The notes below the pieces were generated by a model. That model saw only the letters and a list, made by a program, of their open reading frames with translations. It did no database searches and was not told where the DNA came from. From an uncultured cyanobacterium (GTDB lineage Bacteria > Cyanobacteriota > Cyanobacteriia > Cyanobacteriales > CAWUOF01), in NCBI GenBank assembly GCA_963744145.1, contig CAVUSO010000001.1, forward strand, positions 5,696,001-5,760,000: a stretch of DNA of 64,000 nt, read 5' to 3'. Of the stretch, positions 1 to 64,000 are shown in pieces. The number at the start of each line of letters is the position of its first letter. Within the stretch, counting starts at the first letter, position 1. The translations under genes were made by a program, and so were the position numbers.

Positions 1-2685
1 TTGGGTACGGATCGAGTCATGATCTATCGATTTGATCAGGACAATTCTGGTGAAGTAATTGCGGAATCGATTAATGGAAATCGTCTCCCATCCCTCATCG
101 GACTGCATTTTCCCGCTGATGATATTCCACTATCCTATCGAGAGTTACTACTCAACGCGAGAATTCGTTCCATTGTTGATGTGACCAGGGGGATGATTGG
201 AGTAAGTCCATTAGATTGTAGTCAAACCGGTAAATCCTTAGAAACTAGAGAAATTACCTATCGAGCAGTAGACCCTTGTCATATCCAATATTTACGCACG
301 ATGGGAGTGTCTTCTTCCTTAGTAGTACCAATTTTAGAACGGAATGTGCGCGAAGAAACAGCAACAAATCGTCTCTGGGGGTTATTGGTATCTCACCATT
401 CCGAATCTCATTATGTGCTTGAACAAGATTTACAAGTAGTACAATTAATTGCAGATCAAGTATCAATCGCGATCGCTCAGTCAAATTTGCTAGCTCTGGA
501 ACGAGAACGAGCTCAAAGAGAAGCAACCATCAACCAAGTTGCTACCCTATTACATGAATTACCAACCATCCATCTCCAATCAGCATTTAGCGAAACAGTT
601 ACCCTACTTAATGGTGCGGGAGGACGTTTATATATATCACCCTCTGCTGATCAGGGAAGAGAAGTTTATTACTATGGTATTCAACCAAATATAACAGAAG
701 AATTACAAGGATGCTTATTGGAAGAACATCCTATGTGGTGCAAACATTTTGATATTACTGTCCAAAACTCTTGTCGAGTCAACGGAATTTGGGCAATGAC
801 CGATATTTATCAAGAAGCACAACTAGGAAAACTATCCTTTAGCTTTTTTAATACAAAAATTCGGGGAATGTTGGTAATTCCCTTACAATACCGTCAACAA
901 TTTTTTGGTTATTTAACAATTTTTCGTCGTGAAATTGATACAGAAAAATTATGGGCTGGTAATTTCGACCTAGATCAACGTCAAGGTCGTCCTCGTCAAT
1001 CTTTTGAAGTTTGGAGACAGCTAAAAAAAGGTCAAGCTGATCGGTGGACTAGTGCTGATATTGAACTGGCGAAAGCTTTAGGTAATCATTTCTCCATGGC
1101 AATTCAGCAACATATATTGTATCACCAGGTTCAAGGACTAAATGCTAACCTAGAACTACAAGTGCAAAAACGCACTATGGAATTGCAGCAATCTTTGGAA
1201 TTTGCTAAGGTCTTGGGACGAGTGACCGAGCAAATGCGTAGCACCCTGGATTTAAAAACCACGTTGCAAATTATTGTCCGAGAAGTGCAATCCTTGTTGA
1301 ATAATGACCGAGTATTAATTTATCAACTTGCTCCTGATCGCTCTGGAGAAGTAATTGTGGAAGCAGTAAATGGGACATGGGCTTCAGCTTTGGGAATTAA
1401 AGCATCAGGGGAATGTTTTCCCGCTCAATATAACAATTTTTATCTGGAGCGAAAAGTTTGTGCTGTTAATAATACTGCTGAAGTAGAAATATCTCCTTGT
1501 TATCGAGAATTTTTGGAGACTCTTCAGGTCAAAGCTAAGTTAATTGTACCGATCGGGATTGGGTCCCAATTGTGGGGGTTACTAATTGCCCATGAATGCG
1601 GTTATCCCAGAATTTGGCAAAATAAGGAATTGGAGTTACTCAAACAACTAGCTGATCAAGCGGCGATCGCGATTCAACAAGCAGAACTTTATCAACAAAG
1701 CTGTAATACTGCTTTGATTGCGGAAGATAAAGCACGACAATTAGCTCAAACGTTAGATGATCTGCGCCAAACACAAGCCCAATTAATTCAAACCGAAAAA
1801 ATGTCTGGATTGGGTCAATTAGTTGCAGGGGTAGCTCACGAAATTAATAATCCAGTTAACTTTATCTACGGCAATATTGCTCATGCTAGTAACTATATTG
1901 AGGATTTGCTGGGATTAATCGAACTATATCAACAACATTACCCCAATCCGGATTCAGATATTAGTGATCTTTGTGATGCGATCGATTTACAATTTCTGAT
2001 CGAAGATTTGCCGAATATTTTATCTTCCATGAAAATTGGAGCCGATCGGATTCGTCAGTTAGTGCTATCCTTACGGAATTTCTCCCGTCTTGATCAAGCA
2101 GAAATGAAACCTGTGGATATTCACGAGGGGATTGATAGTACCTTGTTAATTTTACAGCATCGGTTAAAGAATAAAGCTGGGACTTTTCCAATTCAGATCA
2201 TTAAAGAATATGGTGATTTACCGCTAGTTGAATGCTACGCGGGTCAACTGAATCAGGTATTTATGAATGTGATTGGTAATGGAATAGATGCTTTAGAAGA
2301 ACGGGATGCACAGCGATCGCTAGAGGAAATTAAAGCACATCCGAGTAAAATTACCATCCGGAGTGCGGTAGTTATGGGAAATAATGGTAGTGGAGGTCGT
2401 GTGGTAATTAGGATTGCAGATAATGGGAAAGGAATGCCAGAATCAGTCCAAGCAAAGATTTTCGATCCTTTTTTTACGACTAAACCTGTTGGTAAAGGTA
2501 CGGGATTAGGACTATCAATTAGCTATCAAATTGTAGTAGAAAAACATGGTGGAGTTTTTAAATGTACTTCTCAACCGGATCAAGGAACTGAATTTTTGAT
2601 CGAAATTCCGATCCGACCAGCTCAAAATGTATCTACTGCTAATTTTGTTGCTATTCCTGTTTCCCATTCAGTCATTGCTAGTTAG
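1..2685 (+). CDS. Knotless phytochrome-like sensor histidine kinase (GAF-PHY-GAF-HisKA-HATPase), 5' end outside window
   Basis: FPADDIP and VDPCHIQYL bilin-binding GAF motifs, PRQSF tongue motif, second GAF with SPCY, H-box VAHEINNP, G-boxes DNGKG/GTGLGL. Confidence 0.9.
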
Positions 2686-2710
2686 AGGTAATCAGGATGT
2701 TGATTTTAGT

Positions 2711-3226
2711 TTATTGGAAGATAAAACTAAAATCATCAATAGTTAATTGACCATCAAAAGCATAAAAAGTTAGTCGGTAAATATTGTTAGTTTTGAGGGT
2801 AAGTTCCGCGTTGGGAGGGATAGGGGAATCAGAACCAGCTAAATTGGGACCAGGAATTTCTGCATGAGCAATTGGTTTATCATCGCGATCGTAAGCAGAT
2901 AAAACGGTACGACGGGAACTCGTGACAAAAGCGCTAATCCAAGTAATCGGATAGGTAAAAGTTACCTCTAACCAACCATTTTTTGGAGCTCCCATGAGAA
3001 CTGTCATCCCAGAACGACAGGGAAAAGCTGGATTGGAAGGATGAAGAGCGATCGCGTTACCAAAATTTACTCCCCAACGTTGAAATTGACGATCGACAAC
3101 TTCAAAGCATTTTAGATCTTCTAAGTCTAAACGGATCTGGGTGAGAGTTTGCAGGGGTAGGTTAGATAGATTAGGAGAATTATGATGGGGAGAAGCGATT
3201 ATGACTGGTGTATCCATTACTTCCAT
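2711..3226 (-). CDS. Conserved hypothetical cyanobacterial protein
   Basis: 171-aa ORF immediately downstream of the transglutaminase gene, same strand. Confidence 0.7.
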   Translation of the reverse strand: MEVMDTPVIIASPHHNSPNLSNLPLQTLTQIRLDLEDLKCFEVVDRQFQRWGVNFGNAIALHPSNPAFPCRSGMTVLMGAPKNGWLEVTFTYPITWISAFVTSSRRTVLSAYDRDDKPIAHAEIPGPNLAGSDSPIPPNAELTLKTNNIYRLTFYAFDGQLTIDDFSFIFQ

Positions 3227-3233
3227 CTCTAGT

Positions 3234-4097
3234 TCAGTTAGCTGAATCTAACTCTGATAAGGATTCCAACAATATCTTAAATTGCATTTGAGCTTTCGCA
3301 CTAGTGTCGCGCAAAAAACCAGAAACTGGAGTAGTATCAGTGGGACTTGGACTTGCAACTACTGCAATGTGACGATCAGCTACAGCTAATCCTTGAGTTG
3401 GATCATAACCACACCACCCACCTCCAGGTAAGTATACTTCAACCCAAGCATGAAGATGTCTTTCTTCTTGGTCCGGATCTCCTTCTTGATAACCACTGAC
3501 AAACCGAGCAGCTAAACCAACTGCTCGACAAGCTTCCATAAATAAAACTGCGACATCACGACAACTACCAGATTTTTGTTTCCAGGTGATTCCGGGTGGT
3601 AAGGGATCACCATCTATTCGGATTTGATACTGACAATTTTCGTAGAGCTGTTGATTGAGCTGAGTCAAAAAAGCGGAAGTTTCCCCCTTGACAGTGTGAC
3701 TGATTTCTTGAGCTAAGGTGAAAATTGCTGGATCGATTTGACTTGATCCTAAATAAGGTTGCAATTTAGCCAACAAAGATATAGAATAATCGATGGGGAT
3801 TTTGGTTGCTCCCCGATCGAGGATATAATTAAAAGGATTATCACGATAAGTTTCTACTTCTGTTGTGGCTGTAATTTGGAGACTATCGGTAGCATCCCTA
3901 AACCAAATTTTTACAATTGAATTGCCATCTAGGTCAACTATTTGGGAAATTCCCCTGGGTTCCGGTACAATTTTTAAAGAGAAAAATTGCACTGATTGGG
4001 TACTATCACAACGCGATCGCAACCGGAGAATATGGGGTTCTAGGAAAACAGTCCGGTCATAATTATATTCAATCTGGTGAACAATTTGATAGCGCAT
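3234..4097 (-). CDS. Transglutaminase-like family protein
   Basis: GSCRD catalytic Cys motif, ARFVSGY, HAWVEVYLPGGGW, DPT. Confidence 0.93.
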   Translation of the reverse strand: MRYQIVHQIEYNYDRTVFLEPHILRLRSRCDSTQSVQFFSLKIVPEPRGISQIVDLDGNSIVKIWFRDATDSLQITATTEVETYRDNPFNYILDRGATKIPIDYSISLLAKLQPYLGSSQIDPAIFTLAQEISHTVKGETSAFLTQLNQQLYENCQYQIRIDGDPLPPGITWKQKSGSCRDVAVLFMEACRAVGLAARFVSGYQEGDPDQEERHLHAWVEVYLPGGGWCGYDPTQGLAVADRHIAVVASPSPTDTTPVSGFLRDTSAKAQMQFKILLESLSELDSAN

Positions 4098-4120
4098 TCG
4101 AGATTTTTAAATTTGGTTTG

Positions 4121-4332
4121 TAGACAAGAAAGCTGAAATAACTAGGACAGTCAAGATGACTGTCCCACAAAAGTTATTTTTCTGGTGGGACAGACAAGAT
4201 GTCTGTCCAATAAAATGATTTTTGCTAGGTTGAAATAACTAGGACAGTCAAGATGACTGTCCCACAAAAGTTATTTTTCTGGTGGGACAGACATCTTGTC
4301 TGTCCAATAAAATGATTTTTGCTAGAGTTCTA
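4121..4332. repeat. Degenerate MITE/REP-like element with two tandem 97-bp units
   Basis: Unit TGAAATAACTAGGACAGTCAAGATGACTGTCCCACAAAAG... starts at 4134 and 4231; internal palindromes related to the element at 29166-29289. Confidence 0.8.
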
Positions 4333-5298
4333 GGAGCAGATCGGTTCAACTGCAAAAAAAGTTGCAAAAATCTTATCCCCCACTTCATAAATCTGCTGCT
4401 GTAAATGATTCAAAACCTCATGTAAACCAGTCTGAAAAATATCATCAATGGTTAAATAATCTAGTTCTGACCGTAAACGACCTAACGCACGTTCTACCGG
4501 ATCTCTCCAAGTTCCCATTGCGCTTCCAGTAATCTGATGTAATGATAATTCACTCGCAACTAAACAAGAGCGAATTGCGCGGGGAAAATCCCGATCTAAA
4601 ATCAAAAAATCTGCTACTTCCAGAGGTGTAATTCGATGTAGACTGCTCCGTTTACGATACATTTCATAAGCACTAGCTGATTTTAGCAAAGCCATCCACT
4701 GAATTTCATCTAATGTCGTACCTACATCCTTAACCGAAGGTAACAAAATAAAATACTTTACATCTAAAATTCTAGCAGTTTTATCAGCTCTTTCCAACAA
4801 CCGTCCTAATTGACCAAAATGCCATCCCTCATTATGAGTCATGGTAGCATCCATTACTCCAGCAAACAAATGACTAGCCATTTTTACCTGACTAAAAAAA
4901 TCATGGATATCTGGGAGCGATCGCAGCGATCGATTAGAAGTAAATTCTTTTACCATCAGATAAAACGCATTCACTTGTTCCCACATTTCCGAGGAAATAA
5001 TTTCGCGAATAGAACGAGCATTTTCCCGAGCTAAGTACAAACAAGATAGAATCGAATTAGGATAGTTGCTATCAAAAGCTAGAAACTGAATTACATTTTC
5101 GGCTGTTGCTTGATCATAACAACTATTGAACAATACCTGATCACCCATAGTGATCACTAGAGGTTCCCACTGTTGAGTAATCCCACTAGGAGAATCTAAA
5201 ATCAGATTGAGATTAGCATCAATAAACCTAGCAACATTTTCAGCTCGTTCAACATAGCGATTGAGCCAATAGATCGAATTAGCAACACGACTTAGCAT
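4330..5298 (-). CDS. Alpha-E domain protein (DUF403-like)
   Basis: MLSRVANSIYWLNRYVERAEN and GRLLERADKTARILD ER motifs; lies between CP-ATP-grasp and transglutaminase genes. Confidence 0.92.
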   Translation of the reverse strand: MLSRVANSIYWLNRYVERAENVARFIDANLNLILDSPSGITQQWEPLVITMGDQVLFNSCYDQATAENVIQFLAFDSNYPNSILSCLYLARENARSIREIISSEMWEQVNAFYLMVKEFTSNRSLRSLPDIHDFFSQVKMASHLFAGVMDATMTHNEGWHFGQLGRLLERADKTARILDVKYFILLPSVKDVGTTLDEIQWMALLKSASAYEMYRKRSSLHRITPLEVADFLILDRDFPRAIRSCLVASELSLHQITGSAMGTWRDPVERALGRLRSELDYLTIDDIFQTGLHEVLNHLQQQIYEVGDKIFATFFAVEPICS

Positions 5299-5315
5299 AA
5301 TTAAATATTCACAAA

Positions 5316-6749
5316 TTATTCAGTCAGTACCCAGGTATCTTTACTCCCTCCACCTTGAGAGGAATTAACTACCAAACAACCTTTTTTCAGAGCTACCCGA
5401 GTTAAACCACCGGGATTAACATAAGTATTCTGACCATAAAGAACATAAGGTCGTAAATCGACATGACATCCTTCAAAATGATCATCGATGATTGTCGGTA
5501 CTCGGGACAGACAAAGAGTAGGTTGGGCAATATAATTGCGGAGATGAGCTTGAATAAGTTCGGCAAATTTTTCGCGTTCCGCTGGGGTCGCATGGGGACC
5601 AACTAACATCCCATAGCCACCTGATTCATTAGCAGATTTTACTACCAGTTGCTCCAGATTGGCAAGGACATATTCTCGGTGCTTGGCTTCCCAGCACATA
5701 TAAGTAGGTACATTCGCTAAAATTTGTTCTTCACCCAAATAATAACGAATCATCTCAGGTACATAAGCATAGATCACTTTATCATCAGCAATCCCCGTAC
5801 CTAAAGCATTAGCAACCGCAACTCGACCCGAACGATATACTTCCATAAACCCAGGAATACCTAACTGGGAATCGGGACGAAATACTAAAGGATCGATAAA
5901 ATCATCATCAATGCGACGATAAACTACGTCAACTCGCTGTAAACCTTTAGTAGTACGCATTTGTAAATAACCATCTGCTACTACTAAGTCTCCTGCTTCT
6001 ACCAGTTCGACTCCCATTTGTTGGGCTAAAAAAGAATGCTCGAAGTAAGCAGAGTTGTAAATTCCTGGGGTTAAAACGACCACATTTGGATTTTGTAAAG
6101 TCCGTGGAGCAAGGTTGAGTAAAGTTTCCAGAAGATGACTCGGATAATCATCCACTGGTTGAATGGGCATACTAGTAAAAACTTGGGTAAAGGTACTTTT
6201 CATTACCCGTCGATTTTCTAAAACGTAGGAAACTCCAGAAGGACAACGCAGATTATCTTCCAGAACGTACCATTTACCATCGCGATCGCGAACTAAATCT
6301 GTACCCGTAATGTGACACCAGATCCCCTGGGGTGGTTTTAAACCCATACAGGGTGGTAAAAATCCTTTAGCAGAATAAATTATTTCTCCGGGAATAATCT
6401 TGTCTTTGATAATTTTCTGTTGGTCATAAATATCTGCTAAAAATAGATTAAGGGCATGAATGCGCTGTTTTAGACCTCGTTCGATCGTAGCCCATTCCTG
6501 AGCAGCAATAATCCGAGGGATGATATCAAAGGGAAATATCCGTTCCGTCCCCTGACTGTCCCCATAAACATTGAAAGTCACCCCGAGTTTAAACAAAGCA
6601 ATTTGTGCTGCTTGTTGTCTTTGTAAGAGTTCTCCATCTCCGAGAGCATGAATTTTCTCGATCAGGGGACTTACTTCAGGACGAGGTTTCCCTTTCGTGA
6701 TGAATAGCTCATCATAAAAATCTTCTGGGTCGTAATTATCAAATCGCAC
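5316..6749 (-). CDS. Circularly permuted type 2 ATP-grasp protein
   Basis: [47 protein letters not shown]. Confidence 0.93.
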
Positions 6750-6910
6750 TTTAGACTGGTTTTGCTTAATTGACGATCTAGACCTTATCAGCTTTTATCA
6801 GTGCATCATGTTCTGGGATAACATTTTGAAGCTCATAATCTTTTCTTTTGGCAAATAAATTGTAAATTTTAGTTAATCTGGTTGAGTGGCACTAAGCAAG
6901 AGGAGATAAT

Positions 6911-8338
6911 ATGAAAGAACACCCAAGTAAAAAATTTGTTCACCATGGGGCGATCGCTGCGGTCGGAATTACTCTATTAACCGTTGATTCCCTAGCATTT
7001 TTTGGACCAAAAGCCTTAGCTCGGAATACTTTTGTGGATATTCAGGGTTATTGGGCTCAAAATTGTATCGAACAGCTAGCACAACGGGATATTTTAACGG
7101 GTTACCCAGATGGGACTTTTAAACCAAATGCACCCTTGACTAAGGCTGAGTTTGCGGCTATTTTACTGAAAGCTTTTCCTGGTGCGAATCAGGTCCGTCC
7201 CACCATCTCATTTAAGGATGTTCCTCCCGAATCTTGGTCAGCTAATGCGATTCAAACTGCTCAAGAAAGAGGTTTTATATCTGGATCTTCCTATCAAGTC
7301 TTTAATCCGAACCAGCAAGTTTCCCGTGTGGAAGCTTTAGTTAGTTTGACGAATGGATTAAAATATAAACCGACAACTTTAACTGTGGATGACTTAAATA
7401 AAGTTTTTGATGATGCAAAAGATATTCCTGAGTATGCTCGGATCGGAATACTAGCAGCAATAGAGAAACGTTTAATTGTTAATTATCCTCAAATTAGATT
7501 ACTCAATCCTAATCAGAATGTAACCCGATCAGAAGTGGCAACTTTTTTATGTCAAGCAACCGCAACTTCTACACAACCATCAGGAGTACCCCTTGAGTAT
7601 ATTGTTGATATACCAACAACCACCCAGGATGCTCAAACAGATGTTCAAACCTTTGGTAATGTTCGAGCCGAAGTTTCCTATCAGAAACAAAACTATGCTT
7701 TAAGCAATCTGCGTTTAAAAATAATTCGACAAGGTCAAACATTACTAGATCAAATTATCCCAGTTCAAGGTAGTATCAACCGTTCTGTTGGTGTAACCGT
7801 GCGAGATTTAGATGGGGATGGAGAACCGGAAGTGTTAGTTGATATATTTACCCGTGGAGAAGGGTGCTGTTCCTATTCTTTAATTTATCGTTATTTACGT
7901 CATCCCAATAGTTATATTTCAATTCAACAGAATTGGGGTAATGTTAAATATAAATTGAAGGAAAATAATCAAGATAATTTACCAGAATTTGATAGTTTTA
8001 ATTATAAATTTGCCCTCCCATCTGAAGAAAATCAAACTGATTTGGTATTTCCACGTCAAATTTGGCAATATCGTCAAGGTCAGATGTTTGATGTTACCCG
8101 TCAACGTCCTGATTTAGTTCGCAGTCATGCGACCATGTTGTGGCAAAATTATCAACAGCGACTTCAAGCAAAACAGGATGTAAAAGGAGTTTTAGCTGCT
8201 TATTTAGCAGATAAATGTCTGTTAGGTCAAAGTCAGGAAGGTTGGAGTGATGTCCAGCGTGTTTATGATGGTGCCGATCGCTCTGAATATTTGATTAATT
8301 TGCAGACTTCTCTTCGCAATGCTGGTTATTTAAGATAA
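6911..8338 (+). CDS. S-layer homology (SLH) domain protein with C-terminal FG-GAP-like motif
   Basis: Signal peptide, GYPDGTFKPNAPLTKAE-type SLH repeats, DLDGDGEPEV. Confidence 0.88.
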   Translation: MKEHPSKKFVHHGAIAAVGITLLTVDSLAFFGPKALARNTFVDIQGYWAQNCIEQLAQRDILTGYPDGTFKPNAPLTKAEFAAILLKAFPGANQVRPTISFKDVPPESWSANAIQTAQERGFISGSSYQVFNPNQQVSRVEALVSLTNGLKYKPTTLTVDDLNKVFDDAKDIPEYARIGILAAIEKRLIVNYPQIRLLNPNQNVTRSEVATFLCQATATSTQPSGVPLEYIVDIPTTTQDAQTDVQTFGNVRAEVSYQKQNYALSNLRLKIIRQGQTLLDQIIPVQGSINRSVGVTVRDLDGDGEPEVLVDIFTRGEGCCSYSLIYRYLRHPNSYISIQQNWGNVKYKLKENNQDNLPEFDSFNYKFALPSEENQTDLVFPRQIWQYRQGQMFDVTRQRPDLVRSHATMLWQNYQQRLQAKQDVKGVLAAYLADKCLLGQSQEGWSDVQRVYDGADRSEYLINLQTSLRNAGYLR

Positions 8339-8368
8339 AATAGAGATGATCCAAGGATTCAATCTACC

Positions 8369-8603
8369 ATGCCAGATCTGATTACTATACCTGGAATACC
8401 TGAACTTTGGACTCATACCAAAGGTGACTCCCGAATTAAAATTGCTATTCTTGATGGTGCTGCTGACTTAGATCGTGCTTGTTTTCAATGGGCAAATTTT
8501 ACTCAGTTTAAACCCTATTGGACAGAAGATATTGAACTCATTGATGAGTATTACCATTACCTGAAATTAGCAACAGATTTTAACCAACAGCAAAAAGCAA
8601 AAA
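8369..8603 (+). pseudogene. N-terminal fragment of a PatA/PatG-family cyanobactin maturation protease (probably PatG-type)
   Basis: MPDLITIPGIPELWTHTKGDSRIKIAILDG..DLDRACF includes the subtilisin Asp motif; ends before the His/Ser motifs, then runs into antisense Uma2 sequence. Confidence 0.7.
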
Positions 8604-8757
8604 ATAGAAAGAGACAATTGGCAATTTGGATATTAACACCCGATTCTGGCGGTATTTCAATTAATTCTCCGTTGAATAATTCATAGAACTTTTCTGAATT
8701 ATTGTCGGATCGCAGATAGTCGGTAAAGCTTTCAAATCGAGGTTTAATAGTTAGCAT
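8597..8757 (-). pseudogene. N-terminal fragment of a Uma2-family (DUF820) protein
   Basis: FESFTDYL..YELFNGELIEIPPESGVN is a typical Uma2 N-terminus; truncated at the junction with the protease fragment. Confidence 0.75.
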
Positions 8758-8768
8758 CTCAATAGTCC

Positions 8769-9383
8769 CTAGCTCTGATTAATCCCTTTTAATAGCTGAA
8801 GTCTTGCCTCTAAAATATCAGGTATTTGTAGACACTGTAATAGTAAATCTATATCTAAACCTGGTAAAAGTTCACTTCGCGTAATTTGCACATAACCGGA
8901 TTCTCGCAAATGGTATAAAGACAATTGATTATTTTGCCAAAACCAAACTTCAGGAATAAGAAAGCGACGATATTTTTCCAGTTTATCGATGCTTCCACTG
9001 GTAATAATAATTTCAATTGCCAAATCAGGATGACTCTTTTTTTCTCCTAAATAATAAGACTCATCGGGTTCAAAAGAAACTTGTTTAGTTTGATCTTGTC
9101 GAGTCGCACTACCGACAGGAAAAAATCTTATTCTTTTTTCAACAAAATAAACTTCTAATAAGAATCTTAAAATACCTTTAATACCTTCGTGAGTTTCCCC
9201 TAATGTCATAAGTTCTATCTTGCCATCTAAATAAGTTATTCGCAAACCCAGTGGAGCCGCTAGCAATGCTTCTAAATCTAGAAATTGCTGCCAACTGTAA
9301 TAACTAGGTAAGGTTAAACATTGTTCATCAATTGAATTATTTTTGTCGATGGGATCGGCTTTTTCAATTAGTTGGATGGTCAT
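8769..9383 (-). CDS. Uma2-family (DUF820) endonuclease-fold protein
   Basis: RITYLDGKIELM, EPDESY, PDLAIEI, IPEVWFW. Confidence 0.92.
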   Translation of the reverse strand: MTIQLIEKADPIDKNNSIDEQCLTLPSYYSWQQFLDLEALLAAPLGLRITYLDGKIELMTLGETHEGIKGILRFLLEVYFVEKRIRFFPVGSATRQDQTKQVSFEPDESYYLGEKKSHPDLAIEIIITSGSIDKLEKYRRFLIPEVWFWQNNQLSLYHLRESGYVQITRSELLPGLDIDLLLQCLQIPDILEARLQLLKGINQS

Positions 9384-9944
9384 AATTTAAAGTGTTTGAT
9401 GTGCGTGCTAGAATTAAGGGAAATACTCGGCGTCATTGACATAACGGGATCATATTCAGGTACTGGACGATTTGTCAAGTTGTTCATCTCAGTTTGGTTA
9501 GTAAATTTCTTCAGTTTATTCTTCATCTTGTTGGGCAAGTCTGGGTGTTCAAGTGCAAGCTAATTTTCAATCCTTCCTGCATTCAGTTCTGATTGGGTTG
9601 ACGGCGATCGCGAGATTAATAACTATATTAGTACGAAAGAAGCGAGCAACTCATTAAAGTTTTATATTTAGCGATCGCACTTCCAACTTATATCAATCAT
9701 TTATCGAAAAATTTTGAGGCGATCGCTCTGGGCGTTATTTATGAAGTATAAAGGTGAATTAATCGAGAGTTAGGAATTCCCTAGGAGTAATTATCTGGTG
9801 AATGATATTCAGCTAGAATCTTGAGTGATAAAAGGTCTTGATCTCCTGTAATTAAAAATATGGTTTTATTCTACATATGAAATAAAACGTTTAAAGATTT
9901 TGGGTAGTGCGACTAACTTGGTGGAAATTGATTTATTACGTCAA

Positions 9945-10173
9945 GTGTTTGTAAGTATAAGCTTTGGCTAGACGTACCCAATGTTCTAGGAGCAAGTACC
10001 GATCAAGTTCGATTTCCTCTAGGCGCTCAAGGGTGCCAGATTTGTTACGTTTCAGTAGCTCACTCATCCTAGCTCGTCAGGCGGGCGTGGGACGAATGGG
10101 CTTCCGGAAGGCGATCGCCCAATAGTTGTAGTCTTTCACCGAGGGGTTCAGGGACTTCTAGGATGACTTACAT
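9945..10173 (-). pseudogene. Degraded small hypothetical (antitoxin-like) gene
   Basis: Manual translation M*VILEVPEPLGERLQLLGDRLPEA / IRPTPA*RARMSELLKRNKSGTLERLEEIELDRYLLLEHWVRLAKAY with stops and a frame break. Confidence 0.55.
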
Positions 10174-10343
10174 GATTTTGGCAAGATTTTGGAACAGTCA
10201 GATTTTTGGCAGAGCTTGGAGGATCATTTAATCAAATCTCAGCTCTAAAAATCACCACAAATCCCAAAATTGAGGCTCAGACTTTTATGATGGAAGATAG
10301 GTTAGGTTTGTAGTTTTTATGGATCGGATTGGGAGTTTTGAGC

Positions 10344-11117
10344 ATGGCTTTTGTGTTTCCTGGGATGAATCCTTATTTGGAGCATCCCTCACTCTGGGCA
10401 GGAATTCATCATCGATTGATTACGGCGATCGCGAATGACTTAGCACCGCAAATTCGCCCCAAATACATTGTTGCTATTGAAGAAAGAGTCTATGAGATGA
10501 ATGGAAGCACAGTCATGGTGGGTGTGCCAGATGTTTCCGTCCAAAGTTCACTCTCTTTATCACTAACAACTCCATCTAATTTGGCGGTGGTTTCTTCAAG
10601 TACACAGCCAATTGATGTGATCTTACCATTACCAGAGATTTTGACAGAGGGATATTTAGAAATTCGCGCTGTTGAAACAGAGGAAGTTATTACTATTATT
10701 GAGGTGCTTTCTCCCAAAAATAAACAAGTAGGAGTGGGGCGGTTGCAATATGAAACAAAACGTTTAAAGATTTTGGGTAGTGCGACTCACTTGGTGGAAA
10801 TTGATTTATTACGTCAGGGAAATCCCATGCCAATGATCGAACAAATTCAAAGTCACTATAGAATTCTAGTTAGCCGGAGCGAAACTCGTCCGAAAGCTAA
10901 ACTTTATGGGTTTAATTTGCAAGATCAGATTCCTGAATTTCTGATCCCACTAAGGTGTGGCGAACCTGAACCTATAATCAACTTAAACCTATTACTCAAT
11001 GAAATTTATGACCAAGGCAGTTATGACTTAAGAATTAATTACAGCCGTCCTCCGATTCCTACCTTGTCAGAACTTGATCTGGTCTGGGTAAATGAGCAAT
11101 TGCAACCGCAGAAATAG
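10344..11117 (+). CDS. DUF4058 family protein
   Basis: FPGMNPYLEHP..W, IEVLSPKNK, THLVEIDLLRQG; ATG at 10344 preferred over the TTG at 10329. Confidence 0.88.
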   Translation: MAFVFPGMNPYLEHPSLWAGIHHRLITAIANDLAPQIRPKYIVAIEERVYEMNGSTVMVGVPDVSVQSSLSLSLTTPSNLAVVSSSTQPIDVILPLPEILTEGYLEIRAVETEEVITIIEVLSPKNKQVGVGRLQYETKRLKILGSATHLVEIDLLRQGNPMPMIEQIQSHYRILVSRSETRPKAKLYGFNLQDQIPEFLIPLRCGEPEPIINLNLLLNEIYDQGSYDLRINYSRPPIPTLSELDLVWVNEQLQPQK

Positions 11118-11198
11118 ATACTTCCGCATCAATTCCTTTTCTATACTCGGAATACCTGAACATTTATAATTTGTTGAGAAACTGGTTTAGGAGTTTTT

Positions 11199-11678
11199 AT
11201 GACTACTCCCTTACAACAAGTCCCTGTTGAAAATCTAGAGCTTTATGAACAAGATTACTATTTGTGGATGGTAACAACCGCTAATTTACTGCGCGATCGC
11301 CGTTGGGAAGAAATTGATTTTGAACATCTAATTGCAGAAATAGAAGAGATGGGTAAGGATAAACGACGTGAGTTAAAAAGTAGATTGGTGGTACTACTCA
11401 TACATATTCTCAAATATCAATATCAAATCGAAAAACGCTCCTCAAGTTGGGTCAGCACAATTTTGGAACAGCATGACCAAATTGAATATCTGTTAGAAGA
11501 TAGCCCCAGTCTAAAACCTTATTATCTAGAAATATTTAAGCAGTGCTATTCTAAAGCAATTCGCAATGCTAGCACCGAAACTAAATTGCCTGTGAATGCT
11601 TTTCCTAGTGAGTCTCTTTTTTCCCCTGAAGATGTCATTAATTCTGATTTCATTTTTGCTCTAGTTAACCAGGATTAG
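11199..11678 (+). CDS. DUF29 family protein
   Basis: LYEQDYYLW, HLIAEIEEMG, HILKYQYQ..RSSSW, DSPSLK. Confidence 0.92.
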   Translation: MTTPLQQVPVENLELYEQDYYLWMVTTANLLRDRRWEEIDFEHLIAEIEEMGKDKRRELKSRLVVLLIHILKYQYQIEKRSSSWVSTILEQHDQIEYLLEDSPSLKPYYLEIFKQCYSKAIRNASTETKLPVNAFPSESLFSPEDVINSDFIFALVNQD

Positions 11679-11711
11679 ATTTATGCCCGTACCTTTAGTG
11701 ACTTTCAAAAA

Positions 11712-11936
11712 ATGCCCAAAAAAATTGGAGAATTAAAACGAATATTACAGAAAGCGGGATTTACGCTCTTACCCAAACGAGGTAAAGGTAGCCATTCTTA
11801 CTGGATTCATCCTCTTTTACCTAAACCCGTTGTCCTTTCTGGTAAAGATAGCAAAGATGCAAAACCTTATCAGGAAAAGGATATAATAGCAATCATCAAA
11901 GAACTCGAACAGTTAGAAGCAGATGATGAACCATGA
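11712..11936 (+). CDS. hicA: HicA-family toxin
   Basis: 74 aa, RGKGSH motif, overlaps downstream hicB by 4 bp. Confidence 0.88.
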   Translation: MPKKIGELKRILQKAGFTLLPKRGKGSHSYWIHPLLPKPVVLSGKDSKDAKPYQEKDIIAIIKELEQLEADDEP

Positions 11937-12139
11937 AATATAGTATTTTGATTCAGTGGTCTGAAGAAGATCAGGTTTACATTGCTAGTTTACCTGAATG
12001 GGGAGAATATGCCCGGACTCATGGTGAAAGCTATGAAGAAGCACTCTTAAATGCTAAGGAAATTTTAGAAGATTTAGTGTATGGCTATGAGCAAATAGGG
12101 AAACTATTACCAGAACACCAAACATTCCAGGTTATTTAA
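11933..12139 (+). CDS. hicB: HicB-family antitoxin
   Basis: YSILIQWSEEDQVYIASLPEW..THGESYEEAL. Confidence 0.88.
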   Translation: MKYSILIQWSEEDQVYIASLPEWGEYARTHGESYEEALLNAKEILEDLVYGYEQIGKLLPEHQTFQVI

Positions 12140-12210
12140 ACATTCATTCAGGTATCTCTGTGGAAAGAATCGTAGGTATTGCTTCTCTACCCATCTCCAA
12201 AAAAAAAATC

Positions 12211-12567
12211 CTAATCTTCCCTCATTTCCTGTACCAACAATTCCTTTAATAGCGGTACAAGAGGAGGTAGATCCTCAGAAATAGTTCTCCAAAGCCGATC
12301 CAAATTGACTTGAAAGTATTCATGAGCTACCACATTTCTCATGTCACCCATCAAACGCTAAGGAATCTCTGGATAGCGAGATTGAATAGTATGAGGAACA
12401 TTGACGGCAGCTTCGCCAATAATAATAAAGTTGTAAAGAAGCCCTTGCAATATGAGTTCTTCTATCTTCTCAAAGTCGGTAAAATTTATCCCACCAGTAG
12501 TTTTTTGAATGCGAGCGATAGCATCCAAAATATCCTGAATCCGAAGTTGCCATTTTCTAGAGGGCAC
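12211..12567 (-). pseudogene. HepT-like (DUF86/HEPN) RNase toxin with an in-frame TAG at 12358-12360
   Basis: Reading through the stop gives ..YPEIP*RLMGDMRNVVAHEYFQVNLDRLW..; the Rx4H(EY) motif lies after the stop, where W (TGG) is expected. Confidence 0.88.
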
Positions 12568-12862
12568 GAATCGTCTCCTTGAGAACAGGTTCCCGCAAAT
12601 GTTCCCTCAACGCATCCTCAGTGCCCAAATCTACGGCACATCCCAAAAGATCCTCTAAATAGTGTTTTACCCTAAACAGTTGAAATAGCCCTCCCGGTTG
12701 AGTAAACTCGACTAAAAAGTCTACATCACTATCCGGTCGCGCTTCATCCCGCGCCACTGAACCAAACAAATCTAAAGACTTTACCCCCAAGTCTGTTAAT
12801 TTATCCTTGTGGGCTGCTAAAATTGCTAGGACATCTTTCCGTTTCATTACCACTTCTACCAA
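12557..12862 (-). CDS. MNT-family nucleotidyltransferase antitoxin (MntA-like)
   Basis: LFGSVARDEARPDSDVDFLVEF; overlaps the HEPN gene; start may be the ATG at 12847. Confidence 0.92.
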   Translation of the reverse strand: MVEVVMKRKDVLAILAAHKDKLTDLGVKSLDLFGSVARDEARPDSDVDFLVEFTQPGGLFQLFRVKHYLEDLLGCAVDLGTEDALREHLREPVLKETIRAL

Positions 12863-12877
12863 TCCTTTACTTAGATT

Positions 12878-13519
12878 TTAACACAGTGCTTCCCCAGGTT
12901 CAATTACATTTGGTGATCTACCTTCGAGTTGTCCGCCACCAATAAAAAATTTTAAAATATCAAAAACCTGTTTAGGTGTTAACTTTAATTCAGGCAAAAG
13001 TAAAGACTTGATTTCCTGTTCACCTGTAAATTCTGTCACTTCATAAAAACCAGAAACTAATAACAAAATCGAGATTTTCTCAGTTTCTGGATCAATAATC
13101 CAATATTCAGGAATTTCTCTAACCGCATATTCAGAACGCTTATAACGGTAGTCATCATCAGCATTACCCGGATTAACAATTTCTACAGCTAAAAGAGGAG
13201 GTGTTTCCAAAACAGCAGTAGACATTTTTCGGATCTCTTGACATTGACTTTCTGATATGATGACTAAATCAGGAATTCTTGATTTATTTTTAGCAGTTCT
13301 TACTCCTACTGTCCCAGGCATCACTTTCCACGGCTGTTTAAGGTGGCCAATTTCTTGTTCTAAAATTGTAAAGATCAAATGTAGAATCAAAGCATGAAAA
13401 CCACTAGCAGTAGGCATAAGTTGTAATTTTCCATTCACTAACTCATATTTGTTGTCAGTGCGATCGTCATAAACTAGATATTCTTCAAAAGAATAAGTGG
13501 TAGTTAGTAATTGAACCAT
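12878..13519 (-). CDS. Uma2-family (DUF820) protein
   Basis: YELVNG, RIPDLV, LAVEIV, IPEYWIIDP. Confidence 0.92.
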   Translation of the reverse strand: MVQLLTTTYSFEEYLVYDDRTDNKYELVNGKLQLMPTASGFHALILHLIFTILEQEIGHLKQPWKVMPGTVGVRTAKNKSRIPDLVIISESQCQEIRKMSTAVLETPPLLAVEIVNPGNADDDYRYKRSEYAVREIPEYWIIDPETEKISILLLVSGFYEVTEFTGEQEIKSLLLPELKLTPKQVFDILKFFIGGGQLEGRSPNVIEPGEALC

Positions 13520-13677
13520 TTTTTGATTTACTCCTAATTTTTTGAGGTGAGTGCTACCGATAATTGCTCGACAAAATCTTCATCCTAGTTTGATCTTCTT
13601 CACTGCCGCTCCTGGGATCATAAAGAAGTATGATCAGACAAAGCTGTCAGCCAGGATCATTTTTAAATTTTTGTGCT

Positions 13678-14328
13678 ATGACTATCCAACTGCGTGTATA
13701 TGTTCCACCTCATCCTTTAATTCAACACTGGTTAGCCGTGGCCCGCGATGAAACGACACCCTCTGTCTTATTTCGTAGTGCCATGACTGAATTGGGACGA
13801 TGGTTAACCTATGAAGCTACCCGAGAATGGTTACCAACCATTGAGACAACGGTACAAACTCCTTTAGCTGTCTGTCCCGCGACTGTGATTAATCCAGAAG
13901 TACCCGTGGTAGTAATCCCAATTTTGCGGGCTGGATTAGCATTGTTAGAAGGTGCCCAGACCTTGTTACCTCTAGCATCCATTTATCATCTAGGGTTAGT
14001 GCGGAATGAAGAAACTTTAGTCGCAAGCTGCTACTTAAATAAATTACCAGCCAGTTTTGCTCCCCAAACCAGGGTGCTAATCAGTGAACCAATGTTGGCA
14101 ACTGGAGGTACAATTATGTCAGCAATGGCAGAGTTAACTCAGCGCGGAGCTGACCCGGCTCTGATTCGGATTATTTCTGTAGTCGCAGCTCCCCCAGCTT
14201 TGCAAAAACTCAGTGTGGCTTATCCCGACTTACATATCTACACTGCTACCATAGATGAGGGGATTAATAGTAAAGGATTTATTGTGCCTGGGTTAGGAGA
14301 TGCAGGCGATCGCACTTTTGGGACTTGA
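13678..14328 (+). CDS. upp: Uracil phosphoribosyltransferase
   Basis: PILRAG, EPMLATGGT, IVPGLGDAGDR; ATG at 13678 (MTIQLRVYVPPHP). Confidence 0.96.
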   Translation: MTIQLRVYVPPHPLIQHWLAVARDETTPSVLFRSAMTELGRWLTYEATREWLPTIETTVQTPLAVCPATVINPEVPVVVIPILRAGLALLEGAQTLLPLASIYHLGLVRNEETLVASCYLNKLPASFAPQTRVLISEPMLATGGTIMSAMAELTQRGADPALIRIISVVAAPPALQKLSVAYPDLHIYTATIDEGINSKGFIVPGLGDAGDRTFGT

Positions 14329-14331
14329 AAC

Positions 14332-14670
14332 ATGAGTAATCGAGATAGTTTTGTTGGTGGATTTCTCGCGGGAGCTGTAGTCGGTGGTGTGATTGGTGGA
14401 CTGTTAGGAGTTCTGCTCGCTCGCCAAACCGAAGAGTCAGCAGCGACTGAAGAGCCCTTGCTCAATGCTAATCGCGCTGAAGCTAAATCCATTAAAGGGA
14501 CGAAAAAACGTCAGATCAAAGAAGATACGATTGAAACAGCAAGACGCAGTTTAGAAGAAAAGATTGCTCAATTAAATGAGACGATCGATGATGTCAGGCT
14601 GCAAATTGGTAATGTTAATGGTGCTAACCAAGGATTAGAAAGTGAGCGATCGCTAACCGACGAAACTTAA
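14332..14670 (+). CDS. Conserved membrane-anchored coiled-coil hypothetical protein (upp-yggT cluster)
   Basis: Gly-rich TM segment FVGGFLAGAVVGG then ARRSLEEKIAQLN. Confidence 0.8.
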   Translation: MSNRDSFVGGFLAGAVVGGVIGGLLGVLLARQTEESAATEEPLLNANRAEAKSIKGTKKRQIKEDTIETARRSLEEKIAQLNETIDDVRLQIGNVNGANQGLESERSLTDET

Positions 14671-14777
14671 CGTCAATTTTGGCGATCGGGTCAGACACTC
14701 CAAATTAGAGCAGATGGATTAAACTAAGGGAAATGCTTTCGAGCATAGCTGAGTTGCAAAAGAAGTCGATAAAGCCT

Positions 14778-15056
14778 ATGAGTCCCGTTGAGCTATTACT
14801 TAATACCCTGATTACATCTGTTGAAATCTATTCGGTGTTGCTGATTCTGCGCTTTCTGTTAAGTTGGTTCCCGAATATCAATTGGTTTGATCCACCTTTT
14901 TCTATTCTCAGCCAATTAACCGATCCTTACATCAATCTCTTTCGGGCCCTGATTCCCCCGATGGGTGGAATTGACTTTATTGGTCCCACCCTAGCTCTGG
15001 TTCTGCTCCAAGTATTAATGAACATTCTCGCTAGTCTCCGACATACCCTTGCTTAA
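14778..15056 (+). CDS. YggT/Ycf19 family membrane protein
   Basis: LLSWFPNINW..PPF..L.QLTDPY..LFR..IPP.GGID; start may be 14733. Confidence 0.9.
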   Translation: MSPVELLLNTLITSVEIYSVLLILRFLLSWFPNINWFDPPFSILSQLTDPYINLFRALIPPMGGIDFIGPTLALVLLQVLMNILASLRHTLA

Positions 15057-15067
15057 ATAGCCAAAGA

Positions 15068-15526
15068 TTAGCGTCGAACTGTACCAGTAAATCCCGCAGC
15101 TTTAAATTGCTGAAGTTGTAAAGGAGTGGGTTGATTAGCGGGAACGGAAATTCTCAGATCAAAATTACCTACTCCAATGGGTATTTCATCGATAGAACCC
15201 AAGCGAGTGCGGTTTTCCATGACTGAGTTACCATAAGCATCATAAATTCGACCAAAAATATCAGCGTTGACTACTGGTTTACCTGAATTATTTTCAGTCT
15301 TGCCTGTGATGATAAAACAATTAGCAGCACGGGTAGTACCATTACTGGTAACTGTACCTGCGGCTACTTCGGCGGGACAATCGTGATAAGTCAGGTCGAA
15401 TAGTTTAATCTGGACTAATGCCCAAGCATTCGGGGTGAAGATCCAAGTGATGATTGTGATCAGAAATGAGAGGATGATGACAGCAAAGGTTCGCGATCGC
15501 ATGAATTTTTCCTGGCTTGACTTCAT
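15068..15526 (-). CDS. Conserved exported hypothetical protein
   Basis: Signal peptide, two Cys, NADIFGRIYDA motif. Confidence 0.75.
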   Translation of the reverse strand: MKSSQEKFMRSRTFAVIILSFLITIITWIFTPNAWALVQIKLFDLTYHDCPAEVAAGTVTSNGTTRAANCFIITGKTENNSGKPVVNADIFGRIYDAYGNSVMENRTRLGSIDEIPIGVGNFDLRISVPANQPTPLQLQQFKAAGFTGTVRR

Positions 15527-15559
15527 CTTTCAGCTTAACTTGAATTTGTCAGAGCAATT

Positions 15560-16429
15560 TTAGGATCTATTTAACTGCTCCTGTAAAGCTTGACGCATAA
15601 TATCGATGGGGACAGGTTGGTTGAGCCACATTTGTAAAGCAGTAGCTCCCTGTTGCACTAACATTTCTTTTCCATCGATCGCGATCGCACCCTGGGCACT
15701 AGCTAGTTGCAAAAATTGGGTCGGACTCGGACGATAAATTAGATCATAGACGATCGCACCTGGAGTTATTTTACCTATTATTGTCCGACTGATTGGACTA
15801 TCGTCAATTTGAGGATACATCCCGATGGGTGTAGTATTGACAATTAACAAACTTTGTGATATAAGCTCTGGTAATTTTTCCCAGAGATGAATATGGAGGT
15901 AAATTTTTTGGGGTGAATTTAACCAACTATGCTGAAATATGACTAAATGATCAAGATTACGTCCAATCAGATGAATTTCCCCACAGTTAAGTTGGACTAA
16001 TCCAGCAACTACAGCACGAGCAGCACCACCATTACCTAAAATTAAAGCGATCGTTTGACTCCAATCACGCGGATCAGTCTGTAATGGAGCAAGAAAACCG
16101 GTCACATCAGTATTAGTACCGCTCCAACCGCTTTCTGTTCTCCACACCGTATTGACTGCTCCGACTGCTTGAGCGATCGGGGAAACTTCCTGAAGTAAAG
16201 GAATAATTGCTTGTTTGTGGGGAATGGTAACATTAAATCCTACCAGTCCAATGGCGGTAAAACCAGCCAGTGCTACCTGTAAATCTGTAGATTTCACGGG
16301 TAAAGGTAAATAAACATAATCCAATCCTAAAGCTCTCAGTGCTGCATTATGGATTACTGGAGACAGTGAATGGGTAACTGGATCACCGATTACCCCTAAT
16401 AATTTAGTTTTACCTGTAATGACGTACAT
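15560..16429 (-). CDS. aroE: Shikimate dehydrogenase
   Basis: HSLSP, NVTIPHK, GAVNT, NTD, GNGGAARA. Confidence 0.95.
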   Translation of the reverse strand: MYVITGKTKLLGVIGDPVTHSLSPVIHNAALRALGLDYVYLPLPVKSTDLQVALAGFTAIGLVGFNVTIPHKQAIIPLLQEVSPIAQAVGAVNTVWRTESGWSGTNTDVTGFLAPLQTDPRDWSQTIALILGNGGAARAVVAGLVQLNCGEIHLIGRNLDHLVIFQHSWLNSPQKIYLHIHLWEKLPELISQSLLIVNTTPIGMYPQIDDSPISRTIIGKITPGAIVYDLIYRPSPTQFLQLASAQGAIAIDGKEMLVQQGATALQMWLNQPVPIDIMRQALQEQLNRS

Positions 16430-16944
16430 TAATTTTTCCTTTGGGAATGTTCTAGCAATTCGACTCGTTTAGCTGTAAAGGTAAGGGACTGATTAGCGGG
16501 ATTAAAATCGAGGTTACCCTGTAAGTTATGGTTGGCTAAACTAGCTTTAAGCTTGATATTTTGAATTTCATTAGGATCAGATTGATCAGAGAATTGACCA
16601 CATAGTTTTCGATGAGAAACCTGACCGACTAAATTTAATTCTTGATGTTGCCATTTTCCCCATAAAAAAGGTTTTTCTCTGGATGGGTTAATGTTATCCT
16701 CAGTTGCTAATAAAGAGCCACTTAAATAAATTCCAGATTGTTGGATCATTAAAGTCATTGTTTGACTCTTAGGACAGAGTTGTAAATTATTCAGTAAATA
16801 ATTTCCACTGATTGGGGGAGGAGCTTCCAGATGATTTTCACCATAATTAGTCACAATTTTAAATAAAATTAACACAAAAATAATCGAAAATACATAAAAC
16901 GATAGAGTCTTGAAGCGAAGATTTTTTAACATACTAGCTCCCAC
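16429..16944 (-). CDS. Hypothetical membrane-anchored protein
   Basis: 171-aa ORF with N-terminal TM segment, stop overlapping the aroE start. Confidence 0.65.
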   Translation of the reverse strand: MGASMLKNLRFKTLSFYVFSIIFVLILFKIVTNYGENHLEAPPPISGNYLLNNLQLCPKSQTMTLMIQQSGIYLSGSLLATEDNINPSREKPFLWGKWQHQELNLVGQVSHRKLCGQFSDQSDPNEIQNIKLKASLANHNLQGNLDFNPANQSLTFTAKRVELLEHSQRKN

Positions 16945-16992
16945 GGATAATTTAAGTATATAGCCAATTCTTGGACATGAAAAAAAATTTAG

Positions 16993-19192
16993 CTAAATTT
17001 CCACTTGATCATGTTGACGAGAAAGCAGGGAAGCTAGGTGAGAAGTAACTTGAGAATAGCGACGGGTAATTAGGAGAGAAGACTGACATTTACTCGCTAA
17101 TTCATCGGTGTAACGTCCCAAAGTTTGACGTTCAATTCCCCAAGCACGGCTAGTACCAGCAATGGTAAGATCAACATGAGCTGAAGCTGTAACCACAGTT
17201 TGAATTGGTTCTGCTGCTTCGACTAAACTGATTTCAATCCGCGATCGCAATTTTTCCGGTAATTGTTCCATCAGGACTCGAAACTCATAACTTAAGTCAG
17301 GAGGAGCTGCTAAATCCTGGACAATTCGGAGTACAGTTAGCTGACGAGTATCACTATTAACTAAAAGTCGGATTGCTAGCTCTAATGCCAAATCATCATG
17401 AATATTAGCAGAGTAAGGCACTAATAAAGATTCAAGCTGATATTTTTCTCTACCGACAAAGACAGCTACATCGACTGGTGCAGAAGAGAGAATTTGACCA
17501 ACTCTTCCACCTAAACGATTATGGCTAAAAGCTGGACGGTGCCAACCTACTAGAATTAAATTAGCTAAGTCAAGTTGAGCAATTTGGACAGTTTCTTGGG
17601 CAACATCATTAGAAATACGAATAATTGGATTGATATAAGCACAACTTTCTGGGGATGCAAGACTTTGAATTAATTCTTGGATATGCACCCGACGCTCTTC
17701 GATTAATCGAGCTGCTTCAACAGGGGTACTTTGAAATAGATAATCTTCCTCTAATTCAATTAAACTCAAGGGATAAACAGCAGACCGTTTGTAAACGATT
17801 ACCCGCGATCGCCACCGCTAGCTCCATTAATTCTTTTTGGGTACTAGGATTAGCGATCGGGACGAGAATGCGATAAGAGGGAGCAATTATTTCTGACTCA
17901 GCTGACTCTGATGCGGGAGTTGCGGAAACAAGAGATTCTTGACTGTGAATGGAAGCTAAAGCATCAGCTTGAATTAATTTTTTCGGATAAGTCCACTCTA
18001 ATAGTGGGGAAGTCATAAATGTGGTGACTAAAGCCATAATTACTAGCATGGTAAATAGCAACGGTGAAATCACCCCCAAACTCAGACCAATATTCAGGAC
18101 AATTAATTCAGTTAATCCCCGAGTATTCATTAACCAACCTAGAGCAGCTGCTTCTCGATTTTCGATTCCAGAAATTCGAGCTGCTCCATAAGTACCGACA
18201 TATTTACCAATAATTGCTACTGCGACAACCATCACACAAAGTAACCAGAGTTCGGGACGGTTGAGTAAACCAATTTCTGTGCGTAAACCACTATAAGCAA
18301 AAAAGACCGGTAGGAGAAACGTGAGTACAAAATCTTCCGTTTTTTGTGCTATTTCTCTAACTAGACCAGGGTTTTTTGGCAATACGGCACCAAGCAAAAA
18401 TGCCCCAAAAATTAGGTGAATACCGATCCATTCGGTGATGAGAGCAGAAATTACTACTCCCATATAAATACCGGCTAAAACAAATTGAGTAAGTCTACCT
18501 GTGCGATTATAGTGAGTAGAAAGTCGTTTGAGTAACCAACGTCCTGCTGTTGCCATGATGGCAATGTAAATTATTGAATAGATAATGGTGGGGATAGCTT
18601 GAACTATGCTATTAGTCCGGGTCACCGCGATCGCTAGCGCAAGTAAGCACCATGCGGTGACATCATCGACAGCAGCACAGCTGAGAGCTAATGTACCTAA
18701 GCGACTATTTTGCAGGTTATTTTCTGTGATAATTCTGGCTAGAACTGGAAAAGCAGTGATTGACATGGCTGCACCTAAAAATAAAGCAAAAGCCAGAAAG
18801 GAAACACTAGAATTAGAAACGAGTGGGTAGAGGATCAGAGCTAATAAACTACCTAAGGAGAAAGGTACTAAAATGCTGACATGGGACGTTAAAATTGCTA
18901 CTTCAATCTGACCACTGAGATATTTTGGATCAAGTTCTAATCCAATTAAAAACATGAAAAAAATTAACCCAATCTGAGACAAGACATTCAGAAAAGGGAT
19001 AGTTTCTACAGGAAATAACCCAGCAGACCATTCTGGAGCAATTAAACCGAATAAAGATGGTCCGAGCATGATTCCTGCGACGATCTCCCCAATCACTAGG
19101 GGTTGCTTAATCCAGCGAAAACCTAAACCGACCAGTCGAGACAACCCAATCACGATCAGCACTTGAACCAATACTCTCACGACTATTTCCAT
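16993..19192 (-). pseudogene. CPA2 cation:proton antiporter with C-terminal USP-like domains, split by a frameshift near 17785
   Basis: ORF 17756-19192 (SITAFPVLARI, DD, MNTRGLTEL) ends inside the first USP domain; skipping 1 nt at CAA ACG G TCT GCT GTT TAT CCC TTG AGT joins it to ORF 16993-17769. Confidence 0.75.
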
Positions 19193-19461
19193 AATTTCCT
19201 CTTGGGGGATGTGGGGGAGTGCAGAGCGATCGCTGGTATTAGTTTACCTGTTCCTGCTCACAACCCAGCTCTTTCTTTGATTTTGAGCAAAAATACTACC
19301 ACCAATATTAACTATTTTCAATTGCTGCAATTACTCTTTAATCTTTATCCATTTAAGCACAGAAGGGGCAGTCTGATCACTGCCCCTTCTATGATAAGTA
19401 AATAGCACACCTGAATTTATCCAAATATGTAGTTGATTTGACATTAATTAAGTTTGATTGA

Positions 19462-19920
19462 TCACAATGTCATTTGACACATTAATCGATTCCGGTTGGT
19501 TAAAGTTACTGAATCATCTGGCTGAATTTCTAGAGCTTGATTATAGACATCTAGTGCTTCTTTTTTCCGATTTAATTGGGTGAGAGCGAATCCTTTTCCG
19601 TTTAAAGCTGCTAATTTAGCCACTACATTTGGCTGGAATTTTGTGACTTCTTCAAATGATGTAACTGCTTCTTGAAACCTGCCCATTTGACACATTGCTA
19701 TCCCTCGTAATAACCAAGCTTCCCATAATTTTTTAGATTCTTGAATTGCTTGGTCATAAGCAATTATTGCCTCGTTACATTTCTCTGCACTGAAATGTAA
19801 GATTATCCCTTGTTTAAAGCTATTTTCTGCTTTTAAACTTTGTTTCAACTGCTGAACATTAATGCCAAATATATTACATATAGTAACGAGACGGTCGGAA
19901 ATTTTAATTGTCTGCACCAT
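19462..19920 (-). CDS. Tetratricopeptide repeat protein
   Basis: EAIIAYDQAI, AWLLRG..MGRFQEA, GKGFAL..L.R..EAL..Y.QALEIQPD. Confidence 0.85.
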   Translation of the reverse strand: MVQTIKISDRLVTICNIFGINVQQLKQSLKAENSFKQGIILHFSAEKCNEAIIAYDQAIQESKKLWEAWLLRGIAMCQMGRFQEAVTSFEEVTKFQPNVVAKLAALNGKGFALTQLNRKKEALDVYNQALEIQPDDSVTLTNRNRLMCQMTL

Positions 19921-20236
19921 AGATTTTTCCTCATGTAAATACCCTGGTTACTCCTCTTTTTCAATCATAGCTTTAGCTATCCAGCGAAAGTATTTTTTTT
20001 GGAAAGCTTTATGCTTTTTTTACTAATTCTTTAACTTTCCCTGTAATTTTCGCTCAGAAATTGGGTATGAGTGATAATTTTTTTTATAATTCATCATCAA
20101 AAAAAAAGCAAGGGAATATTTACGGAATTTTGAATTACCATGTCCTTATTTACATTTCTTTATATTGAAGTGATATTTTTACGGAAAGACCCGATCGCTC
20201 ACCTCATTCAACTCTAATCTAGAAATTTTCATCTGG

Positions 20237-20899
20237 TTATTTTTGATGGGATGCTAATCGATCAGCTAAACGAGTTGTTTCGGGAAGTCTATATTTTGGG
20301 GTACAACTAATAACATAATTTATGGCAGTTGTCAAGCTAATGCGATGACCACTAGAGACATAAATGGGTTTAACTCCCATTCGAGTTCGCAAAACTGCAC
20401 CAATTGTCTCACCTTGATCTTGCATTGGTTGCCAATCACCTCGATGATTTCCGACCTGATCATATTTACCAATTAACCAAGACTTAGCTACTCCAATGGT
20501 GGGGACATCTGCTAACAGACCAAGGTGACAAGCAATCCCAAAACGACTGGGATGGGCAATTCCCTGACCATCACATAAAATTAAATTAGGAATAGTTGAA
20601 AGTTTGGCTAAAGCATCAAGCACTGCAGGTGCTTCGCGAAAAGAAAGAAAACCAGGAATGTAAGGAAAAGTTGTGGGACGATAAGCGATCGCCCGATCTA
20701 CTAATTGTAAATCAGGAAAACTTAATACTACCACAGCAGCTTTAGCCACATCAGGAGTTTCATAGCCCACATCAACTCCAGCTACATATTCTACTGTTTC
20801 TAGTTGATCGGAGATAATTACTTCATGGGCTAGTTCTTGTTGGATCGCGATCGCTGCGGTAACCGTAGTGGGCCAAGAGTGCCGAGGGTGAATTCTCAT
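20237..20899 (-). CDS. nfi: Endonuclease V
   Basis: [41 protein letters not shown]. Confidence 0.96.
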
Positions 20900-21170
20900 A
20901 CTTTTAACTTATCAATTGCATCAAAATTCAGTTAATTGCGTTGTTTTTTCCTACTACCCCTAAGGAGCCAAAAATATCCTAATCTGGATTAGACATAGAT
21001 GACATGGGGGGGTATAAAATAATATCAGATAAATTTTGGTAAGATGTACTCAAATGATCACAAATTTCCATTGGGGGGCAGCTCTGGCTCAACAAAGATC
21101 CAGCATTTTCCTATTTGATCAATGTCCTGAACAATGAACGATAACTACTCATCCCTCGAGGTAACAATCA

Positions 21171-21995
21171 ATGATCACGACTGATAACTTGAAAATAGGA
21201 CTTTATGCTACGGGAGGCATGATCTTAATCCTGACTGCAATTATTTTCAAACCATTCGTAATTGTTAATGCGGGGGAACGGGGCGTTATTATGCGCTTTG
21301 GTAAAGTTGAGAATCAAGTCTTAGATGAAGGAATTCATCCGATTATTCCCATCGTTACTTCGGTAAAAACCCTGAGTGTCCGTGTCCAAAAAACTGATAT
21401 TAAAGGAGAAGCAGCTTCTAAAGATTTACAACAAATCACCGCAGAGTTAGTTCTGAATTGGCATATTGATCCGAGCCAAGCTAATAAAGTTTACCAAACA
21501 ATTGGTGATGAGGAACAAATTATTAACGGAATTATCTCTCCCGCGATTATAGAAGTGCTAAAAGCATCAATGGCCAAAAAAACTGCGGAAGAGATTATTA
21601 CTAAAAGAACTGAGTTAAAAGATGAAATTGATGATTTTCTCAAAAACCGTCTGAAAAATTATGGGCTGATAGTTGATGATGTATCTTTAGTTAACTTTGC
21701 TTTTTCTCCAGAATTTACCAAAGCGATCGAAGCGAAACAAATTGCGGAACAACAAGCCAAACAAGCAGAGTTTACAGCCCTAAAAGCTGCTAAAGATGCC
21801 CAAGCTACAATTAATACGGCTAAAGGTCAAGCCGAAGCCCAAAAATTGCAACGTTTGACTTTAACTTCAGAACTATTGCAACAGCAAGCAATAGAAAAAT
21901 GGGATGGTAAGTTTCCGATGGTGATGGGTAGTAATGGTGCGTTACCATTTATTAATATTAATCCTGATAATTTATCGTCATCACCAAAACAGTGA
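21171..21995 (+). CDS. Prohibitin/SPFH family protein
   Basis: VNAGERGV, ASKDLQ, AIEAKQIAEQ, IEKWDG. Confidence 0.92.
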   Translation: MITTDNLKIGLYATGGMILILTAIIFKPFVIVNAGERGVIMRFGKVENQVLDEGIHPIIPIVTSVKTLSVRVQKTDIKGEAASKDLQQITAELVLNWHIDPSQANKVYQTIGDEEQIINGIISPAIIEVLKASMAKKTAEEIITKRTELKDEIDDFLKNRLKNYGLIVDDVSLVNFAFSPEFTKAIEAKQIAEQQAKQAEFTALKAAKDAQATINTAKGQAEAQKLQRLTLTSELLQQQAIEKWDGKFPMVMGSNGALPFININPDNLSSSPKQ

Positions 21996-22051
21996 TGCCC
22001 CTGAAAAAACAGGTTTGCAGTTTACCTTAAGTAAAAAGAGATTAAATACCA

Positions 22052-22873
22052 ATGAAATTTGCCAATACACTGAATAAATCGCTTAGTATTTTTGCCATAG
22101 TAATTGTGGGGTTTTTACTGTTAGCAATCCTGTTTAATCCTTTTGTGATTGTCAATGCTGGGGAAAGAGGTGTCGTGATGAATTTTGGCAAAGTTTCTGA
22201 TCTAGTTTTAGATGAGGGACTACATCCAATCATTCCGATCGTCACAACGGTGAAAAAAATTAACGTCCGGGTTAAAAAAAATGATATCCTCGCTCAAGCA
22301 GCTTCTAAGGATTTGCAACAGATTCAAACTGATGTCGCAGTTAACTGGCACATCAATCCTTTGCAGGTCAATATGGTTTTTCAAAGGGTTGGAGATAGCG
22401 AGCAAATTGTGAATGGAATTATGACTCCAGCAGTTTCCGAAATTGTGAAAGCATCTGTCGCGAAGAAAACAGCTGAAGAAATTGTGACTAAAAGAACCGA
22501 TTTGAAAGCAGAAATAGATGATACTTTAAAGACTCGGTTGAATTCCTACGGGATTTTAGTTGATGATGTGTCTTTAGTTGATGTCACTTTTTCCATCGAG
22601 TTCAGTAAAGCGATCGAAGCTAAACAAATTGCTGAACAAGAAGCAAAACGAGCTGAGTTTGTAGCTTTAAAAGCCGAACAAGAAGCACAAGCAGATGTTA
22701 ATCGTGCTAAAGGTCAAGCTGAAGCCCAATTATTATTACGAGCTAACTTAACATCAGAAATTCTGCAAAAACAAGCGATCGATAAGTGGGATGGTCATTT
22801 TCCAATGGTAATGGGAGGTAATGGAGCTTTACCGTTTATTAATCTTCAACCCAACCAGGATTTAATCAAATAA
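22052..22873 (+). CDS. Prohibitin/SPFH family protein (tandem paralog)
   Basis: Same motifs as the preceding gene. Confidence 0.92.
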   Translation: MKFANTLNKSLSIFAIVIVGFLLLAILFNPFVIVNAGERGVVMNFGKVSDLVLDEGLHPIIPIVTTVKKINVRVKKNDILAQAASKDLQQIQTDVAVNWHINPLQVNMVFQRVGDSEQIVNGIMTPAVSEIVKASVAKKTAEEIVTKRTDLKAEIDDTLKTRLNSYGILVDDVSLVDVTFSIEFSKAIEAKQIAEQEAKRAEFVALKAEQEAQADVNRAKGQAEAQLLLRANLTSEILQKQAIDKWDGHFPMVMGGNGALPFINLQPNQDLIK

Positions 22874-22895
22874 ATCTAATCGGTACTCTTAGGTA

Positions 22896-23063
22896 ATACC
22901 AATTTTTGATGAAGGTGCAGAGAATTGATCCCCCCAACCCCCTTATTAAGGGGGAGCAATCCCCCCAACCCCCTTAATAAGGGGGAGCATGAATTAAAAG
23001 TCCCCCTTTTTAAGGGGGATTTAGGGGGATCTAAATCTCTGCAACTTCACATTAAATTGGTAT
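22896..23063. mobile_element. MITE-like element with terminal inverted repeats and internal CCCCCTT..AAGGGGG palindromes
   Basis: Left ATACCAATTTTTGATGAAGGTGCAGAGA versus right TCTCTGCAACTTCACATTAAATTGGTAT; tandem ATCCCCCCAACCCCCTTA(T/A)TAAGGGGGGAGCA copies inside. Confidence 0.8.
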
Positions 23064-23074
23064 AAGAGCTTAAT

Positions 23075-26000
23075 TTGCTCAAGATATTACGTCAGCGACT
23101 AGAACTATTTCGACCGCAAATGATTATGTTCAGTTTTTTATTAGGTTCGCTCATTAAAATTTTCTTGATCCTGACCGACTCGATCGTCATGATGAATATT
23201 CATCAATTTTATTTATATTTGGGATTTTTGATATTACTGATTTATATAAGTTATTTATTGATGCGATTAAGACAAACAACATTAGCTCTAAAAACAGCTA
23301 ACGAAACCTTAGAATCACGAGTAATAAATCATCCTCAGCAATTGGTAACAGCTTTAGAACTAACCGAAAAAGTTAACCAAGAATTAGCAACAGAAGCAAA
23401 TTTGCTATTGACACAACGACACTTACAATTTTTACTTTCAGTGAGTCCAGCTGTTATTTATAACCGCGAAGTTGCAGATGACTCTCAGATTACATTTATC
23501 AGTGAAAATATTAGCTCAATTTATGGTTATGAAACTAGGGAATTTTTAGCAGATCCTCAGTTTTGGATAGAAAAAATTCATCCGGAAGATGTGGACCGTG
23601 TTCTGAAGGAATTTTCTAATATCTTTATCGAAAAAAATGATCACCATGAATATCGCTTTCAACACAAAAATGGAAACTACCGCTGGATATATGACGAACG
23701 GAAATTAGTTCGAGATGAAACTGGAAATCCTTTAGAAATAGTTGGTTATTGGTTAGATGTCACCGAACGTAAACAATCAGAAGAATGGCAACATTTACTC
23801 GAATCGGTAGTAATTAATGCTAATGATGGAATTATGATTGCTACAGCTAATTCAATCGATTATCCCTTAGGTCCAAAAATTGTGTATGTGAACGAAGCTT
23901 TTACCAAAATAACGGGATATTTACCTGGGGAAGTAATAGGAAAAACACCAAGAATTTTGCAAGGAGAAAAAACGAATCGTTCTGAGTTAAATAAAATTCG
24001 TCATGCTCTCATTAACTGGAAACCTGTTAAAGTTGAAGTGATTAACTATCGCAAAGATCGGTCAGAATTTTGGGTAGAACTAAATCTTTTTCCAGCAGCA
24101 GATAAAAAAGGATTTTTTACCCATTGGGTATCAATCCAGCGCAATATTACCGAACGTAAACAGGTTGAAGAAGAATTACTTAAACAAAATCTGCGATCGC
24201 AACTTTTTACAGAAATTACTTTAAAAATTCGTCAATCTTTACAACTAGAAGATATTCTGCAAACCACAGTTACAGAAATTCAAAAAATTCTGCAATCTGA
24301 CCGAGTCTTAATTTATAGATTTTGGGATGATGGTTCAGGTACAGTTGTGACCGAAGCAGTGATTCCAGGATATCCAGGTATTCTCGGACAAATTATTCAC
24401 GATCCTTGCTTTGGAGAAACACATATAGAACAGTATCGTAACGGACGTATTGCTATTGTAAATGATATAGAAACAATGCCCGTGCAAAGTTGCTATTTAG
24501 AATTCCTACGTGCTTTAGGTGTTAAAGCTAATTTAGTTGTACCCATTTTACAACAAAATACTCAATTATGGGGATTACTAATTGCCCATCACTGTAGTAG
24601 TCCTAGAAATTGGAATAACTTTGAAACTGAATTATTACAACAACTAGCTAATCAAGTAGGTATTGCTTTAGCACAAGCTAAACTTTTAGAAGAAGAAACT
24701 CGTCAGCGTGATAACTTGGAATTAGCTCGTCGTCAAGCGGAAGCAGCTTCCCAGATCAAGAGCGATTTTTTAGCTAATATGAGTCACGAAATCCGGACTC
24801 CAATGAATGCTGTTTTGGGAATGACAGGTTTACTGCTAGAAACTTCTTTAACTTCTGAACAACGGGATTTTGTAGAAACAATCCGTCTCAGTGGGGATGC
24901 TCTTTTAAGTTTAATTAATGAAATTTTAGATATATCTAAACTTGAAGCTGGACAATTAGCATTAGAAATTTTAGATTTTGATTTAGCTAGCTGTGTTGAG
25001 GAAGTGGTAGATTTATTTGCTACCAATGCTCATGTTAAAGGACTAGAGATTACTGCTTTAATCTTACCTAATGTGACGACCCAAGTTAAAGGTGATGCTG
25101 GTCGTCTCCGACAAATTCTGACTAATTTGACTGGGAATGCTGTGAAATTTACTGAGGAAGGGGAAGTTGTAGTTAAAGTAGAAGTACAAGAGCATAAAAA
25201 TAATGAAATATCTGAATTAGAACTAACTAATCAGATAATTTTGCGTTTTTCTGTCACTGATACAGGAATTGGGATTGCTTTAGCAGATCAAAATAAACTT
25301 TTTCAACCTTTTTCTCAAGTAGACCCTTCGACTGCTCGCAAATATGGTGGGACTGGATTAGGATTGGCAATATGTAAACAACTTGTCAACTTAATGGGAG
25401 GAGAAATTGGAGTTGAAAGTACGTTAGGACAAGGTTCAACCTTTTGGTTTACAGCTAGGTTAGCCAAGCAATTAAATAATAATTTTTCTCCCACTAAACG
25501 GGAGTATCCTGGTGAAAATTATCCGGTCTATTCTCCACCGGGTTTGCCAAGCAGAAGTTGTATTTTTCCGGCTAATTGTCTCAAAGATAAACGGTTATTA
25601 GTAGTGGATGATAATGATAATCATCGCCAATTAATTCGTTATCAAATTAGTCCTTTAGGAATGCTAATTGATGAAGCTGATCGGGGCGAAAAAGCCTTAG
25701 AATTTTTGGAAAACGCTGATCGCCAAAATCTAGTTTATGATGTCATTTTAATCGATCTAAAAATGCCGGAAATGGATGGAATATCCCTCGGCAAAATTAT
25801 TAAGAATAACCCGAAGTTTGCTGGGATTCCCTTGATTATCTTAGTGGCTACTAATCAAAGAGATGAAGTATTACGATGCCTGGAATTAGGTTTTGTTGCT
25901 TATTTGGTAAAACCGATTAAACAATATCGGTTATTAGATAGTTTAATTAATGTATTGGATCTACAGTTATATTTATCAGATTCCCAGGAGAATAATCTGG

Positions 26001-26473
26001 CACTGACTGCACAACAAGCTGGAGGAGGAGAACCAAGGTTTCCCCATTTATATACAAAACTGAGAATTTTACTGGCTGAAGATAATCTGGTGAATCAAAA
26101 AGTAGCAATTAGACAAATCCAAAACCTCGGCTATGATGCAGATGTAGCCGCAAATGGTGAGGAAGTTCTCCAACTTTTGGCCCAAATTCCCTATGATTTA
26201 ATTTTAATGGACTGCCAAATGCCAATTCTTGATGGTTATGAAACTACTCGGGAAATTCGTCGTCGGATGCAAGAGTCTAACCGAGCCAACGATCGCCCAG
26301 AATTACCAATTATTATTGCGCTGACTGCCAATGCGATGAAGGAAGATCAAGAAAAATGTCTCGCTGCGGGTATGGATGATTATTTAAGTAAACCAGTCCG
26401 CAAAGAAGCACTCCAAGTTATGCTATCTCACTGGAGTAATAAAATTTTTCAAGCTAAAGAGACCAACCTATGA
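23075..26473 (+). CDS. Hybrid sensor kinase PAS-PAS-GAF(CBCR-like)-HisKA-HATPase-REC-REC; start uncertain
   Basis: IHPED PAS, TPRILQG PAS, GAF with DPCF and [15 protein letters not shown], two receiver domains (DLKMP, MDCQMP). Confidence 0.92.
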
Positions 26474-26814
26474 ATACCCCCTCTCCTATCGATATAGAGC
26501 GATTGTATCAAACTTCTGGAGGTGATGCAGAATTTGAAAAAGAACTGTTGGAGCTGTTTATTGAGGATACTCAGCCTCATTTAGCTAATCTGACTAGAGC
26601 ATTAGCAGAAAAAGATTTTGACCGACTGCAAATGGAAGCTCATTACATTAAAGGTGCCAGTATCAATATGGGTGCTAATATGATGCACTCTCTAGCACTG
26701 CAACTGGAACTGGCTGCTAAACAAGCAAATTTAGACAGTGCTGGAACTTTTAATACTAAATTAGTCGCGGCTTTTGAGGCTGTGAAAAATTTTCGAGTGA
26801 CAAAAGATAATTAA
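26470..26814 (+). CDS. Hpt phosphotransfer protein
   Basis: AHYIKGAS motif; 4-bp overlap with the kinase gene. Confidence 0.9.
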
Positions 26815-27025
26815 TCCATCAAAAGTAACTCTAAATTTATTCATCTTCATAGCGATCGCATTGGTCAACTTTAATTCGATGCGATCGCATCGAATTCCTT
26901 GATTTGATTAAATCAACAAATTTTTTGTCACTTTCTGAAAAATATGATTTAATCAGATTAGGCTAATTTAGCCCTTGTCCGATTGACTCAGTTTGGTTCC
27001 TTATCACTTTACATCAGGTTAAGTT

Positions 27026-28975
27026 ATGATTAAAAAAAGAATAAAGGTCTTAATTTTATCTTTAATCATTGGGTTCTTTGGGGTGATTGGGTGTAATACA
27101 TTGCAACAGCAAACTACAAATAACCAAACCGCATTAAACCCACCAAAGCACAATAATAATGTCGTCATATTTATTGCTGATGGTTTACGAAGAGATGCGG
27201 TTAACCAAACAGATGCTCCTACGATTTTATCAATTAGAGAAAATGGAGTTGATTATGTTAATAGTCATTCCCTATTCCCGACTTTTACAACTCCTAATGC
27301 TTCAGCGATCGCGACGGGACATTATTTAGGAGATACCGGAGATTTTAGTAATAACCTTTATATTGACTCTCCTGTTGCTCATGCTGATCATAGTGTAATC
27401 CCGTTTATTGAAAATGATCCAATTATAGCAGATATAGATGAAAAATTTCCTAGTTTGAATTTCTTAGATGAAGAAACTTTACTAGCGATCGCGCGTCAAG
27501 CTGGATATAGTACCGCTGCGATCGGTAAACTCGGTCCGACTTTAATTCAAGATGTTACCCAAGGAAATCGAGTCAATGGCAATATTCTACCACCACAAAC
27601 CATTATTATTGATGATAGTACAGGTTCTAAAGGTGGAGTACCATTAAGCGCAGAGTTAACAGCAAAATTACCAACTGTAGGTTTACCTTTAGCGACAACT
27701 CCTCGTGATCAACCTCCGGGAAATAATCAAAAACCAGGAACTACTAAAGCTAATATTGGTCAGCAACAATATTTTGCCGATGTCACCACTAAAGTAATCC
27801 TACCCTTATTTAAAGAAAGGGGAAAGCCTTTTGTCATGGTATATTGGTCTCGTGATCCAGATGGAACTCAGCACAATCATGGAGATAGTTTAAATAGTCT
27901 GACTCCTGGGATTAATGGTCCGACCTCAAAAGCTGCAATTAAAAATGCAGATAATAACCTCAAGCAAATCATTGATGCTTTAAAAGATCAAGGTTTAACA
28001 AATACTACAGATATATTTGTTACCTCAGATCATGGATTTTCAACTATCAGTAAGCAATCTATAGATGCTAAAGGTAGTAAAACTAATAGCTATGCAGCAT
28101 CTCTTTCCTACCCTAATGTTAATGCTGGATTTCTCCCAAATGGTTTTGTTGCGATTGATCTAGCTAAAGCACTAAAGCAACCTTTATTTGATCCGAATCA
28201 GGTAATTACAACTTCAGCTAAAGAGGAAATAAAGTATACTCCTATTGATCCAACTAAAGGACAATCACTTAAATCGGGAAATGCTTTAATTGGTGGTACA
28301 GGGAAAATTACCAACAACAAAACTGATGCTCAAGTAGTCGTTGCAGCTAATGGAGGTTCAGATTTAATTTATTTACCTAGTGGAGATAAAAATCTCGCTA
28401 AAAAAATAGTAGATATTTTATCCCAACAAGATTATATTAGCGGGATTTTTGCTGATGATATTTTTGGGAAACTTCCTGGAGCATTACCTTTAAGTAGTGT
28501 GGGATTAAAAGGATCAGCACTGACTCCTATCCCTGGGATTGTTGTTAACTTTAGAACTTTTTCTCTAGATCCCAAAAATCCGCTTCTGAGTGGTATCCAA
28601 ATCGCTGATACAGGATTACAACAGGGACAGGGGATGCACGGTTCATTTAGTCGGGCAGATACCTACAATAATATGGCAGCGATCGGTCCTGATTTTAAGA
28701 AAAATTTTGTTAATCAAGCTCCTGTTAGTAACGCTGATATCGCAGTTACTCTAGCAAAGGTGCTTGGGTTACCAATTTCCAAGAAAGGAAATTTACTCGG
28801 TCGAATTAGTGAGGAATCTCTAGTAGGAGGACCAAATACCGTATCATCCTCTTCCGAAACTTTAAAATCCGATCCAGCAACTAATGGTTTATCAACTATT
28901 TTAAAATATCAAAAAGTTGGTAACAACAATTATTTTGATGTGGCAGGATTTCCCGATCGAACAGTTGGGTTATAA
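27026..28975 (+). CDS. Alkaline phosphatase superfamily (nucleotide pyrophosphatase/phosphodiesterase-like) lipoprotein
   Basis: Lipobox-like VIGC, ADGLR, FPTFTTPN, DPDGTQH, TSDHG, QGMHG. Confidence 0.88.
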   Translation: MIKKRIKVLILSLIIGFFGVIGCNTLQQQTTNNQTALNPPKHNNNVVIFIADGLRRDAVNQTDAPTILSIRENGVDYVNSHSLFPTFTTPNASAIATGHYLGDTGDFSNNLYIDSPVAHADHSVIPFIENDPIIADIDEKFPSLNFLDEETLLAIARQAGYSTAAIGKLGPTLIQDVTQGNRVNGNILPPQTIIIDDSTGSKGGVPLSAELTAKLPTVGLPLATTPRDQPPGNNQKPGTTKANIGQQQYFADVTTKVILPLFKERGKPFVMVYWSRDPDGTQHNHGDSLNSLTPGINGPTSKAAIKNADNNLKQIIDALKDQGLTNTTDIFVTSDHGFSTISKQSIDAKGSKTNSYAASLSYPNVNAGFLPNGFVAIDLAKALKQPLFDPNQVITTSAKEEIKYTPIDPTKGQSLKSGNALIGGTGKITNNKTDAQVVVAANGGSDLIYLPSGDKNLAKKIVDILSQQDYISGIFADDIFGKLPGALPLSSVGLKGSALTPIPGIVVNFRTFSLDPKNPLLSGIQIADTGLQQGQGMHGSFSRADTYNNMAAIGPDFKKNFVNQAPVSNADIAVTLAKVLGLPISKKGNLLGRISEESLVGGPNTVSSSSETLKSDPATNGLSTILKYQKVGNNNYFDVAGFPDRTVGL

Positions 28976-29006
28976 AAAATACCTGTGTATTGCAGTGGAA
29001 TTTATA

Positions 29007-29151
29007 CCCCGCACAAGTTGACAAAGCTTTTGCACTGGCGAGTTACCGTTACTCTACAGACCCTTTTTGAGGTGGATCTGGTAGGAGTCGAACCTACAAT
29101 TCCCGCTGTTCAAGCGGATTGTGTGTAAGCTTTATCTGTCAGGGTGCGGGG
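29007..29151 (-). ncRNA. Circularly permuted tRNA-like RNA closed by a long terminal stem (YrlA/Y-RNA-like)
   Basis: Minus-strand order: 5' stem, hairpin UCCGC-UUGAACA-GCGGG, T arm GUAGG-UUCGACU-CCUAC, acceptor 3' CAGAUCC, loop ACCUCAAAAA, acceptor 5' GGGUCUG, D arm GAGU-AACGGUA-ACUC, 3' stem; ends pair CCCCGCAC/GUGCGGGG, UGACA/UGUCA, AAAGCUU/AAGCUUU. Confidence 0.75.
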
Positions 29152-29165
29152 AAAAATTATTACCT

Positions 29166-29289
29166 TAGACCTCTTGCAAAAGTCATGTTGATCAATTTAC
29201 TGGACAGGCAAGATGCCTGTCCCACAACCAAAAAAAACTCTTGTGGGACAGGCATCTTGCCTGTCCTAGTTATTTTTGCAAGAAGTCTA
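29166..29289. mobile_element. MITE with ~16-bp terminal inverted repeats, inserted in the tRNA array
   Basis: TAGACCTCTTGCAAAA ... TTTTGCAAGAAGTCTA; internal GGACAGGCAAGATGCCTGTCCCACAA / TTGTGGGACAGGCATCTTGCCTGTCC inverted pair. Confidence 0.85.
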
Positions 29290-29312
29290 TTCCAATAGTG
29301 AAAGAAAAATAG

Positions 29313-29395
29313 AGGAAGATGGAGGAATCGAACCCCTACAGAAACCCGTACCCTGGTTTTCAAGACCAGTCGCTGTCCATTCAGCGGCATCTTCC
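29313..29395 (-). tRNA. tRNA-Ser(TGA)
   Basis: Acceptor GGAAGAT/ATCTTCC, anticodon arm CTGGT-CTTGAAA-ACCAG, long variable arm, GGTTCGATTCC. Confidence 0.88.
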
Positions 29396-29402
29396 CTTGA
29401 GG

Positions 29403-29478
29403 GGTGTCTGACGGGACTCAAACCCGCTATTAACTAGCTTCACAGACTAGCGTCTCGATCGCTTCGACTTCAAACACC
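29403..29478 (-). tRNA. tRNA-His(GTG)
   Basis: G-1:C73, anticodon arm CTAGT-CTGTGAA-GCTAG; T loop TTTGAGT. Confidence 0.85.
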
Positions 29479-29483
29479 ATCAG

Positions 29484-29556
29484 TGGATCTGGCGAGGGTT
29501 GAACTCGCAACCTCCTGTTTGCAAGACAGGCATTCTCCCATTAGAACTACAGACCC
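29484..29556 (-). tRNA. tRNA-Ala(TGC)
   Basis: Acceptor GGGTCTG/CAGATCC with G3-U70, A73; CCTGT-CTTGCAA-ACAGG. Confidence 0.92.
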
Positions 29557-29565
29557 AAACCAAGA

Positions 29566-29639
29566 CGGGAATGGTAGGAATTGAACCCACAACATCCGAG
29601 GTAGAAACTCGGCGCTCTATCCGATTGAGCTACATTCCC
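29566..29639 (-). tRNA. tRNA-Arg(TCT)
   Basis: GGGAATG/CATTCCC, CCGAG-TTTCTAC-CTCGG. Confidence 0.9.
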
Positions 29640-29660
29640 ATCAACAATTGTGAAAATTTT

Positions 29661-29910
29661 TCAGTTCAGGCGATCGCGTAAGGGCGTGCAAGTTAGCAGA
29701 GCATTTTGCGTTTTCTCAGCTACTAGAGGGACTCCGCCGATGAGTTATTACACACTCTTTCAAGGATGGCTACTTCTAAGCCTACCTATCGGGTTCTTTG
29801 TACTCCCCATTGGCAAACGCGACCCGATATTTGATAGGGTTACTATTCCTCTCGTACTTAGTATGTAAGCTCTATCCTATTAGGGCACGCTGAGGACGCG
29901 ATCGCACTGA
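29661..29910 (-). ncRNA. Putative structured ncRNA mimicking the 23S rRNA factor-binding site (sarcin-ricin loop plus H42-H44 GTPase-associated centre)
   Basis: AGUACGAGAGGA hairpin at 29841-29863; CCGAUAGGUAGGCUUAGAAGUAGCCAUCCUUGAAAGAGUGUGUAAUAACUCAUCGG at 29737-29792; terminal stem GCGAUCGCGU..GCGUGC / GCACGC..ACGCGAUCGC. Confidence 0.8.
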
Positions 29911-29967
29911 TTACCAAACATGATCAAACGAATTTAACACACCTCCTTAAATCAAATTCAATTCACA

Positions 29968-30039
<72 letters not shown>

Positions 30040-30045
30040 TTTAAA

Positions 30046-30116
30046 AGCGGATAACGAGAGTCGAACTCGTACCTAGAATTTGGAAGAATCAGATGCTACC
30101 GCTACACCATATCCGC
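30046..30116 (-). tRNA. tRNA-Gly(TCC), anticodon stem with two U-U mismatches
   Basis: GCGGATA/TATCCGC, U73, TGATT-CTTCCAA-ATTCT. Confidence 0.78.
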
Positions 30117-30139
30117 CGATTAAAATGATCAGATTTGGT

Positions 30140-30985
30140 TTATTTATCTGGCCGAAATCGCCGATCGAACTCTGTAAATATCTTTCTTTCTTCGCTTAGA
30201 TCCAGAACTGAAAATAGGATGCTTTTGAATCTTCCCCAAAACTGTCCTTTTGTTAATAAAAAATCCGCAAACATTTGAGCGACCATTGCCGGATCGTTTC
30301 TGAATACTCCACATCCCCAAGCTCCTAAAACTAAAGCATCACAATGATGGTAAGCAGCTAAACTTAACAACTTAGCACCGCGAACATAGAGAACTTCGCG
30401 AATTTTTCCTTGAGCCGGAGATGGTCTTTTTCTAATTTCACCAGCGTTAGGAGCTGGACTAGTGAAAAAATCCACTTGATGGGGGATTGACAGTAAAGTT
30501 CCATCATCTTTGCGAAAAATTGGACAACTTGGTGAATGAATAATATGATCGGAATATAAAAGTGAGGAAGTAGACCGATGAAAATCATAATATTTAGGAC
30601 ATTTCAATAGACTTTGGTAAAGTCCAGAACTACGTGCTAAACTCTCTTCTTGTGCTTGAGCACCTCTCATAAATCCACCACCAGGGTTTTTAGCAGAAGC
30701 AAAATTGAGAACACCAATTTTGGCAAATTTTTGAGTTTTCGTCATCATTTCTGCTCCGCTCAATGTCGTCTCATTCCTGATGGTAAATTCAGTATTAGTG
30801 AAGGTGGCAGCACTAGCGAGAACTTCGGTTTGGATTTGCTCAAGATCAGCAGGATCGTAACATTTTGTTTGAGCGACACAGAATGCTAAATCTGGCGCTA
30901 TATCCACCCGTTCGCTTTGAGGGGATTGGTAATAACCTGCTGCTAGTATATTGAGAGTATCTTGCGCGATCGCAACTCGCTTCAT
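30140..30985 (-). CDS. TIGR02452/DUF2263 bacterial-type poly(ADP-ribose) glycohydrolase (PARG-like macrodomain)
   Basis: LNFASAKNPGGGF..GAQAQEESLARSS, VLGAWGCGVFRN; start taken at ATG 30985 because the longer ORF overlaps tRNA-Thr. Confidence 0.9.
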   Translation of the reverse strand: MKRVAIAQDTLNILAAGYYQSPQSERVDIAPDLAFCVAQTKCYDPADLEQIQTEVLASAATFTNTEFTIRNETTLSGAEMMTKTQKFAKIGVLNFASAKNPGGGFMRGAQAQEESLARSSGLYQSLLKCPKYYDFHRSTSSLLYSDHIIHSPSCPIFRKDDGTLLSIPHQVDFFTSPAPNAGEIRKRPSPAQGKIREVLYVRGAKLLSLAAYHHCDALVLGAWGCGVFRNDPAMVAQMFADFLLTKGQFWGRFKSILFSVLDLSEERKIFTEFDRRFRPDK

Positions 30986-31027
30986 GTGTTTAAAACTCCT
31001 GATACATATCTCCTTTTTTAAAGTCCA

Positions 31028-31099
31028 AGCAGGAGGCGAGATTTGAACTCGCATAGGCAGTTTACAAGACTGCTGTGTTGCCATTGACACCACACCTGC
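31028..31099 (-). tRNA. tRNA-Thr(TGT)
   Basis: GCAGGTG/CTCCTGC (one mismatch), GCAGT-CTTGTAA-ACTGC. Confidence 0.85.
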
Positions 31100-31107
31100 A
31101 TGATCAA

Positions 31108-31176
31108 ATACCCCTTGGATTTGAACCTTCCTAAACGAGCTGACTAGACTCGTGCGTGACCACTACTCTAGCCCGC
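31108..31176 (-). pseudogene. Degenerate tRNA
   Basis: GGTTCAAATCC T loop and ACGAG/CTCGT anticodon-like stem are present, but the acceptor strands do not pair. Confidence 0.6.
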
Positions 31177-31178
31177 TA

Positions 31179-31260
31179 TGGGTCGAGCTGGATTTGAACC
31201 AGCAAAGCGTTAAGCCGCGGTTTTACAGACCGTCACCTACACCAATAGGTGGGCCGACCC
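31179..31260 (-). tRNA. tRNA-Tyr(GTA)
   Basis: GGGTCGG/TCGACCC, A73, ACGGT-CTGTAAA-ACCGC, long variable arm. Confidence 0.85.
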
Positions 31261-31271
31261 AGAAAAAAACA

Positions 31272-31344
31272 CGGCCCCAACGGGATTTGAACCCGTGTCT
31301 TCTGATCGAAATTCAGAAATCCTTAACCACTAGACGATGGGGCC
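31272..31344 (-). tRNA. tRNA-Glu(TTC)
   Basis: GGCCCCA/TGGGGCC, TCTGA-ATTTCGA-TCAGA. Confidence 0.88.
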
Positions 31345-31347
31345 TTT

Positions 31348-31423
31348 TGGCAAGGGAGTCGAGCTTTGAACTCGAAGTCTTCGGTTTTGGAGACCGATAT
31401 GTTGCCAGTTACACCACTCCCCC
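31348..31423 (-). tRNA. tRNA-Trp(CCA), CCA end encoded
   Basis: TCGGT-CTCCAAA-ACCGA, ends GCCA. Confidence 0.9.
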
Positions 31424-31426
31424 CTA

Positions 31427-31501
31427 TGGTCGCAGCGGTGGGATTTGAACCCACATTTGCTCGGTTATGAGCCGAGGACTTTACCGTTAAGTTACACTGC
31501 A
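31427..31501 (-). tRNA. tRNA with CAT anticodon (Met, or Ile2), CCA end encoded
   Basis: CTCGG-CTCATAA-CCGAG, TGCAGTG/CGCTGCG, ends ACCA. Confidence 0.85.
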
Positions 31502-31538
31502 ATCTCTTTTAACTGTTTTCCCAACCTAATCTAGCTCA

Positions 31539-31611
31539 CGAGGCTGACGGGTTTCGATCCCGCTACCTTCTGTTCGACAGACAGACGCTCTCCCAATTGA
31601 GCTACAGCCCC
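31539..31611 (-). tRNA. tRNA-Asp(GTC)
   Basis: GGGGCTG/CAGCCTC, G73, TCTGT-CTGTCGA-ACAGA; T loop ATCGAAA. Confidence 0.88.
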
Positions 31612-31753
31612 ATTTAGATCAGGTTTACTTTTTGGGAATTTGGACTTGTTGGCGGTCTACCCAATAGGGCATTACCTGGGTCGGTGATTGCTCGCTTTTG
31701 AGTGAAAACCGCCTTTGTCCAAAAGTGTGTGATATGAAGAATTATTTATTTAG

Positions 31754-31765
31754 TTTTCAAGGTTC
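31754..31765 (-). promoter_or_regulatory. rrn-type boxA antitermination element in the tRNA operon leader
   Basis: GAACCTTGAAAA matches the cyanobacterial rrn ITS boxA and follows a boxB-like hairpin (31773-31810). Confidence 0.65.
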
Positions 31766-31819
31766 AGTTTCTGGCTAGGGTGAAGCTTTTCGGTTCTTTC
31801 CCTCTCGCCCTATATTTAC

Positions 31820-31848
31820 ATACTACAATCATACTACAAAATTGTCAA
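31820..31848 (-). promoter_or_regulatory. Sigma70 promoter of the tRNA operon overlapped by two ATACTACA operator-like boxes
   Basis: TTGACA-N17-TAGTAT on minus strand; ATACTACA at 31820-31827 and 31831-31838. Confidence 0.8.
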
Positions 31849-32117
31849 GGGTTTAGACAAAAAAATTTTTGATTGGCAGCAAAGAGGGCGGAAACCTTAT
31901 GTATAGGTGGGTTTAAGGGTTTGGTTGGTAGTTAGGTTATGGTAGGTGACATGGGTTCGCTGAGGCGATCGCTGGCCAATGGAATGATGATGAAATTATA
32001 AGTGGATTAAAACATCGCCATGACTCAAGGGGCGGATTGAATACGCCCCTTGATACTGCTATCTTTTAGTCTCGTCGAACTGACATTGAAAGCTATAATT
32101 TCAATATAACTTTATAT

Positions 32118-32135
32118 ATACTACACTTGTATTAT
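32118..32135 (+). promoter_or_regulatory. Putative autoregulatory operator upstream of the TrcR-like gene
   Basis: ATACTACA-CT-TGTATTAT imperfect inverted repeat using the same half-site as the tRNA promoter. Confidence 0.7.
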
Positions 32136-32167
32136 TACTCTATCTACCCCTAAAAGGAGAAAAAATC

Positions 32168-32503
32168 ATGTATACCATTAATCGCACCTCAACCACGGAA
32201 ATGGAAGTAACTAGCATCAGACTGGAAAGAGAACTGAAGGAAAATCTCAAGGACATCGCAGGTGGTCAAGGTTATCAGGCTCTAATTCGAGATATTCTCT
32301 GGAACTATGTACAACAGAAATCGGGCGACTATCGACCTCAATTTTCCCGGACCGATATCCGGGCCAGTATAGCGGCTACAGCCCAACGAGAGGAGCATTG
32401 CGTTCTGACAGGGCAGTTAATTCGACCACAAGAACCGATGTTTTTAGGATTGACGATCAATGGCGATATGGTTCCCTTAAGTGTCAAAAGTTTAGTTGGT
32501 TAG
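32168..32503 (+). CDS. trcR: Ribbon-helix-helix transcriptional repressor, TrcR-like
   Basis: MEVTSIRLERELK..GYQALIRDILWNYVQQK; AAGGAG RBS; family recognised from memory, supported by adjacency to the tRNA array and shared boxes. Confidence 0.75.
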   Translation: MYTINRTSTTEMEVTSIRLERELKENLKDIAGGQGYQALIRDILWNYVQQKSGDYRPQFSRTDIRASIAATAQREEHCVLTGQLIRPQEPMFLGLTINGDMVPLSVKSLVG

Positions 32504-32524
32504 TCAGCCTTAATAATTTTCAAG

Positions 32525-32554
32525 TAGCCATCGGTATTTTTCTACCGATGGCTA
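32525..32554. terminator. 12-bp hairpin downstream of trcR
   Basis: TAGCCATCGGTA-TTTTTC-TACCGATGGCTA. Confidence 0.5.
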
Positions 32555-32621
32555 AATTATTACATGAACCATTAGCCGCCATACTGAAAAATAGATCAAT
32601 CAACTCAGAACAGGAAAAACC

Positions 32622-33773
32622 ATGCTGTTATCAAAAGGTTTTGAAGTCGAAATGTATACCGGCACACCCCAGGGAGATATTGTGGGACTGTCTGACCGGA
32701 TTGTCGCTAATTTAGCAGGATTTGTGCGTGAACCTGACAACCGTAATGTCGAATACACTACAGCACCCTTATTTAGTTACGAGCGTTTATTGTGTGCTTT
32801 AGTCCGTCCCAGGTTGCGTTTGCGGGAATATATCAAAACTTTAGGCAATTATACCCTAATTCCCGGCAGTACCATGTCTTTAGGTGGGAGCGATCGCTTT
32901 TTTCGCTCTGATCCAGCTAATCCTTACCACACCTATATTGAGCAAACCTACGGGACAAAAGTGGTCACTTCGAGTATCCATATCAACGTTGGGATTAGTG
33001 ACCCAGAAACCCTGATGCGGGCGATTCGGCTGGTCCGGGTGGAAGCCCCACTTTATTTAGCCCTCAGTGCTGCTTCACCTTTTCTTGATGGTCAAACAAC
33101 TGGATATCATTCCACCCGTTGGCAATTATTTCCCCAAACTCCTGCCCATGTGCCACTATTTGAAAGCCATGCCCACTATATTAAATGGACAGAAGAGCAA
33201 CTAAAATTGGGCACCATGCAAAATGTTCGTCATCTCTGGTCTGCGGTTCGACCCAATGGCGATCGCCGTCCCTATGATCTCAACCGAGTGGAACTGAGAA
33301 TTACCGATTTAGTCACCGACCCGATCGCTTTACTAGCAATCATGGCTTTGTTAGAAGCTCGACTTCATCAATTAATTGACGATCCGAGTTTAGATCCTTT
33401 GGAAAAAAGTCAATTACCAGCCAGCACGCGGGCTGAAGAAATGATTGCCATCACCAAGCACAACGAAATTGCTGCGACCAAAGCTAGCTTAGATGCCCAT
33501 TTAATTCATTGGCAAGATGGCAGAACTATTTTAGCGCGGGATTGGATTTTAGAAATTTATCAAGAAGTCTGGTTAATTGCCAAAAAACGTGGTTTTAGTT
33601 GCTTCCTTTCCCCATTGAAAAAAATTCTACGGGAAGGAAATGAAGCCCAAAAATGGTTAAAGCAAAATCAAGCAGGTTTTGACCACCGCACGATTATTAT
33701 GGAAGCAATTCAGGGTATGTTTCAACAAGAACTGGATTTAGAAGATAAATTATGTCAGTTGCTGGTAGCGTGA
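32622..33773 (+). CDS. gshA: Glutamate--cysteine ligase, cyanobacterial type
   Basis: KGFEVEMYTG, REPDNRNVEY, HINVG, RPNG..RPYDLNRVELRI. Confidence 0.9.
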   Translation: MLLSKGFEVEMYTGTPQGDIVGLSDRIVANLAGFVREPDNRNVEYTTAPLFSYERLLCALVRPRLRLREYIKTLGNYTLIPGSTMSLGGSDRFFRSDPANPYHTYIEQTYGTKVVTSSIHINVGISDPETLMRAIRLVRVEAPLYLALSAASPFLDGQTTGYHSTRWQLFPQTPAHVPLFESHAHYIKWTEEQLKLGTMQNVRHLWSAVRPNGDRRPYDLNRVELRITDLVTDPIALLAIMALLEARLHQLIDDPSLDPLEKSQLPASTRAEEMIAITKHNEIAATKASLDAHLIHWQDGRTILARDWILEIYQEVWLIAKKRGFSCFLSPLKKILREGNEAQKWLKQNQAGFDHRTIIMEAIQGMFQQELDLEDKLCQLLVA

Positions 33774-33965
33774 ACCCAGGTATTGAGGGATCAGGTGTAT
33801 TTTTTGCTACTAAAGTCTGCCTGGGTCACTGCTTTTGGGTGATAAGAATTTTTTATCAATTTTTATTTCCCAAGTCTGATTAAAAATTTATATCAATCGC
33901 CAGGTTTTTTTTGAGAAAATGACCAAAATTTAGGCCAAATTCTCATTTTCTTACTCTTTCAGAAT

Positions 33966-34427
33966 ATGCCAAGCGTTGTTTTAATTCATCCCCAAATTCC
34001 ACCGAATACAGGTAATATTGCCCGTACTTGCGCTGCTACAGGCACAAAATTGCATTTGGTCGGACCGATGGGGTTTGAAATTACCGATCGCTATTTAAAA
34101 CGAGCTGGTCTCGATTATTGGCCTTATGTTGACTTTTGTCACCATCAATGCTTGGCAGACTTTCAAAGTTATCATCAACAGCAAGGTGGACGTTGGATCG
34201 GTTTTAGCACTAGTGGAGTATGTAGTTATATTCGCTTTCAATTTCAAGCAAATGACTGGTTATTATTTGGCAGTGAAACTATGGGTTTACCTGCTGGAGT
34301 TCTGACTCAATGTGACGCTACCCTTTATATACCAATGAGTCAACCAGGAGTCAGAAGCTTAAATCTTTCAGTCAGTGTAGCTGTAGGACTATTTGAAGCA
34401 AGACGTCAATTAGGTGTACTTGACTAA
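33966..34427 (+). CDS. trmL: tRNA (cytidine/uridine-34 2'-O)-methyltransferase, SPOUT
   Basis: PQIPPNTGNIARTC, RAGLDYW, FGSET.GL, RSLNLS. Confidence 0.94.
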   Translation: MPSVVLIHPQIPPNTGNIARTCAATGTKLHLVGPMGFEITDRYLKRAGLDYWPYVDFCHHQCLADFQSYHQQQGGRWIGFSTSGVCSYIRFQFQANDWLLFGSETMGLPAGVLTQCDATLYIPMSQPGVRSLNLSVSVAVGLFEARRQLGVLD

Positions 34428-35379
34428 AATTTGACTTCTGACAATGCAATTATCTACCCAAGCCAGGGATAAATTCTAGATGACATTAATTACTGAGCAG
34501 TAATAACTTTCCGAAAATTAGCCCTCTGGGGAATGCTCGCGATTGAGATTTTTAGCCATAAATTAAGGAGCGAATTTTTCCCAAGTCCTGGTCAAAATTA
34601 CCATCTAACCCTAAATCGTCAATATAGATTCCCAACGCTGAATTTGCCGATTTTTCCCCTGACCTAGTTATGCCTAATTGCTATTTGCCACAGCCATCTA
34701 GGCTAATATCAGTGATTTTTTTTACTTATCAAAATAATTAAGTATTTTTACTAAATTAATCGCTCTGGAGTTAATCATCAGTACCAAAAACTCGGTGTCT
34801 CCACCGAAAAATGACCAAAAAAAGCTGCAAACTCATCAAAACCAAAGTGGGGTATGATAAGAAATTTATATTAACGACTGACTAGGCTGAACTAATGGGA
34901 ACTATAGGTATATATCATTCTTATTTACTGTCCGGAATCGGTAAAAAGACGTTGTACTAAGCATATCAGCAACTTTTATTGCTTCAGGCAAAGATCTGTG
35001 CTTTAGTAAAAACTGGCTCATGGTACATACTTATACTGTTGTTGATCTGCTAGGAATTCGCTTACAGTCTCATCGGGTCTAAAAATATCAATAGTTATCA
35101 CTCACTATTGTTGATATCCAACTTCCCAGCTATATTATCCCAAGCTAGAAACTAGATTTTAGTGGGGCATTTACATTCATAAGCCAGGTGTGATTAATTT
35201 TTTTTGAGGAGTGTAAACTTGTCTAAATTAAAGAAAGCGGGATAATCTGGCCTAACTATATTGTCCGTCGTCATCGATGACGTAGATATATTCGAGGATG
35301 TGATTGAGATCATTGACAAGTGTGATAAAGTGATGAACTCAAGGACAGTTAATCGCTGGTCATTTTAGGAGGTCGTTTT

Positions 35380-37635
35380 TTGAAACGAGCATTTCCATAC
35401 AAGGTTAAGCCGGTTCCTACCTGTGCCGGAGCCTACGATGGCATGGAAGGACAGATTAGACAGTCGCTTCCAGAAGCAAATTATCGCAGGGTTCGCACCT
35501 CGGCGGCCATGATTGGATTGGCCATTTCGATGGGAACCTCTAGTCTACTAATTCCTGGTCAAGCTGATCCGGCGATCGCCGCGGAAAGCCAACAGGTAGC
35601 TGAGACTAATGGCCCAAAGGTAGCTCAAAATCAAGAAGTTACCAATAAAAGTACACCTGAGCTGAGACCAGTCTCAGCCCAAGTCCAATTAGAAACAACT
35701 AAAACGCAAGTAGCCAAACTAGCTCAACCTGAGTTACCCCAGGCGATCGCCAATGGTAACCAGCTCGGGTCTGAATCTGTCACTCCTGAGCAACAGCAGC
35801 TAAAAAATTCTCCGGAAAATAACACAAGTGCCGCAGGAAAAACTGAATTGCTCATCGAACAGCAATCATTACCTGCAAATAAAAGTGAAAGTTACGTCAA
35901 GCCGAATCTGAAGCTATTTGCCACCGAACCGCCACAATCAGGCGAAATCAGAGCGACAAGCGTCAATCAGCAATTAAAAACCAAGCAAGACGCTGCTCTT
36001 GATAAATTGAAAGAATCATCCAACCGGTTAAAAAATAGCCTGGCGGAGTTGAGGTCTGAGGAATACAGTTCATCCAGGTTGTCCTCCACTCAGTTAGGGG
36101 GAAAACCGACAGCCATAGAACAACCAAAACCTGTTACTCCCGCGGCTACACCAGAAGCGATCCAGCCAATTGTAGTAGAATCAGCGACCACAGTCGTAAC
36201 CAAATCGGAAAATCAAGCGCCAAATGCCGATCGGTCATTGTCAACAGTAAGCAGTCCGAAAGCAATTGGGCTAAAACTAGAAAAAACAGCCGCAGTAGTA
36301 GTACCGAGCTTGGTTCAATACCAAGTTAGTTCTGGGGATACGATTGATGAGATCGCCAACAATTATGGCGTTTCTCCACAAGAATTGGTCAAAGCAAATC
36401 ATTTGAGTGATCCAAACTGGCTCCAAGTTAATCAACCTTTGGAAATACCTCAAGATGAATCCTTAGGGCGTTTAGGATCACCGGCTCAGTCTGCACCAAA
36501 AGTTCCATCGCCAATGGCGAATGTAGCAGGAGGAACAACCCAGGCGATCGCCTTAGTCCCTGAATTAGTCAACCGGAACTCGAATTATGGTGTAACTGTA
36601 CCGACAGTAGCGACTGTAGCCAACCCAGAAAAATCAGATCGCCGAGAAATCAACAGTCAAAAACTGTCCCAGGCGATCGACAATGAGCAAGGAACGTCAT
36701 CAGCATCAGCTAAGTCCTTAGCAGAATCTGGTACAGAACCTCAAGTTATCCCCACACAAGTAAAATCTGGAGTTATTGGCCAAGATTCCCTAACCCAGAC
36801 TGGATCAGTTAACTCTGAAGCTCCTTACAATCCTTACGTGGAAAACCTCAGAGGTGAAATCCTCAAACTGCGGGAGAAATATCGAGCCCAACGTAAGAGC
36901 GATCGCACCGATTTAGATCCAGCTAGAGTTTCTGTGGTTGTACCCAAGGATGGGTCGGCTAATCAGCCGAACCTCCCACTGCAACCAGTGAACTCAGAAT
37001 TAAATCTGAAAAATTACGATCGCACTTTATCTGTTGAAAAAACCAGACAACAAGCTCGAGTTGCATCAAAATTACAACCTTTACCCAATCAAGCACCAAA
37101 TTCAACATCTCATCAGTTCCAAGCCCCATTGGTAGCGACTGGTCCTCTAGGTGTGGGTAATTACGATGCTAGTCAGCCCTTATTAGGCCAAAATGTAGCG
37201 CCAAATTTACCACCTTTGGCTCCTGCTGATACCTATTTACCCAAAAACTCAGCAATTTTTACCGGCTATATTTGGCCCGCTAAAGGGGTGTTGACTTCTG
37301 GTTTTGGCTGGCGCTGGGGCAGACTGCACGCCGGAATTGATATCGCAGCTCCGATTGGTACTCCTGTGGTCGCATCAGCTCCAGGGGTGATTACTTATGC
37401 CCGCTGGAATGATGGTGGCTATGGCAATCTAGTGGAAGTGACTCACCCAGATGGTAGCACGACTCTATATGGCCATAATGACCGGATTCTCGTCCAGGAA
37501 GGTCAAACAGTAGAACAGGGTCAAGAAATTGCGGAAATGGGCACGACTGGATATAGTACCGGTCCCCACTCCCATTTTGAAGTCCATCCACCAGGACAGG
37601 GTGCAGTTAACCCGATCGCTTTTCTACCTCGTTAA
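35380..37635 (+). CDS. LysM + M23 peptidoglycan endopeptidase (NlpD-like)
   Basis: YQVSSGDT LysM, HAGID, YGH, STGPHSHFE; AGGAGG RBS before TTG. Confidence 0.92.
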   Translation: MKRAFPYKVKPVPTCAGAYDGMEGQIRQSLPEANYRRVRTSAAMIGLAISMGTSSLLIPGQADPAIAAESQQVAETNGPKVAQNQEVTNKSTPELRPVSAQVQLETTKTQVAKLAQPELPQAIANGNQLGSESVTPEQQQLKNSPENNTSAAGKTELLIEQQSLPANKSESYVKPNLKLFATEPPQSGEIRATSVNQQLKTKQDAALDKLKESSNRLKNSLAELRSEEYSSSRLSSTQLGGKPTAIEQPKPVTPAATPEAIQPIVVESATTVVTKSENQAPNADRSLSTVSSPKAIGLKLEKTAAVVVPSLVQYQVSSGDTIDEIANNYGVSPQELVKANHLSDPNWLQVNQPLEIPQDESLGRLGSPAQSAPKVPSPMANVAGGTTQAIALVPELVNRNSNYGVTVPTVATVANPEKSDRREINSQKLSQAIDNEQGTSSASAKSLAESGTEPQVIPTQVKSGVIGQDSLTQTGSVNSEAPYNPYVENLRGEILKLREKYRAQRKSDRTDLDPARVSVVVPKDGSANQPNLPLQPVNSELNLKNYDRTLSVEKTRQQARVASKLQPLPNQAPNSTSHQFQAPLVATGPLGVGNYDASQPLLGQNVAPNLPPLAPADTYLPKNSAIFTGYIWPAKGVLTSGFGWRWGRLHAGIDIAAPIGTPVVASAPGVITYARWNDGGYGNLVEVTHPDGSTTLYGHNDRILVQEGQTVEQGQEIAEMGTTGYSTGPHSHFEVHPPGQGAVNPIAFLPR

Positions 37636-37659
37636 AGTAGCAAAAATTTCCACAAAAAT

Positions 37660-37697
37660 AGTCGGCTTCCGAACAGAAGCCGGCTTTTTCTATTTTT
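37660..37697 (+). terminator. Rho-independent terminator
   Basis: AGTCGGCTTC-CGAACA-GAAGCCGGCT followed by a T tract. Confidence 0.75.
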
Positions 37698-37790
37698 GGA
37701 GAAATCACGATAAAATTAGCCTCTGATCTTAACCAGTTAAATTTCACTGATTCTAGATAGTATAGTAATCTTGGTGTTCAGATTGTACTC

Positions 37791-38252
37791 ATGGCAGGGA
37801 TTTTAAAAATCAATATTATCGAAACGAGTGAAGACTTGAAAACCCTCCTGATCAAACAAACAACTGCTAGGGGTAAAGAAAGAATTCAAGCGTTGTATTT
37901 ACTGAAAATTGGTCAAGTCAAAACTCTTAAAGAGCTGTCTGTTGTCTTAGGTAGAGATCAAGCAACCATTTATCGTTGGTTTCGCAAGTATAAAGTTGAA
38001 GGGATCGATGGACTGTTAGAAGTTAAAAGAGGTCAAGGTCGAAAACCTGCGATTCCTAAAAATGTGATGGAAATACTTAAACATCGTCTGAAAGATCCGA
38101 AAGCTTTTAAAAGTTATGGTGAAATTAAATCTTGGCTGAAAGAAGAACATGATGTGGATGCTTCCTATAAAGTAGTGCATGAAGCGGTGAGATACAAATT
38201 ATCGATTAAATTAAAAAAAGGGAAAAATCACTCTCATAAAAAAGATCATTAA
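37791..38252 (+). CDS. HTH protein homologous to the N-terminal ORF of IS630 transposases; no DDE ORF follows
   Basis: KERIQALYLLK, TIYRWFRKY..GIDGLL, FKSYGEI..WL, YKVVH..VRYKL. Confidence 0.75.
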   Translation: MAGILKINIIETSEDLKTLLIKQTTARGKERIQALYLLKIGQVKTLKELSVVLGRDQATIYRWFRKYKVEGIDGLLEVKRGQGRKPAIPKNVMEILKHRLKDPKAFKSYGEIKSWLKEEHDVDASYKVVHEAVRYKLSIKLKKGKNHSHKKDH

Positions 38253-38818
38253 CGATTAGATAAAAAATTTAATCCTAAAAATATAGCTGCAATTGTACCA
38301 GAAACGCAAATCTCTCTTGATGATATTTTTTCCATTACTGTCGCGATCGCGATTAATTCTATTTCCACATCTTCAGTCAGATCAAGTTTTTGGACTGTCT
38401 GTTGCTGCACATTTTCAGCCAGAAATAAATGAATTTGATTGGTATCTTTTACTGGATTATCATATAACGTCGCTAGTTTAATGATTTTTTCAGCCACATA
38501 TCCAGTTTCTTCCTGTAGTTCTCTCGCTGCTGCACCTTCTCCATTTTCTTGAGTTGGATTAAATGTACCACCAGGAAGCTCTAATAAAATTTCTGCTACT
38601 CCATGTCGATATTGACGCACAAAAACTATCTCTTGTGCTGGTGTAATGGCTAAAATTAAGGCAATATCAGGTCTAATATTGACAAAATAATCATCAATTA
38701 TCAATCCATTAGGTAACTCTAATTGATCCTGTCTAACTTTGACCCATTGATGATCAATCACAGACTGAGATTTTAAAATTTTCCATTTCCGGATCTTGGT
38801 CATGTCCTTGCAATCCAA
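38249..38818 (-). CDS. NUDIX hydrolase (ADP-ribose pyrophosphatase-like)
   Basis: VRQYRH, ELPGG, AARELQEETGY. Confidence 0.92.
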   Translation of the reverse strand: MDCKDMTKIRKWKILKSQSVIDHQWVKVRQDQLELPNGLIIDDYFVNIRPDIALILAITPAQEIVFVRQYRHGVAEILLELPGGTFNPTQENGEGAAARELQEETGYVAEKIIKLATLYDNPVKDTNQIHLFLAENVQQQTVQKLDLTEDVEIELIAIATVMEKISSREICVSGTIAAIFLGLNFLSNR

Positions 38819-38824
38819 TAGGGT

Positions 38825-40006
38825 TCAGTCATGATTGGGAGTATTGTAGTTATATATTAATTTCTGTAGGTATTGATTGGCAAAATCTTGACTAATATGT
38901 TCCTGTTCTAACCGTTTTCCGTGAAGGGATAGATGGGAATATAAAACCTGTTCTTCAGGAGTTAGATTAGGTAAGTTTTCTGGATTTGATTCTGGAACAC
39001 TGACCGCAAATTCCTGAAAAGTTTCAAAGGTTTTTAGATCCATCATTATGGAGGTAGCTTGAGGGAAATAGTGTCTAAGTTGAGAGAGAATTTTAAATCC
39101 ATCAATATCTAAATCTCCCCAATAAAAAATCGGGTTGGATGTCAGCCATTTAATAGATTTTAGGATTTGAATTGCGTATCCGCTACCAAATAGAGCAAAG
39201 CTATTTTCTAAATTAGGTAGAGTTAGAAAGTTCATTAGATTTTCAGTAATAAAGAATTGATGTTTGTTTAAGTTAAGCTGTCTGAATTCGGAAATTGGGG
39301 TACTAATGTCGGTAACTGGAAACGCATATTTAGCTTTTAAGGTTTGATCTAAAATTCTTAACCGGATGCAAGGTTCACGATATTTAAGTGAAAATCGCTT
39401 TTCAAAAACATCCTCTTTTTCATCTTCTACTGATAAAAGTAATTCATTAGGTAGAATTGCTTCTAAAAGATTGCGAATAATTCCTTTATTTTGTTCGATA
39501 AATTTAGTGTGAATCTGAATCGGTAATTCTCGAATATAAAGGTTGGGTTTTGGATGACGCTGAAAATATTGGCAAACTTTAAGTAAGTCATTCCAGCGAT
39601 CGCTATATTCAATCACTTTTTTAGGGTTTTGGTAAACCCAGTGATTCAGTTCAGGAACTTGTGAGCGAATTAATTCTAGATCTGTTTTGAATTTTGAAAA
39701 TTCTTTCTCTTTCTTGAGCAGTTTTAAGTAATCCTGTTCTGTTTCAATGCTAATCCGTTGAGGTAAAGACTGCTGTCCATACTTGTGAGTATTACGAGTT
39801 TCTAGTTCCACTGTGTAACCATAACCTAAATCCTGTTTGGACTTACTGATTAACAAAGTAACAGCTTCTCGTAGATCAAGAAAATCTTTAGGACGAGAAC
39901 CAATCTCAAACTTCTTTGGAAAAAATTGATCTCCAGTAATCACTGAAGTAAGAAATGATGGATAAAGACGTTCTGCTTTTTGTTGAATTTGCTCAGGACT
40001 AATCAT
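38825..40006 (-). CDS. jetD: Wadjet JetD (DUF3322 + DUF2220, Toprim nuclease)
   Basis: LYIREL...HTKFIE, ITEN, YWGDLDIDG, RLEQE. Confidence 0.92.
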   Translation of the reverse strand: MISPEQIQQKAERLYPSFLTSVITGDQFFPKKFEIGSRPKDFLDLREAVTLLISKSKQDLGYGYTVELETRNTHKYGQQSLPQRISIETEQDYLKLLKKEKEFSKFKTDLELIRSQVPELNHWVYQNPKKVIEYSDRWNDLLKVCQYFQRHPKPNLYIRELPIQIHTKFIEQNKGIIRNLLEAILPNELLLSVEDEKEDVFEKRFSLKYREPCIRLRILDQTLKAKYAFPVTDISTPISEFRQLNLNKHQFFITENLMNFLTLPNLENSFALFGSGYAIQILKSIKWLTSNPIFYWGDLDIDGFKILSQLRHYFPQATSIMMDLKTFETFQEFAVSVPESNPENLPNLTPEEQVLYSHLSLHGKRLEQEHISQDFANQYLQKLIYNYNTPNHD

Positions 40007-43000
40007 AATTTGTAATTAACATATTTGGTGATTTTTTAATTTCTTCTATGTCAGTCGAGACAATCTGTGAATAACTTCCCTCCGGGTTATTATATACAAG
40101 ATGTACGCTAGAGATATAGTTGGAAACTACATGAATTTTATCTTTTGGTGTAACAACTAAAAGTTGTAAATTTAAGTTCTTGAATAGTTCCATTGCATAA
40201 CGAGCATTATGGTCATCTGATTTACTAAAAGCTTCATCAATTACCACAAAACGGAAGGATCTACTTTTTACATTGTCTTGGGTTAAACCAAACTGATAAG
40301 CGATCGCTGATGCGAGAATAGTATAGGCTAATTTAACTTTCTGTCCACCAGATTTCCCGGATGAATCGGTATGATATTCTTTTTCTGTATTGTCTGAACG
40401 ATAGCGTTCACTCACTGAAAACTCTAGCCACTTTCGCACATCAGTTACGTTCAATGTCCATCGTTCGTCTGTTTTAAAGCGTTCAATTAAGCGGGTTTGA
40501 ATATTTTTAAATCGCACTTCATTATCTTCAGCACTATAACGAGCAACATCACCAAGACAAGCGATAATATCTTGTTTAAAGTCTTTAATTTCATGATGAC
40601 GGGTATTTTCATAACATAGTTTAATATAAGTAGAATCCGTATAATTAATTTTCTGTAAAGCTTCATTTAGCTCATCAATTCCTTCCTGAATTTCTTCTTG
40701 TTTTTTTTCTAAAGCACTCTTAAACATTGAGATTGCCATAATTACTTTCTCGTTCATCAATTGTTTAAATCTTTTTTCATGGCTCGGCAAATCATCATGC
40801 TCTATCTGGGTCTTCAACTTAAGATATTCATCCAGAAATTCAATCGCTGTTCCTAATTCTACCGTTGTTTCAGGAAAATCTTTCTTAAAATTGAGCATTC
40901 GCATCGTCAATGCACTACGGGATTCATTCAGCTCTCGCTCGATTTGGCGAAGTTGTTGTTGAATGTATTCCGACAAGTCTTTCTCATCTTGATCAATCGT
41001 TTCTATTGTCATCTTATATCGTCTAAGTTTTGGTGCCATGCGGTTCGCAAATTCATAAATATCTGAATCTCTAACTGATTGCAGTTTGATTTCACAATGT
41101 TTCTGCTCAGTTTGAGCTTTGGATTGTCGATCTTTAAGAGTCTGACTTTCTCTAATTAATGCTATGCGTCGTTGATCAGCTTGAGCAATTTCTTCCTGAG
41201 TTGACTTAAGTTGTGCTTCTAACTGCTTAAGATGATCGGAACTAGCTTCTAGCTGCTGCTTTTGCTCCTGAAGTTTAAGTCGATCAAGTTCTACCGATCG
41301 CCAATCAATTTCGCTGAAGTCAGTAAATTTCATTAAATCTTGCAACCATGATCTTTTCTCATACTGCTGATTAATCTGACCCTTCAATAATTTAACTTCG
41401 TTGTCAATTTGAGCAAGTTGTTGATTAACCTGACTCAATTGATCCTCTAACGCTTTAATTTTACTAGCATTATTCCAACCTAGAATATATTTACTGCGAT
41501 CGTCAATCGCAGATCGGTCATCTTTTTCGTGGCGATCGCCGCCATGTTTAATTAGTCCATTGCTCGTAATTGCGCGACTCTCATGCTGTAACTGTTCTTC
41601 TGAATCACAACAGACATAATTAAAATCATGCACCAATCGATCGCGTAACCAATGGGAAAATATACCATTATCTTTCTTGATTTCTAATTTGGAGGGAACC
41701 CGATTGGATTCAAGAGCGCGTTGGGTTGGATTGGGAGTTGAAGTAGTAACATGATAATAAACTAAACGTCGTCCCTTGAAATAAGTTTGATTTACATACT
41801 TATTCACTGCTTGATAATGTTCTTTGGGCACAAGAATTCTTAACCCAAAGCTTCGGAGTAATCGCTCGATCGCACCTTCCCATTCCTGTGCTTCTTCACG
41901 GATTTGTAAGAGTTCACCAATAAATGGAAGTTTAGTTTCATCCAAATTTAAGTGCCGGACAATGCGATCGCGGATATCTAAATCAGCTTTAGGAATTTGG
42001 CTTCTGCGATTACGCAGTGATGTTAACTCATCCTTAAATGTAGCCGCTTGTTTCGTCAGATCACTGTGTCGCGGAATTTGTTGATCTTTTTGTTCTTCTA
42101 ATGTTTGTAACGCTGTATCAATTTCATCCTTAAGTTTCTCCCCCTGTGTTATGTTAGCGAAGAATGTGGTACTATCATTGTAATGAGTAAGTTTCAGGAG
42201 TTGGGTGAGGCGATCATAATCCTTTGCCTGACGCTGTTTACCATTCACCTCCTTTTGGCGTTGCTCAATCTCCCGTGTAAGTTCCTGTAAGCGTTGCCCA
42301 ACACTATCCTGCTTGATAGCAGAGTATAACTGTTTTTCCTGTTCACGTAGTTCTAATATGCGGTTCTCCCTTTCAGCTATCTCATGTTGCTTTTCAGTCA
42401 GATATTGTTCAATTTTTTGCAGTTCTTGAGTTAATAAATCAAGCCTCTTTCTAGCGAAGAAAGCAGGAGCAGCATTTTTATATTGCTGAAAATCTGCAAC
42501 TGTATTTTTCAGATTTGTATGTTTTTCTGCTTCTTCTGTCAGTGGTAAAAGTGCCTCTAACTGTTTTCGTGCTTTCTGAATTGCAGTATGGGAAATGTTT
42601 AAGTTCTCATAACTTTCTTGCAACTCACGAATTTTTGTTTGCACATCCATTTTTTCCAACATATGATTACGAACAAAATCATTTAATCCACCAATTTCTT
42701 TGATAGTTACCGTTTGATTGAACAAATCTAATGCTTTTTCGGATTGTAGACCAAAACGTTTGCGAAACTGCTGGCTATACTTCACAAATTCATCAAAGGT
42801 TTCTGCACCGAGCGATTTCAGTTGTTTCTTTAAGTTTGGAATGTCATTAGATTGGGTGAAATGGGAGGTAATTGTTAACTCAATATCTGCAACAACAAAA
42901 AACTTTCGTACTGAACCATCTTGCATCCATAGCACCTGTGCTAATGTCACATCTTGTTTAATCACGCGATCGCTAAAATAAGCAAGCAGTACCGAAAACT

Positions 43001-43358
43001 TTCCCTTTTCTCGCAGTAATTTGGGTTTTGAACTATATGATTCTTCAGCACGAGTGCGACCGTAAGCTCCACGAACATAGCTTTTCTCATCCCGTTCTTT
43101 TTTGCCAGTCATAGTGGAAGCTTGATTATAATTTCGGCTTCTATTCGGAACCAATAACGTTAGTAATCCATCCACCAGTGTCGATTTTCCTGAGCCATTT
43201 GCCCCAGTCAACAAGGAAATATTTCCCTGCAAATCCAGCACCCAGGGGCGTTGGTCAAAGGTTCCCCAGTTAAGCACTTCAAACCGTTGGAGGCGAAAGC
43301 CCCCCAGCGCATTATCATGGGAACCACCCATTTGTTCAATCGGTAGAACGAATTGCAT
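39999..43358 (-). CDS. jetC: Wadjet JetC SMC-like ATPase
   Basis: NWGTF, Walker A GANGSGKST, long coiled coil, SGGQ signature, Walker B IDEAF. Confidence 0.93.
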   Translation of the reverse strand: MQFVLPIEQMGGSHDNALGGFRLQRFEVLNWGTFDQRPWVLDLQGNISLLTGANGSGKSTLVDGLLTLLVPNRSRNYNQASTMTGKKERDEKSYVRGAYGRTRAEESYSSKPKLLREKGKFSVLLAYFSDRVIKQDVTLAQVLWMQDGSVRKFFVVADIELTITSHFTQSNDIPNLKKQLKSLGAETFDEFVKYSQQFRKRFGLQSEKALDLFNQTVTIKEIGGLNDFVRNHMLEKMDVQTKIRELQESYENLNISHTAIQKARKQLEALLPLTEEAEKHTNLKNTVADFQQYKNAAPAFFARKRLDLLTQELQKIEQYLTEKQHEIAERENRILELREQEKQLYSAIKQDSVGQRLQELTREIEQRQKEVNGKQRQAKDYDRLTQLLKLTHYNDSTTFFANITQGEKLKDEIDTALQTLEEQKDQQIPRHSDLTKQAATFKDELTSLRNRRSQIPKADLDIRDRIVRHLNLDETKLPFIGELLQIREEAQEWEGAIERLLRSFGLRILVPKEHYQAVNKYVNQTYFKGRRLVYYHVTTSTPNPTQRALESNRVPSKLEIKKDNGIFSHWLRDRLVHDFNYVCCDSEEQLQHESRAITSNGLIKHGGDRHEKDDRSAIDDRSKYILGWNNASKIKALEDQLSQVNQQLAQIDNEVKLLKGQINQQYEKRSWLQDLMKFTDFSEIDWRSVELDRLKLQEQKQQLEASSDHLKQLEAQLKSTQEEIAQADQRRIALIRESQTLKDRQSKAQTEQKHCEIKLQSVRDSDIYEFANRMAPKLRRYKMTIETIDQDEKDLSEYIQQQLRQIERELNESRSALTMRMLNFKKDFPETTVELGTAIEFLDEYLKLKTQIEHDDLPSHEKRFKQLMNEKVIMAISMFKSALEKKQEEIQEGIDELNEALQKINYTDSTYIKLCYENTRHHEIKDFKQDIIACLGDVARYSAEDNEVRFKNIQTRLIERFKTDERWTLNVTDVRKWLEFSVSERYRSDNTEKEYHTDSSGKSGGQKVKLAYTILASAIAYQFGLTQDNVKSRSFRFVVIDEAFSKSDDHNARYAMELFKNLNLQLLVVTPKDKIHVVSNYISSVHLVYNNPEGSYSQIVSTDIEEIKKSPNMLITNYD

Positions 43359-43902
43359 GAGTTGCTAACTTTTGTTTTAGGAGTTCGAGGGTATCAGCAT
43401 CAATTTTGGCTTTGAGAATGGGACGTACTTCGTAATTTTCATCCTGTCCAGACAAACGTTTGAGAAAACCTAATTCCTCTGTCTGCTTCACCAGTTTATC
43501 CACCTCGCGCCGAAATCTTTCCTCATTATTCCCTTCCGGTAGATAAGATTCTAACAAATCTCGAATTTTTTCAATACTAAGAATCAATCGCCCTGTAATA
43601 TCGCTAGAATCGAACTGTCGCAGTTGCTCACGCAGCAATACACATAAAACAGTAACGTTAAAGCTTAACTTACGCCGAACAGTTAGCTGGGGCAGATGTT
43701 CACCATCTTCTGCATCAGAGTCGGGCTGTTCCAGATAGGCAAATCCTTCTGTTTCGTAATTTTGGACTTGCAGACCAATTTTGCCAAAATATTCCTTAAT
43801 TTGGGTTAAATCGCTTTGCAATCGACTCCAATGGGGATCATCATAATAAATAGCTCCCCGTAAGAGTTTGAGAATGACAGGTGCATAGGGCTGAGGTTGC
43901 AT
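43336..43902 (-). CDS. jetB: Wadjet JetB (DUF4194)
   Basis: KLLRG, EGFAYL, VLLRE, ELGFL, YEVRPILKA; position between jetA and jetC. Confidence 0.9.
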   Translation of the reverse strand: MQPQPYAPVILKLLRGAIYYDDPHWSRLQSDLTQIKEYFGKIGLQVQNYETEGFAYLEQPDSDAEDGEHLPQLTVRRKLSFNVTVLCVLLREQLRQFDSSDITGRLILSIEKIRDLLESYLPEGNNEERFRREVDKLVKQTEELGFLKRLSGQDENYEVRPILKAKIDADTLELLKQKLATHAIRSTD

Positions 43903-43911
43903 GATTGACAG

Positions 43912-45366
43912 TCAGCGGTGAAAGATTACTTGTGGTAAAGTCAGCCGGAACTGTTTTTCTGGTTCTAGGCTGGTAATTATGATTGATTCAATTATACTGT
44001 TATTAATAGTATGGCGATCGCCTTGAGTAGCGATCGCTAAATAGGCAACAATTTCTGGCAATCCCTGGGTGACTGGATAAAGTTGGAGCAATTCCGTTAG
44101 CAATACTTCTGCTTGCTGTTCCAGGGTTCGTTCAATCCGTTGTACTAATTCATCTTCATCCACATAAAATTGTTGATAAAGCGCAGCAATTTCCTCCTGA
44201 TCTAGTGTAATTTCTGGTAAGTTACTAAAATCCATTGAGAATTTTGGTGTATCTGACTCATCCAGTTCATGCAAAGGACGTGCCATGGGCAGATTTACAT
44301 TTGGTTCACATTCCAATATCCAAAAGTCTGGCTCTGGTGGTGCATGATCCACAACTTCTAATGCAAGACGTTGTACTTCAGCAATCAGTTCAGCCACAAG
44401 TCGATTTTCCCTAATATTGCGTTCATCCAACATCTGACGTAGTTTTTCCGCTAGTTGATGATTGGATTGCACGATATATTCTCCTGCATCAATCAAACTG
44501 CGCTCAATCCGGCGCAATAACCCATTCTCTTTAGTTAATGGCTGCAATTCTTCTAAACCATAAATCGTTTGAATCAGAGACTTTAGCTCCTGACGCTTAT
44601 TGGTTGACATCAGGAAATTCCAGAACCCATAAAAACTGCGTCCCTGATCGGAATTTTTCAATTCCTCATCTGCATCTAGCACCCGGTTAATTACTGCACC
44701 CTTGCGAGTATCTGGCTGAAGTTGGACTTCTTGTACAGTACGAGTTAGCTTACGAAAGTTTTGCTCAACTTCTCGAAAATCTGCAATCAACTGACGGGTC
44801 ACTTGATTTGCTAGCAGAAAACGCTCTTGGAGTTGGGTCTTGTTGAAGCGATCGACCATCCCTGTCTGACGAATTTGGTCAATTTCCTGCTGAATCTGAT
44901 CGCGATCCTCCTCCAACTGAGCAATCCGGGTCTCTACATCCGTTGTGCTGCGATCGCGAATCTCCTTCAACAGTGAAAAAATCTGCAAAAAACGCGATTC
45001 CGTACCCACAAACTCTTCCCGGTGCTTTAGATCTTCTATCCAAGCGATCGCTTTCTCCGTCGCTGGAGTTAGGGTAAATACTGGCTCATCACTACTATCA
45101 AATGTTTTCCTCAAAAACTGATCATCACACCATTCATTCAGATAATCTTTAGGCGATCGAGGATAAATATCAGGATAAATATCTTGTAGAGACTCCAGAG
45201 CATCACCCAGTTTTGTTTCTAACTCTATTTGAGCAATGGAAACACGACACGGAGTTACCTTAAACTGTTTATACAAAAAACTCAAAATCAAAGCAGCATT
45301 TCGACTTCGTAAAAGCTTTAGTATGGTAGAGCTTTCTAATTCATCCTTGATTTGTTCATATTCCAT
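43912..45366 (-). CDS. jetA: Wadjet JetA (DUF3375)
   Basis: KLLRS.NA, FVGTESR, DFREVEQNF, SDQGRSFYGFWNFL. Confidence 0.9.
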   Translation of the reverse strand: MEYEQIKDELESSTILKLLRSRNAALILSFLYKQFKVTPCRVSIAQIELETKLGDALESLQDIYPDIYPRSPKDYLNEWCDDQFLRKTFDSSDEPVFTLTPATEKAIAWIEDLKHREEFVGTESRFLQIFSLLKEIRDRSTTDVETRIAQLEEDRDQIQQEIDQIRQTGMVDRFNKTQLQERFLLANQVTRQLIADFREVEQNFRKLTRTVQEVQLQPDTRKGAVINRVLDADEELKNSDQGRSFYGFWNFLMSTNKRQELKSLIQTIYGLEELQPLTKENGLLRRIERSLIDAGEYIVQSNHQLAEKLRQMLDERNIRENRLVAELIAEVQRLALEVVDHAPPEPDFWILECEPNVNLPMARPLHELDESDTPKFSMDFSNLPEITLDQEEIAALYQQFYVDEDELVQRIERTLEQQAEVLLTELLQLYPVTQGLPEIVAYLAIATQGDRHTINNSIIESIIITSLEPEKQFRLTLPQVIFHR

Positions 45367-45650
45367 ATAGCGATTCTAAATGGTTTATAAAGACTAAGTT
45401 ATTTTGAACCACAGAGGACGCGACCGAACACAGAGCGAGAGAGAATGAGGAGTTTTCATAACTCAGGCAAGGATTGCTATATAGCGAACCTAAATGAAAC
45501 GTGAACAGAACCCTTCGACATGCTCAGGGCAAGTTTTGTCCGTGTTCGTAGGGATGGGAGCATTTCGGCGGAGCATTTATTGCCTGGACGCAGAGAGCTA
45601 TTACCGAAATGCTTTGCCCTCGACCATTTATGAATCAAATAGATTGACTA
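45366..45650. mobile_element. Two adjacent MITE-like elements (45366-45481 and ~45480-45650)
   Basis: TATAGCGATTCT..AGGATTGCTATA inverted ends; the second begins TATAGCGAACCTAAATGA and contains a CGTAGGG..AGCATTTCGG..CCGAAATGCT..GCCC REP-like palindrome. Confidence 0.65.
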
Positions 45651-45925
45651 GATCAACCAATTTGAAAATTGTCGCGGAGGCTGGGCGAAGCATTATCCAA
45701 ATTCAGTTATCACTTAGATCATAAATTGTCGTGGGTAATGCGAAAGCCTCTACAGGTATTATTGTTTATAAAGTCAAACAGAATACCAAGTATAGATCGC
45801 CCAGCTTTTCCCTTTTATGCTCTTTCTAATTCCTGCTTGACTTTTGGAAAAATTTGTAGTAGCCCCTCTCGCTAATTCACAAGATAATCACTCAGAATTT
45901 TTAGATTTTTTTAAGCGGTGGAATA

Positions 45926-46159
45926 TCAGTTTCCTGCATAGTCAGGATTTATTGTTTTAATTGCATTGAGGGGGTAATCATCGTCCTCATTATAGACATT
46001 GTTTAGTTGCTCCTTTGACAAGCACAACCAAGATTCGTATTCTGCTGACTGTTCCGGGAGTATCGTGACAATGAGTTTTGTGTTTGGTTCAAGCTTATAT
46101 GGTTCATCTAGCTGAATAGACTGCCCATCAAAATGTGCGGACAAGGAAATAACCTTCAT
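45926..46159 (-). CDS. Small hypothetical protein, antitoxin-like
   Basis: AHFDGQSIQLDEP..L.PNTKLIVT; 77 aa. Confidence 0.65.
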   Translation of the reverse strand: MKVISLSAHFDGQSIQLDEPYKLEPNTKLIVTILPEQSAEYESWLCLSKEQLNNVYNEDDDYPLNAIKTINPDYAGN

Positions 46160-46229
46160 GGTTTGGAACTCTTAAAGACGATCACTTTTACCTACTGTAT
46201 CATCATAACAATTAAAGGGCGATCGCCCT

Positions 46230-46343
46230 TTAACTAAATAATGAATTTCGGATTTTCTCCCGAAACTCCAACACAGATTCCAACGGATCAGATTGCACCA
46301 CATACTCTGCCAACAGAATTAAATCCAAGCCCTCTAAGGTTTG
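46230..46343 (-). pseudogene. Probable C-terminal remnant of a Uma2-family gene
   Basis: Manual translation QTLEGLDLILLAEYVVQSDPLESVLEFREKIRNSLFS* resembles the C-terminus of the Uma2 at 8769-9383. Confidence 0.5.
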
Positions 46344-46349
46344 TTGTCT

Positions 46350-47366
46350 TTAACAAGTAGGGCTCTTCGGGGAGTACGAACCTAAAAATTTCTCTCCATC
46401 AAAGTGAATCAGGTGATCGGGTGTGTCAGCAATCCAAACCTCTGTCTCCCAAGCAATATTAGGTAAAAACTGACGAAAAGTATTCCGGTCAAGAAAAGCT
46501 GTTATAAAAATTATATCAGCTTGGCACTGTTCTGTTAATTTTTTCAATTCTAAAAGACGGACAGGAGAAATTGCTCCCGAACTATGAACTGCCTCAATGA
46601 GATAAATCCAATTTTTTTGAAGCGAATAAGCGACTATATCAGGTAGTTCACCATGAGATAGTTCAAAAAAATTTAGAGCCTTCAGACGTTCCTTTTCTAA
46701 ATGAAGAAATTTGTTGGCAGTATCTCCTACATATAAAACTTCTGCTCCATATCCATAACGAGGTAAAAATTGCTCAATAATTGCTTTTTGTAGTTCGTTA
46801 TGTTTTCCAGGACTAAATTCTAATATCTTACCAGAAGAAAAAATTACTGGAATTAAGTTTATCTCTCGATGGCTAGACATCCGTTTCTCTAAAGTTATTT
46901 TATTAGCTAAACAATTGTCAACTATAGTTGCCCATTTCTCAGAGCCAAAATTTTTAATGAAAGGAATATATTCAGCATTTAACGCAAAGGATCTAGTACC
47001 ATCATTTCTAGCAGCATTGGGATTAGCTGCGCTAGGAAGAATGATTTCAGCTAAGACAATCAATTTTAAATCTTTTCTGCGTATATCATCATAAGAGCTT
47101 TCTGAAATTTTTTCATAAAAATGAGTATTCCAATATCTAATTATGTCTCGTGTTCGCAAAGCATGAAAATCATCAATATTCTGCCAATCGCCACTCTTCT
47201 TGATATTAGCAACTGCTAGAAAAGCCATAGCCATTCTTTCCTGACGACGAGAGCTAATCCCATCAACAGGTATACCAAATTTAGCCAGAATACAAAGAGC
47301 TTCGTTAAATAGTTTAATTAATGCTTCTGGTTTATTTGAATTAGTAATATATTGTATTATTTCCAT
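46350..47366 (-). CDS. BsuBI/PstI-family type II restriction endonuclease
   Basis: FSPGKHNELQKAIIEQFLPR, YVGDT, PDIV, LIEAVHSSG, WETEVW..DTPDHLIHFDG. Confidence 0.9.
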   Translation of the reverse strand: MEIIQYITNSNKPEALIKLFNEALCILAKFGIPVDGISSRRQERMAMAFLAVANIKKSGDWQNIDDFHALRTRDIIRYWNTHFYEKISESSYDDIRRKDLKLIVLAEIILPSAANPNAARNDGTRSFALNAEYIPFIKNFGSEKWATIVDNCLANKITLEKRMSSHREINLIPVIFSSGKILEFSPGKHNELQKAIIEQFLPRYGYGAEVLYVGDTANKFLHLEKERLKALNFFELSHGELPDIVAYSLQKNWIYLIEAVHSSGAISPVRLLELKKLTEQCQADIIFITAFLDRNTFRQFLPNIAWETEVWIADTPDHLIHFDGEKFLGSYSPKSPTC

Positions 47367-47374
47367 GACTTCAT

Positions 47375-48421
47375 TTAAAGGGGTAATGATAGCTGAATGG
47401 GCAGATTACGCATTTTTATTTCTTTTAAAGAAAATCTTTGATGAGATTCTAAGTAAGTCCGCACACTAGCGGCAAGATGAAAAGCAAATAAAGGCGAAAC
47501 CGCGTTACCTATTTGATTAAAACAACTTGTTTCTGTTCCCACAAACTCAAACCAATCTGGAAAACTTTGTAATCTTGCTGCTTCCCTTAAAAGTAACCTA
47601 CGCCGTCGTCCATCTGCAAGTTTAATTCGGTGCATATCTCCCGTAGCTGCGGAAATATTCCGACAAGTTAAAGTTCTTGCAGGTAAATATAGATGAAGAT
47701 CGCGGGGACGCTTGCAAAAAGATGCTTTTTCATATTTAGCTATGTATTCATCCATGCTAGCTGTGAGAAACTTAGATTCGGGGGGCACTTGCAACGCTAG
47801 TTCCCCTAAAGCTTCCCCAGCACTAATTTTTTTTGTTCGTATTTTGGGAAAAGTAAAATTACCTCGATGTCCTACTACAATGACTCGTTCGCGATTTTGA
47901 GGAACTCCAAAATCAACAGCATTAAGTAGCTGAAATTCAACAATATAACCTAAAGATTGCAACAATTGACTAATTTCTTCAAAATACCATTTATTTTTAT
48001 AAAGTAAACCTCGAACATTTTCAAAGAGCCAAATCTCAGGCTGAATTTTCCCAATAGCATTAATAAATATAGGAAATCCATCTCTTGTATCTTTTAATCC
48101 TTTTTGTTTTCCTCCGACGCTAAAAGGTTGGCAGGGCGGTCCACCAATTAATATGGCAGCAGAGGGCAGATTAGTATCTATAGTTAAAAAAGCTTGGGTA
48201 CATTCACCTGTTAAATTTTTGCGATAGGTTGCACAGCAATCAGCATCCATTTCAAAACCATGCGTTTGAAAACCTTGGGCTTCAAAACCAAGAGACAATC
48301 CACCGCATCCAGCAAATAAGTCAACTACTAGGGGATGTTGAGAAATAGCTGGTTTGAGTAGATGGTCGATCTTGTCGATGTAATTCATAATTAGGTAAAG
48401 TGTAAATGATAACTCATGCAA
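47375..48421 (-). CDS. DNA (cytosine-5)-methyltransferase
   Basis: DLFAGCGG, GGPPCQPFS, ENV, QNRER, RLQSFP, QIGNAV. Confidence 0.95.
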   Translation of the reverse strand: MHELSFTLYLIMNYIDKIDHLLKPAISQHPLVVDLFAGCGGLSLGFEAQGFQTHGFEMDADCCATYRKNLTGECTQAFLTIDTNLPSAAILIGGPPCQPFSVGGKQKGLKDTRDGFPIFINAIGKIQPEIWLFENVRGLLYKNKWYFEEISQLLQSLGYIVEFQLLNAVDFGVPQNRERVIVVGHRGNFTFPKIRTKKISAGEALGELALQVPPESKFLTASMDEYIAKYEKASFCKRPRDLHLYLPARTLTCRNISAATGDMHRIKLADGRRRRLLLREAARLQSFPDWFEFVGTETSCFNQIGNAVSPLFAFHLAASVRTYLESHQRFSLKEIKMRNLPIQLSLPL

Positions 48422-48490
48422 AGATTGCTATAGTAGTTCTTGTTTATTGCAATTAAATCGTAAAAGTTTTAATTTTTCTGATCAAAAATC

Positions 48491-49681
48491 ATGCTAGCTC
48501 AAATTAGAGCCTTAGTCCAAAAAATAAATCCTAGTCTGATCGAAATTCGTCGCCATCTTCATAGTTATCCTGAGTTAAGTGCCCAGGAATATCAAACTGC
48601 AACCTATATCGCTGGGATCTTATCTGCAAATGGTCTTGAAGTTCGCCAAGGAGTAGGTAAAACTGGAGTAGTAGCTGAATTATCAGGGGAGGGAATCGAT
48701 CGCAGAATCTTAGCTATCCGCACTGATATGGATGCGCTACCGATCCAAGAGCAAACCGATTTACCCTATACTTCTCGTTACTCACAAGTGATGCACGCTT
48801 GTGGTCATGATGTTCACTCTACCATCGGTTTGGGCACAGCGATCGTTTTAGCCCAACTATCAGAAAAATTACCAGGAAAAATCCGTTTCTTATTTCAACC
48901 CGCAGAAGAAATTATTCAGGGTGCTTTATGGATGATTCAAGACAAAGTGCTAGAGCAGGTCACCGCAATTATCGGACTCCATGTCTACCCATCAATTCTA
49001 GCTGGTTCAATTGGTATTCGCTATGGAGCATTAACAGCAGCTTCAGATGGGATCGACATCAAAATTATCGGAAAAACGGGTGATGCTGGAAGTCGTCATG
49101 AGTCAGTGGATGCAGTTTTTGTGGCTGCTCAAATTGTGCTTGGGATTCAACAGACAATTCCCCAAATGTATAATCCGCTCAAGCCAGTAGTTGTCACTAT
49201 TGGCAAAATTATCGGTGGTAAGGGAGCAAATTTGATTGCTGATCAAGTCACCCTCTCAGGAACAGTTCGCTCTCTTTACCCAGAAACTCGTGCTATGCTA
49301 CCCAAACAACTTGAACAGCTCATTAGACAAATATGTCAAATCTATGGTGCTGAATATGAGTTTGATTATCAATGGGGGGTGCCTTCAGTTCAAAACAATC
49401 ATGAACTAACCAGGTTGATTGAAACCTCCGCTCGGGAAGCATTAGGAGAGGATCAGGTGCAAATTATCCCCGATCCATCTCTGGGAGGAGAAGATTTCTC
49501 ACATTATTTGGATTATAGTCCTGGCACAATGTTTCGTCTAGGTGTAGGCGATCGCGATCGCCCCAATTACCCATTGCATCATCCTAAATTTACAGTTAAT
49601 GAGGAATGTATTGCCGCAGGTGTCATCACCCTAGCTTATGCAGCTTATCAGTTTTGGCATGATCTTCCTGGAGATAATTAA
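48491..49681 (+). CDS. M20D family amidohydrolase
   Basis: RTDMDALP, MHACGHD, FQPAEE, GGEDF, LHHP. Confidence 0.93.
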   Translation: MLAQIRALVQKINPSLIEIRRHLHSYPELSAQEYQTATYIAGILSANGLEVRQGVGKTGVVAELSGEGIDRRILAIRTDMDALPIQEQTDLPYTSRYSQVMHACGHDVHSTIGLGTAIVLAQLSEKLPGKIRFLFQPAEEIIQGALWMIQDKVLEQVTAIIGLHVYPSILAGSIGIRYGALTAASDGIDIKIIGKTGDAGSRHESVDAVFVAAQIVLGIQQTIPQMYNPLKPVVVTIGKIIGGKGANLIADQVTLSGTVRSLYPETRAMLPKQLEQLIRQICQIYGAEYEFDYQWGVPSVQNNHELTRLIETSAREALGEDQVQIIPDPSLGGEDFSHYLDYSPGTMFRLGVGDRDRPNYPLHHPKFTVNEECIAAGVITLAYAAYQFWHDLPGDN

Positions 49682-49749
49682 TCTCAGACATCTACAATCA
49701 AACAAAATAGACAAAAAACAGACCAGATGTCTGTCCCATCAGATTTTTT

Positions 49750-52170
49750 ATGAAACAGGAACCTCGTCATCTAGGGTTACAACGCAAACATAAATTAACT
49801 AAACGACCTCAACCTCTAGCTTTACCACCATCAACTAGACCAGGACATTTAACCAACCTCACCAATATTCCTCTGACAACAGGTAAAACTCAGTGGAAAA
49901 AATTTTTAATTTCCTTGGGCATTACTACGGCTATAGTGGGAGTCATCGGTGGACTTGCTGGGGGAGCTTGGTTGAGTTTTCAACTGATTATTAATCCTGA
50001 TATCGCGATTTGGTTAAATCAATATTTACCAAACTGGACACAAATTCCCATTAATAGCATTGATCCACCGCAAAATCTGACTCAAATTTTGGCCAGTATT
50101 GAAAAAGAAGGTATGTTTCCTAGCAATTTTATCTCTCTGGAAACAACACCTCAATTACCAAATTCATCCGTAGAACCAGATGAAATCCTAGTTCCGGTTT
50201 GGACAAGACCAGAATCCAAACAAAATCAGGTAGAGTATATTGCTGAAGTTCGCATCTACCAAGCAATTAATAAGTCTTATCAGCGTTCTGATCGAGAGAA
50301 ACTTTATCGGTTAGCGATCCAAATGTCTGTAGCTGGACCAGCGGAATCATTCGTCATCGCTCCTCTAGTAACGGAAAAATCAGCCCAAGGATCAACTACC
50401 CCGTTACCTTTAACCAAAATTAATCGTTTTGAGAGTGATGCACCAAAAGTAGGAATTTGGCTGAATCTGAGCGGTCAAAAAATGATGAATGGTAAAAACG
50501 TTACCTATGGACAAGTGCTGCACTATAACCCAGGGCGATCGCATCTGAGTATGATGTTATCTTGGACCAGTCCCGCCGGTCAAGACCCCGTTTGGCAAAA
50601 CTTGACTCAGGGTGGTTTCCCTGAATTATTAATTGATCAAACCGTAGGACTAGAACCAAAATATCTGATTGCTCAACTTAAACCTCGTGATTTTCTCCCT
50701 GATCCTATCCAGCTTGAACCAATTTCTCTGTCTGAATTCGCTTTGGACGATCGCGATTATAAAAATGCTCTGCTCCTAGCTAAAGGGGGATTATGGTCTC
50801 CTGCCTTAAAATTAATGCAATCTGTCAAAGCTAAGGTAGGAGATTGGCCGACTCTAGCCCAAACCCAGCTAGAATTAATTCAATTGCACGCTAAAATTAC
50901 TCAAGGTCAAGCTCAAGCTAGTTGGTCTAGTTCTAGTCAGAAAATTCTCGCTGATTTATTTGATGGTCAGTGGTCGGTCGCTTTACAAGCATTTACCAAA
51001 GCTTTAGATGAGGGAAATAGTGAATTAGCCAATTTCCTCAAAAATGATCCCGGACGGGTAATGAAGCGAGTCGAAGTAGCTCTCCGAGTCGATTCCAGTC
51101 AAATGGAGATCAAAGCTTGGGGAGCAATTATGCTCGCAGCTCAACAAGGACAATCTGTGGCGATCGCTTGGTTACAAAAACAACCAAAAAATACTCCTCA
51201 AACTAATGATCGGATTCAAGATTTATTAGATCAACTGGAATTTGCTTTTGTTGATCTGCAAACCGCTAATCGTTCTATGAGTAAAATCGTTGGTTCGGGA
51301 TCAATAATTGGTGGAATTAATCCTGATGATTGGTTACGTCCCAAAAAGAGTGAACTATTGAAACTAGAAGGACGACAAGTTTGGTATCTAATTGAAGTGT
51401 CTAATTTTGCTGATGGAAAACGTTGGCTGAAAGCTCCTTTTACCGAATTAAGCATCCCCAAAATCTCTCCTGGGAGAATCCTGTGGAAACTCCTGGGATT
51501 AGATAAAGATGCTGAACTTCAGCTCACTAACTGGACAGTTGATGGTCAACCCCAAACCACGAGCGCTACAGTTAAAGCAATTCGTTTGCTCAATGGCTCC
51601 CTAGAATTACTAGCTTCTGGTGAAGCGATCGCCCAACCTCCTCATCTTAGCCTGACTCAATCTCGACTGTTTGGGATGACTACATCTGCACTGAAATGGT
51701 TAGAACCTGATACAGCTACAATTATTGGGTTATCTCAACAACAACCCGAATTAATTAAGGTCATCTTACCCATTTTGTGGCAAGAGTTGCAAGCGAGCGG
51801 ACAATTGCCTCCCGGTCCAACCCCTCTATGGGAAGATATATTTCAGCGAATTGGTTATTTGGCTGTGCTACCGATTGGATTGACTGGTGAGAAATCAGCG
51901 GATTTAGCCATTACTCTGCGAACTGAAGATTTAATCACGCTGAGGAATCCGTTTAATCGCTCTTCAGGTAATGATGCCTTATCTGGTCGAAGAACTGTGA
52001 TTTTTTCTGCAACCGGAAAATTGCTATACAGCGAATTTACGACAGACTCAGGGCGATCGCTGACTGGTTTTGCTGATTTAGAGGATGGCAAATTACCAGC
52101 TTTAGTAATCGCAGGAAGCGATAATTATCGTCTCCTGCGTTGGTCATCTGCTCATAGCCAATTTGAGTAG
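49750..52170 (+). CDS. Conserved cyanobacterial membrane-anchored hypothetical protein
   Basis: 806-aa ORF with a single TM segment near the N-terminus. Confidence 0.75.
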   Translation: MKQEPRHLGLQRKHKLTKRPQPLALPPSTRPGHLTNLTNIPLTTGKTQWKKFLISLGITTAIVGVIGGLAGGAWLSFQLIINPDIAIWLNQYLPNWTQIPINSIDPPQNLTQILASIEKEGMFPSNFISLETTPQLPNSSVEPDEILVPVWTRPESKQNQVEYIAEVRIYQAINKSYQRSDREKLYRLAIQMSVAGPAESFVIAPLVTEKSAQGSTTPLPLTKINRFESDAPKVGIWLNLSGQKMMNGKNVTYGQVLHYNPGRSHLSMMLSWTSPAGQDPVWQNLTQGGFPELLIDQTVGLEPKYLIAQLKPRDFLPDPIQLEPISLSEFALDDRDYKNALLLAKGGLWSPALKLMQSVKAKVGDWPTLAQTQLELIQLHAKITQGQAQASWSSSSQKILADLFDGQWSVALQAFTKALDEGNSELANFLKNDPGRVMKRVEVALRVDSSQMEIKAWGAIMLAAQQGQSVAIAWLQKQPKNTPQTNDRIQDLLDQLEFAFVDLQTANRSMSKIVGSGSIIGGINPDDWLRPKKSELLKLEGRQVWYLIEVSNFADGKRWLKAPFTELSIPKISPGRILWKLLGLDKDAELQLTNWTVDGQPQTTSATVKAIRLLNGSLELLASGEAIAQPPHLSLTQSRLFGMTTSALKWLEPDTATIIGLSQQQPELIKVILPILWQELQASGQLPPGPTPLWEDIFQRIGYLAVLPIGLTGEKSADLAITLRTEDLITLRNPFNRSSGNDALSGRRTVIFSATGKLLYSEFTTDSGRSLTGFADLEDGKLPALVIAGSDNYRLLRWSSAHSQFE

Positions 52171-52192
52171 AAGCAGAATTAAGCGCGAAAAT

Positions 52193-53251
52193 TTACTTTT
52201 GGCGGTTTAGCTGAGTGTAATATTCTTTATAGGATATATAACACTTTTCTGGATCATAAATGTGACAACGATCAGTAATTTTCTTCATTAACGCCCAAGA
52301 AAAACGGCATTCATAAAGGTAATTTTGCCAATTTTGTTGCAAACTGCGGTGAGCTAGACGCAAGTTATACCAAGGAATAGCTGTGGAAATGTGATGAGGA
52401 ATGTGAACATTAATATCGTGACAGAGGAATTCTACCCAGCGGGGGTAATCACAGTGAACTGTGCCAGTTAGCTGATTTTTGGCTTCGTGCCATTGGTCAG
52501 CGGGAAAATAGGGAATATCTGGTGCTGTATGGTGAACGAGGGTAAAGGTACTCATCCAAAAGTGATAAACCATCCAGGGAATGACCCAGAATTTAATGAC
52601 ACCCCAAATTCCTGTGGTGAGCAATAACAATGGCAAAGCGATCGTCGCAAATATGATCACAACTAAGACGGAAAACTTGACTTGCGATCGCTGTTTACCT
52701 TGAAATTGTGACCAATCAAAATGGTACATCGCCCAATGACCAATCGAACCCAACCACCAGAAACGCCCCCGTACAGATTTAAATAATGGCCGTAAAATTG
52801 GTGTTACAGTTTCATAAAATTCTGGTGCAGGAGGATTCCAAGCATTATCCACATCTAGCTTGTTCGTATGAGCATGATGGATATTATGTAGATGACGCCA
52901 GCTATGAAAAGGATAAATCAATGGTAGTAAGGTTAGATGTCCAACTAAGTCATTCACCCATTTGCGGTTAGCAAAAGAACGATGACCACAGTCGTGGGCA
53001 ATCACAAAGAATCCAGTTAATGCTGTTCCTGTAAAAATCCATAAAATCGGGAGCAAAAACCAAGGAGCGATCGCGAGCCCCCAATAGCCCAAGCCCACCA
53101 GTAAGACATTAATTAATACTGTAGCCCAGGCTTTTTGTCTCTGCTTCTGAAAACATTCTCTGGGCAGAGTTTGTAAAATATCCTTGAGTTGGAACTGGTC
53201 AGCGCTGGGGGCAGATACCAAATTCTGGGACGTGACGCTCGTTACTGTCAT
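52193..53251 (-). CDS. desA: Delta-12 acyl-lipid desaturase
   Basis: His boxes HDCGH, HNIHH, HIPHH; WMSTFTLVHHT. Confidence 0.92.
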   Translation of the reverse strand: MTVTSVTSQNLVSAPSADQFQLKDILQTLPRECFQKQRQKAWATVLINVLLVGLGYWGLAIAPWFLLPILWIFTGTALTGFFVIAHDCGHRSFANRKWVNDLVGHLTLLPLIYPFHSWRHLHNIHHAHTNKLDVDNAWNPPAPEFYETVTPILRPLFKSVRGRFWWLGSIGHWAMYHFDWSQFQGKQRSQVKFSVLVVIIFATIALPLLLLTTGIWGVIKFWVIPWMVYHFWMSTFTLVHHTAPDIPYFPADQWHEAKNQLTGTVHCDYPRWVEFLCHDINVHIPHHISTAIPWYNLRLAHRSLQQNWQNYLYECRFSWALMKKITDRCHIYDPEKCYISYKEYYTQLNRQK

Positions 53252-53662
53252 GTCGAATTACAAGCTCTCCAGTTGTTAATCGGGTTAAGTTGACGCATTA
53301 AAAAACTGCTTGCCAAGATTTAAGTAGCAGGCAGTGTGTTTAGGTTTTGTTTTAAATCTATCGGTAAGCTAGTCTAGCAGATTAACTGCTAGCACTTGTG
53401 GTCATCACAACACTGCACTGTCACAAAACCTTAATTTTTATAGCACAAGGTTGAGCATTTCTGGTTCAAACTGGACTTAAATAGAGATTTTTGCAAGAGG
53501 TTAGATAAATTTTTGACCCACAGGACATCATCAGGGCAGGGGTTTTTGCTTTCTTTAACTACAAAAATCCCGATGATGAACTTGGTCAAAATCAAAGTGA
53601 GGGCGATTTAACAGTAAATCTCGGTTGGTGTTAAAACTTGATTCTCGTCTTTTGCTTCACGA

Positions 53663-53902
53663 TTATTGATCCAGAAAGGTTGATTCTTGACGATTTTGCT
53701 TCAGAATTTGCAATTGGTGCAATAAAGATTCCACTTCTGCTTGTAGATGCAAGAATTTAACTTGCTGATCAGCTGGGTACACAGATTTCATTGATTTCAT
53801 CGGGCATTTATGGTTGCTTGATGATGGGGCAGCAGTAGCCCAGTCTTTTGATTCACTGGGTAACTCCTGGGAACTAGATAAACTCACTGAACTAATCAAC
53901 AT
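53663..53902 (-). CDS. Small hypothetical protein
   Basis: YPADQQVKFLHLQAEVESLL resembles a small cyanobacterial coiled-coil family. Confidence 0.55.
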   Translation of the reverse strand: MLISSVSLSSSQELPSESKDWATAAPSSSNHKCPMKSMKSVYPADQQVKFLHLQAEVESLLHQLQILKQNRQESTFLDQ

Positions 53903-54101
53903 CTTTAATTAGATAGTTATTTTTGCTTACTTAAACCTTTTTGCCATTGTAAACCTAATTTAACATTTAAGGTTAAACAATGTGTCGGTTTATTTACTGG
54001 CAGAAATGGACATCAATCTCCCCAAAGGAGGATCAGCGATCTGAGTATGTCAGGATAAACTAGAGTGCAGCGAAAGTCTAGATGTCTGAGATATAATTAC
54101 T

Positions 54102-55229
54102 GTGCCTTTTCATCTGTCCAATTCTGAGGCTGTTGTGGTAGATAATATGAATCAGAGCGATCGCGCCGATCGCCTCCCTTGGTCAGGTCTAATTGCGACC
54201 TATCGTCCTTATCTACCAGTCAGTGCCACCACACCGGTTGTAACTCTGTTAGAAGGTAATACTCCTCTGATTCCTGTGCCCGCGATCGCCGCACTGGTGG
54301 GGAGAAATGTGGAAGTTTTTGTTAAATATGATGGTCTTAACCCCACGGGTAGTTTTAAAGACCGGGGCATGACGATGGCGATTTCTAAAGCCAAGGAAGC
54401 TGGAGCGACAGCGGTCATCTGTGCCAGTACCGGCAACACCTCAGCTTCTGCTGCGGCTTATGCTAGAAGAGGGGGAATGCGAGCTTTTGTGCTGATTCCG
54501 GATGGTTATGTGGCGTTGGGTAAATTAGCTCAAGCTTTGCTGTATGGAGCCGAGGTTCTGGCAATTAAGGATAATTTTGACCGAGCTTTAGAAATTGTGC
54601 AAGAAATGGCTGGGAGTTATCCCGTTACCTTGGTTAACTCAGTGAATCCTTTTCGTCTGGAAGGTCAAAAAACTGCGGCTTTTGAAATTGTCGATGTTTT
54701 GGGTAATGCTCCTGATTGGCTTTGTATTCCTGTTGGTAATGCCGGCAATATCACAGCATACTGGATGGGATTTTGTCAATACCATCAAGTGGGAAAATGC
54801 GATCGCTTACCCCGGATGATGGGATTTCAAGCGGCTGGGGCTGCCCCCTTGGTGACTGGACATCCCGTTGCCCATCCAGAAACGATCGCGACAGCGATTC
54901 GGATTGGTAATCCCGCTAGTTGGCAATTGGCTGTAGCAGCCCAGCAAGCTAGTCAAGGGGAATTTAATGCGGTAACTGATGAGGAAATTCTCGACGCTTA
55001 TCGTCTCCTTGCTAGTAAAGAAGGGATTTTCTGTGAACCTGCTTCTGCTGCTTCGATCGCTGGATTACTGAAAGTTAAAGATCAAGTTCCCAGTAATGCT
55101 AGGGTGGTTTGTGTCTTGACGGGTAATGGTCTGAAAGACCCAGATACAGCAATTACACATAGTCATAACCAATTTAAGCAGGGGATTGCCCCGGAATTAT
55201 TGGCGGTAGCTGGAGCAATGGGGTTTTAG
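54102..55229 (+). CDS. thrC: Threonine synthase (start uncertain)
   Basis: [33 protein letters not shown]. Confidence 0.95.
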
Positions 55230-55755
55230 CTTCGGGCAGTTGTTTGGGAGAAAGATGGGGTTCTGGGAGCGGAGTTGAATGAGGAGTAGGTGTGGGGAGG
55301 AGATCATCGGGTTTAATTTCACGAGTACCTCGTCCCTTGGCAAACTGTTCAATCGCATCTCCCAACGCTATGGTTAAGCTAGTCCGAGTTTGAGCGTGAT
55401 TTTGTTGTTCAGTCACTAAAGCCTGAGCTAAGCGATCGCGCTCTTGTAAAACTGTGCTTAATTTAGCCTGTAAAGCTTCTACCGTGAGCAATGATGCTAG
55501 CTCTGACTCAGGTTGATTGGTTTCCTCTAGGGTCGCTGGAGTCAGACCTCGCAGTTGTTGGATTTCGACCTTGAGCGCATCAATAGCATCTTTGGCTAAC
55601 TTAGTCTCGGTTCGACGCTGCTCGGCTTCTTTATTATAAAGTTCCCGCCAATCAGCCTCCTTTGTTCTGGCTGCATCGCGATCGCGATAAGCTTGGGCTA
55701 ATTGTTGTTGTAAGGATTTAATTTCTGCCAACCATTGAATAACTTCTTGGGTCAT
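55174..55755 (-). CDS. Coiled-coil hypothetical protein; 3' end overlaps thrC
   Basis: QWLAEIKSL.., [28 protein letters not shown]. Confidence 0.75.
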
Positions 55756-55825
55756 TGATTACTGCTCCCTATTTTCCCGCTATCCAAAATGACAATGCTG
55801 AGTCATTTTTATCGTAATCAGAATT

Positions 55826-56797
55826 TTGCTCATGCAGATCATGAAATTTCTGTTCCGCTTTTTCCGTTTCTTTCTCTATGTTAATTGGAAGACACTGCGG
55901 GAAGTTGTTGATCGTATTAATAAGCAACGCTTATCTGGGTTATCTTCCGAGATCGCTTATAACTCTATTCTCGCCCTTTTTCCGGCCCTAGTAGCTCTTT
56001 TAGCAGCGATCGGTCTATTTGAATATTTGCAATCTGCTCTTTACCAACTAGCTGATCCCTTTACTGATGTTGTCCCCGAAGGAATTCAGGATCTCATTCA
56101 AAGTTTTTTTTCAGAAATTACCAGCAATAGTAACCAAGGACTATTTTCTTTAAGTTTTATTGCTTCCCTTTGGGCTTTTTCCAGTGCAATTAGTGCCACC
56201 ATGGCAGCATTGGATCAAATTCATCAAGTCCCTAGCATCCAAAGTCGTCCTTTTTGGAAATCGAAACTGGTTGCTCTTGGACTAAGTATTGGCACAATTG
56301 TTCTCCTGATCTCGGCCTCAGCTCTAGTATTCATTAGTGATATAATCGTCAAAATCTTAGCCCGTAAAAGTTGTTTAGTAGACTCTCTCACGCAATGTCA
56401 GTTAATGTCACTTCAAAATTGCCATCCCGCAATAGTTCACCATTGCGATTTAGCAGAACAATTACTGGCTGTCTGGCAACTTTGGATTTGGCCCATAACC
56501 TTCGGGATTGTGGCTGTGGCTTTTGCTTTTATTTATTATTGGGGACCTAGTCGTCGTCTTAGGGGAACTCCGATTATGCCCGGAGCCATTTTAGCCGCGA
56601 TCTCTTGGGCCGGAATTTCCCGTTTATTTCGTTTATATGTCGAGAACTTTGCTAACTATAATCGGACTTATGGTGCGATCGGTACGGTAATTATTTTACT
56701 CTTATGGCTTTATCTTAGTGCGTTAGTGATGCTGATTGGTGCCCAGCTCAATGTGACAGTTGGTCGTGCAATGCAACGCGATCGAACTCAAAAATAA
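55826..56797 (+). CDS. YihY/virulence factor BrkB family membrane protein
   Basis: LALFP, YNRTYGAIG..IILLLWLY....LIGAQLN. Confidence 0.9.
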   Translation: MLMQIMKFLFRFFRFFLYVNWKTLREVVDRINKQRLSGLSSEIAYNSILALFPALVALLAAIGLFEYLQSALYQLADPFTDVVPEGIQDLIQSFFSEITSNSNQGLFSLSFIASLWAFSSAISATMAALDQIHQVPSIQSRPFWKSKLVALGLSIGTIVLLISASALVFISDIIVKILARKSCLVDSLTQCQLMSLQNCHPAIVHHCDLAEQLLAVWQLWIWPITFGIVAVAFAFIYYWGPSRRLRGTPIMPGAILAAISWAGISRLFRLYVENFANYNRTYGAIGTVIILLLWLYLSALVMLIGAQLNVTVGRAMQRDRTQK

Positions 56798-56969
56798 TTG
56801 CTCGACACTTTGGCTGTTAGATGATAAAATCCGGTTTTAATAGCTAATCTTGCTGATTCTGACCTACTGCTAAGCGTGCTGATCGCGTTTTCAGATTAAA
56901 TTGCAGTTTTGTTGTCGTTGTGAAATTCAGCACTAGACAATATAAAAAATGCAGGGAGTATCATAAAAA

Positions 56970-58355
56970 ATGTATAAAGCCACCGAGAAAACCAGAATTC
57001 ATGATGACCAAAAAAATCAGCTATGGCAAGAGGTAGAAACTGTTTTAAATCAACATCATTGGTTAGAAATTACTGAATATATTTCTCTAGCTGGCTCTGC
57101 GGTTGGTTCCCTAGTTGCCTTGTTATCTCAACAGGTATTCTATGCTTCTGCACCTCTTACCGTAGCACTCTCACTGAATTTAATTAATCGTTATCGTTGG
57201 GAAAAAAAGCCAGAAAAAAATCAGCCTCCCCGTCCTCAAATTGAACAGGTATTACCACCATCTCCCCCCAAAACTCCAGTCTTATTTCATCCGGTAGAAA
57301 CCTTCGATCCAGCAGACTTTGATCATACGGATCTGGGAGAAGTTCAGCGTTCCGTTGCAGATAACCGCGAAAGTACAGTAGCTGGAATATTGGAAGTTCG
57401 TCAGCAACTAAGTAGAGAAATTGAAAATTTGCGAGTCCAAGTGCAAACTTTGTCTCTGTCTGAGCGAGTTGATCTGAGTGGAATTGATGAATCCATTGTA
57501 AAATTAGGCAAAGCGATCGCCCATCTCAAACGGGAAAATCGTCAGACCGTGATGCCCTATTTGGTCAAAATGGGAACCGCGATTCATAAATTACAACAAT
57601 ATCAAAAAACTTCCGAATTGTCAACTATTTCTTTGCAAGATGCGATCGCCAAATTACGTCAAGAATTAGATGAGTTAGCACAACAACGTGCTACAATAAA
57701 TCCCGCCGGATCACCCACGGAAATAGAAGCTTTAGTGGCTGAATCAGTCCAAGGTTGGGTAGAAGAAATTAGTCAACAATTAAAGGACATTAAAACTCAT
57801 AATTATGATTTGATTCTGGAACGCGATCGCTCAAGAGCATTGATGATTGAAGCTCTTTTAAATGCAGAAGAGCAAGTAATTATAGTTAGTCCCTGGTTGA
57901 AACAGCGTGCATTTAAAAAAGATAATTTACTCGACCAAATTGAAGCAGCTTTAAAACGGAATATTCGGGTGCGAATTGGTTGGGGTTATGGGGAAGATAT
58001 TGGGTTAGAAACAGACCAAGAAAAATTAATTACCATCAATAATCGTCAGTGGTTTTATCACAAAAATCGAGATGAATTACTTAAATATGCTGCTTTGGGT
58101 GATTTGTTACAATTAAAGCAAACTTATCCCAATCAACTAGTGCTGAAACTTTTAGGGACCAAGGAGAATTTTTTAATTTGCGATTCATCGAAAAACGGAA
58201 TTCGCTCTCCCCATGCTTTTGCTTGGTTGGGGACCCATAGTTTACTAGGAGCAGATGGGGATAGTGGACAACCGGAAATTGGACTTTATACCACAGACCC
58301 AGGAATTATTGCCGAATTAATCTATTCTTTTGAAAAAGCAAAAATGCACAGATAG
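56970..58355 (+). CDS. Membrane coiled-coil protein with degenerate C-terminal PLD-like domain
   Basis: IIVSPWL, IGWG, LGTKENFLICD, GTHSLL, EIG. Confidence 0.7.
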   Translation: MYKATEKTRIHDDQKNQLWQEVETVLNQHHWLEITEYISLAGSAVGSLVALLSQQVFYASAPLTVALSLNLINRYRWEKKPEKNQPPRPQIEQVLPPSPPKTPVLFHPVETFDPADFDHTDLGEVQRSVADNRESTVAGILEVRQQLSREIENLRVQVQTLSLSERVDLSGIDESIVKLGKAIAHLKRENRQTVMPYLVKMGTAIHKLQQYQKTSELSTISLQDAIAKLRQELDELAQQRATINPAGSPTEIEALVAESVQGWVEEISQQLKDIKTHNYDLILERDRSRALMIEALLNAEEQVIIVSPWLKQRAFKKDNLLDQIEAALKRNIRVRIGWGYGEDIGLETDQEKLITINNRQWFYHKNRDELLKYAALGDLLQLKQTYPNQLVLKLLGTKENFLICDSSKNGIRSPHAFAWLGTHSLLGADGDSGQPEIGLYTTDPGIIAELIYSFEKAKMHR

Positions 58356-58420
58356 GATTTGGGTCAAGTTAAAAGCAGCGACAGCAAATAATTAGGTGAA
58401 GACCACAGGTAAAAATAATT

Positions 58421-60334
58421 ATGATAGGTGATGGGATCAAAGCATGGATAGCCAGATCTAAGCATAGATCAGCAGTAACCGGGATGCTGACCGGAGCATG
58501 GATTATCGCTCAAGGAATATTACCTTTAGCTCCAGCGATCGCTGATCCACCTCGGACGGGGATGAGTTATAGTGAGTTATTGCAAAAAATTGATGCTGGT
58601 AAAGTTGCGAAAATTGAGATTGACCCAGCAACCAGAATCGCGAGAGTACAGTTAGAAGGTCAAAAGAAAAGTGAACCTTTAAAAGAGGTGACACTGTTTG
58701 AACAATACTCCGAGCTATTACAAAAAATTCGCGAAAAAAATCGCAATGGAGAAGAAATTCAAGTTGATGTGCGACCATCTGCTGATAACAGTGTAGCAGT
58801 TCAGTATTTGGCTAATTTTCTGCTGATCTTACTGGTAATTGGTGCATTGATGATGATTTTACGTCGCTCAACTAATGCTTCTAATCAAGCAATGAATTTT
58901 GGTAAATCCCGAGCGAGATTCCAGATGGAAGCAAAAACTGGGGTCATGTTTGATGATGTCGCTGGAATTGAAGAAGCAAAAGAAGAGCTTCAAGAAGTAG
59001 TTTCCTTCTTGAAAAAACCCGAAAAATTTACAGCGATCGGTGCAAAAATTCCCAAGGGAGTCTTGTTAGTGGGTCCACCAGGAACCGGAAAAACCCTCTT
59101 AGCAAAAGCGATCGCAGGGGAAGCAGGTGTACCTTTTTTTAGTATCTCCGGTTCAGAATTTGTCGAAATGTTTGTGGGAGTGGGAGCTTCACGAGTTCGG
59201 GATTTGTTCAAAAAAGCTAAAGAAAACTCACCCTGTATTATTTTTATTGATGAAATTGATGCTGTGGGTCGTCAACGGGGTGCTGGAATTGGTGGTGGTA
59301 ATGATGAACGAGAACAAACTCTCAACCAGTTACTCACCGAAATGGATGGATTTGAAGGGAATGTCGGAATTATCATTATTGCAGCAACCAACCGTCCCGA
59401 TGTATTGGATACAGCTCTATTACGTCCAGGAAGATTTGACCGACAGGTAATGGTAGATTTACCAGGGTATAAAGGGAGACTGGGAATTTTACAAGTTCAT
59501 GCTCGGAATAAAAAATTAGCTGAAGATGTATCAATTGAAGCGATCGCTCGAAGAACTCCTGGATTTTCCGGTGCTGATTTAGCTAATTTGCTAAATGAAG
59601 CAGCAATTTTAACTGCTCGTCGTCGTAAAGATGCAATTACTCCTTTGGAAATTGACGATGCAATCGATCGGGTGACTATTGGTTTAACTTTGACACCCTT
59701 ATTGGATAGTAAGAAAAAGCGATTAATTGCTTATCACGAAGTTGGTCATGCTTTGTTAATGACTTTGTTGAAAAACTCTGATCCCTTAAATAAAGTAACA
59801 ATTATTCCTCGTTCCGGAGGTGTGGGTGGTTTTGCTCAACAAATCTTTAATGAAGAAATGGTTGATAGTGGACTGTATAGTCGCGCTTGGATTTTAGACC
59901 AAATTACCATTTTATTAGGGGGAAGAGCCGCAGAAACTGTAGTATTTGGGGAAGCAGAAGTAACAGCAGGAGCAAGTAGTGATATTAAAGGAGTAGCGAC
60001 TTTAGCACGGGAAATGGTAACTCGTTATGGAATGTCTGATTTAGGACCAGTTGCTTTAGAAGGATCGGGTCAGGAAGTATTTCTAGGTAAAGACTGGATG
60101 GCTCGTTCCGAGTATTCTGAAGAAGTAGCTACTAAAATTGATCAAGAAGTACGAGCGATCGCTTTTCGTTGTTATGAACAAGCTTGTCAGTTAGTTCGGG
60201 AGAATCGCGTGCTGTTAGATACATTAGTCGATCTATTATTAGAACAGGAAACCATTGAGGGAGATCAATTTCGGAAAATTGCAGCAGAATATGTAGAACT
60301 ACCGGAAAAGCAACTTAATTCTTTATTCAGTTAA
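58421..60334 (+). CDS. ftsH: ATP-dependent zinc metalloprotease FtsH
   Basis: [35 protein letters not shown]. Confidence 0.97.
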
Positions 60335-61145
60335 CCGTAGGGGCGAAGCATTCGGGCGACAATGGAACAATCAAACCAGTAAAATCATATCCGAATGCTT
60401 CGCCCAGCTGCACCGATATCCCCAAAATACTCTTAATTCTTAATTCAGTCAACCGTAGGGGCGAAGCATTCGGGCGACAATGGAACAATCAAACCAGTAA
60501 AATCATATCCGAATGCTTCGCCCTGCTGCGCCGATATCCCCAAAATACTCTTAATTCTTGATTCAATTAACCGTAGGGGCGAAGCATTCGGGCGACAATG
60601 GAACAATCAAACCAGTAAAATCATATCCGAATGCTTCGCCCAGCTGCACCGATATCCCCAAAATACTCTTAATTCTTAATTCAGTCAACCGTAGGGGCGA
60701 AGCATTCGGGCGACAATGGAACAATCAAACCAGTAAAATCATATCCGAATACTTCGCCCAGCTGCACCGATATCCCCAAAATACTCTTAATTCTTGATTC
60801 AATTAACCGTAGGGGCGAAGCATTCGGGCGACAATGGAACAATCAAACCAGTAAAATCATATCCGAATGCTTCGCCCAGCTGCACCGATATCCCCAAAAT
60901 ACTCTTAATTCTTAATTCAGTCAACCGTAGGGGCGAAGCATTCGGGCGACAATGGAACAATCAAACCAGTAAAATCATATCCGAATGCTTCGCCCAGCTG
61001 CACCGATATCCCCAAAATACTCTTAATTCTTGATTCAGTCAACCGTAGGGGCGAAGCATTCGGGCGACAATTAAACAATCAAACCAATAAAATCATATCC
61101 GAATGCTTCGCCCAGCTTCGCCGATATCCCCAAAATATTCTTAAC
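60314..61145. repeat. Tandem array of seven ~118-bp REP-like palindromic units
   Basis: AACCGTAGGGGCGAAGCATTCGG..CCGAATGCTTCGCCC units start at 60333, 60451, 60569, 60687, 60805, 60923, 61041. Confidence 0.95.
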
Positions 61146-61152
61146 TAATTTC

Positions 61153-61794
61153 CTAACGTCTAGAAATTGATGATCCAGAATTAATTTGGTCTGCGTACAT
61201 AGCACGAAGAACCATAGCTGGATCTACCCATTGACTAGCATATCTTAAACCCCAGTGGAGGTGAGGTCCAGTAGTCCGACCAGTCATTCCCACACGAGCA
61301 ATTCTCGTCCCAGCTGGGACCACTTCACCTTCCCAAGTTTGAATTCCCCCATTCCGATCGACCAGAGCGAGTTTACCGTCAGCTTTAGTTACCTGTCCAG
61401 AGATATGACAATAAATATGTTCCCACGGACCAGATTGAATTACTAATCCATTACCACAGCGATCGTCTTCAATAACTTCAACGACTTTACCACTCCACCA
61501 GTTACGAATATAACTACCTTCTGGTGCAGCTAAATCTAATCCATAATGAAATTCTCCATAACCCCTTGGACCAAAGGGAGATGTATACTCTTGAAAGTTT
61601 TCGACTGGAAAAGACGCACCTCTCCAACTACTACGGGTCGAAACTTGATAATTTTGTGCTTCTTGAGCATTGACAACTTGTTTTTGAGCAGGGATGCTAA
61701 GTACAAATACTAAACTTAATCCGGTCAATAGCAGTAATTTAGTAGATCTAATCAAGTTTTTGGAGGTGTCCATCGGTCTAAACTTTTGCTTCAT
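61153..61794 (-). CDS. M23 family metallopeptidase
   Basis: HYGLD, YCH, TTGPHLHWG; signal peptide. Confidence 0.9.
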   Translation of the reverse strand: MKQKFRPMDTSKNLIRSTKLLLLTGLSLVFVLSIPAQKQVVNAQEAQNYQVSTRSSWRGASFPVENFQEYTSPFGPRGYGEFHYGLDLAAPEGSYIRNWWSGKVVEVIEDDRCGNGLVIQSGPWEHIYCHISGQVTKADGKLALVDRNGGIQTWEGEVVPAGTRIARVGMTGRTTGPHLHWGLRYASQWVDPAMVLRAMYADQINSGSSISRR

Positions 61795-62067
61795 TGCTTC
61801 GTTTCCTTAATTAAAGGTGATAATGCTGGAGTTTTTACCCTTTCAAGTGGACTGGTGTAATTACAAGTTGACTTTAGCATTGTCAGGATTTTCCAGTTTA
61901 AGATTCTCCCAGAATGCTGACCTAATTTTGGTCACTTTTTGGGACGAAAATACTTAGTCTAGGTTTCTCCCCATCTAATATCATGCTGGGATGGATATTA
62001 TCAGCAAAGTTATGTAACTGTAAACTTTGATTAGCTATAGTTGGGTCTAAACGATAAACTAAGCTGA

Positions 62068-62508
62068 TTGGTTGCTCTAGTTGGGCTCGGAATAGCCCTA
62101 ATTGTGGATAATAGGATAGATATGAGGATGATGGTGGAAGTTTTACCATTTCAATTTGGCTTCGATGCGATTATGATCGCTAGTGTGGGGTTATGGTCTT
62201 TAGCTTTATATTTAGGTTTTTCACCGATCGGAGAGTGGATTACTGAAAAAATAATTCGTTGGTTTAATTTTGCGGAGCGATCGTTTTATTTTTCAGTGGA
62301 AGAATTTGAAAAAACTCGGGTAGCTCGAGAAAATCAAAATGCTTTTTATGCTTCGTTGTTTAGTATTGTGCCTTTTTTAGTGGTGGGATGGTTATGTAAT
62401 TATGGTGTAAATATTAGTTTAGGTCGCAGTTGGGCAATTAGTTTAGGAATCTTGTTTTGTATGACTGGTGCTGTCTATGAATTAGCTCGTCGTCACAGTC
62501 AATCCTAG
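62068..62508 (+). CDS. Conserved membrane hypothetical protein (start probably ATG 62122-62131)
   Basis: WFNFAERS.Y...EFEKTR..RE.QNAFYAS; several TM segments. Confidence 0.75.
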   Translation: MVALVGLGIALIVDNRIDMRMMVEVLPFQFGFDAIMIASVGLWSLALYLGFSPIGEWITEKIIRWFNFAERSFYFSVEEFEKTRVARENQNAFYASLFSIVPFLVVGWLCNYGVNISLGRSWAISLGILFCMTGAVYELARRHSQS

Positions 62509-62528
62509 GATATTGAGTAGTAAATTTT

Positions 62529-63290
62529 ATGGAATTTCCAGTTTATATTTGGTGTGGTTCTTGGAAAATTCATCCTCATCTTTTCTTTGAAGGTTTAGCT
62601 TATGCGATCGCATTTGGTCTAGGGATATTTAAGAAACGGAAAGATCCAATTGCTCCCCACGATCGCACTTCGGTGATCACAGGAGCAATGGTAGGTGCTT
62701 TACTTGGTAGCAAGATTTTGGTAGTCTTACAGCATCTTAATTTAGCTGGAGAAAATTGGCAAGATTTGATTTGGCTGTTCTTCCAAGGAAAAACCGTCGT
62801 TGGTGCTTTAATTGGTGGGTTAATTGGGGTGGAAATCACCAAAAAGATGATTGGAGTGAAACGTTCGACAGGAGATGTGTTTGTCGAACCTTTGATTGTG
62901 GGGATTGCGATCGGAAGAATTGGTTGTTTTTTGACTGGTTTAAGCGATCGCACCTACGGAATTGCGACTAATTTACCTTGGGGTGTGGATTTTGGTGATG
63001 GAATTTCCCGACATCCAACTCAAATTTATGAGATTATGTTTTTGTTGAGTTTATTGATATTCTTACGCATTCGGAGTCACGATCAGCGTCAAGAAGGAGA
63101 TTTATTTAAGTTTTATATGATTGCTTATTTAGGGTTTCGGTTCCTGATTGATTTCATTAAACCTGATTTTCACCTATTGGTCGGACTAAGTGCCATTCAA
63201 ATTGCTTGTTTGCTGACTCTATTATATTACCGTAAAACTATCCCTCGACTAATAGCTTTTGGGTCTAAACGAGTCGAATTTCGCTCTTAA
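62529..63290 (+). CDS. Prolipoprotein diacylglyceryl transferase (Lgt)-like protein
   Basis: IGRIGCFL.G, WGVDFGDG..RHPTQIYE, Y...RF.IDF. Confidence 0.85.
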   Translation: MEFPVYIWCGSWKIHPHLFFEGLAYAIAFGLGIFKKRKDPIAPHDRTSVITGAMVGALLGSKILVVLQHLNLAGENWQDLIWLFFQGKTVVGALIGGLIGVEITKKMIGVKRSTGDVFVEPLIVGIAIGRIGCFLTGLSDRTYGIATNLPWGVDFGDGISRHPTQIYEIMFLLSLLIFLRIRSHDQRQEGDLFKFYMIAYLGFRFLIDFIKPDFHLLVGLSAIQIACLLTLLYYRKTIPRLIAFGSKRVEFRS

Positions 63291-63318
63291 GCTTTCATCC
63301 CAATTTTGAGGAGAATTT

Positions 63319-64000
63319 ATGTCCACTAGACCCTATTTATTTTATGCTTTGACTAATAGTGTTTGTGCTGAATGTTTAGTCAAAGTCGAAGCAAAAATAA
63401 CTTTCCAAAATGATCGGGTCTATTTAGTCAAACATTGTCCTACCCATGGACATCAGGAAGTCCTCATTGCTGATGATATTGAATACTATAAACAATCCCT
63501 GGGATTTATTAAACCTGGGGATATGCCCTTAAAATTTAATACACCAATTAAATATGGTTGTCCCTATGATTGTGGACTCTGTCCAGATCATGAACAACAT
63601 AGCTGTTTAACCTTAGTCGAATTAACCGACCGCTGTAATCTATCTTGTCCAATTTGCTATGCTGACTCTGGGGTAGAAGAAATATTTTCCCAAAACAATG
63701 AACCCCGTCGTCATCGGAGTTTAGCACAAATTGAAATGATGTTAGATGCGATCATCAGAAATGAAGGGGAACCCCAAGTTGTCCAACTGAGTGGGGGAGA
63801 ACCAACTATTCATCCAGAGTTTTTTGAAATTTTAGCTTTAGCCAAAAGTAAGCCCATTAAGCATATCATGATTAATACCAATGGGGTAAGAATTGCTAAG
63901 GATCGGAATTTTTGCGATCGCTTAAGCCAATTTATGCCCGGAATTGAGGTATACTTACAATTTGATAGCTTTGAAGCAGCAGCACTTCAGGAATTAAGAG
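63319..64000 (+). CDS. Radical SAM protein, MJ0619/Tes-like family; runs off the window end
   Basis: Manual translation: GAGGAG RBS, MSTRPYLFY..CAEC..CPTHG..GCPYDCGLCPDHEQH..RCNLSCPICYA..QLSGGEPTIHP..INTNG. Confidence 0.88.
   Translation, partial: MSTRPYLFYALTNSVCAECLVKVEAKITFQNDRVYLVKHCPTHGHQEVLIADDIEYYKQSLGFIKPGDMPLKFNTPIKYGCPYDCGLCPDHEQHSCLTLVELTDRCNLSCPICYADSGVEEIFSQNNEPRRHRSLAQIEMMLDAIIRNEGEPQVVQLSGGEPTIHPEFFEILALAKSKPIKHIMINTNGVRIAKDRNFCDRLSQFMPGIEVYLQFDSFEAAALQELR

Follow-up and report, generated by a model that had tools for sequence, protein, structure and literature searches.

A circularly permuted tRNA-like RNA in a cyanobacterial tRNA array, its carrier-stem family and a divergent Ro60-like candidate partner

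The element, its tRNA array and its promoter

The window analysed here, the whole 64,000-nucleotide stretch of DNA from an uncultured cyanobacterium, carries a long tRNA array whose last unit is a tRNA-like element of unusual design (Table 1). Read on the minus strand, the element begins with the 5′ strand of a carrier stem, followed by a hairpin of 5 bp with a 7-nt loop, a 4-nt linker, a T arm and the 3′ strand of an acceptor stem; the 10-nt loop ACCUCAAAAA then leads into the acceptor 5′ strand, U8-A9, a 4-bp D arm and the 3′ strand of the carrier. The original prediction had placed the T arm and acceptor 3′ strand ahead of the acceptor 5′ strand and D arm, and this order is upheld on the minus strand. 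The minimum free energy of this strand is −53.3 kcal/mol (z −4.82), with none of 200 shuffled sequences as stable, and the plus strand folds with z −3.42. The tRNA tertiary residues U8, A14, G18-G19 and A15:U48 are all present. Fold and alignment confirm that the minus-strand element is a genuine small RNA gene, with a full tRNA shape, permuted parts and a conserved handle.

Table 1. Coordinates of the features at the locus
Feature	Position	Strand	Remarks
Whole RNA gene, a complete tRNA in circularly permuted order borne on the carrier stem of the family	29007..29151	−	From fold and alignment
Carrier stem, 5′ strand	29129..29151	−	P1 29151-29144, conserved internal loop CCUGACA, P2 29136-29129
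Carrier stem, 3′ strand	29007..29027	−	P2 29027-29020, conserved AACUU, P1 29014-29007
Anticodon arm, 5 bp and 7-nt loop	29102..29118	−	Anticodon GAA 29111-29109; non-canonical C37
T arm	29081..29097	−	Preceding U48 gives the A15:U48 Levitt pair
Closed acceptor stem	29057..29080	−	3′ strand 29080-29074, A73 29073, 10-nt loop, 5′ strand 29063-29057; G3.U70
U8-A9 and D arm	29040..29056	−	4 Watson-Crick pairs, A14, G18-G19
Second family member, 213 nt, same carrier stem	29681..29893	−	530 nt from the element
Sarcin-ricin-loop mimic in sister RNA	29861-29847	−	14/15 bases match own 23S
23S GTPase-centre H43-H44 mimic in sister RNA	29792-29737	−	H42-like flanks
Cyanobacterial long tRNA array	29312..31612	−	11 tRNAs above Rfam cut-off and one weak Tyr-like gene; element is the last unit
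Array promoter	31819..31848	−	TTGACA −35 box, tandem TGTAGTAT repeats over −10 box (TrcR-type operator)
Probable TrcR repressor gene, 111 aa	32168..32503	+	Leu44 as in TrcR; divergent from the array; assignment probable

A block of nested palindromic repeats (29155-29284), which may affect read-through or processing, lies between the tRNA-Ser gene and the element. With this block intervening between the last tRNA and the element, co-transcription of the element with the array is not certain. Inside the array is a TIGR02452/PARG-like gene (30140-31093, minus strand), the true start of which is probably near 30985. Two array tRNA genes seen by Rfam were missed by ARAGORN, a His-like gene at 29403-29477 (minus strand, 41 bits) and the Tyr-like gene at 31179-31261 (minus strand, 41 bits to the Sec model); both are possibly decayed. 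A second tRNA array, G000:C1:7372729-7374134 (plus strand), shares the promoter repeats of the first and encloses a small ORF; together the two resemble a single L-array split in half.

In the array promoter and in that of a distant Ro60-like operon, described below, TTGACA precedes TGTAGTAT-like repeats in tandem. The chromosome contains 27 copies of the repeat; a degenerate operator pattern from the TrcR literature matched neither promoter, and only the TGTAGTAT repeat did. As far as the L-array/TrcR regulon is described in the main texts of PMC8421152 and PMC10272220, the present array resembles it in array type, in its repeats (a TGTAGTAT-type sequence is marked TrcR-like in PMC10272220), in the adjacent probable trcR and in the TIGR02452 gene, which is TrcR-regulated in Anabaena. 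Since the Anabaena promoters with such repeats are induced by translational stress according to these texts, the array and the Ro60-like operon may well be co-induced. Term searches of the same main texts found no Y RNA or Ro60, and in that of PMC8421152 neither 23S nor sarcin; its supplements may annotate such array units.

A family of RNAs on one carrier stem

A DNA search of 60 related genomes matched 12, of which 10 held true homologues of the element after inspection; three of the 17 places returned (L014, L015 and L021) proved to be chance matches or ordinary tRNA-Ala. In nine of these 10 genomes the region around the homologue also contains a gene of one protein family, 477-520 aa in length. 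With motifs of the carrier stem we scanned the homologue regions, the locus in the element's own genome and, out of 165 GTDB loci of the gene for the 477-aa protein, the best 80, mostly from Nostoc and Microcoleus. This gave 383 elements, 360 of them distinct: 124 normal-order D-anticodon-T bodies, 60 permuted tRNAs, 57 short hairpins, 34 mimics of the sarcin-ricin loop (SRL) plus GTPase centre, 33 helix-69 mimics, 29 partial T-arm forms and 23 others. The cargo thus differs while the handle stays constant. In the element's own genome the scan found four members, as against one hit in the shuffled chromosome: the element, the 213-nt sister and two ahead of the 477-aa gene at C1:3136654. Placement at the end of an array is not unique to this element, because other cyanobacterial arrays hold members too: in G128 one lies at the 3′ end of the array, and in G174 and G032 they sit amid the Val and Arg genes. 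A search of the plasmid collection did not find the element, and Rfam returned no family for the carrier stem.

To the unfitted alignment of the permuted class we admitted 45 of the 58 members of at most 155 nt, omitting near-duplicates and one without a D arm. In it, 91.8% of cells are paired, compared with 34-51% in slid controls. Of the 33 pairs, 21 have changed on both sides, and in the terminal helix six of nine have done so. The claim that the two RNA ends pair as a long bulged helix is thereby sustained, in agreement with the fold z-score. Between the two covarying helices of the stem lies an internal loop, CCYRAC opposite RACUU, which is near-invariant on both strands, in part an effect of how members were selected, because the scan itself relied on these motifs. 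The UGAC/GUCA helix that the original prediction had likened to a Ro-binding stem was not borne out, as those bases sit within this internal loop. The same prediction had named, as a finding that would overturn it, two tandem tRNAs whose outer halves were lost, with no conserved terminal helix. This comparison was run, and the reading of the element as such a functionless, decayed relic is rejected because the terminal helix covaries; the end-of-array position and the acceptor stem shared with the array tRNA-Ala would suit a relic, but the compensatory changes, the non-tRNA cargo on the same handle and T and D arms unlike those of tRNA-Ala leave it with next to no probability.

The hairpin of 5 bp and 7 nt that had been noted is indeed present; it is an anticodon arm, however, and not a variable arm, for the same stem and Y32-U33 loop recur in permuted relatives. 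A hairpin of this form lies 5′ of the T arm at tRNA spacing in 14 of the 60 permuted members, 13 of which, the element included, have Y32-U33. Nine of the 13 have in addition a purine at position 37, where the element has C, and nine different anticodons occur among them; other permuted members have shortened hairpins at this place. Since the hairpin is the anticodon arm, with anticodon GAA, the opening of the tRNA falls at the hinge between D and anticodon arms, positions 26 and 27, and not within the anticodon loop as it does in YrlA. Permuted members with the hairpin are complete cloverleaves opened at 26/27. The Levitt pair is retained in 57 of the 60. When rearranged to tRNA order the element is called by ARAGORN with a score of 119.7, which is weak evidence alone because 37 of the 60 members are likewise called and many of these lack a true anticodon arm.

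The acceptor stem GGGUCUG/CAGAUCC-A had been predicted to be identical to that of the array tRNA-Ala at 29484-29556 (G3-U70, A73), and so it is; only one of the 63 tRNAs of the genome shares it. The CC said to follow A73 occurs in the element, whereas the tRNA-Ala gene has CUG. Outside the acceptor, the element is no closer to tRNA-Ala than to unrelated tRNAs (alignment score 40 versus 38.5), and its T and D arms do not match. G3.U70 and A73 are determinants for AlaRS. Across the family, the acceptor has 7 bp in 59 of 60 permuted members, a class for which at least six acceptor pairs were required, and G1-C72 also occurs in 59. G3.U70 is found in nine of the 60, A73 in 22 and CC after N73 in three; all nine G3.U70 members have A73, and among distinct stems the proportions are 7/7 against 10/30 for the others (p 0.002, although kin are not independent). 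Alanine identity cannot define the family because only nine of 60 permuted members have it, and a minority of the permuted class looks, from sequence, chargeable with alanine. The proposal of an alanylatable two-piece RNA thus suits the element itself (7-bp stem, G1-C72, G3.U70, A73) and fails as a family trait. Cleavage of permuted members by RNase P is plausible, by analogy with the Mycobacterium smegmatis YrlA with a 7-bp stem, which RNase P cuts and to which CCA is added, but would not be the defining trait of the family.

The sister RNA carries cargo of another kind. Compared with the GTPase centre of the genome's own 23S rRNA it matches at 39 of 47 bases (E 1e-9), and Rfam puts 29737-29792 on LSU positions 1093-1148 (E 6e-13). 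The SRL and GTPase-centre parts stand in reversed order relative to rRNA, where the two sites are about 1,550 nt apart. In 24 aligned copies of this class 15 of 39 pairs covary, taking the RNAalifold structure minus two small helices. Many of the 34 distinct copies have their own TrcR-type repeat just upstream; a TGTAGTAT-like repeat lies 22-26 nt upstream in 21 of 31 plus-strand SRL mimics. In the literature searches, no RNA came up that naturally mimics the ribosomal GTPase centre on its own. A further class, of 180-210 nt, mimics 23S helix 69-71 (L063:4180-4365, L024:7996-8184 and 31 others); in many copies the strands of helix 69 appear to be swapped in order, as in a permuted rRNA fragment. 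This class was absent from the own-genome scan.

A divergent Ro60-like protein

The gene at C1:3136654, 2.6 Mb from the element, encodes the 477-aa protein. Scans with Pfam and NCBIfam gave nothing above cut-off; the TROVE/Rsr models PF05731, PF25045 and NF041674 did not match, and VWA_2 appeared only below threshold. A profile of 86 homologues matches the human, Xenopus, phiLo and Deinococcus Ro60 structures (E 9e-17 to 6e-8), and hhalign of the protein to the genome's own Rsr gave 95%. The predicted model has a pLDDT of 89.5. In Foldseek, all listed rows with E < 1e-8 are Ro60/Rsr chains, with TM 0.55-0.69 over most of the length, far ahead of vWA-only matches, and the MIDAS residues D300, S302, S304 and D386 are invariant. 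The protein is thus predicted to have the Ro60 fold, a HEAT-repeat ring with a vWA domain. Two Anabaena genes considered as counterparts, alr0857 and alr3301, were set aside since their lengths (390 and 834 nt) do not fit.

The operon of this gene spans G000:C1:3136007-3141650 (L022:5007-10654) and comprises a TrcR-type promoter, a 66-aa Gly-ending protein, two family RNAs, the divergent Ro60 and, onward, KptA, an AAA ATPase, an uncharacterized 278-aa protein and ThiF/E1. At the 80 loci the neighbours include the 66-aa protein (70), the 278-aa protein (53), ThiF/E1 (50), an uncharacterized 241-aa protein (44) and L7/L12 paralogues (14). The 66-aa protein has the beta-grasp order of elements at TM ~0.5 with no E < 0.4, so that a ubiquitin-like fold is only suggested; an Atlas search with the 278-aa protein gave no result. 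The L7/L12 paralogues, together with a putatively EF-Ts-like ORF, are located within or next to RNA clusters (L023:4269-4745, L025:3843-4502, L027, L028).

Among the best 80 of the 165 loci of the protein, all 80 have at least one family RNA upstream on the same strand; 151 elements are upstream, 29 downstream and none antisense, and the TGTAGTAT repeat is on the sense strand at 71 loci versus two antisense. The linkage to a Ro60-fold gene expected of a Y-RNA-type RNA is thus seen for the family, and for the array copy only in trans. Of 141 genomes of the phylum, 13 give a full-length RNA match with E no higher than 5e-10. Precisely these 13 also encode the protein, though six of them belong to one genus and the RNA model (R1) was trained mostly on elements beside this gene. 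Canonical Rsr occurs in 19 of the 141 genomes, four of them among the 13, so that nine of the 13 lack an Rsr match; of the 15 that have Rsr but not the divergent protein, none gave a strong RNA match. In one exception, G083, an element lies in an array (E 5e-7) but no match to the protein was found. Outside cyanobacteria, the stem also accompanies homologues of the protein in a myxococcotal genome, in a viral contig from IMG/VR (43% identity) and in phage LR756511, of 595 kb (48%). This range rests on few loci, because the protein was found in only one of 201 genomes of the phylum of L052, and metagenome scans yielded zero and one loci. Phage LR756511.1 (L125:5600-15150) has the whole module: the motif scan detected at least six RNAs of the stem family there and inspection by eye several more, and ThiF and an ORF with a putative JAB-like motif are also present; the Rfam matches listed for the phage cluster include no Y_RNA.

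The original prediction had seen no Ro60 or rsr gene, which is true of the window, but three Ro60-related genes lie elsewhere in the genome: the divergent one and two Rsr-like genes, the nearest Rsr being about 0.5 Mb from the element. From the linkage and co-occurrence, it is likely that the element is the RNA partner of the 477-aa protein. RNAs are also found ahead of canonical Rsr genes (G000:C1:5215570-5215760 and 7521800-7522100, minus strand; L115:1150-1440). They have apparently normal tRNA order with a Ro motif replacing the anticodon arm, a design that differs from the stem family.

Relation to known systems and possible roles

In the accounts of Chen et al. 2014 (PMC4201824) and bioRxiv 10.1101/312249, YrlA resembles the element in having a T arm, closed acceptor and D arm on a terminal stem, and resembles the family in its tRNA tertiary residues and its clusters upstream of a Ro60-type gene; hairpin-only sisters recall YrlB/Yrn2. 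As described there, however, YrlA has the motif GNCGAAN0-1G and a Ro-binding stem in place of the anticodon loop, and lies nearly always within 4 kb of a TROVE/Rsr gene (the cyanobacterial rows in PMC4201824 are Rsr proteins of 531-534 aa). The stem family instead conserves both internal-loop strands; the motif occurs in none of 60 permuted members and two of 360 overall, and the element and 12 others of the 60 permuted members keep an anticodon arm. The family also differs from YrlA in its partner, a divergent Ro60 outside PF05731/NF041674, in its 23S-mimicking sisters and in copies in tRNA arrays far from the protein. Rfam YrlA (RF02553) scores 23.6 bits on the element against a cut-off of 69, over model positions 29-81 of 114 (the tRNA core only), and at best 39.7 in 12 related loci. 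The Y RNA proposal therefore holds as regards the conserved terminal stem, the tRNA mimicry and the linkage to a Ro60-fold protein, and does not hold for a canonical YrlA. That the element is an ordinary YrlA bound by one of the genome's two canonical Rsr proteins would account for the T-acceptor-D order, the weak YrlA match and the presence of those genes; yet most RNA-bearing genomes lack Rsr, genomes with Rsr only lack strong RNA matches, and the canonical Rsr genes have their own upstream tRNA-like RNAs with a different motif, which makes it very improbable. The best reading of the sequences is an undescribed subfamily of Y-RNA-type non-coding RNAs, a new variant on the Y-RNA/Ro60 theme outside YrlA; literature searches gave no description of the RNA family or of Ro60-linked rRNA mimics, and an earlier mention of the protein clade in reviews is possible.

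Other systems share single features. Two-piece tmRNA (RF04321, RF01851) likewise places the T arm and acceptor 3′ strand before the 5′ strand and has G3.U70 and A73, but the element has real D and anticodon arms, no evident tag reading frame and an alanine identity that its family does not conserve. Permuted tmRNA models give weak local matches of 19-21 bits (21.3 against a cut-off of 47) on the T/acceptor part only, and the genome encodes a one-piece tmRNA of its own. In algae and archaea, permuted tRNA genes (Soma 2014, PMC3978253) also encode a complete tRNA with the 3′ part first; the junctions described there are 20/21, 37/38, 50/51 and 59/60 with BHB motifs, whereas the bacterial element is opened at 26/27 and closed by a conserved stem of the protein-binding type. 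A D/anticodon junction, sought among the algal cases, is absent from those described. The Ro60 of Thermus phage phiLo (PMC12135203; PDB 9KOP, 9L5Y) is, like the 477-aa protein, a divergent Ro60 with RNAs (Yrl1/Yrl2) upstream, and is the best single-sequence PDB match of that protein (E 0.09; by profile, E 9e-12). It differs in being about 15% identical and in RNAs that carry a CGAA motif, with no tRNA-like domain mentioned in the passages on them.

Taken as a whole, the likely explanation is that the element is a Y-RNA-type RNA with a handle for a divergent Ro60, in a family that may display decoys of translation RNAs under stress. The conserved internal loop would be the putative handle bound by the Ro60 ring, while the far end would display a full L-shaped tRNA whose anticodon loop is intact and whose acceptor end is closed; sister RNAs would present other tRNAs, the SRL and GTPase centre, or helix 69 from the same handle. 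Array and operon would be co-induced under translational stress and the RNP assembled in trans. RNases and other attackers of tRNAs and rRNA might then be drawn to these RNAs as to a decoy or bait, the cut RNA or the attacker being brought to the Ro60 ring and the co-encoded KptA, ThiF/E1 and ubiquitin-like protein. The SRL, the GTPase centre, helix 69 and anticodon loops are, we take it, common targets of ribotoxins, factors and antibiotics, and for that reason a decoy or bait is favoured, although we regard the case for this specific role as evenly balanced.

Alternatively, the RNA could be a tether through which the Ro60-like ring recruits PNPase (as in RYPER), tRNA-handling enzymes or ribosomes, with the rRNA-like sisters recruiting L11, L10-L7/L12 and elongation factors. 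Tethering is the established role of Y RNAs and was reported for phage Ro60 with PNPase, and the H42-like flanks of the GTPase-centre mimic and the L7/L12 paralogues would suit it. Anticodons and acceptor identities nonetheless vary freely (nine anticodons in 13 permuted and 20 in 73 normal-order members), so that a panel of baits fits better than one docking surface, and we consider a tether rather unlikely; the tether and decoy roles are not exclusive of each other. A charged two-piece tRNA appears improbable. By analogy, RNase P and 3′ trimming would open the acceptor loop, CCA would be added and AlaRS would place Ala on a GAA anticodon, the product acting on the ribosome or EF-Tu while held by the carrier stem. 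The near-constant 7-bp acceptor with G1-C72, the A73 of every G3.U70 member, the M. smegmatis precedent and the presence of all four arms speak for such a molecule, but G3.U70 and CC are rare, some acceptor loops have only 3-4 nt, anticodon and acceptor identities are mismatched, C37 and a bulky helix at the 26/27 hinge are unfavourable, and cleavage may happen without being the function.

Returning to the decoy reading, a broader form of it may be put forward tentatively, its probability falling slightly short of even: a second, so far unrecognised Ro60 lineage, occurring in cyanobacteria, giant phages and at least one myxococcotal genome, would use one handle to show small replicas of parts of the translation machinery, namely whole tRNAs of either order with varied anticodons, the SRL fused to the GTPase centre, and a permuted helix-69 region. 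Induced by stress, these would act as decoys for ribotoxins and translation inhibitors, or as sensors of them, and would be coupled to enzymes of RNA repair and of ubiquitin-like tagging, with the element as a hinge-permuted, possibly alanylatable member. The surprising part is the family context, the rRNA mimics above all. A family that keeps its handle and swaps its cargo addresses the purpose of the tRNA-like module in bacterial Y RNAs and opens it to direct test, since a distinct interactor is predicted by each cargo. The Ro60 clade, with more than 3,000 related proteins, is overlooked by current TROVE and Rsr models. Cyanobacterial tRNA arrays gain non-tRNA genes, and some tRNA calls beside these genes are not tRNAs; one family RNA of the Ro60-like operon is itself miscalled as a tRNA by ARAGORN.

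Follow-up and report, generated by a model that had tools for sequence, protein, structure and literature searches.

The window, as we call the whole 64,000-nucleotide stretch of DNA that was analysed, carries an array of 10-11 tRNA genes on its minus strand (29312-31612). One spacer of this array holds a copy of the GAC of 23S rRNA, and a gene for an ADP-ribose hydrolase lies in the same array:

29641..29967, minus strand: non-tRNA spacer of 327 nt, between tRNA-Val(UAC) (29968-30039) and tRNA-Arg(UCU) (29564-29640)
29737..29792, minus strand: the reported GAC copy, E. coli 1052-1107 (H42 tip, H43, H44)
30140..31093, minus strand: microbial-type PARG gene (macrodomain-class ADP-ribose hydrolase), in the same tRNA array; PF10021, E 1.4e-48; TIGR02452, 338 bits

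The GAC look-alike is real. It had first been recognized in a sequence-only reading whose coordinates proved exact: in a cmscan search against Rfam, window positions 29792->29737 (minus strand) matched positions 1093-1148 of LSU_rRNA_bacteria with 45.6 bits (E 1.1e-12), and the alignment flagged 0 non-canonical pairs. The 56-nt match comprises the H42 tip, H43 and H44, with E. coli numbering (1052-1107) anchored on E. coli K-12 rrlH. It does not lie within any LSU rRNA gene, as it is flanked by tRNAs and the host's three copies of true 23S are sited elsewhere in the genome. Relative to the host's own 23S, 13 of the 56 positions are changed (1054, 1055, 1056, 1061, 1062, 1065, 1072, 1078, 1083, 1092, 1099, 1104 and 1105). 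All 14 Rfam-consensus pairs are nevertheless canonical in the copy, compared with 13/14 in host 23S. When 13 random substitutions were placed on host 23S, the full set of 14 pairs was kept in 120 of 200,000 trials (0.06%, p ~6e-4; median 9). All the features that had been described beforehand were present, among them the replacement of CCAG/CUGG by CCGA/UCGG in H42 and the U-A pair at 1092-1099 together with U1072, and the GCUUAGAAG and GUAAUA loops were intact as described. The G-C pair at 1058-1080 is also there, but host 23S has the same pair and the change is therefore one relative to E. coli only. Likeness to 23S exceeds the 56 nt and includes the whole of H42 (window ~29808->29726): the LSU model matches just 56 nt of the element, whereas with a covariance model built for the element (R1) the 23S-like part comes to 81 nt, host 23S matching R1 positions 89-169.

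The GAC copy is one part of an RNA of ~207 nt with three arms, an H42-H44 replica, a sarcin-ricin-loop (SRL) hairpin and a variable hairpin, which are closed by helices P1 and P2. Its features were compared across 67 full-length homologues, each from a different genome; three of the 40 weaker places picked (L049, L069 and L070) were left out of the alignments because their profile match was only partial. From 5′ to 3′, the features in the window are:

29941..29948, minus strand: Shine-Dalgarno-like AAGGAGGU, 57 nt upstream of P1
29684..29890, minus strand: core structured RNA, ~207 nt, from P1 5′ strand to P1 3′ strand; covariance model R1, 231 bits
29885..29890, minus strand: P1 5′ strand GCGUGC, pairing with 29684-29689 (GCACGC); both-side changes in 5/6 pairs among the 67 members
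29869..29873, minus strand: P2 5′ strand AGAGC, partner 29698-29702 (GCUCU)
29861..29867, minus strand: near-invariant UACAUAC, directly preceding the SRL stem; GUGUGUA (1089-1095) is a possible alternative partner, at the expense of the H44 fold
29841..29863, minus strand: SRL hairpin, a 5-bp stem enclosing the SRL
29847..29858, minus strand: exact SRL 12-mer AGUACGAGAGGA, identical to E. coli 23S 2654-2665 and host 23S 2632-2643
29822..29839, minus strand: variable hairpin P4; both-side changes in 6/6 pairs
29815..29820, minus strand: P5 5′ strand GCGUUU, partner 29708-29713 (AAACGC); closes the GAC arm
29726..29808, minus strand: whole H42-H44 mimic; P6 (lower H42), internal loop, then GAC

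In the H42-H44 mimic (~83 nt), similarity to the 23S of both the host and E. coli spans approximately 1034-1120. Two rRNA parts that are 1,500 nt apart in 23S are thus joined in reverse order, outside any rRNA gene, in a single ~207-nt molecule with helices that are new relative to rRNA (P1, P2, P4 and P5). Over all 47 pairs of the model, 95.2% of cells were paired, with both-side changes in 30 pairs, compared with 34-52% pairing in slid controls. Unlike the RNA antitoxin of type III toxin-antitoxin systems, which consists of short units repeated in tandem ahead of a toxin gene, the element forms one ~207-nt unit, and the alignments show no repeat inside it. The model had served to fit alignment A4; on the unfitted alignment A2, the counts were repeated for the GAC but not for P5 and P6.

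A different fold was returned by RNAalifold for the first 30 members, in which UACAUAC pairs with 1089-1095 and part of the SRL pairs with 1079-1083, replacing the H44 and SRL folds. We rejected it as the main structure. The 7-bp helix between UACAUAC and 1089-1095 is 97% pairable, yet it shows no covariation and is broken in all 5 members with C1092. A 7-bp pairing able to unfold H44 could form in 62/67 members; it is retained only as a possible alternative conformer. The Shine-Dalgarno-like AAGGAGGU occurs in array-embedded copies only (at least 34/67 members). A tiny ORF behind it was considered, but its start and stop codons do not keep a common register across members, and no ORF is therefore claimed.

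Conservation of the GAC fold was measured on a structure-blind MAFFT alignment. Canonical pairs filled 98.9% of 938 cells (67 members x 14 pairs), and 7 of the 14 pairs were changed on both sides. Compensatory changes far outnumbered disruptive ones, with 59 doubly changed cells, 16 of wobble type and 10 unpaired. None of 500 shuffles reached the observed pairing values, and slid controls were 26-63% paired. The base-triple covariation proposed from the window copy recurs within the family: 1072/1092/1099 is U/U/A in 61 members, where it replaces the C/C/G of 23S, C/C/G in 5 and a mixed C/U/A in 1, and the C/C/G state occupies two separate positions in the family tree. The companion triple is invariant, with G1071/G1091/C1100 reading G/G/C in 67/67. 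Both triples of the GAC are documented for the ribosome in passages of PMC2952862 and PMC8614978; judged by their bases, which are isosteric-compatible, 1072.(1092-1099) and 1071.(1091-1100) should both be able to form here.

The same comparison changed the standing of two arguments made from the window copy alone. The first was that A1061 stabilizes the tertiary fold. A1061 is present in the copy, but across the family the position is U in 24, G in 23 and A in 20 members; according to passages of PMC6239185, position 1061 is naturally variable in rRNA and A1061 stabilizes only with Mg2+. The second was that the thiostrepton contact bases A1067 and A1095 are preserved. Both are found in the copy, but A1067 is present in 46/67 members and absent from 21/67, and nowhere in the domain is variation greater than on the face formed by the 1067 and 1095 loops. 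Positions 1068, 1070, 1096 and 1097 drift, and there are 23 different versions of 1065-1073 and 10 of 1093-1098, whereas this face is conserved in the Rfam consensus of real 23S. That the thiostrepton contact bases are intact holds for the window copy and not for the family, and both supporting arguments therefore fail family-wide.

A different surface of the domain is nearly constant. Seventeen nucleotides are given as the interface with the L11 C-terminal domain in a passage of PMC1802607; in the 67 members their mean majority fraction is 0.96 and 9 are invariant, compared with a mean of 0.76 and no invariant position for 8 loop-face positions. The RNA probably binds uL11, judging from this interface. 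The SRL 12-mer is intact in 66/67 members, with 11/12 columns that never vary and one column that differs in a single member (L058); the SRL stem is 91.5% paired and doubly changed in 2/5 pairs. Taken together, these patterns of substitution indicate that selection keeps the ribosomal secondary structure, both triples, the uL11 C-terminal-domain contacts and the SRL, all of which are shared with 23S (H42-H44 and H95), while the 1067/1095 face drifts. The element is almost certainly a structured RNA with a function, in which the GAC fold is preserved. Because selection keeps that fold, the window copy is no decaying rRNA fragment, a conclusion for which the sequence-only reading had also argued.

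Many cyanobacteria have the RNA as a conserved gene. In the same order it was counted, as rows with E<=1e-18, in about 115 of 401 sampled genomes, full-length model matches were found in 11 of 151 genomes of a phylum-wide sample, and full-length conservation extends over more than 100 genomes. The ~207-nt RNA is not in Rfam 15, and full-text literature searches returned nothing on a natural small RNA that copies both GAC and SRL and is maintained by selection in a hundred or more genomes. Plasmid matches outside this group were not counted as stand-alone copies: one that was checked, from Paenibacillus, is a true plasmid-borne rRNA operon, and those from Arthrobacter and similar plasmids cover just the 23S-like 47 nt.

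Copies occur in two settings. In the first, exemplified by the window, the RNA lies in a same-strand tRNA array, as do 29 of the 30 best homologous loci (3-23 tRNAs per 3.2 kb). At least 34/67 copies are array-embedded, with tRNAs rather than a coding gene downstream. In such arrays the RNA would be a spacer freed by tRNA processing. PARG lies within 1.5 kb of array copies at 10/30 loci, the window included, and Macro, NADAR and RNA ligase genes are also found within this distance.

In the second setting, the RNA stands alone upstream of protein genes; one such copy is on plasmid pAfl69 of Dolichospermum flos-aquae CCAP 1403/13F. At 20 stand-alone loci, the same strand directly downstream carries the RNA 2′-phosphotransferase KptA in 11/20 and an AAA ATPase in 13/20, and other neighbors include NADAR (3/20), Nudix (3/20), methyltransferase (2/20) and RNA ligase (1/20) genes. 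Conversely, at 12 of the 80 closest KptA loci the gene is preceded by the RNA on its own strand, at a distance of 16-119 nt. The linkage to repair genes is therefore partial in either direction (11/20 and 12/80). The KptA scores as an RNA 2′-phosphotransferase equivalog in NCBIfam; the single KptA of the genome analysed here is ~2.6 Mb from the RNA. No named defence system was assigned to the neighborhood by PADLOC or NCBIfam, which returned weak or generic hits (a TRIP13-like AAA at 3.5e-10, E1-E2 for ThiF, and a NADAR resembling PDC-M42C/DS32). For the linked AAA ATPase, an AlphaFold2 model from a 12-sequence alignment was unusable (mean pLDDT 43.5), and in ESM Atlas all clusters returned were labelled ‘cyanobacterial AAA family ATPase’.

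In 15/67 members P1 is preceded by a TATAAT box whose end is 4-13 nt away, and at one locus the promoter match is 11/12. These motifs indicate that the stand-alone RNA is made from a -10 promoter of its own, with its predicted start at P1. No clear intrinsic terminator was seen between the RNA and the downstream gene at stand-alone loci. RNA libraries of three studies contain contigs of relatives that span the family-specific flanks (29684-29820), although such contigs cannot show transcription, strand or ends. In public sequencing runs, at most 0.08 of the sampled words were found per run. The four runs that were mapped consist of contigs; their depth over 29741-29787 is mostly true 23S of other organisms, none covers the whole element, and the uncovered parts are uninformative.

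Several known systems bear comparison. Ribosomal-protein operons can have rRNA-mimicking autoregulatory leaders, such as L10(L12)4 (Rfam L10_leader), which likewise imitate an r-protein's rRNA site off the ribosome. The present RNA differs in that it also carries an SRL, sits in tRNA arrays or before RNA-repair genes, and is far nearer rRNA in sequence. Bacterial Y RNA/YrlA, encoded with Rsr (Ro60) and RtcB RNA-repair operons, is similar as a structured non-coding mimic of the translation apparatus that adjoins genes for RNA-repair enzymes; here, however, rRNA centers are mimicked instead of tRNA, and the partners are KptA, AAA ATPase, NADAR, Nudix and PARG instead of Rsr/RtcB. The window element itself sits in an array of the type known as cyanobacterial L-arrays (trn operon of Anabaena PCC 7120; PMC8421152, PMC10272220). 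Word searches of the main texts of these two papers for anything 23S-like, L11-related or sarcin-related came up empty. None of the matches in PLSDB was to a plasmid of Anabaena or Nostoc PCC 7120, and the L-array that was studied may therefore lack the RNA.

We propose that the RNA folds like the GTPase center of the ribosome. One arm would most likely carry uL11 and, via lower H42, which we take to be the uL10 site, probably uL10/bL12 as well, and the other arm would display the SRL. The molecule would thus be an off-ribosome replica of a site that is recognized by translational GTPases and by many ribosome-directed toxins. It may work with NAD+/ADP-ribose-dependent repair enzymes, that is, KptA/Tpt1, macro/PARG, NADAR, Nudix, RNA ligase and the AAA ATPase. 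As a decoy it would absorb attack by enzymes whose cleavage or modification sites are in the SRL or GAC; as a sentinel it would be damaged first and report the attack, upon which the tRNA array or repair operon would restore translation. KptA, macro, NADAR and Nudix belong to a known RNA-repair network (passages of PMC9503650), and a GAC-directed ADP-ribosylating toxin exists (PMC8661411). The same source describes this enzyme, the sole documented GAC ADP-ribosyltransferase, as acting on actively translating ribosomes, and naked RNA might therefore escape recognition. The decoy or sentinel role, suggested by gene neighborhood, is tentative and falls somewhat short of even odds. To the statement as a whole, a GAC-fold RNA acting as an off-ribosome replica of the GTPase center and as decoy or sentinel alongside RNA-repair genes, we assign a probability of roughly 0.45.

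Among the alternatives, the one that survives best is that the SRL and GAC arms bind translational GTPases such as EF-G, EF-Tu, IF2 and BipA, and that the RNA sequesters these factors or triggers GTP hydrolysis off the ribosome, by which translation would be tuned under stress. An intact SRL and a GAC are, after all, united in one molecule. Munishkin and Wool reportedly observed, in 1997, binding of EF-G to SRL and GAC oligonucleotides in isolation. The RNA also belongs to tRNA arrays that are induced by translational stress, according to PMC8421152 and PMC10272220, and one stand-alone copy (L108) has an EF-G paralogue at a distance of 2.2 kb. Such GTPase linkage does not recur, however (1/20 loci), and the links to KptA, macro and NADAR genes are left unexplained. 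With A1067 kept in 46/67 members only and 1068, 1070, 1096 and 1097 drifting, the face that contacts factors and thiopeptides on the ribosome is unconserved, which makes canonical factor docking on the GAC arm doubtful. We regard factor binding as unlikely.

Somewhat less probable again are two further possibilities, which we rank alike. The RNA could store or titrate uL11 and uL10-bL12, in the manner of r-protein operon leaders, whose mimicry of rRNA is established. The almost invariant uL11 C-terminal-domain interface and the retention of H42 in full, its internal loop being conserved, would fit, but none of the loci examined places the RNA upstream of rplK, rplA or rplJ, cmscan found no Rfam leader family at E<=10, and neither the near-invariant SRL arm nor the repair-gene neighborhood is accounted for. 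Alternatively, the RNA could be a cis-acting 5′ leader of a kptA-AAA (or NADAR, or ThiF) operon, with the array copies secondary, exerting control by mimicry of the enzymes' rRNA substrate or by its own damage. A predicted promoter at P1, a downstream gene that starts 16-119 nt past P1 without a clear intrinsic terminator, and a riboswitch-like variety of downstream genes from one pathway all point this way. The array copies, at least 34/67 and followed by tRNAs, do not, nor do four stand-alone copies that precede unrelated genes (L103, L105, L106 and L108) or the copy in this genome, which has no downstream ORF.

A thiopeptide sponge, in which a uL11-GAC complex soaks up antibiotics of the A1067/A1095 cleft (thiostrepton, micrococcin), is very improbable. 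The window copy has A1067, A1095 and intact loops, and PMC8421152 links the arrays with survival under translation inhibitors, but an SRL arm would be needless for this purpose, and the explanation is rejected for the family because A1067 is unconserved (missing in 21/67, amid the loop variants enumerated above). A functionless rRNA fragment or assembly artefact, for which likeness to 23S is the sole support, can practically be dismissed in view of full-length conservation in more than 100 genomes, covariation in 30/47 pairs, a predicted promoter of its own and the reversed joining of distant rRNA parts with non-rRNA helices.

We know of no substrate for KptA/Tpt1 in bacteria. The RNA offers bacterial KptA/Tpt1 a concrete candidate partner and gives stress-induced tRNA arrays a non-tRNA component. 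GAC and SRL are the two rRNA elements touched by every translational GTPase and are targets of many antibiotics and toxins, and this natural ‘ribosome in pieces’ could be used to study, away from the ribosome, how the stalk assembles, how GTPases are activated and how toxins recognize their target. For RNA biophysics, the family amounts to natural mutagenesis of the GAC, including a U/U/A <-> C/C/G swap with one mixed intermediate. A bolder version of the proposal, in our view rather unlikely, is that a free-standing replica of the factor site (uL11, uL10-bL12 and SRL), deployed from tRNA arrays or RNA-repair operons, serves as bait or alarm for enzymes and factors that recognize the GTPase center, and that proteobacterial phages have independently evolved GAC baits beside their tRNA genes. 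Were that so, mimicry of ribosomal active centers would be in general use as a weapon wherever the translation apparatus is fought over.

GAC-like RNAs do occur in five distinct phages, Pseudomonas phages pf16, UNO-G1W1 and Astolliot, Aeromonas phage 4_4572 and Xanthomonas phage XacN1; for a further one, Pseudomonas phage Milchi, there is a BLAST match only. Like the cyanobacterial RNA, they are stand-alone GACs that have tRNA genes on one or both sides or adjoin a 2′-5′ RNA ligase gene. They differ in their taxa, in a 100-250-nt insertion in H44 that splits the GAC, in a C/C/G triple and in the absence of the SRL 12-mer, and are probably of independent origin.

A minus-strand tRNA array spans positions 29312-31612 of the window and contains 11 tRNAs according to Rfam, or 10 according to ARAGORN. 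In a permissive Rfam scan of 29600-30000, the sole non-tRNA match was a copy of the GTPase-associated centre (GAC) of 23S rRNA: 29792→29737 on the minus strand corresponds to positions 1093-1148 of LSU_rRNA_bacteria (45.6 bits, E = 1.1e-12), with all consensus pairs formed. The sequence-only reading had placed a GAC copy with structure-preserving changes at 29737..29792; the Rfam match reproduced these coordinates exactly, and every item listed was found, with numbering anchored on E. coli K-12 rrlH. The host genome has three normal 23S genes, all located elsewhere, and the copy differs from the host's own GAC at 13 of 56 positions. H42 pairs 1054-1105 and 1055-1104 are exchanged on both sides, pair 1092-1099 is exchanged jointly with 1072, and U1062G converts a host U.C to a G-C pair; the remaining five changes fall at unpaired or non-canonical positions (1056, 1061, 1065, 1078 and 1083). 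All 14 consensus pairs of the copy are canonical, an outcome that survived in 120 of 200,000 simulations with 13 random substitutions. The observation is confirmed, beyond chance.

Likeness to 23S rRNA exceeds these 56 nt and covers all of H42 (~29808→29726), and the same spacer carries a sarcin-ricin loop (SRL):

29641-29967, minus strand: 327-nt spacer between tRNA-Val(UAC) and tRNA-Arg(UCU)
29858→29847, minus strand: SRL AGUACGAGAGGA, an exact match ~55 nt upstream of the GAC copy

The SRL is borne on a 5-bp stem and has the same sequence as positions 2632-2643 of host 23S and 2654-2665 of E. coli 23S. The GAC copy is part of a larger element, a structured RNA of ~207 nt (29890→29684, minus strand).

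To find homologues, we compared the spacer by BLAST with 401 genomes of the host's order. Matches at E≤1e-3 were present in 204, many of them the true 23S GAC alone (query 161/181-227, E about 1e-8); about 115 genomes, by row count, had matches at E≤1e-18 that took in SRL, GAC and 3′ part alike (query about 60/95-284, 73-90% identity). To the 30 best loci we added 40 weaker, hand-picked places, and a profile search found a full-length member in 37 of these; the other three were partial and were excluded, leaving 67 members. A covariance model of the RNA (R1) recovered 67/67 at 125-262 bits, while host 23S scored 50 bits through its H42-H44 part alone. In a phylum sample of 151 genomes, full-length matches occurred in 11, ten of the same order and one of another order of the class; none was found among the 50 genomes of family f48 in that sample. 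The genome sets are samples, and absence here refers to the genomes searched. Among the named carriers are Dolichospermum flos-aquae pAfl69, where no annotated feature lies beneath the match, a Kovacikia minuta replicon, whose record is wholly unannotated, and Elainella, Myxacorys, Chroococcidiopsis, Oculatella and Leptolyngbya. Rfam 15 has no entry for the RNA, and a word search of the main texts of two tRNA-array papers (PMC8421152, PMC10272220) gave no mention of it. No description was found in literature on rRNA mimicry, RNA repair or phage tRNA genes; as subscription-only papers and supplements lay outside the search, an earlier description is possible.

In the consensus fold, helices P1 (GCGUGC/GCACGC) and P2 (AGAGC/GCUCU) close the RNA around a three-armed junction. 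One arm is the SRL hairpin and another the variable hairpin P4; the third, a long one, runs from P5 through P6 (the lower part of H42) and an internal loop to the H42 tip, H43 and H44. In the model-fitted alignment of the 67 members (A4), 95.2% of 3,061 pair cells were canonical and 30 of 47 pairs changed on both sides (239 cells). None of the five measures was equalled in 500 shuffles, and pairing fell to 34-52% when the partner was slid by 1-3 columns. Because A4 was fitted to the model, GAC pairs were recounted on a structure-blind MAFFT alignment (A2). Here, 98.9% of 938 cells in 14 pairs were canonical, one-sided wobbles accounted for 16 cells, and compensation far exceeded disruption, with 59 doubly changed cells in 7 pairs versus 10 unpaired cells; 0/500 shuffles attained the observed value for four of five measures, and slid controls gave 26-63%. 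Among the 67 members, pair 1053-1106 was C-G in 54 and U-A in 13, pair 1055-1104 was G-C in 28, A-U in 27 and G-U in 12, and pair 1058-1080 was G-C in 60, U-A in 4 and A-U in 3. These data show that the fold is under purifying selection, as had been proposed from the single copy.

The base triple provides a further case. C1072 is reported to contact the C1092-G1099 pair, stacked on G1071.(G1091-C1100) (PMC2952862, PMC8614978). Positions 1071/1091/1100 are G/G/C in 67/67 members, and 1072/1092/1099 are U/U/A in 61, C/C/G in 5 (L052, L056, L057, L058, L065) and C/U/A in one (L067). A maximum-likelihood tree built from the 67 RNAs placed four of the C/C/G members in one group (support 92/96) and L056 apart from them, near the base of the larger clade, which implies at least two coordinated three-position switches within the family, beyond the difference from 23S. 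The covariation noted for the window copy thus recurs within the family at two places in the tree; it is real, though the events are few and the tree derives from the same short RNA.

Two further features were observed within the fold. A near-invariant UACAUAC (window 29861-29867, minus strand) is pairable with GUGUGUA (1089-1095; 29749-29755) in 62/67 members, a pairing that would unfold H44 and could represent an alternative conformer or switch; covariation among the 67 members neither supports nor opposes it. Self-complementary HIP1 octamers, GCGATCGC, flank the core just outside P1 (29898-29905 and 29670-29677), and both lie within 35 nt in 16/67 members. They could pair mutually and lengthen the closing stem, and may constitute a processing helix or reflect HIP1 abundance.

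Conservation is uneven across the GAC arm. At the 17 positions reported as the L11 C-terminal-domain interface (1058-1060, 1062-1065, 1075-1083 and 1088; PMC1802607), the mean majority fraction was 0.96 and 9 positions were invariant among the 67 members, whereas the eight positions of the 1067/1095 loop face averaged 0.76 with none invariant. Position 1067 was A46/G17/C3/U1, 1068 G39/A26, 1070 A38/G26, 1096 A50/G14 and 1097 U45/C17, and the 1065-1073 loop occurred in 23 variants. It follows that selection preserves the fold together with the side for the uL11 C-terminal domain, but not the side touched by factors and thiopeptides. Intact A1067 and A1095 therefore hold for the window copy and not for the family. 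The same is true of the stabilizing A1061, which is present in the window but is U24/G23/A20 among members; this position is reported to be naturally variable, with A1061 increasing stability only with Mg2+ (PMC6239185). The SRL 12-mer is intact in 66/67 members, with 11 columns invariant and one differing in one member.

The RNA occurs in two contexts, embedded in tRNA arrays or standing alone with its own promoter. At 29 of the 30 best loci, 3-23 same-strand tRNAs lie within 3.2 kb, the usual place being between tRNA-Arg(UCU) and tRNA-Ala. Further features were seen at array loci:

29941-29948, minus strand: Shine-Dalgarno-like AAGGAGGU, ~20 nt past the upstream tRNA
30140-31093, minus strand: PARG/macrodomain gene inside the array, between tRNA-Gly and tRNA-Thr
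L009, L013, L014 (about 1339-1412) and L095:13790: anticodon-CUA tRNA (ARAGORN)

Microbial-type PARG (macrodomain class) genes lie within 1.5 kb of the RNA in 10/30 array loci, the window included, and Macro, NADAR, RNA ligase and RNase T genes within 1.5 kb at others. The Shine-Dalgarno-like motif precedes P1 by 45-95 nt in at least 34/67 members and is confined to array-embedded copies; neither start nor stop is conserved in the short ORFs downstream, and the motif is a puzzling candidate for a ribosome-loading or anti-SD-binding site inside a tRNA operon. In three related genomes, the array tRNA immediately before the RNA is the anticodon-CUA one, labelled tRNA-Pyl (amber-reading). In the window, 29403-29477 (minus strand) is a tRNA according to Rfam (41.3 bits) that ARAGORN did not call; it could be an array tRNA of degenerate or unusual form. 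A 153-aa SpoU-family RNA methyltransferase gene (33966-34427, plus strand) lies 2.3 kb past the array's upstream end; it is probably a housekeeping TrmL-type enzyme, of a superfamily that also includes thiostrepton-resistance methylase.

In 15/67 members, P1 is preceded by a TATAAT-like box whose end lies 4-13 nt away; at one locus the promoter reads TTTACA-18-TATAAT and stops 9 nt short of P1. This placement shows that the functional unit begins at P1. The box and the SD-like motif are nearly mutually exclusive (both in 2 members). At 19/20 stand-alone loci, at most one tRNA was present within about 5 kb. Neighbours of these 20 loci were surveyed by comparing 126 script-called ORFs within 2.6 kb with Pfam. 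RNA 2′-phosphotransferase KptA/Tpt1 (an NCBIfam equivalog, 292 bits) was next on the same strand in 11/20 and a ~400-aa AAA ATPase lay downstream in 13/20; NADAR (3/20), Nudix (3/20), SAM methyltransferase (2/20) and an upstream RNA ligase (1/20) were present as well. ThiF with a 280-aa unknown protein occurred in 2/20, the arrangement seen on pAfl69. In the reverse direction, among the 80 closest relatives of one RNA-linked KptA across the species collection, 12 were preceded on their own strand by the RNA at a distance of 16-119 nt, and at one further locus it lay 5.3 kb away; many Nostoc-type loci among the 80 were without it. The sole KptA of the window genome lies ~2.6 Mb from the RNA. 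The linkage is partial, yet it recurs across several genome families and in both contexts. KptA, macro, NADAR and Nudix proteins have been described as one NAD+/ADP-ribose-linked network repairing ends left by metal-independent endoRNases (PMC9503650).

One genome (L095, G019:C18:104600-123000) has both forms on a single strand, separated by 8.3 kb; one is array-embedded, and the stand-alone one is followed by genes for a methyltransferase, KptA and the AAA ATPase. Two copies or part-copies were also seen in G077, G100, G239, G318, G311, G346 and G013. At another, stand-alone locus, the strand opposite the RNA encodes an EF-G paralogue of 687 aa with all five EF-G domains (L108:445-2508, minus strand), 2.2 kb upstream of the RNA.

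The sequences suggest that this RNA, which replicates H42-H44 and the SRL, would fold like the ribosomal GTPase centre and bind uL11; lower H42 may bind uL10-bL12, presumably as in the stalk base. The SRL is a classic ribotoxin target. We infer that the RNA may act as bait or sentinel, a decoy for whatever cleaves or modifies the SRL or the GAC. This would fit its company of repair genes, its intact and near-invariant SRL, and the reported existence of a GAC-directed ADP-ribosyltransferase (PMC8661411). Such a role would also fit the array setting, as tRNA arrays have been tied to survival under translational stress (PMC8421152, PMC10272220). Possible rival readings are a titrator of ribosomal proteins, which the near-invariant uL11 interface would favour; a GTPase sponge or activator, which the drifting factor-touched face speaks against; and a cis leader of a repair operon, which the same-strand KptA genes at stand-alone loci would favour and the array-embedded copies speak against.

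As to expression, no sequencing run contained more than 2/26 sampled words. Four metatranscriptome runs were compared at 80% likeness, and most depth over 29741-29787 was true 23S of other organisms. Contigs of relatives ran from the GAC into family-specific flanks (29684-29820) in X2, X4 and X7, from three studies; these are a weak hint of expression, as contigs cannot show transcription, strand or ends.

GAC-like stretches were also found in phages:

L075:2442-2694 (KU873925 29403-29655): 253-nt spacer of Pseudomonas phage pf16, between tRNA-Asn and tRNA-Pro
L190:693-905; L191:640-881; L192:640-1008; L193:781-1100: other phage GAC-mimic loci

Relatives of the pf16 spacer occur in phage UNO-G1W1 (between tRNA-Trp and tRNA-Arg), in Astolliot and Aeromonas phage 4_4572 (in each just 5′ of tRNA-Met), in phage Milchi, and in Xanthomonas phage XacN1 (immediately 3′ of a gene annotated as 2′-5′ RNA ligase). 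None of the five listed stretches is annotated, and the Rfam result for pf16 was a weak LSU match alone. In a five-phage alignment, two invariant blocks jointly make up a complete GAC with C1072/C1092/G1099, interrupted by a 100-250-nt insertion in H44. Like the cyanobacterial RNA, these mimics stand by tRNA or RNA-repair genes; unlike it, they are split in H44, and the SRL 12-mer was not found in the alignment of five. They look like an independent invention in a tRNA/RNA-repair setting, a parallel that increases the odds of such mimicry functioning in conflicts over translation. Separately, NZ_AP027616.1 (2,911 bp, filed under E. coli) is 86% identical to host 23S over 401 nt, where E. coli is typically 72%; its rRNA is probably of foreign or contaminant origin.

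Follow-up and report, generated by a model that had tools for sequence, protein, structure and literature searches.

On the minus strand of the window (the whole 64-kb stretch of DNA analysed), positions 29666–29910 carry the predicted gene for a stable non-coding RNA of ~210–245 nt belonging to a large cyanobacterial family, in which replicas of two elements of 23S rRNA, the sarcin-ricin loop (SRL) and the GTPase-associated centre (GAC), are joined. The function proposed for this SRL-GAC RNA, poised evenly between right and wrong, is that of a stress-induced, trans-acting mimic of the ribosome factor-docking site that would compete for the ligands of that site. Translational GTPases and the L10/L11/L12 stalk touch the SRL and the GAC on the 50S subunit, and an SRL hairpin and a replica of helices 42–44 (H42–44) on one scaffold thus present together both of the rRNA elements contacted by the GTPases and the stalk. 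The family appears to be undescribed so far: a literature search found no description of such an RNA, as the original prediction had supposed, and Rfam 15 holds no family for it.

From closing stem P0 to P0', the whole RNA spans 29666–29910 (minus strand, as for all parts of the element; string checks and homologue alignment), and a conserved core of 207 nt runs from P1 to P1' (29890–29684). All of the strings and coordinates of the original prediction were present on the minus strand in a string check, among them the hairpin UACUA-AGUACGAGAGGA-AUAGUA (29863–29841) and the second of its two segments (29808–29726). The long terminal stem that it described pairs 29910–29895 (P0) with 29679–29666 (P0') and 29890–29885 (P1, 5' strand GCGUGC) with 29689–29684 (GCACGC), the P0 arm duplex of the window copy having an energy of −24.4 kcal/mol. 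Part of this stem is a HIP1 palindrome, with 8 bp of the outermost stem formed by two copies of GCGATCGC, one inside P0 (as GCGAUCGC) and one inside P0'. HIP1 is common in cyanobacteria, so that the HIP1 part alone is no evidence of a stem, but the pairing runs past HIP1 and the extension co-varies in relatives; across 114 elements, cognate P0 arms were more complementary than non-cognate arms (mean, −8.0 vs −5.2 kcal/mol).

The P0/P1/P2 end stem (P2 5' strand UAGAGC, 29869–29874; partner, 29697–29702) closes a junction of three arms, the SRL, P3, and P4/P5 capped by H42–44. The SRL (23S H95) replica occupies 29841–29863, where a 5-bp stem (UACUA/UAGUA) surrounds AGUACGAGAGGA (29858–29847). 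The interval from the SRL arm to the GAC arm is filled by the variable hairpin P3 (29822–29839), of which all six pairs have changed on both sides. At the base of the GAC arm, the P4 5' strand GCGUU (29816–29820) pairs with 29708–29712, followed by the P5 5' strand (29800–29807), which pairs irregularly with 29725–29732 and is similar to the 5' strand of the lower part of H42 in genuine 23S rRNA (GGGAGUGC). The GAC replica itself (helices 42–44, 29737–29792) bears GGCUUAGAAGUAGCC as the loop of H43 and GUGUAAUAAC as that of H44, and a conserved single-stranded joiner with consensus UAGUAACUGAGAA and nearly invariant columns connects P5' to P4' (29713–29724).

Both modules are close copies of their 23S counterparts, and the exact SRL and gap-free H42–44 replica originally predicted were recovered. 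A single copy of the 12-mer AGUACGAGAGGA is present in the window, also when one mismatch is allowed (shuffle mean, 0.16), and it is closed by a helix in the window copy, with the register of that stem conserved among 74 representatives of the family. Positions 29792–29737 align without gaps to positions 1093–1148 of the Rfam LSU_rRNA_bacteria model (45.6 bits, E = 1.3e-12), while the GAC part of relatives scores 51–59 bits, up to the LSU gathering score, and spans model positions 1077–1160, with the likeness to real cyanobacterial 23S carrying on into the H42 5' strand. The determinants of the GAC fold are present, including the H42–44 secondary structure, co-varying helices, and a tertiary triple, for which the equivalent bases in 122 elements are U/U-A (n = 112), C/C-G (n = 3), C/U-A (n = 3), and U/U-G (n = 4); the triple co-varies in that all three C-G pairs have C as the third base. 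We take the triple positions to be 23S 1072/(1092–1099) and the further determinants to be U1060/A1088 and A1067/A1095.

The order of the two modules is not that of an rRNA. In real cyanobacterial 23S genes the GAC precedes the SRL, by 1,530 nt in L004 and by 1,467 nt in L005, whereas in the window element the SRL precedes the GAC with a spacing of 65 nt, bearing out the predicted reversal of modules that lie ~1.5 kb apart in 23S. No rRNA gene was detected in the 64-kb window at the Rfam gathering score, and together the reversed order, the 65-nt spacing, and this lack of a window rRNA gene indicate that the segment is not collinear with 23S. An Rfam scan of 29560–30050 at E ≤ 10 returned only the local 56-nt LSU match, where two short ones had been expected, and chance matches antisense to tRNAs.

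Homologues were collected using a pattern scan that required both the SRL and the H43-loop motifs, for which the counts are lower bounds, and at least 123 distinct elements were identified, nearly all of them cyanobacterial and 57–79% identical to the window copy. Two further copies (L001 and L002) came from BLAST without the motif requirement. That the SRL and the H43 loop do not vary in the 121 copies from the scan follows in part from the pattern itself, which demanded both motifs, and the constancy of the SRL is independent of the pattern in L001 and L002 only. Set aside during the collection were the Paenibacillus ‘plasmid’ matches, which are a complete rrn operon, and L003–L005, which are real plasmid-borne 23S genes. 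The copies come from independent assemblies, complete genomes and plasmids among them, and the non-rRNA order of the modules is common to all of them.

For the 74 representatives, the shared fold has 96.3% of cells paired, compared to 34–50% when partners are slid by 1–3 columns, with changes on both sides in 28 of 48 pairs (6–13 in the slid controls), and none of 500 shuffles matched the observed fold statistics. RNAalifold assigned compensatory changes to 26 of 46 pairs, and such changes also occur in helices without a 23S counterpart. In P1, 95.7% of cells are paired and four of six pairs have changed on both sides; P2 has strong covariation (alignment columns 68–70 with 265–267), and in P4 four of five pairs have changed on both sides. 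The locally rRNA-like sequence, along with degenerate partial copies at four loci, might be taken for non-functional rRNA debris, a pseudogene, or an assembly chimera, but this explanation retains virtually no probability given the number of distinct copies in independent assemblies with one non-rRNA order throughout, the compensatory changes in helices absent from 23S, and the conserved promoter boxes. Debris, pseudogene, and chimera were ruled out by the family copies and the covariation, leaving the purpose-built, conserved RNA of the original prediction, with homologues that keep both modules. Three truncated extra copies without the closing stems also bear mutated SRL and GAC loops, which illustrates how the element looks when it decays.

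The single-sequence minimum-energy fold of the window RNA, which was passed over for the comparative fold, lacks the SRL and GAC hairpins (−84.7 kcal/mol for the thermodynamic fold vs −59.8 kcal/mol for the comparative fold). Instead, the conserved UACAUAC 5' of the SRL is paired with GUGUGUA of H44, a pairing possible in 88% of cells, such that an inactive alternative conformer is possible. The UACAUAC/GUGUGUA helix has no covariation and 447 of 500 shuffles do equally well.

Genomic neighbourhoods were compared at 82 listed loci, with neighbour genes always co-directional with the RNA. Long tRNA arrays (10–41 tRNAs) house the RNA at 18 of the 82, among them the window, in a conserved slot, Gly-Val-(Arg)-RNA-(Arg)-Ala-His-Ser; at ~60 loci it is flanked by a divergent Ro60-like gene on one side and, on the other, by a pair of genes for an uncharacterized protein and a ThiF-like protein. 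The embedding in a tRNA operon that was originally predicted holds for the window and these 18 loci, but it does not define the family, as most copies have their own promoter and are beside the Ro60-like, uncharacterized, and ThiF-like genes. By count, the neighbours are the Ro60-like gene (62/82), an uncharacterized 277-aa protein (59/82), the ThiF-like gene (54/82), and an uncharacterized 241-aa protein (35/82). An L7/L12 paralogue is encoded at 15 of the 82 loci, upstream of the RNA where present; its score exceeds the NCBIfam L12 cut-off, and it retains the motif KKIALLKVIRTVTGLGLKEAKDFV, which we take to be the part of the L12 C-terminal domain that binds factors. PARG genes are upstream of the RNA at 5/82 loci, including the window, and NADAR genes downstream at 7/82, directly after the RNA at five of those. 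RNA-repair islands contribute an RNA ligase with a tRNA-binding domain (5/82) and endonuclease V (6/82), with RNase T and a CCA-adding-like enzyme also among the neighbours. Operons with the Ro60-like gene also include tRNA-like genes, tmRNA-end-like elements, and weak YrlA-like elements. Neither unnamed protein could be placed: the 277-aa protein had no Pfam, NCBIfam, PADLOC, PHROGs, or Atlas match (best PDB profile E, 0.85) and an AlphaFold model too poor for a structure search (pLDDT 56), while the 241-aa protein had no family or PDB match and only unnamed Atlas clusters, in bacteria and phages. A uL10-like identity for the 241-aa protein found no support from the family, PDB, or Atlas searches.

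In the window, tRNA-Val(UAC) (29968–30039, minus strand) lies directly upstream, 57 nt before P0, and tRNA-Arg(UCU) (29564–29640, minus strand) directly downstream, 25 nt past P0', on the same strand as the RNA, as predicted. The array also contains an ORF for a microbial-type PARG (ADP-ribose glycohydrolase family; 30140–31093, minus strand); the TIGR02452 family is presumably the same as Pfam PARG_cat_microb. The Ro60-like, 277-aa-protein, and ThiF genes are absent from the 64-kb window, and the 241-aa-protein and L7/L12-paralogue genes are absent from the 10-kb flanks of the RNA. The array promoter (TTGACA, 17 nt, TAGTAT; 31820–31848, minus strand) contains two tandem TGTAGTAT boxes (31838–31831 and 31827–31820) that match the published TrcR operator (PMC10272220), with the operator overlapping the −10 box. 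No minus-strand terminator-like sites were present from 31820 to 29300, and, with the RNA between tRNAs in one transcription unit, the predicted release by tRNA processing is plausible. A divergent gene (32168–32503, plus strand) encodes a 111-aa ribbon-helix-helix regulator, the probable TrcR orthologue (Arc-like repressor, E = 0.002), whose relatives are named ribbon-helix-helix or CopG-Arc-MetJ, and ATACTACACTTGTATTAT at 32118–32135 matches 17 of the 18 bases of the published trcR auto-operator (PMC10272220).

The same boxes accompany the family. An exact TGTAGTAT occurs upstream in 65 of the 123 listed elements, with a peak 60 nt before the SRL, and a second box 10 nt further downstream in 61 of the 123. 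Footprinting at several genes, among them the trn array and rtcB, identified TGTAGTAT as the operator of TrcR, the repressor of a translational stress regulon (PMC10272220). Long tRNA arrays are induced by translation inhibitors (PMC8421152) and the TrcR regulon by translation-targeting antibiotics (PMC8421152, PMC10272220). By its operator boxes, the SRL-GAC RNA is a predicted member of the TrcR translational-stress regulon, and its expression seems to come on together with that of spare tRNAs and RNA-repair genes under attack on translation. The TrcR transcriptome explicitly excluded long non-coding RNAs (PMC10272220), and there is no mention of an rRNA-like RNA in the main-text portions considered here of the published TrcR and tRNA-array descriptions (PMC8421152, PMC10272220). 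The window copy is a passenger of a TrcR-type long tRNA array (trn operon or L-array), sharing the operator and similar accessory genes, unlike the arrays in those portions of the published descriptions, which list tRNAs and protein genes only (PMC8421152, PMC10272220).

We infer the transcription and processing of the RNA, its binding partners, and its competitive (buffering or decoy) effect as follows. TrcR repression would be lifted under translational stress and the RNA made, in the window within the long tRNA-array transcript, from which it would be cut out with the tRNAs, and elsewhere mostly from its own TrcR-type promoter. The RNA would then offer a ribosome-like docking surface in trans and compete with the 50S subunit for molecules that recognise the SRL and the GAC. 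The likeliest ligands would be uL11, uL10, and L7/L12 (including the adjacent paralogue) with translational GTPases, or enzymes that attack the SRL or GAC, and the RNA may be the core of a particle within a Ro60-like, RNA-repair, and spare-tRNA response. A decoy that resembles the substrate offers little protection from catalytic enzymes, however, except when its binding is very tight or its amount very large. Synthetic SRL and GAC pieces fold alone, and such isolated oligonucleotides bind EF-G, IF2, uL11, thiostrepton, and ribotoxins. Binding of EF-G and IF2 by isolated SRL RNA is reported (PMC3496166). The SRL-GAC RNA has the same two elements as the synthetic SRL and 58-nt GAC oligoribonucleotides (the ‘ribosome in pieces’), but, unlike these laboratory constructs studied separately, has both fused naturally on a conserved scaffold with a fixed geometry.

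A reading of the RNA as a protective decoy or sponge is possible, if on the unlikely side; it would absorb aggressors directed at the SRL or GAC (SRL-cleaving or -depurinating toxins, GAC-modifying ADP-ribosyltransferases, and antibiotics of the thiopeptide type that bind the GAC stoichiometrically) and spare ribosomes, with the co-induced tRNAs and repair enzymes handling other RNA damage. SRL-cleaving VapC toxins and a GAC-directed ADP-ribosyltransferase exist, and the SRL and GAC loop residues of the RNA are intact, presumably with all identity elements for ribotoxins and thiopeptides. Its occurrence within tRNA arrays and islands of RNA-repair genes (RNA ligase, endonuclease V, RNase T, and CCA-adding-like enzyme) is consistent with such a role, as are the adjoining ADP-ribose-removing enzymes (PARG and NADAR) and the fact that phage tRNA clusters, which are seen as a counter to host attacks on translation, also contain a GAC mimic. 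Thiopeptides, however, require uL11 for tight binding, a substrate decoy titrates catalytic toxins only in a dead-end complex, no linkage of a toxin gene to the RNA was observed, and the L7/L12 paralogue and the commonest neighbours (Ro60-like, ThiF-like, and uncharacterized proteins) are left unexplained. Two published properties of the TrcR regulon count in favour of a sponge, its response to translation-targeting antibiotics (PMC8421152, PMC10272220) and the PARG-family gene TIGR02452 among its members in Anabaena (PMC10272220, Table 1).

The Ro60-like neighbour raises the alternative, judged unlikely, of a strict Y RNA, in which the Ro60-like protein would be held by the terminal stem, and the rRNA-like module would take the part that the tRNA-like one plays in bacterial YrlA, a tether or gate steering the Ro60 particle, for example to ribosomal proteins or damaged 23S. 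The Ro60-like gene is on the same strand at its 62 loci, and in a fold search of the PDB all eleven matches at E ≤ 0.001 were Ro60/Rsr/TROVE structures, an assignment based on a mediocre model (pLDDT 60, TM ~0.3). Phage Ro-like and TROVE proteins were among the top viral matches. By sequence, the protein had no TROVE Pfam match even at E ≤ 10 and no PDB match by profile, vWA_Ro60 matched one of 13 members (E = 0.05), and the best 120 of 2,804 relatives were named only vWA or hypothetical. As in the bacterial Y RNAs YrlA and Yrn1, which associate with Ro60/Rsr, the architecture is modular, with paired ends forming a long stem that closes a mimic of a translation RNA, and the gene lies near a putative Ro60-type (TROVE + vWA) gene in RNA-repair contexts induced by translation damage (PMC4201824); Y RNAs also occur in RNA-repair operons (PMC7790460). 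According to Chen et al. 2014, cyanobacteria have ‘relatively few YrlA RNAs’ (PMC4201824), suggesting that a partner RNA may be missing there. Unlike in Y RNAs, the module copies rRNA (SRL and H42–44) rather than tRNA. The Ro60 motif GNCGAA(N)G/GGUCCGA (PMC4201824) lies 5' of the SRL in none of the 123 elements and elsewhere in five, positions 29560–30050 have no Rfam Y_RNA or YrlA match at E ≤ 10, and the 207-nt core is about twice the size of a Y RNA (80–130 nt). The Ro60-like gene is usually 0.8–1 kb away, with the RNA under its own promoter, there is none in the window, and the tRNA-like, tmRNA-end-like, and weak YrlA-like elements of the same operons are more conventional candidates.

The position of the RNA ahead of the 277-aa-protein/ThiF operon could also make it a cis-acting leader, bound by a stalk protein for feedback control like the rRNA-mimicking leaders of ribosomal protein (r-protein) genes, in which the protein binds the leader copy instead of the ribosome. 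This is very improbable. The uncharacterized-protein gene does begin ~50–190 nt past the RNA in operon-type loci and no terminator-like site follows the RNA in L065, but at 16 loci, including the window, the RNA is between tRNAs without a 277-aa/ThiF operon downstream, and the downstream genes encode uncharacterized and ThiF-like proteins, or tRNAs, rather than ribosomal proteins. Mimicry of rRNA by r-protein leaders is established (PMC7247131), and such leaders, for example the L10 leader, share with the SRL-GAC RNA the principle of a natural copy of an rRNA protein site. Those leaders are cis-acting 5' UTRs with a single protein site, whereas the SRL-GAC RNA also stands alone between tRNAs and joins two distant centres in a whole tertiary fold; its long closing stem, SRL, and full tertiary fold far exceed known leaders.

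Should the preferred reading, a trans-acting mimic of the factor-docking site, be correct, the RNA would be a 210-nt natural model for the cooperation of the SRL and the stalk base, so far studied via separate synthetic fragments, and would add an RNA component to the TrcR and tRNA-array response to translation inhibitors. If expressed and folded as predicted, it would, as far as the literature search shows, be the first natural RNA to rebuild the GTPase docking site off the ribosome, and it may be the missing RNA partner of the cyanobacterial Ro60-like proteins. A more elaborate version, offered tentatively and with a rather low likelihood, is a free-standing mini factor-binding site in which the SRL-GAC RNA with uL11, uL10, and a dedicated L7/L12 paralogue would dock, and perhaps trigger, GTPases off the ribosome, with a GAC-only form in some large phages; together with the tRNA-like and tmRNA-end-like RNAs it would compose a mock A-site/factor-site kit under TrcR, acting as bait, buffer, or sensor for whatever attacks or stalls translation. 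6S RNA is likewise a structural decoy for the ligand of a large machine, and the tRNA cluster of phage T4 yields a small stable non-tRNA RNA; unlike the SRL-GAC RNA these have other targets, and there is no sequence or structure relationship.

A separate family of GAC-only mimics was found in phage tRNA clusters or beside a phage RNA ligase gene. The phage mimic is an independent analogue of the cyanobacterial RNA, hinting that mimicry of the functional centres of rRNA may be a wider strategy in conflicts over translation.

All of the sequence strings of the original prediction were present at their claimed minus-strand positions in the window, namely the outer stem P0 (29910–29895 with 29679–29666), the inner stem P1 (GCGUGC, 29890–29885, with GCACGC, 29689–29684), the sarcin-ricin loop (SRL; 23S H95) hairpin UACUA-AGUACGAGAGGA-AUAGUA (29863–29841), and the rRNA-like block (29808–29726). 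The element is flanked by tRNA-Val (29968–30039) and tRNA-Arg (29564–29640), both on its own strand. The SRL 12-mer occurred once in the 64 kb with one mismatch tolerated (shuffle mean, 0.16), and the proposed gap-free alignment to the GTPase-associated centre (GAC; 23S H42–H44) was recovered at 29792–29737, equivalent to positions 1093–1148 of the Rfam bacterial LSU model (45.6 bits, E = 1.3e-12). This local LSU match was the only Rfam assignment on the element, the other matches being tRNAs and chance antisense-to-tRNA matches (E ≤ 10), and no rRNA gene was found in the 64-kb window. The reversed order of the modules also held: the SRL comes first in the window RNA with the GAC 65 nt on, whereas in two genuine cyanobacterial 23S genes (loci L004 and L005) the GAC block lies 1,530 and 1,467 nt ahead of the SRL. 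Eight of the outer-stem pairs call for caution, as they are formed by two HIP1 palindromes (GCGATCGC), self-complementary by nature.

A BLAST search against plasmids identified two copies with the SRL-then-GAC order, on Kovacikia minuta pA (79% identity) and Dolichospermum flos-aquae pAfl69 (78% identity); the remaining plasmid matches and all five phage matches to the window RNA were short and confined to the GAC block. Matches in L003–L005 and on the Paenibacillus plasmid were rejected as copies, being genuine rRNA genes. A pattern scan of species-representative genomes, in which an SRL core had to be followed by the H43 loop after 45–75 unspecified nucleotides, returned at least 120 stretches; with the two plasmid copies and the window element added, at least 123 distinct elements keep both modules together, a feature that the original prediction had required of homologues. 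No two of the elements listed were identical, their identity to the window copy was 57–79%, and 74 representatives were retained below 93% identity. The records carrying the elements listed were nearly all cyanobacterial (Nostocales, Oscillatoriales, Leptolyngbyales, and others), with the closest relatives of the window copy in Oscillatoria and Microcoleus. Four contigs among them (L020, L057, L054, and L093) carried other labels, two being MAGs assigned to Acidobacteriota and Actinomycetota and two bearing the name ‘uncultured bacterium’, and are probably mis-binned cyanobacterial contigs; the Actinomycetota contig, L057, carries HIP1. The search pattern fixed the SRL and H43 loop, so the apparent conservation is partly ascertainment and the invariance of these motifs in scan-derived copies is not countable as conservation, though both are present in the two BLAST-derived copies, which are independent of the pattern. 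Three further copies, found by HMM and likewise independent of the pattern (L016 9616–9796, −; L034 6254–6423, +; L011 6249–6421, +) are without P4′, P2′, and P1′ and share a common divergent 3′ end, which recurs in the second copy of L046, a match to the scan pattern. The SRLs (for example, AAUACGAGAGG and AGUACGAGAGA) and H43 loops of the three HMM-found copies are mutated, giving the appearance of relaxed selection. The upstream boxes are still recognisable in the alternative-3′-end copies.

RNAalifold predicted 46 pairs from the 74 representatives, 26 of them with compensatory changes. When the SRL stem and Rfam H42–H44 pairs were added (48-pair model), standard pairs occurred in 96.3% of cells, compared to 34–50% with the 3′ partners slid by 1–3 columns, and two-sided changes in 28 of 48 pairs, compared to 6–13 in the slid controls; none of 500 shuffles reached the observed values. 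Most of the covariation lies in P1, P2, P3, and P4, helices without a 23S counterpart. The closing stem (P0/P1/P2) leads into a junction from which the SRL hairpin (stem of 3 to 6 pairs across copies), the variable hairpin P3, and the P4/P5 arm emerge, the last terminating in H42–H43–H44. Array-type copies have a long P0, Nostoc-type copies a short, AU-rich one. Over 114 elements, complementarity was greater between cognate P0 arms than between non-cognate ones (mean, −8.0 vs −5.2 kcal/mol; at or below −10 kcal/mol, 27% vs 6%). The single-sequence minimum free energy structure of the window copy (−82.3 kcal/mol, z = −3.5 vs shuffles) differs from the comparative fold, and the thermodynamic model favours the alternative by 25 kcal/mol. 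It is driven by pairing of the nearly invariant UACAUAC (29859–29865, 5′ of the SRL) with the nearly invariant GUGUGUA (29751–29757, in the H44 replica), a pairing that is possible in 88% of cells, for which no covariation was found, and whose formation would abolish both mimic modules; it may be coincidental or correspond to an alternative conformer.

The mimicry extends beyond the segment matched in the window. LSU matches of relatives scored 51–59 bits, reaching the Rfam gathering score, some spanning model positions 1077–1160 and thus all of H42, and similarity to a real cyanobacterial 23S continues into the H42 5′ strand (GGGAGUGC). At three aligned GAC positions that we take to be the 1072/(1092–1099) base triple of the tertiary fold, the 122 elements listed carried U with U-A (n = 112), C with C-G (n = 3), C with U-A (n = 3), or U with U-G (n = 4), with C at the third position in all three C-G cases. 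The C-with-C-G change, though small in numbers, would be the isosteric switch expected if the GAC tertiary fold is kept. It is established that the element is a conserved, structured RNA gene with faithful copies of both rRNA elements of the factor-binding site. An origin as rRNA debris was excluded.

Among the elements listed, 82 loci had usable flanks, and all of the conserved neighbours were on the strand of the RNA. Approximately 60 of these, mostly Nostocales, share one setting (setting A), in the order 241-aa protein (35/82 loci), L7/L12 paralogue (15/82), 477–515-aa protein (62/82), a gap of ~0.8–1 kb, the RNA, 277-aa protein (59/82), and a 212-aa ThiF-family protein (54/82). Searches of protein families and the PDB gave no assignment for the 241-aa and 277-aa proteins. 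The L7/L12 paralogue, established as a companion of the RNA in 15 loci, lies outside any ribosomal protein operon (L065 5096–5476 and 14 other loci); its score of 106.8 bits exceeds the cut-off of the NCBIfam L12 equivalog (84.4). The dimerisation domain and the conserved C-terminal motif KKIALLKVIRTVTGLGLKEAKDFV, presumably the factor-binding region of L12, are retained; the N- and C-terminal domains are conserved, with a charged linker in place of the flexible hinge. The only known job of L7/L12, to our knowledge, is factor recruitment. The cell’s own stalk proteins and translational GTPases are ranked first among putative ligands of the RNA, a choice that would account for the paralogue, for the retention of the tertiary fold, and for the presence of the H42 (uL10) site.

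The N-terminal 300 residues of the 477–515-aa protein are all-helical, and a weak vWA match falls in the C-terminal half. Using a model of mediocre confidence (pLDDT 60), all 11 PDB fold matches at E ≤ 0.001 were full-length Ro60/Rsr/TROVE proteins (best E = 4e-6, TM ~0.3), and the named top matches in a viral-library fold search were Ro-like and TROVE proteins. Sequence methods did not detect this likeness, and with moderate confidence the protein is considered Ro60-like, by fold only. A Y-RNA-type particle, in which the Ro60-like protein is the ligand, agrees with the architecture and neighbourhood of the RNA, but none of the 123 elements listed has the Ro60 recognition motif 5′ of the SRL, and better Y RNA candidates occur in the same operons; this ligand is ranked third.

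A second setting (setting B; 18/82 loci, including the window) has 10–41 tRNA genes in the flanks, with the RNA among the tRNAs in 16 of 18 loci, where its position is conserved (Gly-Val-(Arg)-RNA-(Arg)-Ala-His-Ser). Such array-type loci speak against a purely cis-acting leader, which is therefore unlikely. Recurrent accessory genes are a microbial PARG (5 loci, including window 30140–31093, −, inside the tRNA array), NADAR (7 loci, in 5 of which it immediately follows the RNA), an RNA ligase carrying a tRNA-binding domain (5 loci), endonuclease V and a phosphodiesterase (6 loci each), RNase T, DUF4291, and a CCA-adding-like nucleotidyltransferase. The window PARG is taken to share its family (TIGR02452) with a gene of the Anabaena TrcR regulon. 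Array and setting-A operon are both present in L051 and L075. The Ro60-like, 277-aa, and ThiF genes are absent from the window’s 64 kb, and the 241-aa and L7/L12-paralogue genes from 10 kb either side of its RNA; the lack of the three commonest protein partners counts against the reading of the RNA as a trans-acting mimic, as do the thermodynamic preference for another fold, the ascertainment through the search pattern, the fold-only Ro60 assignment, and the unassigned 241-aa and 277-aa proteins. The window array contains an additional tRNA-like gene (29403–29477, −; Rfam, 41.3 bits) between tRNA-Ala and tRNA-Ser that was unreported by ARAGORN. Adjoining this array are a hybrid histidine kinase (PAS/GAF) with an Hpt protein, and a type I phosphodiesterase (23075–26814, +, and 27026–28975, +); members of the phosphodiesterase family are found close to the RNA at 6 of the 82 loci.

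GAC mimicry in tRNA clusters extends beyond the cyanobacteria. In Pseudomonas phage pf16, a 35-nt match lies within the 253 nt that separate tRNA-Asn from tRNA-Pro in the phage tRNA cluster (L126 2442–2694), and BLAST with this spacer matched 15 phage records, including Cronobacter phage GAP32, Pseudomonas phage Milchi, Paenibacillus phage Pd_22F, two Staphylococcus records, and two Acinetobacter records annotated as 23S rRNA. Further GAC-only elements (L127 593–805; L128 ~600–781; L129 ~600–908; L130 581–941; L131 578–870) were located, and elements occur between tRNA-Trp and tRNA-Arg (Pseudomonas phage UNO-G1W1), just 5′ of tRNA-Met (Pseudomonas phage Astolliot and Aeromonas phage 4_4572), and immediately after a 2′-5′ RNA ligase gene (Xanthomonas phage XacN1). 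The six aligned elements, from pf16, UNO-G1W1, Astolliot, 4_4572, XacN1, and GAP32, consist of a 5′ H43 replica with a UUUAAAGAGUG linker, a variable insert of 100–250 nt, and an H44 replica (UUUGGCGUARYAGCNCACC); none has an exact SRL, and Rfam returned a weak LSU match alone (25 bits) on the phage element. These represent a distinct GAC-only mimic family, and a second independent case. Aggressors, meaning toxins or antibiotics aimed at the SRL or GAC, would fit this analogue and the repair and array context as ligands of the cyanobacterial RNA, although a decoy offers little protection from enzymes that act catalytically; they are ranked second.

Long tRNA arrays of cyanobacteria were shown to be silent and to respond to translation inhibitors, with induction mediated by tandem direct repeats that cover the −10 box and the start site (Santamaria-Gomez et al.; PMC8421152). 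Wang et al. (PMC10272220) identified TrcR as the array repressor; at the array promoter its footprint showed TGTAGTAT overlying the TAGTAT −10 box, and at its own promoter the motif ATACTACACTTGTATTAC. The regulon includes rtcB, rsgA, a rimK operon, and genes for an HNH endonuclease and a PARG-family protein (TIGR02452), the last of which is among the most de-repressed in the Anabaena trcR mutant (PMC10272220, Table 1); that transcriptome analysis omitted long non-coding RNAs, and the main text of neither paper mentions an rRNA-like RNA. Of the 123 elements listed, 65 have an exact TGTAGTAT no more than 110 nt 5′ of the SRL (peak at −60), and in 61 a second TGTAnTAn box lies 10 nt downstream of it. 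The window array promoter (TTGACA, 17 nt, TAGTAT, and two boxes; 31848–31820, −) is followed by no terminator-like site on the minus strand down to 29300. On the opposite strand 300 nt away, ATACTACACTTGTATTAT (32118) stands 50 nt ahead of a 111-aa ORF (32168–32503, +) that matches an Arc-like repressor family and has 1,446 relatives, 75–84% identical across cyanobacteria and named ribbon-helix-helix or CopG/Arc/MetJ regulators; this ORF is probably trcR. A second copy of the gene, 94% identical, is recorded on a contig that equals in length (7.63 Mb) the one with the exact match to this ORF. From this arrangement the window RNA reads as a passenger of a TrcR-controlled array.

It is established that the RNA keeps TrcR-type operators and constant company, comprising spare tRNAs, RNA-repair and ADP-ribose-processing enzymes, and the Ro60-like protein. 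Because a conserved RNA gene with faithful rRNA copies is combined with these operators and neighbours, we infer that the RNA would be made under translational stress and act as a trans-acting mimic, competing with ribosomes for molecules that recognise the SRL and GAC. The putative ligands, in the order of stalk proteins and translational GTPases, aggressors, and the Ro60-like protein, are not mutually exclusive. Rfam 15 holds no model for the RNA and, in agreement with the original prediction, no description of such an RNA was found in full-text searches covering mimics of the SRL or GAC as well as Y RNAs, tRNA arrays, and TrcR. It fails the tests that define the three families closest to it, which are r-protein leaders, Y RNAs, and genuine rRNA, and is therefore filed as a new class working by a known principle, molecular mimicry.

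Operon-type loci also contain other RNA elements. Two tRNA-like genes occur upstream of the Ro60-like gene (for example, L042 3160–3233 and 4778–4850; L065 3184–3258 and 4912–4986). The distal gene has the anticodon CUA (amber) in 28 of 39 cases, with CUU, UAG, UUA, and others elsewhere, while the proximal gene, at an orthologous position, has a highly variable anticodon (GAA, 11; UGA, 11; UAA, 4; UUU, 3; UCA, 1; and others), which together suggests tRNA look-alikes rather than ordinary decoders. Approximately 70–120 nt upstream of the CUA gene are 84-nt elements (L007 13081–13164, −; L033 2611–2694, +; L029 15184–15267, −; L065 3028–3111, +) that match only both ends of the Rfam tmRNA model, the tRNA-like domain, three at 39–46.6 bits (gathering score, 47) and the L065 copy at 26.5 bits. 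Weak YrlA matches were observed at L065 3897–4009 (E = 0.37) and L033 3417–3473 (E = 0.99), and the stretch from the L7/L12 paralogue to the Ro60-like gene contains a long hairpin-like element with several weak, unrelated Rfam matches (L065 5467–5601, +).

Follow-up and report, generated by a model that had tools for sequence, protein, structure and literature searches.

What is the sequence that lies between the genes for tRNA-Val(UAC) (29968..30039, minus strand) and tRNA-Arg(UCU) (29564..29640, minus strand) in this cyanobacterial tRNA array, and what use could a cell have for a copy of two separate parts of 23S rRNA at such a place? A sequence-only reading of the window, by which we mean the whole 64,000-nt stretch of DNA that was analysed, had described it as a mini-ribosome mimic, an RNA of ~250 nt in which the sarcin-ricin loop (SRL) is fused to the GTPase-associated centre (GAC), the site of uL11 and uL10. 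The SRL hairpin, the GAC segment, the terminal stem (29910-29885 with 29689-29661) and the flanking tRNAs are each found where they had been placed, on the minus strand. The size needs correction: the outer limits (29661..29910) are set by a GCGAUCGC-based extension of the terminal stem, and because this outer stem is variable, and absent as a conserved feature from stand-alone copies, the conserved unit is 207 nt (29684..29890, minus strand; alignments A1 and A2). Covariance model R1, whose training set included the element itself, matched 29682-29895 over its full length with 214.9 bits. A tRNA-like gene at 29403-29477 (minus strand) was found by Rfam (41.3 bits) and missed by ARAGORN.

The core folds into a terminal handle that leads to a four-way junction of handle, SRL helix, P4 and P5, all features being on the minus strand. 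The 5' strand of the handle (29864..29890) comprises P1, a conserved pyrimidine-rich internal loop, P2 and an invariant UACA linker, and the 3' strand (29684..29702) comprises P2, an ACUU loop and P1. The SRL hairpin (29841..29863) carries a 12-mer at 29858-29847 that is identical in the host 23S rRNA and in which we take positions 29852 and 29851 to be the equivalents of A2660 and G2661 (E. coli numbering). It is followed by the P4 hairpin (29822..29839) and by the long-range helix P5 (29708..29820; 29820-29815 with 29713-29708), which bears the entire H42-H44 arm. This arm (29726..29808), delimited by comparison of R1 with the host 23S, is a copy of 23S H42, with its lower stem and kink-turn 42 (the uL10 site), together with H43-H44; the SRL lies 76 nt upstream of it. 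The uL11-binding core (29737..29792) corresponds to positions 1093-1148 of the Rfam LSU model and includes the base triple U1072.U1092-A1099 at 29772/29752/29745.

The likeness to 23S rRNA is secure for the GAC, with a score of 77 against a shuffled maximum of 37. Rfam LSU_rRNA_bacteria aligned to 29737-29792 without gaps, as had been claimed (45.6 bits, E 1.1e-12, under the gathering score of 50), but the likeness reaches further, to ~82 nt including lower H42 and the kink-turn, since R1 matches 23S genes over model positions 87-167 (about 82 positions). No other family, YrlA and tRNA included, was returned by the Rfam scan of the element, so that no already described Rfam family fits. Taken alone, the SRL is not significant (local score 26, below the shuffled 95th percentile of 31), and its 12-mer has four exact copies in the genome, three of them in 23S genes, where ~0.9 would be expected under uniform composition; we judge it real because of its fixed position beside the GAC across homologues. 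The region as a whole folds better than 200/200 shuffles (z -3.56). Outside the GAC and SRL, alignment to the host 23S gave nothing significant, H96/H97 included, and a mini domain VI with P4 and P5 as H96 and H97 was for this reason set aside as speculation.

Could the element simply be a piece of displaced rRNA? In the three 23S genes of the host the GAC precedes the SRL by 1551 nt, in agreement with the earlier statement that the two modules are ~1,550 nt apart and in the opposite order there. The element core shares 43/56 nt with the host 23S, its 13 differences leave the pairs intact, and with the reversed order it is not collinear with the host gene. Homologues that keep both modules together, which the sequence-only reading had made a test of its proposal, are present at full length in one planctomycete MAG and, according to BLAST of 400 further genomes from the cyanobacterial phylum, in 37 of these (36 with long matches at E < 1e-30, and G364, with two pieces that proved full-length on inspection). 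Two further genomes (G206, G314) have fragments, and the other matches among the 102 scoring genomes were short, of the length given by 23S genes. In BLAST-found loci with a printed spacing, 73-77 nt separate the SRL from the GAC motif. An SRL-gap-GAC pattern matched at least 122 stretches in species genomes (among 80 titles listed, 77 were cyanobacteria, one a Planctomycetaceae MAG and two unnamed bacteria) and 71 in metagenomes. Phage copies of the fused RNA were sought and rejected, the pattern being found in 0 viral contigs and a phage collection giving only short GAC matches. Long matches to the element occur on only two cyanobacterial plasmids, neither from Anabaena PCC 7120. One copy (L071 1421-1761, minus strand) carries an extra hairpin of 64 nt within the strand of lower H42. 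The single truncated copies in G206 and G314 indicate that decay does happen, but rRNA debris, a recombination scar or an assembly chimera is a practically negligible explanation of the element: order and spacing are the same on hundreds of independent contigs, 13 differences per 56 nt from the host 23S preserve the base pairs, and covariation extends to helices without any 23S counterpart. The RNA is conserved and structured, and the initial observation is thereby confirmed.

Alignment A2 was derived from 143 distinct cores, reduced to 60 at lower redundancy and to 57 rows after L069, L072 and L098, which have broken ends, were left out. Structure-free mutual information ranks pairs of upper H42, P2, P4, P5 (columns 89-199) and H43 at the top. 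The 53-pair structure has 93.9% of cells paired and 24 pairs that change on both sides; 0/500 shuffles attain either value, and slid controls, which are lenient because the structure came from these alignments and from rRNA knowledge, reach at most 49.5% paired. Changes on both sides affect 6/6 pairs of P4, whose sequence and length vary, 3/6 pairs of P5 and 6/13 pairs of P1 and P2, in which 89% and 94% of cells are paired; the ends of the element are thus joined in a long stem with an internal loop, as in Y RNAs. The SRL shows the bulged-G motif and a GAGA tetraloop on a closing helix (91% paired), and its 12-mer is unchanged in 28 of 29 A1 rows, which were chosen to have no more than one mismatch; rows from the SRL-gap-GAC pattern are likewise preselected, as the pattern fixes 10 of the 12 bases. 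Kink-turn 42, judged against the general kink-turn consensus, has its tandem G.A/A.G/A.G in 54, 56 and 57 of 57 rows, a 3-nt bulge and a closing C-G pair. The three-way junction of the GAC and its 1071/1072 triples are present, with G1071 in 57/57 rows and 96-100% pairing in the H42-H44 helices. The 1072 base triple, known from the ribosomal GAC (PMC8614978, PMC2952862) and left free at its three positions by the search pattern, is U.U-A in 54, C.C-G in two and mixed in one of the 57 rows and is thus compensated in 56; C.C-G is also found in the divergent metagenome copies L205 and L240.

Energy minimisation recovers the upper H42 helix in 26/57 rows, and in 15/57 it gives an alternative in which the invariant UACAUAC linker is paired with H44. 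In the window, this linker (29856-29870) is complementary to the H44 5' strand (29742-29755), and the minimum-energy fold joins the two, possibly as a switch and possibly by coincidence, given that handle RNAs without H44 have the same linker. Above the kink-turn the element strand is one base shorter than that of the host 23S; as this difference is near the equivalent of C1049, which contacts H97 in the ribosome (PMC2330231), the two sites need not be arranged as they are in the ribosome.

Retention of both kink-turn 42 and the uL11 fold fits an RNA that stores or titrates ribosomal proteins, binding uL11 and uL10-bL12 from damaged ribosomes or lifting their feedback control so that ribosomes can be rebuilt after translation stress, with a handle that merely stabilises or localises it. 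Ribosome biogenesis genes do rise late in the corresponding stress response of Anabaena (PMC8421152). We nevertheless consider this explanation unlikely, as it accounts neither for the near-invariant SRL nor for the tRNA and H69-H71 cargoes that are found on the same handle (see below). The suggestion of a sponge for thiopeptides is weakened by the variation of the thiostrepton-contact bases: this copy has A at the equivalents of both A1067 and A1095, but the family does so in only 43/57 and 50/57 rows, respectively, and A1067 substitutions confer thiostrepton resistance (PMC8614978).

The sequence-only reading, whose view of an RNA imitating the SRL and the uL11/uL10 site is supported, had overlooked the handle. 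This is an end module common to many RNAs with different cargoes. A two-motif pattern yielded 251 distinct handle RNAs (301 loci); 189 of them are SRL+GAC RNAs, a share that reflects the choice of SRL+GAC loci for the set. In this genome the pattern gave five handle RNAs compared with 0 and 2 in two shuffles. R1 also matches a 128-nt RNA elsewhere in the genome, with the same ends and a tRNA-like interior, and gave 36 matches in twelve further loci. The sister cargoes are YrlA-like or tRNA-like folds, a copy of H69-H71, or bare hairpins, and their matches to Rfam YrlA are weak (E 4e-6 to 2e-3, under gathering). A second handle RNA (29007..29154, minus strand; R1 E 4.9e-7) sits at the end of the element's own operon and has a cargo in YrlA order, namely a T arm, an acceptor-like stem and a D arm; it is weakly tRNA-like, with a partial Rfam YrlA match (E 0.005) far under gathering. 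Handle RNAs of ~185 nt with a 23S H69-H71 cargo occur at L292 1077-1265, L289 859-1043, L293 2713-2898 and L297 1576-1763. The cargo of the first is identical to the host 23S at 29/33 nt (score 50, shuffled maximum 42), and its three relatives score 36-40, near their own shuffled maxima of 34-40; the Rfam scan of L289 and L292 gave no match. Helix 69 appears circularly permuted in L289 and L293, its loop opened onto the handle. A handle RNA of ~150 nt with a three-hairpin cargo (L198 4589-4738, L294 646-794) resembles the host 23S weakly around 2347-2390 (score 29; 95th percentile of shuffles 28). Two handle-only RNAs of 64-65 nt in this genome (L300 3594-3658 and 4702-4765, minus strand) lie on either side of two short ORFs, of 77 and 117 aa, which by eye resemble a toxin-antitoxin pair.

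The operon of the 128-nt sister RNA contains a TrcR box, a 71-aa ORF, a 477-aa vWA protein, Tpt1, an AAA ATPase, a 278-aa protein and ThiF, of which Tpt1 and ThiF were assigned through Pfam matches of homologues at other loci (71-aa ORF, L299 601-816; unannotated 278-aa ORF, 4497-5333; ThiF-like gene, 5519-6154). The last three travel with the gene of the vWA protein. The Pfam scan of the 477-aa protein gave no TROVE call. A profile of 73 members of its family, however, finds human RO60 (E 5e-17), Deinococcus Rsr (E 1e-7), Xenopus Ro60 and a phage Ro60, and the 11 best Foldseek matches of its predicted structure (pLDDT 89) are all Ro60/TROVE proteins (TM 0.61-0.70). By profile and structural model, the 477-aa family is a divergent Ro60 homologue. 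Among 400 genomes, the Ro60-like protein is encoded in 45, the element in 37 and both in 36, so that a protein of Ro60 fold tracks the RNA in 36/37 genomes, with nine of the 45 having the protein without a full-length element. Of 126 genomes with a TrcR-like gene, 81 lack the Ro60-like protein, and one of these has the element. The 36 shared genomes comprise 18 in which RNA and protein gene are linked within 15 kb on one contig (within 4 kb in 10/36), two in which they are farther apart on the same contig and 16 with different contigs; in this genome they are 2.59 Mb apart. We regard the co-occurrence as supportive and not as proof because half of the pairs are linked within 15 kb and many genomes are close kin, 16 element genomes belonging to one genus. 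The most divergent copy (L205) directly precedes a gene of this Ro60-like family, as judged by eye from the N-terminal sequence.

Canonical Ro60 was rejected as the partner: Pfam TROVE (E <= 1e-10) was found in 18/401 genomes and in only one of the 37 element genomes, a search that undercounts, as it missed this genome's own canonical-looking Ro60 (L301 2204-3835). The GNCGAA motif, proposed for Rsr binding (PMC4201824), is present in the RNAs beside that gene. Frequent neighbours of the element are PARG, NADAR, RNA ligase, Tpt1, a macrodomain and a ~280-aa protein followed by ThiF (Pfam scan of 37 proteins, most of them representatives of 71 clusters); downstream of stand-alone copies, no neighbour is as frequent as the 278-aa family (38 ORFs). 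Within the tRNA array itself lies a microbial PARG-domain gene (30140..31093, minus strand; PF10021, E 1.4e-48), whose true start is probably downstream of the listed one.

An RNA that accompanies a Ro60 fold might work as in RYPER, joining the ring as tether or gate to a nuclease or other effector for the turnover of damaged rRNA, in which case the mimic would recruit ribosome-associated factors or compete with rRNA substrates for the ring. This is the established role of Y RNAs (PMC4201824), and exonuclease and RNA ligase genes are near some loci. That no known effector nuclease is consistently linked (loci of roughly 3 kb), and that several different baits per locus fit capture better than a single tether, makes this role rather improbable here. 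We prefer a subunit of a Y-RNA-like RNP to a free mini-ribosome because the end module is common to sister RNAs that track the divergent Ro60.

When would such an RNA be made? The window is of the trn L-array type: a TrcR-like gene runs divergently from the tRNA array, whose promoter carries two TGTAGTAT boxes. The predicted trn operon promoter (31820..31848, minus strand; TTGACA-17-TAGTAT) is a probable one, with TGTAGTAT TrcR boxes (motif from PMC10272220) at 31838-31831 and 31827-31820, at the -10 element. The argument is carried by this box context, since a general promoter and terminator scan gave no excess over shuffles (5 promoters, shuffled mean 5.3). The putative repressor gene (32168..32503, plus strand), an ORF without a Pfam match, has Leu at position 44, which fits the TrcR-L44P mutant (PMC10272220); a second, 94% identical TrcR-like gene (G000:C1:3120034-3120360) is ~16 kb from the Ro60-like operon. 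In Anabaena, TrcR keeps such arrays repressed, and translation stress switches them on (PMC10272220, PMC8421152).

The association with tRNA genes is only half of the picture, as among 200 distinct copies with enough flank a tRNA lies within 500 nt of 99 and of none of the other 101. Of the copies that have no tRNA close by, 53/101 carry an exact TGTAGTAT box just upstream, as against 0/99 of the tRNA-flanked ones; where the copy stands alone, the box precedes the SRL by ~55-60 nt. From this distribution of boxes, there seem to be two ways into the regulon for the element, within a trn transcript or from its own promoter. Release by processing of the flanking tRNAs, as first proposed, cannot be general, with about half of the copies tRNA-free and 53 having a TrcR box of their own. 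A Shine-Dalgarno-like sequence lies between tRNA-Val and the RNA (29940..29949, minus strand), and GGAGG or AGAGGTG is upstream of 93/99 tRNA-flanked copies as against 3/101 others. No conserved peptide was found behind it in the tRNA-flanked copies and a leader peptide was rejected; the sequence might protect the processed 5' end. Two metatranscriptome runs, each with 0.04 of the words, provided assembled contigs, which are mute on transcription, strand and level. Run X1 has three contigs over the 3' part that is specific to the element (29697-29785; 1, 4 and 7 differences) and none over the SRL half, a weak hint of the RNA in a relative; contigs of the other run cover the rRNA-like core only.

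The free ribotoxin or thiopeptide sponge of the sequence-only reading, released when the tRNAs are processed and needing no Ro60-like protein, would be at home among tRNAs, where 99/200 copies lie and where phage clusters hold handle-less GAC-only RNAs, and a near-invariant SRL would suit it. We think it improbable, as the handle is conserved as strongly as the cargo, the RNA co-occurs with the Ro60-like gene in 36/37 genomes and A1067 is not A in 14/57 rows.

The explanation towards which we lean, with a probability slightly above even, is that the SRL+GAC RNA is a stress-induced, Y-RNA-like bait on a Ro60-like ring, capturing proteins by which the factor-binding centre is recognised. What suggests a bait is that copies of the two docking sites of translation factors, which in the ribosome jointly form this centre (PMC2330231), are joined to a shared end piece that probably binds a Ro60-like protein. 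Judging from the motifs and the Anabaena papers, TrcR would silence the RNA until translation is impaired, and on derepression it would be made within the trn transcript or from its own promoter. Its ends would then pair as the handle while the interior folds into the SRL hairpin and the complete H42-H44 arm, a fold that covariation supports. The handle, whose 5' strand is a candidate binding module, may dock on the divergent 477-aa Ro60/TROVE-vWA ring, as co-occurrence suggests, and the cargo, probably loaded with uL11 and uL10, would bait its targets. These could be nucleases or modifying enzymes that attack the SRL or GAC, as varied sister cargoes and repair genes hint, or a translational GTPase that senses both sites, as fusion at a fixed spacing hints; either is a guess. 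The ring would keep captured proteins near the co-encoded repair, ADP-ribose-removal and ubiquitin-like/ThiF proteins, and sister RNAs would present other baits (tRNA, H69-H71) on the same handle. Conservation, secondary structure, the tertiary signatures of rRNA, the shared handle and the association with a Ro60 fold and TrcR boxes are supported by the data, and binding of the handle to the Ro60-like protein, loading with uL11/uL10 and protein capture are what we infer from them.

More tentatively, and rather doubtfully, the RNAs could form a set of interchangeable baits on one handle (tRNA elbows and anticodon arms, H69-H71, SRL+GAC), displayed by a Ro60-like ring and surveying attacks on translation. 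An enzyme that has been captured or activated, or a bait that has been damaged, would be handed on to the linked ubiquitin-like/ThiF and RNA-repair proteins. Were this so, nature would have provided, in the element, a minimal factor-binding centre able to engage a translational GTPase or ribotoxin away from the ribosome. If the bait interpretation is true, an unannotated Ro60 family gains a role, the 207-nt natural construct could be used to ask whether SRL and GAC suffice for translational GTPase binding or activation off the ribosome, and the idea of a decoy defence against enzymes that damage ribosomes under translation stress could be tested directly on the element.

How do these features compare with known systems? 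A literature search, with most subscription papers and bioRxiv supplements outside its range, found no description of such an RNA. Burroughs and Aravind reportedly surveyed RNA-repair operons and Ro-linked ncRNAs in 2016, which may bear on priority. Ribosomal protein leaders such as the L10 leader are cis elements before ribosomal protein genes and mimic the sites of these proteins; the element resembles them in mimicking such a site and differs in that no ribosomal protein gene is among its scanned neighbours. GAC-only RNAs of phages share with it a copy of H43-H44, a frequent location among tRNA genes and the covariation of the 1072 triple (24 C.C-G, four U.U-A and one mixed among 29 distinct RNAs), but have an H44 insertion of 78-334 nt (33/33 loci, L031-L063) and no SRL at the conserved spacing. 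They matched no Rfam family (20 of the 33 viral loci scanned), we found no description of them in the literature, and one is unannotated in Pseudomonas phage pf16 (L200, near 2501). With the cyanobacterial trn L-array and TrcR regulon, the locus shares the long tRNA array, the divergent TrcR-like gene and the TGTAGTAT boxes at -10 (PMC8421152, PMC10272220); the main texts of both papers, in which '23S' is absent, make no mention of such an RNA. With the 23S factor-binding centre (PMC2330231), the element shares the SRL 12-mer, kink-turn 42 and H43/H44 with base triples, the equivalents of U1060/A1088 and U1082/A1086 being kept, and it differs in being free-standing, with reversed order, a new four-way junction, a U.U-A triple where the host has C.C-G, and relaxed A1067 and A1095 in its family.

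Closest are the YrlA/YrlB Y RNAs that accompany Ro60 (Rsr) (RF02553; PMC4201824), which likewise have 5' and 3' ends paired in a long stem, an interior module imitating part of the translation apparatus and, as companions, a protein of Ro60 fold and genes for RNA repair. Neither the handle string nor that of the SRL occurs in six supplementary files of PMC4201824. The element is not filed as YrlA because motif, tRNA module and adjacency differ: the GNCGAAN0-1G motif near the 5' end is absent (0/251 handle RNAs; no GNCGAA in the first 25 nt in 251/251), the cargo is the 23S SRL and H42-H44 where YrlA has a tRNA-like T, acceptor and D module, and in this genome RNA and protein gene are separated by 2.59 Mb, not by ~4 kb or less. 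The partner family, at 477 aa and Pfam TROVE-negative, also differs from the two Nostoc Ro60s of 533 aa (PMC4201824). A Y-RNA-like RNA with a rewired factor-binding centre as cargo is thus apparently undescribed, and where bacterial Y RNAs imitate tRNA (PMC4201824), this element would extend Ro60 biology to the mimicry of rRNA.
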